A stretch of DNA of 22,380 nt. It comes from Candidatus Wolframiiraptor gerlachensis. Lineage in GTDB: Archaea > Thermoproteota > Nitrososphaeria_A > Caldarchaeales > Wolframiiraptoraceae. Position 1 is the stretch's first letter. Each line of letters begins with the position of its first letter. Where the stretch lies: the NCBI GenBank assembly GCA_021323375.2, contig JAJPCT020000009.1, forward strand, positions 1-22,380. The letters run 5' to 3'. Shown piece by piece: positions 1-22,380 of the stretch. The notes beneath the pieces are model-generated. The model worked only from the letters and a program-made list of their open reading frames with translations. It was not told the origin of the DNA and ran no database searches. The translations under genes and the position numbers were made by a program.

Positions 1-1
1 A

Positions 2-106
2 CCTGCGACCGTTGAGGATTTCGAGAGGTTCAGCTATGGGCTTCAGGCGGTTAGCCTAGGCGTGGTTGATGAGGCCTTGAGGGATCTGGGGGCTGAGGAT
101 AGATGA
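2..106 (+). CDS. Partial CDS (3' end), hypothetical protein
   Basis: Frame 2 is open from the window edge (PATVEDFERFSYGLQAVSLGVVDEALRDLGAEDR*); its stop overlaps the next ATG as ATGA at 103-106. Confidence 0.6.
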   Translation, partial: PATVEDFERFSYGLQAVSLGVVDEALRDLGAEDR

Positions 107-411
107 GCGTGGAGCCTGATGTTAAGAGGGTTATCGTCGAGGCCTTGAGGAAGGAAGGCGGAGTGGCAACAGGTGATAGGCTCATATACGCGTATATCAG
201 GATAAGGGAGAGGTTCAGGAACTCCAAGGAGCTTATTGGATTCGTTAAAGAGAACCTCGCGGATCAGGTCGAGGTGATAGAGGAGATACTATACCCGTAT
301 AGGGATGACGTGGAGAAGGCCATCTTCCTCAGGCTCAAGGGCTTTCCGGATGGGGAGGCCATGACGGTTTTTAACCGAAGGCGGGATGCCCTTAACCCGA
401 GGTGTGATTAG
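103..411 (+). CDS. Hypothetical protein (102 aa), probably encoded by a virus or mobile element
   Basis: ATGA coupling to the upstream ORF; purine-rich coding strand; no family recognised. Confidence 0.65.
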   Translation: MSVEPDVKRVIVEALRKEGGVATGDRLIYAYIRIRERFRNSKELIGFVKENLADQVEVIEEILYPYRDDVEKAIFLRLKGFPDGEAMTVFNRRRDALNPRCD

Positions 412-412
412 G

Positions 413-793
413 ATGGAGTGGGTTGAGTATCTCGTTAGATTGAGGTTCCACGTGGATGGCTTCTACGCGGAGAAGCTGACAAGAGAATACGTCGAGAGGG
501 AAGTCAGGAGAAAGCTATCCATCCCGGAGCTTGAGGAAGAGGGCTTGATGGAGATAATCGTCTCTGAGACGGGGGTTGATGGACTATTGAATATTCCTGT
601 TAAGAGGGGGGAGCTATGGGTTAGGGAGCTTGAGGATGGGAGATTCGCCATTAATCTGGATGACCCCAAGATCACGTGTGTCGAGGTTCAGGTGGTTCGT
701 GAGGATCTAGAAGAGGAGACGATAAAGGCCAAGGGCGTCAAATACGTCATCATAGGGGATGTTCCGGACACATGGGGAAGGCTAGATTCGTGA
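413..793 (+). CDS. Hypothetical protein (acidic, ~126 aa)
   Basis: ATG at 413 follows SD-like GAGGTG (399-404) and lies 1 nt after the previous stop, so it is preferred over the 386 start. Confidence 0.65.
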   Translation: MEWVEYLVRLRFHVDGFYAEKLTREYVEREVRRKLSIPELEEEGLMEIIVSETGVDGLLNIPVKRGELWVRELEDGRFAINLDDPKITCVEVQVVREDLEEETIKAKGVKYVIIGDVPDTWGRLDS

Positions 794-817
794 GGATGAG
801 GAAGGGGGTTAGGGAGG

Positions 818-1036
818 TTGAGGAGGGGGAGTAATGGGTTGAGGAGGCTTCTAATGAGGAGGCCCATTATCAGGATGGCTGATCCAAGCCACTATACCCC
901 GGGGCATAGGATATGGGAGTGTAAAGAGGTGGATAAGCCGAAGAGGAGGGGGGCTTTACTGGAGGCATGGCTGAAAGGCGAGGTAGGCTCCGAAGAATTA
1001 TTGAAGATAATCAGGATTGAGCTTGAGAGGAAGTAG
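818..1036 (+). CDS. Small hypothetical protein (start uncertain: 818, 854 or 875)
   Basis: Co-directional ORF with several GAGGAGG SD-like motifs; no family recognised. Confidence 0.5.
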   Translation: MRRGSNGLRRLLMRRPIIRMADPSHYTPGHRIWECKEVDKPKRRGALLEAWLKGEVGSEELLKIIRIELERK

Positions 1037-1080
1037 GGGAGAGGGTTCAACGTAGGATTGTTAAGGGATGTATATATGGG

Positions 1081-1446
1081 ATGATCGTATGCGAGTATGA
1101 GTTCGAGAAGCCCGATACTAGGAATCCCCGGTATTCTCTGGTCGAGGCTGATGTTTATGGCTGGATTCCTGAGGAGTTTTGGGATGAGATCAGAGATCAT
1201 AGGCTTTCTTTAAGGAAGAGCCTCAAGATGGGGAAGTTTGAGCTATACAGGTATTATTATGCTGATGGCTCGGAGGAGCTAATCTTCACTGGATCTCTTG
1301 AGGAGTGTCTGAGGAGGGCTGAGGCGGAGTGGAAGAGGTTTCATTATGGATGGGCTGGGGTTGTGCCGGAGTTCAAGCCATGCAGGCATAGGCCGCCGGA
1401 TATAAGCTCGCTATGCCCCATGCAGAGAGCCATCACGCCCATATAA
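1081..1446 (+). CDS. Hypothetical protein (121 aa, aromatic-rich, several Cys/His)
   Basis: Clean ORF, co-directional with the cluster; no family recognised. Confidence 0.65.
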   Translation: MIVCEYEFEKPDTRNPRYSLVEADVYGWIPEEFWDEIRDHRLSLRKSLKMGKFELYRYYYADGSEELIFTGSLEECLRRAEAEWKRFHYGWAGVVPEFKPCRHRPPDISSLCPMQRAITPI

Positions 1447-1457
1447 GGCTGAAAAAG

Positions 1458-1559
1458 CAGGTTTGTGGAGCGGAAATTCAGGAGATCCGTTTCGGCTTTC
1501 TAAGCCTTTACAAACCTGAATTCAAGGAGATAAAGAGCCGAAATTTCGGTTTGTGGGAG
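1458..1559. repeat. Nested inverted and direct repeat cluster
   Basis: CAGGTTTGT (1458-66) / ACAAACCTG (1510-18); TTTCGGCT (1490-97) / AGCCGAAA (1536-43); perfect palindrome CCGAAATTTCGG (1538-49); direct repeats GGTTTGTGG (1460, 1548) and AATTCA(A)GGAGAT (1475, 1519). Confidence 0.8.
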
Positions 1560-1975
1560 TTTATGGAGACGGTTTGGTAATGCTAGAATCATATAATAAG
1601 CTAGGTATCGAGAGGTTTTTATTGTATGCGCCATGGCAGCCCCGCGGCCTCGAGAGGGAGACAACAGACATGATAATCGATCTCTGCGCTCTTGGGAGGA
1701 GCTACGGCCTCTCCATAGTAATATTGTCGCAGGGCATGGCGGGCGAGATAGGCCTAAACGCCGCCGTTAGAAGGAATCTTAATACGCAGTTCATAGGTAG
1801 GATTCATCCGCTCGACTTCGAGGAGGCTCAAAGGCTCGCGGCATCATACTACATCTCACCCGAGAATCTGCTAACACTGCCAGAAGGCCACTTCTACTTC
1901 CTCGGGAGAATGAATCCGTCCCCCACACCTCTCCTTATTAGCTTCCAGATAGGCGAGAAGGAGAGGACGGGCTGA
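1553..1975 (+). pseudogene. C-terminal fragment of a HerA/FtsK-family (DUF87-type) ATPase
   Basis: LYAP...LGRSYGLSIVILSQ...NLNTQFIGRIHPLD...LLTLPEGHFYF matches the HerA post-Walker-B region (arginine-finger GR, hhhhSQ, NT, LPxG). Walker A and the DEAH Walker B are absent. Similarity begins at about 1622. Confidence 0.75.
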
Positions 1976-2028
1976 GGCAGCGCGCTCCAGCGAAACATAT
2001 TTTTCTGCGATTCCATCATCTCCTCCAT

Positions 2029-2928
2029 GTGCTCACCGAAGATAGGATCAGGAGATATGTTATCGAGCTTATGCGGGCCGCTGCGATACATCTGCCAGAA
2101 GAGGTGAAGACATCCCTGAGGAGGGCGTATGAACTAGAGGATGATCCATTGGCAAGGAGGATGCTCGCGGCGATCCTAGAGAATGTCGAGCTAGCTGGCG
2201 GGCGCAGGAGGCCGATATGCCAGGATACGGGTGTCGTGATGTTTAGCGTGAGGGCTGGTGAGAGGTTCCCCATGCTTGGAAGGCTCCCGGAGATCCTTAG
2301 GGCTGCTGTCGTGGAGGCGACTAGGATGATCCCGCTCAGGCCCAACGCAGTTGACGTGATTACCGGGAGGAATAGCGGCGACAACACGGGCGACTACATC
2401 CCATGGATAGACTGGGAGATAGTTCCCGAAGAGGATTACGCCGAGATAACAGTCATGCTTAAGGGTGGCGGTAGCGAGGCGGCGGGCGGGGTTACAGTCC
2501 TGACCCCGAGCGCTGGCATAGAGGGCGCATCAAAATTCGTCTTGGAGGTTGTCAAGGAGGCTGGCCCGAGAGCATGCCCACCACTAATCATCGGTGTTGG
2601 GATTAGTGGGACCACTTACACCGCCATCTGCCTGGCCAAGAAGGCCCTTCTAAGAGGCATGGGGTTGCGTAATCCGAGACCGGAGTTAGCCTCTCTTGAG
2701 GAGAGGCTCCTCAATGCGGTGAACATGCTTGGCTGGGGTGTTCATGGAGTGGGTGGCAGGACGACGGCACTAGACCTGAGGATAGAGGCCTCTCACAGGC
2801 ATCCAGCGTCTCTCGCCGTCGGTGTGGTCTCGAGCTGCTGGGCATTCAGATACTCCACGATGAGAATTAGGGGCGATAATGTCGAGTTCCTAACCCACAA
2901 CTTTCTAAACGAGCTAGAGGTGGATTAG
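2029..2928 (+). CDS. Class I Fe-S fumarate hydratase / tartrate dehydratase family, alpha subunit
   Basis: PICQDTG, KGGGSE, ACPP and SCWAFR cysteine motifs. Confidence 0.93.
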   Translation: MLTEDRIRRYVIELMRAAAIHLPEEVKTSLRRAYELEDDPLARRMLAAILENVELAGGRRRPICQDTGVVMFSVRAGERFPMLGRLPEILRAAVVEATRMIPLRPNAVDVITGRNSGDNTGDYIPWIDWEIVPEEDYAEITVMLKGGGSEAAGGVTVLTPSAGIEGASKFVLEVVKEAGPRACPPLIIGVGISGTTYTAICLAKKALLRGMGLRNPRPELASLEERLLNAVNMLGWGVHGVGGRTTALDLRIEASHRHPASLAVGVVSSCWAFRYSTMRIRGDNVEFLTHNFLNELEVD

Positions 2929-2932
2929 GTGG

Positions 2933-3523
2933 ATGGAGTATAGACTTAGGACTCCCATCAGCGAGCAGGAGATTAGGAGGCTCAGGGTTGGAGACTTGGT
3001 CTTTATGGATGGTCTCGTAGTTACGTTGAGGGATGCTGGGCATAGGAGGGCGATCGAGTATCTTAGGAGTGGTAGGAGGCTGCCAATAGATCTCGCGGGC
3101 CTCGTATTGTATCATATGGGTCCTGTTGTCCGGATGAGTGAGGGTGGCTGGGAGATTGTTGCCGCTGGGCCTACCACGAGCGCGAGGCTAGAGGCCTATG
3201 AACCAGAGCTGATTGAGAAGACCGGCGTCAGGCTTATTGTCGGCAAGGGTGGGATGGGCGCCAAGACAGCTGAGGCCTGCAAGAGGTTTGGTGCTGCCTA
3301 TGCCATCTACCCGGGAGGGGCTGGAGCATTAGCGGCCGAGGCGATTGAAGAGGTCGAGATGGTGGAGTGGCTCGACCTCGGAATACCCGAGGCGATGTGG
3401 GTTCTCAGGGTAAGAAACTTCGGCCCACTCATGATCATGATAGACTCGACTGGAAGAAACTTTTACGAGGAGAGGAGGAGAATCGTTGAGGAGAATATGG
3501 GGAGGACGGCGGGCTTTGTGTGA
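2933..3523 (+). CDS. Class I fumarate hydratase beta subunit (FumA C-terminal / TtdB family)
   Basis: RDAGH, YHMGP, AGPTTSAR, IVGKGG, LGIPEAMW and FGPL..IDSTG motifs; starts 4 nt after the alpha stop. Confidence 0.93.
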   Translation: MEYRLRTPISEQEIRRLRVGDLVFMDGLVVTLRDAGHRRAIEYLRSGRRLPIDLAGLVLYHMGPVVRMSEGGWEIVAAGPTTSARLEAYEPELIEKTGVRLIVGKGGMGAKTAEACKRFGAAYAIYPGGAGALAAEAIEEVEMVEWLDLGIPEAMWVLRVRNFGPLMIMIDSTGRNFYEERRRIVEENMGRTAGFV

Positions 3524-3651
3524 TAGTGTATTCTTATCTCGCCGAATATATTATCGTCAATTGACTCATAAAACATCAAACATCCCACGCACGATCATCA
3601 CATCATCAAGATACTAATAGAGGTCTCAAGTATTGTTAGGCGGGATCGGGA

Positions 3652-6441
3652 TTGGGAAGTATCGAGCGGATGTTTGATCCCGAGACAGTGGCGGTAATCG
3701 GGGCAACTGATAGGGAGGGCTCGGTTGGCAGGGCGATAATGGAGAACCTACTAGAGTGGAGGAGTAATCGGGAGATCTTCCCGGTTAACCCGAATAGGGA
3801 GAGCGTGCTCGGGCTGAAATGCTATCCGAGCATCAAGGATGTTCCGAAGCATGTTGACCTCGCGATAATAGCTGTTCCAGCGAAGCTGGTCCCAAAGGTT
3901 GTCGAGGAGTGTGGGGAAGCTGGCGTCGATGGCGTTGTAATAATATCTGCTGGTTTCAGGGAGGTTGGTGAAGAGGGTAGAAAGCTCGAGGAGGAGATAA
4001 AGCGCATCCAGCAGAAGTATGGTATGAGGATTCTGGGGCCAAATTGCTTCGGCTTTATCAGGCCCCACATAGGCCTTAACGCCACATTCTTCAGGAAGAT
4101 GCCTGAGCCTGGGCCGATAGCATTTATCTCGCAGAGCGGGGCTCTCGGCTCCGCGATCTTAGACTGGGCTCTTACGCACCATATAGGATTCAGCATGTTC
4201 ATCTCACTCGGCTCCATGCTCGACATAGACTTCGGAGACCTGATAGACTACCTTGGAGAGGATCCTGAAACACGTAGCATACTAATCTACATGGAGGGGA
4301 TTGATGATATTAAGAGAGCTAGAAAGCTCATGAGCGCTATCAGGGGGTTCGCGAGGACAAAGCCTATACTGATATTGAAGCCGGGAAAATATGAGGCGAG
4401 CGCGAGGGCCGCGAAATCGCACACCGGCGCGATGGTCGGCAGCTTCGAGGTCTATGATGCCGCGTTCAAGAGGGTTGGCGCCATCCGGGTCGACGAGATA
4501 GAGGATTTATTTAACTGTGCTAGGGTTTTGGACTCCAGATATCTCCCGGCCGGCCCGAGGCTCGCGATAATAACCAACGCGGGAGGGCCGGGTGTGATCG
4601 CAGCAGACGCAGTCATAGATTATGGGGGGGAGATGGCGAGGCTCTCGGAGAAAACGATTAATGCCCTCGACATGATACTGCCGCCGCACTGGAGCAGGGG
4701 AAACCCAATAGACATCATAGGAGATGCCGATGTCAAGAGATATGTTGAGACGCTCAAGGTCTGTCTAAACGATCCCGGGATAGACGGCATAATCGTGATA
4801 TATACGCCGCAGGGGGCGGCCAAGCCCATCGAGCTCGCTGAAGCGCTTATCGACGTGATCGCCGAGAAGAGGAAGCCAGTCCTCACAGTCTGGATGGGTG
4901 GAAGCGAAGAGGTCCGGGAAGCTAGACAGTTATTCTCGAAGAATGATATTCCATGCTATTCGACGCCGGAGGATGCCGTGAGGACATACATGTACATGTA
5001 CAAGTATAAGCGGAACCTAGATCTCCTATACGAGACGCCGAGGGAGATCTCGGTCGATTTATCGCCGCCGATACATCATCTTAAGGTTCTGATCAAGAGG
5101 GCGAGGAGGGAGAAGAGGGATGTTCTGCTGATAGATGAGGCGGAGCGTTTCATGAAGGCTTACGGCATACCGACCCCAGAGGGTGGTCTCGCGAAAAGCG
5201 TTGGTGAGGCCATGCTGATCGCCTCCAAGATAGGATACCCGGTGGTGCTGAAGATAGTATCCCCGGACATAATACATAAGGTTGATGTCGGCGGAGTCAT
5301 CACGGGGATAAAGAATGAGAATGAGCTCAGGGAGGGGTTCAACAAGCTTATCCAGAGGATTAGGGAGAAGATGCCTGAGGCGCGGATCGAGGGCGTCTAT
5401 GTCCAGAAGATGGTGACGAACACAGATTATGAGCTCATTATCGGATCGAAGAAGGATCCGATCTTCGGCTCCGTGATACTCTTCGGGGCGGGAGGGTTTG
5501 GCGTCGAGCTCTTCAAGGATTATGCGATCGGCCTCCCGCCGCTCAACCAAGTCCTGGCAAGAAGGCTCATGGAAGAGACGAAGATCTACAGGTTCCTCGT
5601 TAAGGGGTATAGGAACAAGCCACCCGTCGACATCGCGAAGCTCGAGGAGATACTTGTGAGGTTCTCCAATATGCTTGTCGACTTCCCGGAGATCAAGGAG
5701 GTTGACATTAACCCGCTCCTCGTCTCGAGGAGCGAGGCATGGGCTGTTGATGTAAGGATAGTGTTGGATCATGAGCTGGGGGATAGAGAGCCGGAGCAAT
5801 ACTCCAATCTCGTCATAATGCCGTATCCATCGAAGTATATCGTCCCTTATCGGCTGAGGGATGGGACGCAGGTGATTCTTAGGCCTATCAGACCGGAGGA
5901 TGAGCCCCTAGAGGCCGAGTTTATCGAAAATCTCTCGGAGGAGACCAAGAGGTTCAGGTTCTTCTACGTAATCAAGGAGATAACTCATGACATGCTTGTG
6001 AGGTTCTGTAACATTGATTATGATCGTGAGATGGCCATAGTTGCCGAGTACATGGATGGCGGTGGAAGGAGGAGGATTGTTGGTGTTGGGAGGCTGATAA
6101 TGGATCCATTCAGGAGGCGCGGGGAGTTCGCGGTTGTCGTCGCGGACGATTTCCAGGGAAAGGGCCTTGGCACCAAGCTGATAGATATGCTCATACAAGT
6201 AGCCATGGATAAGGGCCTTGAATCAATCTATGGCTTGGTGATGCCGGAGAACATTAGGATGATAGAGCTCTGCAGGAAGCTTGGCTTCGAGCTAAGGCAC
6301 ACGCCGGAGGAGGTTATCGTGGAGCTGAACCTGAAGGGCGAGAGAGTATCCGAGATACCAGAGCGGGAGATAATAGCACGCTCGAAGAAGAAGACTTTCC
6401 TCAAGGCTAGGCCGCCGACCATAGAATCCCCTGAGAGCTGA
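3652..6441 (+). CDS. NDP-forming acyl/acetate-CoA ligase (alpha + ATP-grasp) fused to a C-terminal GNAT; Pat/YfiQ-type protein lysine acetyltransferase architecture
   Basis: CoA-binding VAVIGA, LGPNC, ISQSGA, KSHTG, TNAGGPG and NPIDI; ATP-grasp GYPVVLK..HKVDVGGV and DINPL; GNAT LRPIRPED and EFAVVVADDFQGKGLG. Confidence 0.93.
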   Translation: MGSIERMFDPETVAVIGATDREGSVGRAIMENLLEWRSNREIFPVNPNRESVLGLKCYPSIKDVPKHVDLAIIAVPAKLVPKVVEECGEAGVDGVVIISAGFREVGEEGRKLEEEIKRIQQKYGMRILGPNCFGFIRPHIGLNATFFRKMPEPGPIAFISQSGALGSAILDWALTHHIGFSMFISLGSMLDIDFGDLIDYLGEDPETRSILIYMEGIDDIKRARKLMSAIRGFARTKPILILKPGKYEASARAAKSHTGAMVGSFEVYDAAFKRVGAIRVDEIEDLFNCARVLDSRYLPAGPRLAIITNAGGPGVIAADAVIDYGGEMARLSEKTINALDMILPPHWSRGNPIDIIGDADVKRYVETLKVCLNDPGIDGIIVIYTPQGAAKPIELAEALIDVIAEKRKPVLTVWMGGSEEVREARQLFSKNDIPCYSTPEDAVRTYMYMYKYKRNLDLLYETPREISVDLSPPIHHLKVLIKRARREKRDVLLIDEAERFMKAYGIPTPEGGLAKSVGEAMLIASKIGYPVVLKIVSPDIIHKVDVGGVITGIKNENELREGFNKLIQRIREKMPEARIEGVYVQKMVTNTDYELIIGSKKDPIFGSVILFGAGGFGVELFKDYAIGLPPLNQVLARRLMEETKIYRFLVKGYRNKPPVDIAKLEEILVRFSNMLVDFPEIKEVDINPLLVSRSEAWAVDVRIVLDHELGDREPEQYSNLVIMPYPSKYIVPYRLRDGTQVILRPIRPEDEPLEAEFIENLSEETKRFRFFYVIKEITHDMLVRFCNIDYDREMAIVAEYMDGGGRRRIVGVGRLIMDPFRRRGEFAVVVADDFQGKGLGTKLIDMLIQVAMDKGLESIYGLVMPENIRMIELCRKLGFELRHTPEEVIVELNLKGERVSEIPEREIIARSKKKTFLKARPPTIESPES

Positions 6442-6496
6442 TCTTGGGAAACCTTTATTCGGAGAGGGTGGCTTTAAGCCCCTTGGTGAAGGCTGG

Positions 6497-7780
6497 TTGA
6501 GCGAGCCCGAGAGGGAGACAGCGTTCTCAAAACTTCCTCCAAGACTCCAAGAACGATTCTTCGAGCTCGCGGAGGAGGCGTGTAGTCGGGTCTCCAAGAT
6601 CCTTAGAAGGGAGGATGAGAAGCTTGGCGTTCTAATGCAGAGCCTGAGATTTAGGAGGGCTCCACATGGTCTTCCACACGGCCTCAGGATCGGGGTTGTT
6701 GACGGCTCCCATTCCCCGAAGCTCAGCGAGAGGCTTGGCTTCAGGATCGGCGTCTACGCCGCGACATACATGGTCTTTGACGGGGATAGAATAATCACCG
6801 ATGATGATAGGGAGTCTATGTGGTCTGGATACCTGATAGCCCCCCAGACGGGAAGCTCGCTCTATACTAGGAAGATCCTAAGCCTTCTTGCAACGCTCAT
6901 CGAGCGGAAGCTCGCGCTCCAATGCATAGAGAGATACGACGTTGATATAATGCTGGTCGACGGCTCCTTCTATGGCTTCAGGACGAGGTGCAGCGAGATA
7001 AAGGAGAAGAGGATTGAGGAGCTGGGGCTCGAGGGCCCGGATCTCGATAATATGGGGATTAGGACCGGCTGGGATTTGATCGACGAGGTCTATGAGCATA
7101 CGATGAGGCTGAGGGAGAGTGGGAGAGCTGTTGCGGTGATAAAAAGAATTAGGACCGCGGCGATAGATGGGTGGCTTCTCACAAGAACATGGTCTCTCGA
7201 CTCGACGCTAAATAAGAATGATAGGGCGATACTTAGGAGGCTTATGCGCCCCGGAGAATACTTCGACTACGCGGATCTGCTGGGTGAAAACTTTTATTAT
7301 CTGCATTATAGCAGCTTGAAGGGCTGGTTCCATGAGATAAAGAGGAAGATCAGCGGGAAACCCGATGATGAGAAGATAAAAGTAGCGCTTGATTACGTTG
7401 AGAAAAAGCTTAAGCTCCAGATAGCGACGGATCTTTGTCCGAAGGATTCATGCGACGCTCTCAGGGAGGCGATCTTCAGGGAAGTACTGTCCCCCAGGCG
7501 ACTATATATCCGGCTATCTCCCTATGCGGCGCCGGTTTGCATAGAGCTGGGAAGAGGCGTTGATCAGGACCTAGTCCTATCATATCTCCAGGCATCCGCC
7601 AACCCGGCAACCGGCCTACCATTCCCAATAGACCTCATAGACGAGATCATATCCTTTGACAGGGAGCTTGCATCAGAGTTCGCGGACGAGGTTGAGGCTA
7701 GGCTCCTCCTAGGCTCTGGCCTCGACGTTGATCATGTTTATGGGGAGTTCGAGCCGATAAATCCTCAGAAGCCGGAGTAG
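6497..7780 (+). CDS. nurA: NurA-family nuclease
   Basis: GVVDGS, conserved E in IERKLA, MLVDGS, VIKR and C-terminal GLPFPIDLID; SD-like GGTGA before the TTG start. Confidence 0.8.
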   Translation: MSEPERETAFSKLPPRLQERFFELAEEACSRVSKILRREDEKLGVLMQSLRFRRAPHGLPHGLRIGVVDGSHSPKLSERLGFRIGVYAATYMVFDGDRIITDDDRESMWSGYLIAPQTGSSLYTRKILSLLATLIERKLALQCIERYDVDIMLVDGSFYGFRTRCSEIKEKRIEELGLEGPDLDNMGIRTGWDLIDEVYEHTMRLRESGRAVAVIKRIRTAAIDGWLLTRTWSLDSTLNKNDRAILRRLMRPGEYFDYADLLGENFYYLHYSSLKGWFHEIKRKISGKPDDEKIKVALDYVEKKLKLQIATDLCPKDSCDALREAIFREVLSPRRLYIRLSPYAAPVCIELGRGVDQDLVLSYLQASANPATGLPFPIDLIDEIISFDRELASEFADEVEARLLLGSGLDVDHVYGEFEPINPQKPE

Positions 7781-7787
7781 CTGGGGC

Positions 7788-8840
7788 ATGAGGATCTGGA
7801 TGGATATTCTGAGCCCGAAGCAGCTCCTGCTATTCACGAGCTTGGCTGAGAGATTCAGGGAGCTTGGATACAGCATTCTCCTGACATCGCGGAGGTATAT
7901 TCAGCTCGATGAGCTGCTTGAGACGAGCTTCCATGAGTGGGGCATCATTAGGGTTGGGGAGTGGGGTGGCGGAAGCCTCGAGGGAAAGCTTAGAGCCAGC
8001 GTAGAGAGGATGAGGCTGCTGCTCGATGTGGTGGCTGGCGAGAGGCCGGATTTATGCCTCTCAAGCGGCTCGCCGGAGGCCGCTAGAATAGCATATGGCC
8101 TCGGGATCCCGCATCTCCTAATCTCGGATACGCCGCACTCGCCGGTAAACAGGCTCACCGCGCCACTCTCCAAAAGAATCCTAACACCTTGGGTGATACC
8201 TATTCGAGAATGGGTTGAGGTAGGCGCAAGCAGGGGCATGATAACGCGTTATAGGGCGTTGGATCCATGCTTCTGGCTGAGAGGCTTCAAGCCGGATAAA
8301 AGCGTTCTCGGAGACTTGGAGGAAGGACGATATATCCTCTTCAGGATGCCTGAGACTCAGGCCGCCTACATGAGGGCTGGAGACCGCGAGTTCATAGAGC
8401 TTGCTAAAAAGATCGGTGAGATCCTTGGCGGCATGAGGCTCGTGATGCTCTGTAGATACGTGGAGCAGGCAGAGCTCGCGAGGAGAATACTAGGCGAGAG
8501 AGCGGTGATAGTGGATAGGCTGGTTCCAGGAGCATCGTTAATAGCATTCTCGGCGGTATTCATCGGTGGCGGCGGCACGATGACGCAGGAGGCCTCGCTA
8601 CTCGGGGTGCCAGCAATCTCAATCTACCCTGGAGAGCTCCCAACAGTCCTCAAGTTCCTCGAGAGAAGAAAGCTCCTCATACATCTCAGAGACCCGGGAG
8701 CCATCATAGAGACCATGACAAGGCTCTTGAAGAGGCTTGACGCCGTCAGGGATTCTTGGAGAAGGAGAGCCCAGAATCTCTGGAGATCCTTGGAGGATCC
8801 ATTCCACGTGGTCTTGAGGGAGGTGGAGTCCCTAGCCTAG
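7788..8840 (+). CDS. DUF354 family GT-B glycosyltransferase-like protein
   Basis: MRIWMDILSPKQ N-terminus, SSGSPEAARIAYGLGIP and FIGGGGTMTQEASLLGVPAIS. Confidence 0.88.
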   Translation: MRIWMDILSPKQLLLFTSLAERFRELGYSILLTSRRYIQLDELLETSFHEWGIIRVGEWGGGSLEGKLRASVERMRLLLDVVAGERPDLCLSSGSPEAARIAYGLGIPHLLISDTPHSPVNRLTAPLSKRILTPWVIPIREWVEVGASRGMITRYRALDPCFWLRGFKPDKSVLGDLEEGRYILFRMPETQAAYMRAGDREFIELAKKIGEILGGMRLVMLCRYVEQAELARRILGERAVIVDRLVPGASLIAFSAVFIGGGGTMTQEASLLGVPAISIYPGELPTVLKFLERRKLLIHLRDPGAIIETMTRLLKRLDAVRDSWRRRAQNLWRSLEDPFHVVLREVESLA

Positions 8841-10439
8841 CCCCCTCCTCAAGTCCTCGAGCCTGCTGGTGAAAGAGTCATATGCCTGCTTAATCTCTCT
8901 TCGGCACCTCTCGAGGGCGTCCTCAAGCCTGCTCCTCGGCAGCGATCTCGAGAAATATGGATAAACCTCGGCCCATGTCTTCTCGATGGCGCGCTGAATA
9001 TCCTCCACGGCCTTTAAAAGATTCCTTGCCGGCTCAGCCGCCTTAGGCTCCTGAGCGGCAAGCCTCTCCACCATCCTCCTAATCTTCTCGACCTCCTCCT
9101 TGGCCTCCATTCTAATGTCGAGCAGGATCCTGCGAGCCGTGCCGCGATCATGGATCTTATCGCTTGAGATGAGATCCATAAGCCTTTGGTAGATCCCGCT
9201 GATAGTGCTCGCCTCATCCGTTAGGCTCTCACCAACCCTCCTCTCCATGACCCTCCCACGAGGCCTATAGATGATCGTTATCGAGGATACGACTATTATT
9301 AGGGCAGCTAAGACGAGGTAGGGCGCAACCTGGAAGAAGCTAACCCTCCTCTCATAGCCCAAGATAATCTTAAAGCCGCCAGCATTAATCGGATCAACAT
9401 GGTCGAAGCGATATGATAAGACCGTCTTCTCAGGGTATTCTCTTCTCAGCTCAATCGGCTCCGGATTCCACGACTTGAGCCCCCCTCCCCTCAAGCATAT
9501 CTCAACATCATAGATCCAGATCGTGGTGTTTAATGGCATGGGCAGCGCGGTGATCGCGACCTCATCAGCTCCAAGTTTTATCATGTTAGAGGTCTCGTTT
9601 ACCTTGGCGACAACGATGAAGAAGTCGGATCCGCCCTGGCTAAGAGGCTGCCTAAGCCTTATCACGACCTCTCCGGCCTCACCAACATTGCTCGATAATC
9701 TTCCAAGAGCATCCTCAGCCCCGATAAGCTCAAAGCCCTCGGGTAGCCTCAGCTTAACCTCACCCAGCTGGGGGCCGCCGACAAGCCTCACCCTCAGCGA
9801 TACGCTAGCCCTTCCCTCCGGAACCTCCACCAAGAGCTTCGCGGAGATAACATCGAGAATTCTAAGGCTATTACTTGAGAACTTTACAGAGATCATGTTT
9901 ATCTCTCCACGAGATAAGTCGAGGTCGCGAAGCTCCCCGGAGAACATGCTGGGCTTGGTCTGGTTGAGCCAGCCGGGCGAGATCTCGGCGATCATAGCAT
10001 CCGCCGGCAGCCTAACCTCCACCGAGAAATCACTCCTTCCAAGATCTTCAACCCTAGGATGAGCTGGGATCCTCATGGAGAATGTCTGGTCCGCCGGGCT
10101 CCATGAAAGAACATCTCGGAAGATTGTCAAGAGATGTATCTCCGTGCTAGATGCGCTATCCACGATGATCCAGAAGAAGTCATCCTCAACCACGAGTTCT
10201 GGACTGGAATCCTCCCAGCATGCATAGTTCACCAAGTTCTTGAGGAACTCCTTCGGGAATCCTATCCTCGTGGTGTCGCCGGCTGCGGGCAGGACATCGT
10301 AAACATATACCAGCCCGTTTTCATTTACCTCGATTACTCTGCGTGAAGTTTGTTCGAGGGCTGAGGCTGGGGCTATTATCTGCAGGGACAATAGCATTAT
10401 CACGAGTGCCGCGAATAATGATAACCTACCCTGCCTCAA
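8832..10439 (-). CDS. Single-pass membrane protein, putative ribophorin I (RPN1/Ost1) homolog
   Basis: Signal peptide (aa 1-27, ASA site), ~340 aa beta-rich ectodomain, TM helix at aa ~368-391 and ~145 aa charged helical tail; motifs RRVIEV, EDALGRLSS, RQPLSQGG and PYLVLAA..TIIY resemble RPN1 as recalled. The CDS itself is secure; the family call is inferred. Confidence 0.6.
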   Translation of the reverse strand: MRQGRLSLFAALVIMLLSLQIIAPASALEQTSRRVIEVNENGLVYVYDVLPAAGDTTRIGFPKEFLKNLVNYACWEDSSPELVVEDDFFWIIVDSASSTEIHLLTIFRDVLSWSPADQTFSMRIPAHPRVEDLGRSDFSVEVRLPADAMIAEISPGWLNQTKPSMFSGELRDLDLSRGEINMISVKFSSNSLRILDVISAKLLVEVPEGRASVSLRVRLVGGPQLGEVKLRLPEGFELIGAEDALGRLSSNVGEAGEVVIRLRQPLSQGGSDFFIVVAKVNETSNMIKLGADEVAITALPMPLNTTIWIYDVEICLRGGGLKSWNPEPIELRREYPEKTVLSYRFDHVDPINAGGFKIILGYERRVSFFQVAPYLVLAALIIVVSSITIIYRPRGRVMERRVGESLTDEASTISGIYQRLMDLISSDKIHDRGTARRILLDIRMEAKEEVEKIRRMVERLAAQEPKAAEPARNLLKAVEDIQRAIEKTWAEVYPYFSRSLPRSRLEDALERCRREIKQAYDSFTSRLEDLRRGLG

Positions 10440-10470
10440 GATTTTTCGGGTCTAGGTTGCATGGTCTCAT

Positions 10471-10478
10471 TATTTAAG
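10471..10478 (-). promoter_or_regulatory. Putative TATA box for the ribophorin-like gene
   Basis: CTTAAATA on the minus strand, ~31 nt upstream of the TTG start. Confidence 0.45.
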
Positions 10479-10483
10479 GAATT

Positions 10484-10843
10484 CTAATCTACCCCGCTCT
10501 CCGGGGCCTTGCTCTCTGATGGTTGAACCTCCTTCCCCTGCTCCATGCTCTTCTTGAACATGGCGATGAGCAGCTCTTCCCTAGTCTTTCCATAAGTCTC
10601 TATTCCAAGGCTCCTCGCCTTCTCGATAATATCCCTCTCAATATCTTGCTCCTCCTGCTGAGCTACTTTCTCAACCTCGCTCTCAAACTCCTTAACCAGC
10701 TCCTGAACCGTTGAGGCGGCCTTCTCATACTCCCTCCTCGCCTCAGCTAGCGCCCGGGCAAACCTCGGTATTGTCTGAGGATCCCATAATATGAGAAGAA
10801 TTATTATGAGCGCTATGAAGAGCCATTCTATGCCCTCGATCAT
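10484..10843 (-). CDS. tatA: Twin-arginine translocase TatA/E-family subunit
   Basis: N-terminal TM (EWLFIALIIILLILW), amphipathic helix PxxIPRFARALAEARREYEKA and an archaeal-type C-terminal ARSLGIETYGKTREEL. Confidence 0.8.
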   Translation of the reverse strand: MIEGIEWLFIALIIILLILWDPQTIPRFARALAEARREYEKAASTVQELVKEFESEVEKVAQQEEQDIERDIIEKARSLGIETYGKTREELLIAMFKKSMEQGKEVQPSESKAPESGVD

Positions 10844-10879
10844 CCCCGAATCCTAATAATAGTCTATGATGCGGGGGAT

Positions 10880-11818
10880 TTAGGGTTTTAGCTTGTCCAG
10901 CCTCAAGTCCTTGAAGAACATCTTATCAGAGTATACCACCCCCTCAGCCTTGACGTTCTTCAGATAGATCCTCGTGAGCGTGAAGATGGCGTCATGGGCC
11001 TCTCCAGAATAGAATCTCAGCCCTCTAACACCCCTCTCCTCAAGCCTCCTATCCACCTCATGTCCCCGCAGATCTGATGGTAAAGCTCCTTTAGAGCCGA
11101 CAATAAAGCTCCACATACCCTCAAGAGACTTCACATATGAGGCATAGAGGCATGTCCGGGGAAAGACCGAGGCCATAGTCTTTTGGATCGAGGCAATTAT
11201 CGCGTCCTTAACCAATAGAGGCGCAGCATGGGTAACGATCATCCCCTGATCCCCGAGCTTCCTGAATGCGAGCTCATAGAACTCCTTGGTATATAGCTGG
11301 ATGGCGAGGCCCTCCTCCGAGGGATCCGTCACATCCATTATTATCACATCATAGTATCCATCGGGCTGCTTGGACAAGTATCCTCTTCCCTCCTCGATCA
11401 CGAGCCTTAGGCGTGGATCCTCAAACCCCTCCCTCCCCCATGGAAGATACTTCTTCACGATCTCTATCAGCTCTCCATCGAGGTCAACCATCTGTATCTC
11501 CTCGACATCCACGTGCCTCTCAACTTCCCGGGCTGTTGCGCCCTCACCCCCACCAACTATCAGGACGCGCCTCGGCCTCGGGTGGGATATCATGGCGGGG
11601 TGAACGAGAAGCTCATGGTAGACGAATTCATCCTCCTCGGAGGATTGGAGAAATCCATCGAGGAGCAGGACCACGCCGAAATCCCTCGTCCTAAGTATAT
11701 CAACCCTCTGATATCGCGTTCTCCCCGAGTAAATTACCTCCTCGATGCCGTAAAGTGATGCCAAGCTCTCGGTTATCCACTCGAGGACGAATTTCGTCGA
11801 GGCAATTCTTACAGTCAT
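10880..11818 (-). CDS. speE: Polyamine aminopropyltransferase (spermidine synthase family)
   Basis: LDGFLQSSEEDEFVYHE, VLIVGGGEGATAREV, VDLD and IMDVTDP. Confidence 0.95.
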   Translation of the reverse strand: MTVRIASTKFVLEWITESLASLYGIEEVIYSGRTRYQRVDILRTRDFGVVLLLDGFLQSSEEDEFVYHELLVHPAMISHPRPRRVLIVGGGEGATAREVERHVDVEEIQMVDLDGELIEIVKKYLPWGREGFEDPRLRLVIEEGRGYLSKQPDGYYDVIIMDVTDPSEEGLAIQLYTKEFYELAFRKLGDQGMIVTHAAPLLVKDAIIASIQKTMASVFPRTCLYASYVKSLEGMWSFIVGSKGALPSDLRGHEVDRRLEERGVRGLRFYSGEAHDAIFTLTRIYLKNVKAEGVVYSDKMFFKDLRLDKLKP

Positions 11819-11823
11819 TTCGC

Positions 11824-12210
11824 TTATCGCATTTCTTGAAGCTTCTCCATCCTTATAAGCCCTCGCACCATCTCCGTCACATTCACCTTCTCCGGCCTAA
11901 AACTCCTCACAACATGCTCATAGGCCTTCCATGGATCAGCCTTCTCCCCACAGGTAAAAATATCTAGGGCAGCATAACCATACTCCGGCCAAGTATGCAG
12001 TGATATATGCGACTCGGCAAGCGCTATGATAACCGTGACCCCACCCCAGGGCTCAAACCTCTTATGAAACTCACCTAGATAGGTCGCGCCGGAAACCTCT
12101 ACAGCCTCCCGTAACACCGCGATAGCCTTATCTAGGTCTGAGAGAAGGCAGGAATCGCATCCATACATCTCCGCTATAATATGCCGCCCCAAAACCTTCA
12201 TCTCCCCCAA
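11824..12210 (-). CDS. speD: S-adenosylmethionine decarboxylase proenzyme (class 1B, pyruvoyl)
   Basis: LGRHIIAE and AESHISLHTWPEYGYAALDIFTCG with the E-S cleavage site; directly upstream of speE. Confidence 0.93.
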   Translation of the reverse strand: MGEMKVLGRHIIAEMYGCDSCLLSDLDKAIAVLREAVEVSGATYLGEFHKRFEPWGGVTVIIALAESHISLHTWPEYGYAALDIFTCGEKADPWKAYEHVVRSFRPEKVNVTEMVRGLIRMEKLQEMR

Positions 12211-12236
12211 TCAGACTCTCCCCTCCCCCGAAGAGC

Positions 12237-12267
12237 CTATTTAAAAGAATATAAGACTATTTAAAAG
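12237..12267. promoter_or_regulatory. Tandem TATA-like 11-bp direct repeat upstream of speD
   Basis: CTATTTAAAAG at 12237-47 and 12257-67 (minus strand reads CTTTTAAATAG). Confidence 0.55.
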
Positions 12268-12371
12268 CATTTCCCCTACCACTTTCATGGATGTAGCTTA
12301 GGAAGAACCCCAATATGTTAACCTATGCTAACCAAAGGTATATTCTATGGCTTATATAAACCGGCTTCAGG

Positions 12372-13415
12372 ATGCCAGCGAAAATTTCTATAGAGAATGT
12401 GAGGCTCTTTGGTGTCGCTAGTGATGTCTCTAAGCTAATCCAAGGCCATAATGTCGAAATTACAAAGGTTTACTTTAGCAGGGAAACCCCGATTGAAGAG
12501 ATTTGTGAGAAACTGGGAAACCCAGATATAATAATAGCTGGATCCATGATAACCTATGATAGGGAGCTTTTCAGAAGACTCCCGAGGCTTAAAGCGGTTA
12601 TAAGATGGGGTGTGGGCTACGACAACATTATCCTAGAAGATGCGACGATGGAGGGTGTAATAGTGTCAAGGCTCCCGCCATACTTGTTAAATGACGCGGT
12701 TGCGGAGCAGACAGTAGCACTAATGCTCTCGCTATTAAGAAAAATTCCGCAAGCCCATGAGTTTGTTAAAAAAGGTGGATGGAGAATAAGCTCTAATCTT
12801 AATGAATTTGAGCAGTTGGTTGGAGAATCGTTAGAGGACAAGGTGATAGGCTTCATAGGCCTTGGAGCTATAGGTTTTAGGGTCCTAGAGCTTATTAAAC
12901 CATTCAGACCGAGGCTAATCCTAGTCTACGACCCCTATGTATCACGCGACTTCATTAGGTTGAGCGGGGCTGTCGCGGCCTCAAGTATAGACGAGCTTCT
13001 CACATACTCGGACATAATAACAATTCACGCCCCATTAACTGTTGAGACGGAAAAGTTGTTGAGCATGGAGCAATTTAAGAAAATGAAGAAGGGGGTCTAT
13101 ATTATAAACACGGCGAGGGGAAAAATAATAGACACAGACGCCCTGCTTTGGGCTTTGGAAAATGGTATCGTGAAAGCCGCCGCGTTGGATGTATTCGACC
13201 CAGAGCCAATACCGCCAGATCACCCGATCCTTAAGATGGAGAATGTGATATTGACCCCGCACATAGCCTTCGCCGCCAGCAAAACCTGCAAGATGATGGA
13301 TGAATACGCAATAGAGGAAGCCCTGAGGATCCTTAGGGGGGAGAGGCCATTATGGATTTTGAATCCCGATGTATTGAAAAGGGATAATCTCAGAGCAAAA
13401 ATAAGAGTTGGTTAA
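12372..13415 (+). CDS. D-isomer-specific 2-hydroxyacid dehydrogenase (NAD-type)
   Basis: GVGYDNI, AVAE, GFIGLGAIG, VYDPY, INTARG, LDVFDPEP and TPHIA. Confidence 0.93.
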   Translation: MPAKISIENVRLFGVASDVSKLIQGHNVEITKVYFSRETPIEEICEKLGNPDIIIAGSMITYDRELFRRLPRLKAVIRWGVGYDNIILEDATMEGVIVSRLPPYLLNDAVAEQTVALMLSLLRKIPQAHEFVKKGGWRISSNLNEFEQLVGESLEDKVIGFIGLGAIGFRVLELIKPFRPRLILVYDPYVSRDFIRLSGAVAASSIDELLTYSDIITIHAPLTVETEKLLSMEQFKKMKKGVYIINTARGKIIDTDALLWALENGIVKAAALDVFDPEPIPPDHPILKMENVILTPHIAFAASKTCKMMDEYAIEEALRILRGERPLWILNPDVLKRDNLRAKIRVG

Positions 13416-13422
13416 GAAGTGG

Positions 13423-14112
13423 TTACTTCTTTTTCTTTCCATACTTCGACTTAGCTTCCTTTATATAGTTCAGGCACTCCTCAACCTTCTTCCTCAGTCC
13501 ATCATAATCTTTGGCATCTATCAAGTCCTTTCTCAGCAGCGCGCTACCCATGTTCAAGGCGACGGCACCTGCCCTGATCCAATCCTCAATCTCCTCCTTG
13601 ACAGGGTTCAATCCTCCAGACGGCATAAGCTTAAGCCATGGATAAGGCCCGAGCAGATTACTTATGAACTTCGGTGTTAAGACTTCCGCTGGGAATATCT
13701 TGAAGATGTCTGCACCATATTCCTCGGCAATGGTTATCTCGGTCGGCGTACTGCATCCAGGAACATATGGCACATGCCTCCTATTGCATAGCTTGGCAAC
13801 CTCAGGATTAAAGTTCGGGCCAACTATGAAGTCTGCTCCCAAGTTTATGTAAAGCGCCGCCGTCGCCGGATCCAAGATCGTCCCTGCTCCAAGTATGAGG
13901 TCTGGCCTCTCGCGATCCCTCCACTTCACAAGCTCTTCAAAGACTAGAAAAGCTCTCGGCCCTCTATTTGTGAACTCGAGAAGCTTTGAGCCAGCCTCCG
14001 CAACCGCTATAGCAACATTTTTGGCAACCTCGACATCTCCATGATAGAAGATCGGCACAAGCCCAATGTTTATCACGCTCGAGATCACTTCATGTTTCTC
14101 AAATAGCCCCAT
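13423..14112 (-). CDS. eda: Bacterial-type KDPG/KHG aldolase (Eda family)
   Basis: LEFTNRG, LGAGTILD, GADFIVGP, PGCSTPTE, Schiff-base KIFPA and LMPSGG. Confidence 0.9.
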   Translation of the reverse strand: MGLFEKHEVISSVINIGLVPIFYHGDVEVAKNVAIAVAEAGSKLLEFTNRGPRAFLVFEELVKWRDRERPDLILGAGTILDPATAALYINLGADFIVGPNFNPEVAKLCNRRHVPYVPGCSTPTEITIAEEYGADIFKIFPAEVLTPKFISNLLGPYPWLKLMPSGGLNPVKEEIEDWIRAGAVALNMGSALLRKDLIDAKDYDGLRKKVEECLNYIKEAKSKYGKKKK

Positions 14113-14275
14113 ACGATCATGCCCCCTAGCTAGCGCTCAGCAAGTTTTTGCACCTGCCTCCAAATTAACTTTTGCATTATGACATTACTCTAAAGTGGGA
14201 GGATTTTACTGGCTTGAATAGCGTAAACATAAAGCTAAAATCCGAGGATTTGAGAAATACTTCGGGTGTCTTAGT

Positions 14276-15280
14276 ATGAGTAGACCCAAGATACTAGTTA
14301 CATCTAGATCATATGGCAGGTATTATCCGGACCAACTAGAGAGGCTGAAGTCCATTGGAGAGGTTGTGTTTTCTGAGAGTGCGCCATTGAAGGAAGAGGA
14401 CCTCTTAAGGGTAATTGGTGAATATGATGCCGTGGTCGCTGGTGTAGATGAGTATACTGCGAGGGTCTTGGACGCTGCTAAGAATTTGAAGATCTTGGCA
14501 AGATATGGAGTTGGAATAGATAATGTCGATCTTGAAGCCGCTACGAGAAATGGAATAATAGTCACCTATACTCCTGGCGCAAATACTAATGCTGTTGCGG
14601 AGCACACCTTCGCGCTCATTATGGCTCTTGTGAGAGATATTCCAAAGCTGAATGAAGCGGGTAAACAGGGTCTCTGGGGCAAGGGGAGAGGTCTTGGCCG
14701 CGAGTTAAGAGGTAAGATATTGGGAATAATAGGCCTTGGGAGAATAGGGAGGACTGTTGCTGAGATAGCAAAGGGGTTCGGCATGACCGTGATAGCTTAT
14801 AGTCCCCGGGTTCCTAGGGAAGAGGCTGAGAGGCTCGGCATAAGGCTCGTCTCATTAGAGGAACTTCTCTCAACCGCGGACATAGTATCCATTCACACTT
14901 CTATGTCCCCTGAGAAGTATCACATGATCGGAGAAAGGGAATTGAAGATGATGAAGAAGACGACGTATCTTGTTAACACGGCGAGAGGCGAGCTTATAGA
15001 CGAGGCCGCGCTCGTAAAAGCCTTGAAGGAGGGGTGGATAGCGGGAGCAGCGCTCGACGTGCTTGAGAAGGAGCCTCCCCCACCCGATAGCGAGCTCTTA
15101 AAGCTTGAGAACGTGATAATAACACCACACGCGGGAGCACACACATGGGAAGCCGTGAAGAACATGGGGGACATGGTGACAGAGGACATAATAGCGGTCT
15201 TCAGAGGAGAGAAGCCAAAGAACATAGCAAACCCCGAAGTGTTGGAAAAAGAAAACCTGAGAGCAAAGATTAAGCTATAA
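14276..15280 (+). CDS. D-isomer-specific 2-hydroxyacid dehydrogenase (short PGDH / glyoxylate reductase-like)
   Basis: RYGVGIDNVD, AVAEH, GIIGLGRIG, VNTARG, LDVLEKEP and TPHAG; no ACT domain. Confidence 0.93.
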   Translation: MSRPKILVTSRSYGRYYPDQLERLKSIGEVVFSESAPLKEEDLLRVIGEYDAVVAGVDEYTARVLDAAKNLKILARYGVGIDNVDLEAATRNGIIVTYTPGANTNAVAEHTFALIMALVRDIPKLNEAGKQGLWGKGRGLGRELRGKILGIIGLGRIGRTVAEIAKGFGMTVIAYSPRVPREEAERLGIRLVSLEELLSTADIVSIHTSMSPEKYHMIGERELKMMKKTTYLVNTARGELIDEAALVKALKEGWIAGAALDVLEKEPPPPDSELLKLENVIITPHAGAHTWEAVKNMGDMVTEDIIAVFRGEKPKNIANPEVLEKENLRAKIKL

Positions 15281-15298
15281 TTACTAATATTTATAATG

Positions 15299-15373
15299 CG
15301 GGCCCGGGGGGACTTGAACCCCCGACCCCCGGCTTAGAAGGCCGATGCTCTATCCAAGCTGAGCTACGGGCCC
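15299..15373 (-). tRNA. tRNA-Arg(UCU), intronless, CCA not encoded
   Basis: Minus strand reads GGGCCCG-TAGCTCAGCTTGGATAGAGC-A-TCGGC-CTTCTAA-GCCGG-GGGTC-GGGGG-TTCAAGT-CCCCC-CGGGCCC-G, a full cloverleaf. Confidence 0.97.
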
Positions 15374-15760
15374 AAAATCGTTGCTCAAGTGGGGGAGGTC
15401 CCCCGACCCCAATCAGTTTGAGGATTGTTTGAGACAGTATTTTAAGGTTAATCCGGTGGTTGTTAGGAGGCGGCAGCATTATTCGATTGTTAAGATGCTT
15501 GATTTTATGTGGATGGAGCTTGGTCTCGGCTTAATTGATGATCTACTGCGATGTGATGTTAGGCAGTTAACCCTCGCGATTCAGGCTTGAATCAATAATA
15601 TGGTCAGGGAGGCTGGAGGCTGAGGGAGCTGAAAAAGGCCTAATCGTGATGGGGAAAACATGATTCCGTATTAGATTATTTCCCTGCCGGATTTTGTTAA
15701 AGACTATTCTTCCACTCTTAGCTCTATCTTGAGGCTCATCGAGTTCGTGATTCTTAACAG

Positions 15761-15985
15761 TTATTCTTCAGGCTTAGCCTTCATTACTACTAGTGCTTGA
15801 TAGTATGAACCTTGCTTCTTGACCGGCACCTCAAGAACCGCCATCATCTTCCCGGTCTCCAGCGATGTCGACTCAAGCCTGAACTTTCTATACTCCTCTC
15901 CAGCGGCCTCAAAGATCCATATATGCGCGGTGGACTCGCCGTAGCCTGACCGGCCCGTAGAGGCTTTAGTCTTATCGACGATCAA
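15761..15985 (-). CDS. Hypothetical protein, possibly the frameshifted C-terminus of the upstream gene
   Basis: Beta-strand-like 74 aa; this frame stays open upstream through a CTCTCTC tract near 16017-16023. Confidence 0.4.
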   Translation of the reverse strand: MIVDKTKASTGRSGYGESTAHIWIFEAAGEEYRKFRLESTSLETGKMMAVLEVPVKKQGSYYQALVVMKAKPEE

Positions 15986-16653
15986 TGCGTAGGATCTTGT
16001 GGAGTCCTCAGCTTTGGAGAGAGTGATAGGTAAATCCCGCCACGACCCTTAGCCTCGCTCCAAGAGAGCTCTATTGATACTAGATATCTTCCAGACTCAA
16101 TTCTGAGCGGCATGTCATAGCCAGGAATAATCGCTGTTATCAGAGGACAAGAGACGTTAAGCCTCATGATGCATGGCATATCAATCGTATAGTTATTGTT
16201 ACTCGACACCAGCAGCATCTTGCCACTCAAGCCAATAGCTGATAGATCATCGGTCCATACATCAATAGGCCTAAAAAGCAGGAAATCCACATTCTCCACA
16301 TTGATCACCGCGATAACACTAAACCCCTTGACACCATCTACACTTGAGATCTCAACCTCTAGATAAATCCTAGACGGATCGGTGAGCAGAATGCTGGTAG
16401 AGGAGGTGGAGGTAGTAAACTGAGGTTGCATGTAGTAAAGATAGTAGAAGGAAGAAACGACCCCGATTACGACAAATATCAAAACTAGGAGACCAGCCCT
16501 AAATCCGGTATGAAGGGATAAGTCCGAACAAAAACCCATCAACCCCATATAATCTTTACTAAACGGGCAACAGCCTGTTAGTAAAGCAGATCCACATGTA
16601 TAAATGTTCTGCAAGTTTTTGTTTTCGAGCATGATTAATATGGCCCCCTCCAA
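15982..16653 (-). CDS. Membrane-anchored hypothetical protein (true start probably downstream, near 16548)
   Basis: Hydrophobic segment AGLLVLIFVVIGVVSSFYYLYY, Thr/Ser linker TTSTSSTS, then a beta-rich domain with a Cys pair. Confidence 0.6.
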   Translation of the reverse strand: MEGAILIMLENKNLQNIYTCGSALLTGCCPFSKDYMGLMGFCSDLSLHTGFRAGLLVLIFVVIGVVSSFYYLYYMQPQFTTSTSSTSILLTDPSRIYLEVEISSVDGVKGFSVIAVINVENVDFLLFRPIDVWTDDLSAIGLSGKMLLVSSNNNYTIDMPCIMRLNVSCPLITAIIPGYDMPLRIESGRYLVSIELSWSEAKGRGGIYLSLSPKLRTPQDPTH

Positions 16654-17031
16654 TAATCCTGCTCATCTGCTGGCAATCCTGCTAACATTATAGCCTACAG
16701 CGAGGGGGATAGGCCCAGCTCGAGGAGATAACATATTGTTCTTTTTGGTTCTTTCAGCGATCTCTTGCCATGCAAAGCCACCGAGCCATCTTCAGGCAAC
16801 CCTTGTTTCTCTCAAAGGTTCTCCATCTCGAATAGAATTAATTTTAACATCATTTTTCTGATTTGTCGGCTTCCATATCGAAGCTTATAAAGAAGTTTTA
16901 AGGAAAATACACTTTTACTCTACTTTCTGGGGTCGGGTTTCCGAAATTACCGAAGCGGGGAGTCTACGAGAGGGCTACGGATAGCCCAAGTCTTTCAGGA
17001 TTGTAGACATATGCATTGGGGGCTGTTATTC

Positions 17032-17279
17032 AGGCTCCTAAACTCTAGGATGAAGCCTCCTATAAAAGAGTCTCTATGAGCATCTTCGGATTATTCACGA
17101 TGGCAGAATCCACGGCCATGAACATGGTACAAGGAGAGCCCATAACTTTTTCACGAAAGCCCAAACCTCTCACTCATTGCTAACTCGTGCGACAAAATTT
17201 TAGATCCCTGTGACATAAAGAAAACCAAAAGGCGATATTTTTCTTCACTTACTTATAAACTCCCGGAGCTTAGGAGCCT
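17032..17279. mobile_element. MITE-like element or IS remnant (248 bp) with 19-bp imperfect terminal inverted repeats
   Basis: Left end AGGCTCCTAAACTCTAGGA (17032-50) vs reverse complement of the right end AGGCTCCTAAGCTCCGGGA (17261-79): 16/19 identical, outer 10 perfect. No target-site duplication seen. Confidence 0.5.
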
Positions 17280-17378
17280 CCAAACCTTCAAATTTGGATA
17301 AAAGACGCTATGTTCTAATAGTAAAGGAGGCTTGTGAGCAACATGTAATCGCTGTATCTTGATACCACAAACTATTAA

Positions 17379-17402
17379 GGTATATCTTTATATACCATGG
17401 TA
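17379..17402 (+). promoter_or_regulatory. vapBC promoter with overlapping palindromic operator
   Basis: GGTATAT-CTTT-ATATACC (17379-96) overlaps TATA TTTATATA (17387-94), 28 nt before the ATG; second palindrome TACCATGGTA (17393-402). Confidence 0.65.
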
Positions 17403-17422
17403 ACTACAAGTATGTATGGTAA

Positions 17423-17671
17423 ATGAGCACTACGGTATCTATTAAGGTTCGTAGGGAGGTTGTTGAACTGGCCGATAAGATGGTTAGGTATGGGCTTGCT
17501 AGAAGCAGGTCTCATGCATTCAATATTCTCATTGAAAAGGGCTTGAATGAGGTTGTGAGGGAAGTGGGGTTCTGGGAGCAGGTGTATAGGGATGTTGAGG
17601 AGCTCGAGAAGTCGGGCTTCAGGATCGCTCACGGTAGACTGAGTAAGATGCTGGAAGAGGAGAGACATTGA
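17423..17671 (+). CDS. vapB: VapB-type antitoxin (ribbon-helix-helix-like)
   Basis: N-terminal beta strand TTVSIKV plus helices (GLARSRSHAFN); its stop overlaps the PIN gene start. Confidence 0.8.
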   Translation: MSTTVSIKVRREVVELADKMVRYGLARSRSHAFNILIEKGLNEVVREVGFWEQVYRDVEELEKSGFRIAHGRLSKMLEEERH

Positions 17672-18087
17672 TGATATATATTGACACAAATGTCATCATA
17701 TCGTATGTTGATGAAAAGGACCCTAATCATGATAAAGTGGTAGCTATGTCTATGCAATTGGATGGAGGGAGAGTTGTAAGCCAGCTCACACTACTTGAAT
17801 TAGCATCCATTTACGCAAGAGCTGAATTGGAGAAACCAATACCACTAGCTATGTACTCTATCAAGAGATTTGGCGCCTCGATAGTTGAAACAGATCTTAA
17901 CATTATTGTGAAGGAAAGCCTAAAACATGTTCCCATGCTCAGGCTTAAAACACTTGATCTACTACACATTACTATAGCCAAGGCGATTGGAGCGAAGTCC
18001 ATAGCCACCCTTGACAAAGACATAGCTAAGAAAGCCGACGTAATCAAAGACATCATGGGAATCGAGATCATAACAATACAAGATTAA
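17671..18087 (+). CDS. vapC: VapC PIN-domain ribonuclease toxin
   Basis: IYIDTNVIIS, TLLEL, LKTLDLLH and IATLDKD acidic PIN residues; TGATG coupling (alternative TTG start at 17668). Confidence 0.92.
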   Translation: MIYIDTNVIISYVDEKDPNHDKVVAMSMQLDGGRVVSQLTLLELASIYARAELEKPIPLAMYSIKRFGASIVETDLNIIVKESLKHVPMLRLKTLDLLHITIAKAIGAKSIATLDKDIAKKADVIKDIMGIEIITIQD

Positions 18088-18654
18088 AGGTCTTCACCTC
18101 TGAGAACATCTTATGCCTATTTTGGCCATTAATTCTTAGAGGCTTTTTAGGGCAATCTGGCATTCTGATTCTTATGAAGGATAACGTGTATTATATCATC
18201 CTGCTTTTTTCCTAATCTGCTGAGAAAGTTTGCCAGTATGATATGAGACAGCTAACTTATGGTGATAAATAATAAACCTCATTCCAAATGTCCATCCAAT
18301 TAAATACTAACTACACACATCATACATTAAGGTGAACCTTTTCGAAAGAGGGCTGTAAAATTTTATCACGAAAATACGCGATCAAGGTGCATAACAAGAA
18401 AGGAAATATACGCAAACATGATACAATGTTAATCATAATTCTTAGCAAAGCCTGGCCATGAAATCAGATCCAAATCCCGAAGCACTTCATAGATTTTACA
18501 CCTAATATCATAGCGGAGCCGATCATTTAACATCTTGAAAAATCTCACTTATTTTTCAATTTCTTCTTTTTAGAATGTTCTAAGGGTTCTCAGGCTAATA
18601 TAGTCATGCGGGCTGATTAGGCTCTTTTAGGGTATGTGCGCTTTCTTTGCAAGC

Positions 18655-20634
18655 CTAACTTATTCCTATAGTTAGGAGGAGTTTTGAGGCTATTCCGCCG
18701 ATGAGTATTGCTAGGCTTATTTCCGCTAGTGTGATTACTAGGGTTGTTTTTGTTCCGGTTTCTTTGAGTAGGACGGAGATTGTGGCGGCGCATGGTATGT
18801 ATAGTATTGTTACTATGGAGAGTGTTATCATCTGGTTTGGCGTGAGTGCTTGTGAGAAGTCTATGGTCCCGAGGAGTGCCGCGAGCGTTGTTAGTATGAG
18901 CTCCTTTCTCAGGATTCCAAAGATTAGTAGGACACCAGTTTCCTTTGGTAATCCGAGCCAGCTGGAGGTTATCGGGCTTAGGGTGCTTGATATCAGGTCT
19001 AGCAGGCCGGAGATTTCTAGGACTTTTACGAGTGCTCCCATGGCGATTATGAGTGGGGCTGCTATCTCAAGGTATTCTCGCAGCCTGATCCAAGTCATCG
19101 TTAGTATCGTCTTGATGCTTGGCACCTTGTAGCTCGGCATCTCCATTATCAGCTCAACGGGTACTCCTGGGAGGATTCTTGAGGCGATGGAGCCTAGGAT
19201 GAAGGCGATGAGGAGTGTGAGGAGATAGAGCCCAATGACCCATGACACTCCAAAATATCTTCCCACTAGCCCCATAACGACAACGGTTACGGCGGAGCAT
19301 GGCACGAGCGTCGTCATTAAGATCGTTATGATCCTCTCCCTCCATGTATCCATGATTCTTGCCGCGAGGCATGCTGGGACGTTGCAGCCGAATCCTAGGA
19401 GCATGGGGATTACGGCCTTGCCATGGACGCCTGCCTTATGCATTAGAGAATCCATTAGAAATGATACTCTCGCAAGGTATCCCCAGTTCTCCAAGAGGAA
19501 TGTGAGGAAGTAGAGGGGGAGGATGTATGGTATGGCTAGGCCGAGGAGGAATAAGATGCTCTCGATGGCTGACCAGCCGACCTCGGATATCGGGTTGATT
19601 CCGAGGATACGAACCCATGCATCGCGCATGATTTCCGACAAATATTCCTCGGAGAGTTCTGCGATTATTCCGCCGACCCCGAAGACTATTGAGAAGAGGC
19701 CGGCGAATATTATGGCGGCGAGAATGTAACCTAGTATCGGATGTGTTGCGATTTCATCGAATCTATCTCCTAGAGTTGGTTTTCTGGGCTTCACTATCCT
19801 TATGCATCTCCTAGCGATCTGGCTCGCGATGCAAGCTCTCTCATTCGCGATTATGATTAATGAGTCGTGTCCATGGATGCTCTCGAGCTCGGTGATCAGC
19901 TCGCTGGCCAGCTCTATAACCCGTGGATTCTTCTCCCCAACGAGGCCCCATATCTCCTCATCCTTCTCCAGAAGCTTTAGGGCGATCCATCTCCTCGGAT
20001 ATGGTAGGTCAATCTCCCCTAGAGCGGCCTCCAGCCTCTCAACCCTCTCCTCAACCTCTTTGCCATATCGGATCTTCTTGGGAGAGTATCCGGTTCTATG
20101 GAGCTCTATAGCGGCATCGAGTATCTGGGCCACACCCCTCCCGCGCGTCGCAATCGTCGTGACGACCGGCACCCCGAGCTCCTCCCTAAGCACATCCACA
20201 TCTATCTCGATGCCATACTTCTCCGCTAGATCCATCATGTTCAATACTAGGATGAGCGGCCTCTCAAGCTCGAGAAGCTGGAGAGTGAAGATCAAGTGTC
20301 TCTCAAGCGCTGTTGCATCGACCACGTTAACCACAACATCCGGCCTCTCCCTCGCGATATAGCTCCTAGAGATCTTCTCCTCTATTGAGAGATGTGTCAG
20401 CGAATATATTCCTGGGAGATCAATAACCTTCATTATCAGGCCTTTGTAATATAGCGTTCCCTCCGCCTTATCCACTGTGGTCCCGGGCCAGTTTGCTATA
20501 TGCTGATGAAGTCCCGTCAGTTGATTAAAAATCACGCTCTTGCCCACGTTCGCCTGACCAGCTAAGGCTATCCTGAGATCCGGCTCGGCGTGGCCGCCTC
20601 TGATCCCACGAGCTGGGATACTCGCATACTTCAT
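18655..20634 (-). CDS. feoB: Ferrous iron transporter FeoB
   Basis: G1 GQANVGKS, G2 NWPGTT, G3 DLPG, G4 NMMD; gate motifs GFGCNVP, VPCS and YIPC. ATG 20634 has GGAGG 8 nt upstream (alternative TTG at 20649). Confidence 0.96.
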   Translation of the reverse strand: MKYASIPARGIRGGHAEPDLRIALAGQANVGKSVIFNQLTGLHQHIANWPGTTVDKAEGTLYYKGLIMKVIDLPGIYSLTHLSIEEKISRSYIARERPDVVVNVVDATALERHLIFTLQLLELERPLILVLNMMDLAEKYGIEIDVDVLREELGVPVVTTIATRGRGVAQILDAAIELHRTGYSPKKIRYGKEVEERVERLEAALGEIDLPYPRRWIALKLLEKDEEIWGLVGEKNPRVIELASELITELESIHGHDSLIIIANERACIASQIARRCIRIVKPRKPTLGDRFDEIATHPILGYILAAIIFAGLFSIVFGVGGIIAELSEEYLSEIMRDAWVRILGINPISEVGWSAIESILFLLGLAIPYILPLYFLTFLLENWGYLARVSFLMDSLMHKAGVHGKAVIPMLLGFGCNVPACLAARIMDTWRERIITILMTTLVPCSAVTVVVMGLVGRYFGVSWVIGLYLLTLLIAFILGSIASRILPGVPVELIMEMPSYKVPSIKTILTMTWIRLREYLEIAAPLIIAMGALVKVLEISGLLDLISSTLSPITSSWLGLPKETGVLLIFGILRKELILTTLAALLGTIDFSQALTPNQMITLSIVTILYIPCAATISVLLKETGTKTTLVITLAEISLAILIGGIASKLLLTIGIS

Positions 20635-20665
20635 TGGAGAGCCCTCCAAAGGGGATCTCGCTAGA

Positions 20666-20974
20666 CTAGGTCTCCACTATTATCTTCGAGGCCAAGCCCC
20701 TTCCAATCATGAATCTCGAGCCATGTACCTCAACCTCTATGGGGCCGCCGAGTGGAGCCTTTCTAACGACCTTGATCTTGGCTCCGGGTAGTATGCCGAG
20801 GTCTGCAAGCCTCTTAACCGCGCCGCATCCGGGGCCGCCTTTACCTCTCCAGCCCCATCCAAGCCTACGCCTAAACCCTCCCCAGAACCCCGTGCTAGAG
20901 GATGGCCCTCCAAATGTTATCTCCACAACCACTGCCTCCTGGCCCTCACTAAGCGAGGTTAATGGAACCCTCAT
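20666..20974 (-). CDS. feoA: FeoA (SH3-like) with a Gly/Arg/Trp-rich insertion
   Basis: PLTSLSEG..VVVEI and KRLADLGILPGAKIKVVRKAPLGGPIEVEVHGSRFMIGRGLA; directly upstream of feoB. Confidence 0.92.
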   Translation of the reverse strand: MRVPLTSLSEGQEAVVVEITFGGPSSSTGFWGGFRRRLGWGWRGKGGPGCGAVKRLADLGILPGAKIKVVRKAPLGGPIEVEVHGSRFMIGRGLASKIIVET

Positions 20975-21022
20975 AGAGGCTCATCGCCCCCTCGATCCAT
21001 GAAGGTTTTTCAGGAACCCTGA

Positions 21023-21056
21023 TTTAAGTTTATTATGTAAAGTCATGTGTTTTACA
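21023..21056. promoter_or_regulatory. Divergent promoter region with candidate operator TGTAAA-N9-TTTACA
   Basis: AT-rich TATA-like block TTTAAGTTTATTA (21023-35) directly followed by TGTAAA (21036-41) and TTTACA (21051-56). Confidence 0.6.
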
Positions 21057-21100
21057 GCGCTATTTTCACGGTTAAGCCGTTTGCCAGGGGGGAGTCGTAG

Positions 21101-21820
21101 ATGAGGATGGAGGAGATAGTCTCGGGTATTAGGGCTATTCTCGCGATGAGGCTTGTGAAAGATCACGGCTTTAGCAGGAAGAGGGTGGCCGAGGTCTTGG
21201 GGATGAGTCAGCCGACGATAACACTTTACCTGAATAAGAGGAGGGCTTCATCATCCGCGAGGAGGATTATGGGGAATGAGGCGGCGAGGCGCTATCTCGA
21301 CGAGCTCATCGAGAAAATACTGTCTAGGGGAATGTTGACTGAGGGCGAGCTCTATGATGCGGCCTTCAATATCAGGAGATCTCTTGAGGTGAGTGAGGGG
21401 GTTAAGGTCGTCCCCAGCGAGGTGAGTGGTGAGGTTGCGAGAATACTCGAGTTCTTGAGGAGAAGGGTTCAGGCCGAGCAGGAGTCTGCTGAGGAGTTCA
21501 TGAGAGCTGCTATAAACCTGAAGGATGATCTTGCTCGGATGATCTTCAGGGCTCTTGCAAGCGACTGCCTGAGGCATGCAGACATCCTGATGACCCTTAT
21601 CTCGGCGATAGAGAGGGGTGGGGCCGTCGATATAAGCCAGCTTAAGAAGATGGATATTGAGTCGCTTCTTAGGAAGGAGGAGGAGGCGCATATAGGAGGC
21701 CTAGGGGAGGTTGAGAAGCTCCTACCCGAAGGCTTCAGCACACTGCTTGTCGAGTTCATCAAGAGTGATGAGGAGAAGCATTCTAAGGTCCTGAGAAGGA
21801 TCATGAGCATGATAAGATAG
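21101..21820 (+). CDS. HTH transcriptional regulator fused to a C-terminal ferritin/rubrerythrin-like domain
   Basis: N-terminal IRAILAMRLVKDHGFSRKRVAEVLGMSQPTITLYL (COG2522-like HTH); C-terminal E126...D155-C156-x-x-H159 and E193...D223-E224-x-x-H227. Confidence 0.8.
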   Translation: MRMEEIVSGIRAILAMRLVKDHGFSRKRVAEVLGMSQPTITLYLNKRRASSSARRIMGNEAARRYLDELIEKILSRGMLTEGELYDAAFNIRRSLEVSEGVKVVPSEVSGEVARILEFLRRRVQAEQESAEEFMRAAINLKDDLARMIFRALASDCLRHADILMTLISAIERGGAVDISQLKKMDIESLLRKEEEAHIGGLGEVEKLLPEGFSTLLVEFIKSDEEKHSKVLRRIMSMIR

Positions 21821-21838
21821 GGGTGATTACGCGCCCCA

Positions 21839-22380
21839 TCAAAGCCTGATAATCCTCGCTCCCACGGCTTGCGCCAAGTTTTTCGGTATATCTATGAACG
21901 CCCTACATCTTAGGAGTATTGCCGAGTCGCTTGTTGCTATTATCTCGCCCGACTTCGCCAGTATAGAGTCCACGGTTTTCGCGGTCCTAGCATCACCCCT
22001 TAAGCCCATCTCTGATAAGAGGTGTCTAGTCAAGCCAGCAACCTCTCCACTCCTGCTAATCTGGGACTCATATAACACCTTAACCTCGGCGACATGGGCG
22101 TTCTTCAGGAACTCTAGTATCATTTTAAGAGCGTTCTCTGACAGATTTGATGGCCTATATTTTGAATGCTTTTCCCTAATATCTCTCAGCACTTCGTCAT
22201 CGCATAGTATCAGGGGCTCTCCTCTCAGCATCGCCTCAACGGTATTCAGCACGTTGAATCCATCCACGAGAATCCTCCTCCCCACCAGCTGCTCAGGCCC
22301 AATGATCTTAGATCTTATGATCTCGGCCTCGCTCTCCGGCATAACTGAAAGGAAGAGGAGGGATCTCTCTGCCGTGCTAA
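21839..22380 (-). CDS. DUF434 / PIN(NYN)-like domain protein, 5'-partial
   Basis: The frame stays open to the window edge (STAERSLLFLSVMPESEAE...); ILVDGFNVLNTVE, LCDDEVLRD, SRSGE and IATSDSAIL motifs. Confidence 0.82.
   Translation of the reverse strand, partial: STAERSLLFLSVMPESEAEIIRSKIIGPEQLVGRRILVDGFNVLNTVEAMLRGEPLILCDDEVLRDIREKHSKYRPSNLSENALKMILEFLKNAHVAEVKVLYESQISRSGEVAGLTRHLLSEMGLRGDARTAKTVDSILAKSGEIIATSDSAILLRCRAFIDIPKNLAQAVGARIIRL

Follow-up and report, generated by a model that had tools for sequence, protein, structure and literature searches.

The window analysed here, a stretch of 22,380 nucleotides of DNA from the hot-spring archaeon Candidatus Wolframiiraptor gerlachensis, contains two iron-uptake genes and, divergent from them, the gene of a putative regulator. 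The gene for ferrous iron transporter B, feoB (18655–20649, minus strand), begins with TTG, with an in-frame ATG five codons further in, and encodes a protein of 664 aa that matches TIGR00437 (E 2.6e-148; 495.4 bits, cut-off 315.65) and contains the Pfam domains FeoB_N (E 1.1e-61), Gate, FeoB_Cyto and FeoB_C. The product of feoA (20666–20974, minus strand; 102 aa) matches PF04023 (E 6.7e-22) in two stretches, its FeoA domain being divided by a Gly/Trp-rich insert. The regulator gene (21101–21820, plus strand; 239 aa) is separated from feoA by a 126-bp spacer (20975–21100), and both the reading frames and the spacer coordinates bear out the divergent arrangement described in an earlier sequence-only reading of this DNA. 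Convergent with the regulator gene lies a DUF5616 gene (21839–22342, minus strand; PF18481, E 8.2e-43), which recurs at 4 of 12 related loci, immediately downstream and again in convergent orientation at three and about 2.2 kb away at the fourth; it is treated here as a neighbour only, with no claim to membership of the regulator system.

The usual controllers of feo operons are Fur or DtxR/IdeR-family proteins. Neither was found in the window, as the sequence-only reading had stated, and Fur has no match in the whole genome (89.5% complete), but that statement does not extend to DtxR beyond the window, since the genome's only full DtxR-type gene lies on contig C1, within an ABC-3 transporter operon. 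The protein that it encodes could be the iron sensor.

The spacer, taken as the control region common to feoA and the regulator gene, was aligned with its orthologues to give a set of 11 sequences. All 11 spacers agree at T50, A52, T55 and T56 in a TATA-like AT-rich box, TTTAAGTTTATTA (21023–21035), which has a presumptive TATA-box function and may be an archaeal promoter element that is bidirectional or shared by the two genes. Directly abutting it is the candidate operator TGTAAAGTCATGTGTTTTACA (21036–21056), an exact match to the inverted repeat TGTAAA-N9-TTTACA, placed beside the shared TATA-like block just as first described. Conservation of this palindrome in orthologous intergenic regions had been proposed as a test, and it is indeed conserved: the arms GTAAA and TTTAC are invariant in all 11 spacers while the sequence between them varies, their separation is 9 nt in seven, 8 nt in two and 10 nt in two, and in three sequences (L007, L009 and L013) the outermost pair T..A has changed symmetrically to C..G. 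In other clades different inverted repeats (GTGAA-N6-8-TTCAC, TTCAC-N3-GTGAA and repeats of GTTAAC) occupy the same place after the TATA-like box. Like members of the one-component metal-sensing repressor class, the regulator is thus accompanied by a conserved inverted repeat, the candidate operator, at a promoter of genes for metal homeostasis.

Three further elements were recognised in the spacer. The block GAAGGTTTTTC (21001–21011), with partly conserved columns among the 11 sequences, lies about 20–25 nt to the left of the TATA-like box, and the leftward (feoA) transcript could start there. A second conserved box, GCTATTTTCACG (21059–21070; family form GTTATTTTCGYG), with G85, A88 and T90–T92 invariant, is also found in the spacers of genus g4 and may be a minus-strand, leftward TATA/BRE or an additional binding site. 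A putative Shine-Dalgarno sequence, GGGGGGAG (21087–21094, plus strand), precedes the regulator ATG in G-rich alignment columns. Within the window alone the palindrome is unremarkable, at least one match with up to two mismatches being obtained in 26 of 100 shuffles. The 1.28-Mb genome has the pattern GTAAA-N8-10-TTTAC at this locus and at a near-duplicate of it on contig C8, and nowhere else, and one-mismatch hits to the operator number 34, against 65–69 for reversed-motif controls; no further copies of the operator were found in the genome, so that no wider iron regulon is visible.

The regulator, as judged from its sequence, combines an Xre-type helix-turn-helix (HTH) with a helical domain that appears to belong to the ferritin-like/rubrerythrin superfamily. 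The N-terminal domain (residues 1–98; 21101–21394, plus strand) consists of the HTH followed by two helices; residues 19–49 match Pfam HTH_3 (PF01381) with 24.2 bits (cut-off 23), the family profile matches the solved Xre-type protein 3op9 (E 4.3e-5), and in the AF2 model the per-block pLDDT falls from 97 (residues 11–20) to 68 (residues 91–100) across the domain. A Pfam scan of the protein gave no match to Fur (PF01475) or DtxR (PF01325 and PF02742). A DNA-binding domain is therefore joined to a putative sensor domain with conserved metal-ligand-like residues, the composition of the one-component repressor class. A 92%-identical relative is labelled “predicted transcriptional regulator” in one source.

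The C-terminal domain (residues 106–239; 21416–21817, plus strand) was delimited from alignment invariants, Pfam Rubrerythrin (PF02915) and profile matches to solved structures. In translation and alignment it carries the residue pattern originally reported, E126, C156xxH159, E193 and E224xxH227, in which five of the six positions of the di-iron motif E, ExxH, E, ExxH are present (E126, H159, E193, E224 and H227). At the sixth, where the first ExxH would have its Glu, the window protein has C156 and most relatives have Ser, which leaves the classical di-iron site incomplete. The replacement of this Glu by Cys, given as a feature of the domain, holds for the window protein but not across the family, because position 156 is Cys in 15 of 52 relatives and Ser in the remaining 37. 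Invariant in the 52 relatives, whose identity goes down to 23%, are E126, D155, H159, E193, D223, E224, K226 and H227; a set of 54 full-length sequences shows no substitution at H159, E193, D223 or H227 and at least 90% conservation at E126, D155 and E224. Conservation of H197 is limited to the close clade. In the alignment to 9qq4, D155 precedes the position of the missing Glu, and this invariant residue is a better ligand candidate than the clade-specific C156.

The assignment to the ferritin-like superfamily, also proposed beforehand as a test, finds profile support across the family. PF02915 is matched by the C-terminal domain of 46 of the 52 relatives (E ≤ 0.01, best 1.8e-6), and three full-length relatives pass its cut-off of 22.8 bits (26.8, 25.9 and 23.6 bits); the window protein itself scores 13.2 bits (E 0.12), below that cut-off, and its C-terminal domain scanned alone matches no Pfam family at E ≤ 0.01. 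Against solved structures the family profile matches bacterioferritin 9viw (E 1.2e-6) and mini-bacterioferritin 9qq4 (E 0.004), and in the alignments to solved bacterioferritins the invariant residues fall where the ferritin-like motif has its ligands. We infer that these residues bind metal and that the metal is iron. The AF2 monomer model is of high confidence (pLDDT 91.6, pTM 0.82), and its best Foldseek matches are all ferritin-like, but with E values of at least 0.077, TM scores of 0.36–0.46 and rmsd of 8–20 Å; VIA-align matched only a generic helical hairpin, within residues 1–69 (best Z 9.7, Snf7; EncB, Z 9.2).

A homodimer model obtained a score of 0.82, the best control scoring 0.00; in calibration 20 of 30 proteins with structures solved as one-chain pairs attained this mark, as did 1 of 23 single chains, although the dimer job, unlike the calibration runs, included Fe ligands and a custom alignment. 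At least 72% of contacts are common to the runs, with a partner pLDDT of at least 78. The predicted interface is limited to residues 111–237, and its most confident cross-chain pairs are D223–D155, D223–H159, D155–H227 and K226–D155. In this model the metal site probably spans the dimer interface and is formed between the two subunits, and the bringing together of helices from two chains would explain why the monomer superposes poorly on solved folds; the high dimer score may also reflect memory of solved domain-swapped rubrerythrins. The confinement of the modelled interface to the domain in which the conserved residues lie also suits a plainer proposal, namely that the protein is a local transcription factor whose helical domain merely dimerises, its acidic and His residues being structural or binding a non-metal ligand, with iron sensed by the DtxR-family protein whose gene is present in the genome. 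Fold searches fall short of proving a bundle of the ferritin-like kind, which leans the same way, but the coincidence of invariant residues with ferritin-like ligand positions in profiles of solved bacterioferritins argues against this proposal, as dimerisation alone has no need for E, D/H, E and ExxH to be conserved down to 23% identity; nor does it account for the repeated, independent linkage to metal importers described below, which calls for a metal-related signal. We consider it quite improbable.

The family is wider than first noted: it was found in Caldarchaeales, Thermoproteaceae and many metagenomic archaea, including those of soil and peat. The two-domain regulator occurs in one copy per genome and adjoins its presumed target genes. 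Linkage of homologues to iron or other metal genes had been set as a test of the idea, and the linkage is found. Divergent feoA-feoB genes are present at 10 of 12 orthologous genome loci, that is, at all 10 that are informative, the other two ending at a contig edge; within the taxonomic family of the window organism, genus g1 has feo genes upstream in 8 of its 9 genomes, g4 in both of its 2, and g3 in all 3 that were examined. In wider relatives the immediate neighbour is an FTR1, NRAMP or ZIP-like gene (most of the latter scoring under the Pfam Zip cut-off), a PhnD-like ABC transporter with ABC-3/ZnuA, or a co-directional ferritin gene. Metagenome loci were taken as the best 80 of 349 retrieved with one peptide pattern, and the sample is for this reason not unbiased; among them a metal-type neighbour or a PhnD-like ABC transporter was seen at 58 of 78 loci. 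When these best 80 of 349 loci are clustered at 70% identity, a transporter adjoins 16 of the 21 clusters that are informative (that is, with upstream DNA), being NRAMP, FTR1 or ZIP-like in 15 and a PhnD-like ABC transporter in one, and the remaining 5 have no metal-gene neighbour. Such a neighbour is likewise absent from 11 of 11 Thermoproteaceae loci, from 3 of 4 loci of family f3 and from genomes G297 and G387 of the window organism's own family. A tree of 72 rows shows 18 changes of neighbour type, and its well-supported branches require that FTR1 and NRAMP neighbours each arose at least three times.

FeoAB and FTR1 are specific for iron and ferritin stores it, while for the NRAMP, ZIP and ABC-3/ZnuA families Mn or Zn is as frequent a substrate as Fe. 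The presence of these latter families next to the regulator, the capacity of carboxylate/His sites to bind Mn(II), and the fact that the solved sulerythrin entries among the Foldseek matches are loaded with Fe, Mn, Ni or Co, would agree with a regulator of the same architecture and operator logic whose effector is Mn(II) or Zn(II), or with a broad-specificity divalent-cation sensor. This is nevertheless unlikely, given the iron-specific neighbours FeoAB, FTR1 and ferritin, the position of Fe(II) as the sole substrate common to all neighbour types, and the existence in the genome of a DtxR/MntR-like gene in an ABC-3 operon, a more usual Mn/Zn sensor.

Rubrerythrin-type di-iron sites react with peroxide or O2, and the nearest sequence families of the C-terminal domain are rubrerythrin, sulerythrin and bacterioferritin. 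A stable iron or di-iron cofactor could accordingly report redox state, O2 or H2O2, its oxidation switching DNA binding so that import is turned off under oxidative stress, a function for which the sequence-only reading had allowed. However, Pfam scans of neighbouring genes showed importers and a ferritin, with no peroxidase, superoxide reductase or thioredoxin gene seen among them, and the canonical di-iron site lacks one of its bridging Glu residues. The family occurs both in Wolframiiraptor, reported to be an anaerobe (PMC9246946), and in archaea of soil and peat, and a redox or oxygen signal has, on balance, a low probability.

The fusion of a ferritin-like domain to a DNA-binding domain also brings to mind Dps, the DNA-binding member of the ferritin superfamily, and with it a function in DNA protection or iron oxidation instead of sequence-specific regulation. 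This idea has very little to recommend it when set against an inverted repeat that is conserved, specific to each clade and fixed in its position at the promoter, the Xre-type nature of the HTH and the single two-domain copy beside target genes; there is no sign of a cage, the dimer being the sole assembly modelled.

The reading that we favour, by a little over even chances, is that the protein is a dimeric, autoregulated repressor of iron import that senses a metal, probably Fe(II). Such a one-component transcription factor would have two Xre-type HTH domains joined by the dimerising rubrerythrin-like domain, which would hold a carboxylate/histidine metal site with E126, D155 (plus C156 in this clade), H159, E193, E224 and H227 as candidate ligands. 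With enough Fe(II) in the cytoplasm, the dimer would be loaded with metal, occupy TGTAAA-N9-TTTACA and, as the operator abuts the shared TATA-like box, block access of TFB and RNA polymerase in both directions, so that feoAB and the regulator's own gene would be repressed; when iron is scarce, the site would empty, affinity for DNA would fall and iron import would be switched on. Both the identification of the DNA-binding repressor with the metal-bound form and the promoter geometry are inferred. The proposal fits poorly with one clade (L083 and L085), in which a ferritin gene is transcribed together with the regulator, contrary to a simple logic of iron-loaded repression, and the signal may instead be another metal or redox state. 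Linkage, operator conservation and profile-based fold nonetheless lend support to the original idea of a one-component regulator with a modified ferritin-like site that controls iron uptake and itself.

The position of relatives beside many iron and metal importers across Archaea points to an undescribed family of metal-sensing regulators. A bolder and more tentative proposal, to which we give somewhat less than even credence, is that this protein is the founding member of an archaea-wide, unrecognised structural class of metalloregulator, in which helices of two subunits would form a rubrerythrin-like di-metal site, iron binding would bridge or set the dimer and so license the HTHs to bind an inverted repeat, and the regulator would be the counterpart of Fur in lineages that lack it, rewired repeatedly to FeoAB, FTR1, NRAMP, ZIP and ABC importers and to ferritin.

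The proposed logic resembles that of Fur and DtxR/IdeR/MntR, in that a one-component dimer, probably autoregulated, would act at an inverted-repeat operator that overlaps a metal-uptake promoter, but there is no sequence relation, and neither the Xre-type HTH nor the rubrerythrin/ferritin-like sensor is found in those families. To our knowledge, archaeal iron regulation is known almost solely through DtxR- and Fur-type proteins, and no iron sensor has been named for Caldarchaeales, Thermoproteaceae or many uncultured soil and peat archaea. MDR1 is one archaeal DtxR-type metalloregulator; Idr and TroR are others (PMC3074139, PMC5737653, PMC10783522). With rubrerythrin, sulerythrin, bacterioferritin, mini-bacterioferritin and encapsulated ferritins the regulator shares profile similarity and the pattern E...xxH...E...ExxH. 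Rubrerythrin and sulerythrin dimers are domain-swapped, and for the regulator, too, the model predicts that helices from both chains interdigitate around conserved residues, as in these dimers and in encapsulated ferritins. The regulator differs in its HTH fusion, its lack of a rubredoxin domain, and Ser or Cys for the first ExxH Glu, with an invariant Asp before it; its model also superposes poorly on solved members, and neither a cage nor an enzyme role is implied.

The concept of a helical di-iron bundle that senses iron availability, and is neither enzyme nor store, recalls the hemerythrin-domain iron/oxygen sensors FBXL5 of mammals, BRUTUS/HRZ of plants and the bacterial hemerythrin-coupled signalling proteins. 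Their fold and His-rich ligand set are different, however, their outputs are a ubiquitin ligase, a diguanylate cyclase or chemotaxis instead of an HTH, and none of them is, as far as we know, archaeal. The N-terminal 95 residues are homologous to stand-alone Xre/“COG2522”-type HTH proteins of Thermoproteota (about 110–140 aa, with many representatives of 100–130 aa), which lack the C-terminal metal-site domain, and the matches at E ≤ 1e-10 in 350 of 401 genomes are mostly partial matches to such proteins.

No published description of an HTH–rubrerythrin-like regulator family was found in the literature. According to a 2024 review, “no fewer than 12” structural families harbour metallosensors, and the words rubrerythrin, ferritin-like and hemerythrin are absent from its first 300,000 characters. 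If the sensor is a ferritin-like carboxylate/His site, it would add a new structural class to these families. It would also make iron homeostasis accessible to testing in organisms that are difficult to cultivate, and supply a compact, thermostable, iron-responsive switch. The PhnD-like ABC transporters, for which we know of no metal transport, would by their occurrence in the position of FTR1 be suggested to be metal-related. Homologues are present in cultured Pyrobaculum and Thermoproteus, which makes bench work feasible.

The feoB (18655-20649; TIGR00437, E 2.6e-148) and feoA (20666-20974; PF04023, E 6.7e-22) genes lie on the minus strand and diverge from the plus-strand ORF of the 239-aa regulator (21101-21820). 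The 126-bp spacer between feoA and the regulator gene holds a TATA-like box, TTTAAGTTTATTA (21023-21035), directly left of the candidate operator, the inverted repeat TGTAAAGTCATGTGTTTTACA (21036-21056), which follows it immediately. These coordinates, the residue numbers and the palindrome had been proposed in the sequence-only reading, and all of them are correct according to the ORF calls, the spacer sequence and the motif match. The window is the entire contig C9 of a genome of 1.28 Mb in 27 contigs (89.5% complete), and the regulator is 92% and 82% identical in its nearest public relatives, which are MAGs named Candidatus Wolframiiraptor (Caldarchaeales, formerly 'Aigarchaeota'). In the FeoA protein, an insert of some 30 residues rich in Gly, Trp and Arg (about residues 20-50) divides the FeoA domain into two Pfam stretches; in one relative (locus L010) tblastn aligns an even longer stretch to FeoA, 131 columns. 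A DUF5616 gene (21839-22342, minus strand) is convergent with the regulator gene, stands directly downstream in the close relatives L003-L005 and is 2.2 kb off in L006.

Homologs of the regulator are linked to iron or other metal genes. On contigs chosen as one genome per species, feoA-feoB is divergently upstream in 10 of 12 loci, and the other two end at the contig edge, 19 and 77 nt before the gene begins. Across 401 genomes of the phylum, a search lists 68 two-domain matches (E <= 2e-48), all of them in f1 (the family to which the window belongs), in f2 and f3 (sister families within the order) and in a family that is Thermoproteaceae according to the source names (f14; Pyrobaculum, Thermoproteus); most of the other genomes match only through a stand-alone HTH of 110-140 aa. 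With neighbours assigned by Pfam and seed tblastn, feo genes are found upstream in f1 in 8 of 9 genomes of genus g1, in both genomes of g4 (as feoA-feoA-feoB) and in the three g3 genomes examined; there are no feo genes upstream in G297, which has a tRNA there, or in G387. A PhnD-like ABC transporter is divergently upstream in 15 of the 16 genomes of the f2 genera g6, g11 and g13, and the locus of the remaining one (G381) has only about 150 nt upstream; g6 also has an ABC-3/ZnuA metal transporter convergent downstream of the regulator. In f3 the PhnD-like transporter is downstream on the same strand in one locus and three loci have no metal gene, and in Thermoproteaceae none is found beside the regulator in 11 of 11 loci.

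In genus g8 of f2, two regulators that are almost the same and share one operator, CTTTGTGAAATAATTATTTCACAAAG, lie opposite different genes: an FTR1 iron permease, divergently upstream in G114 (locus L017), and the PhnD-like binding protein of an ABC transporter in G285 (L018); loci L060, L064, L073 and L058 may be compared. The PhnD-like transporter ('Phosphonate-bd', PF12974) is the regular divergent partner of the regulator in f2, and metals or metal chelates may be what these 'phosphonate' transporters of Caldarchaeales carry. A conserved protein of 143-145 aa that belongs to no Pfam family is encoded divergently from the regulator homolog in Thermoproteaceae (L046:5727-6158, L051:4498-4929, L052:6101-6538, L054:4483-4920 and L055:5752-6183); its source name is 'conserved hypothetical protein' in Pyrobaculum islandicum, and Thermoproteus tenax has it as 'hypothetical protein'. 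Its gene may be a target of the homolog.

A metagenome scan with a single peptide pattern, from which the Cys variant was excluded, found 349 relatives, and the best 80 of the 349, that is, the most query-like loci, were kept; the gene is intact in 78 of these, which form 24 clusters at 70% identity. A metal transporter gene (NRAMP, FTR1, ZIP or ZIP-like, PhnD-like ABC) lies within about 520 nt upstream in 58 of the 78 intact loci from these best 80, and 12 of the 20 loci that have no such neighbour have less than 400 nt of upstream DNA. Counted by informative clusters among the same best 80, 16 of 21 have a transporter neighbour and 5 have none. Two of the ZIP neighbours exceed the Pfam Zip cut-off and the rest, which match in Pfam at E 2e-4 to 8e-3 or have no match, are tied to those two by tblastn (E < 1e-6). 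One cluster has a co-directional ferritin gene (PF00210, E 1.7e-27) behind the regulator, its start overlapping the regulator's stop. The association proposed from the single locus is supported as a linkage to iron or metal genes, among which the PhnD-like ABC transporter is not known to carry metals; the Thermoproteaceae loci, the three f3 loci, G297 and G387 lack such a neighbour. On a maximum-likelihood tree of 72 regulators (L084, L096, L120, L143 and L147 were left out because of length or stop codons), the neighbour label changes 18 times, and the well-supported branches force at least three origins each of FTR1 and NRAMP and at least seven changes for ZIP. These changes imply that the regulator has been paired repeatedly with different importers, whose common substrate is Fe(II).

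The palindrome, which had been noticed in this spacer alone, is conserved in the orthologous ones: the arms GTAAA and TTTAC are invariant in 11 of 11, while the sequence between them varies and is 9 nt long in seven, 8 nt in two and 10 nt in two. The outermost pair, T..A, becomes C..G on both sides in L007, L009 and L013, and the conserved TATA-like box always abuts the repeat on the left. Other clades have their own repeats, which were located at the equivalent place after a TATTTA-like box: GTAAA-N9-TTTAC in genus g3 (L038), GTTAATTAAC in genus g4, GTGAA(A)-N6-8-(T)TTCAC together with ATAAC-N3-GTTAT in f2, TTCAC-N3-GTGAA in the NRAMP-, ZIP- and FTR1-linked peat and soil clades, and GTTAAC repeats in a ZIP-linked soil clade. 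Clade-specific repeats at one position are the pattern that would be expected of a transcription factor family that co-evolves with its sites. To the right of the operator there is a second conserved box, GTTATTTTCGYG (window 21059-21070 and the orthologous spacers), and the f2 palindrome ATAAC-N3-GTTAT is a separate element that adjoins the start of the divergent gene; both could be promoter elements or sites of another factor.

Within its own genome, GTAAA-N8-10-TTTAC occurs at this locus only, apart from a second copy of the locus on contig C8. One-mismatch matches to the operator number 34 in the genome, as against 65 and 69 for reversed-motif controls, and give no sign of a wider regulon there. 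Three near-matches on contig C14 were considered as further sites and set aside as chance occurrences, since the DNA around them is AT-rich and shows no metal gene. We consider it likely that the regulator acts locally, as a transcription factor for the adjacent metal importer and for its own gene.

The placement of the operator speaks for repression. Seen from the rightward regulator gene, the repeat would fall between the TATA-like box and the presumed transcription start; seen from the leftward feoA, it would occupy the BRE position beside the shared box, or lie downstream of the second conserved box when that box is read on the minus strand. Archaeal repressors typically bind at either of these positions. 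If the regulator works as Fur and DtxR do, DNA would be bound by its metal-loaded dimer and freed when iron is scarce. That one clade has a co-transcribed ferritin gene, and that many homologs in Thermoproteaceae are unlinked, suggests that the direction of regulation and the regulon may differ between clades.

Other iron sensors could also act on feoAB. Fur has no match in the genome, which is 89.5% complete, and the only full DtxR-family gene (161 aa; C1:7433-7918, equivalent to L065:1483-1968) comes directly after ABC_tran and ABC-3 permease genes on contig C1, which probably form a Mn/Zn/Fe ABC importer operon with its own DtxR-family regulator. This protein is more likely the regulator of the adjoining ABC-3 transporter than a second input to feoAB.

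The two-domain character of the regulator emerges from the family more than from the single protein. Residues 19-49 match Pfam HTH_3 barely above the cut-off (24.2 bits; cut-off 23), the C-terminal half alone gives weak Pfam matches to Rubrerythrin (E 0.12) and Ferritin (E 0.14), phmmer against the PDB returns chance-level rows only (E >= 0.1), and NCBIfam has no family for the protein (best E 0.086). A word-indexed search found 26 close relatives. At E <= 1e-3 an exhaustive profile search yields 460 proteins, 69 of which also pass E <= 1e-10; some fifty have both domains at full length (216-278 aa). Among the 52 C-terminal domains taken from the loci, Rubrerythrin matches 46 at E <= 0.01, Phenol_Hydrox 18 and Ferritin_2 12, and three full-length relatives exceed the Rubrerythrin cut-off. 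The family profile matches solved bacterioferritins (9viw, E 1.2e-6; 9qq4, E 0.004) as well as de novo designed ExxH helical bundles, and the ferritin-like nature assigned to the C-terminal domain is supported, through the relatives, at the profile level. Rubrerythrin-like domains of 135-166 aa also exist alone (G109:C11:20629-21045, G228:C13:66456-66851 and the proteins P0081, P0084 and P0087), as do HTH versions, and both halves of the regulator also occur as separate genes.

Conservation in the family is concentrated on ligand-like residues. In 52 sequences, with identity down to 23%, E126, D155, H159, E193, D223, E224, K226 and H227 are invariant; a 54-sequence full-length set keeps H159, E193, D223 and H227 without exception, and E126, D155 and E224 in at least 90% of its sequences. 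H197 is invariant in the close clade and unconserved more widely. The sequence-only reading had stressed a Cys in place of the first ExxH Glu. The corresponding Glu of 9qq4 does align with position 156, which is Cys in 15 of the 52 sequences, the window's clade, and Ser in the remaining 37; the Cys is therefore a local variant and not a family-wide feature. The invariant feature of the putative site is D155 followed by [S/C]-x-x-H159.

The AF2 model of the full-length regulator (pLDDT 79.6) retrieves nothing from the PDB with Foldseek at E <= 0.001, and neither does that of the C-terminal domain (pLDDT 91.6, pTM 0.82), which superposes poorly on every solved chain. The top Foldseek rows of the latter are all ferritin-like (PA2169, sulerythrin, rubrerythrin, ferritins and bacterioferritins) and reach a probability of 0.99, but at E >= 0.077, TM 0.36-0.46 and rmsd 8-20 Å. 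VIA-align covers the first helical hairpin only (residues 1-69) and is generic, with Snf7 as the best match (Z 9.7); EncB reaches 9.2 and rubrerythrin 8.9.

The homodimer model offers a reason for this poor superposition. It scores 0.82 against 0.00 for the best control, a mark reached by 20 of 30 proteins solved as one-chain pairs and by 1 of 23 solved as single chains. Unlike the calibration of the tool, the job for the regulator carried four Fe ions and a custom alignment. The runs have at least 72% of contacts in common, the partner pLDDT is at least 78, and the modelled interface comprises residues 111-237 only. The cross-chain contacts of highest confidence (D223-D155, D223-H159, D155-H227 and K226-D155) join conserved residues, so that helix B residues of one chain would face helix D residues of the other. 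The modelled dimer resembles the domain-swapped dimers of rubrerythrin and sulerythrin and the encapsulated ferritins, the likeness here being that of a model, and its score may draw on memory of solved domain-swapped dimers of the rubrerythrin type. Taken together, Fe(II) as the ligand, an inter-subunit carboxylate/His site and a metal-loaded repressor form a combination that we favour slightly.

Neither Pfam nor NCBIfam has a family for the two-domain protein, and the source names of its relatives are 'hypothetical protein' or 'predicted transcriptional regulator'. In the ESM Atlas the protein comes closest to unnamed archaeal clusters (Thermoplasmatota, 138 members; Nitrososphaerota, 94; Thermoproteota, 87), a minority of whose members carry PF02915 and PF01381. 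No description of an HTH-ferritin or HTH-rubrerythrin regulator was found in open-access papers and preprints, supplements aside; the Wolframiiraptor paper (PMC9246946) has no occurrence of feo, ferrous, rubrerythrin or 'transcriptional regulator', and the words rubrerythrin, ferritin-like and hemerythrin are absent from the searched part of a 2024 review of metal sensing. One-component metalloregulators are already known; what is new is the rubrerythrin-like domain as a predicted metal sensor and, probably, the inter-subunit site.

The copy of the locus on contig C8 (C8:22907-30042) is an inverted, 97.25% identical copy of window 15298-22380 (7.1 kb), in which every ORF is broken by indels. 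Since indel events (104, of which 92 are single-base and 48 in homopolymer context) exceed mismatches (78), the C8 copy resembles an assembly of the same locus made a second time with many errors, or the locus of another strain, and not a paralog. The exact-arm site at C8:24247 sits inside this copy and was rejected as an independent operator target. The copy begins exactly at a tRNA-Arg (window 15298-15373), and a 53-bp partial repeat of the tRNA-Arg end occurs at C8:34321-34371, some 4.3 kb past the tRNA end of the copy; such a boundary and partial repeat are the pattern that an element integrated at the tRNA would leave. Elsewhere in the window, an 82-aa ORF runs into the beginning of a 139-aa PIN-domain gene (17423-18087, plus strand; PF01850, E 3.2e-16) in a VapBC-type toxin-antitoxin layout, and the plus-strand gene at 3652-6441 encodes a 929-aa protein in which an ADP-forming acyl-CoA synthetase (CoA_binding, Succ_CoA_lig, ATP-grasp_5) is fused to a GNAT acetyltransferase domain at the C-terminus.
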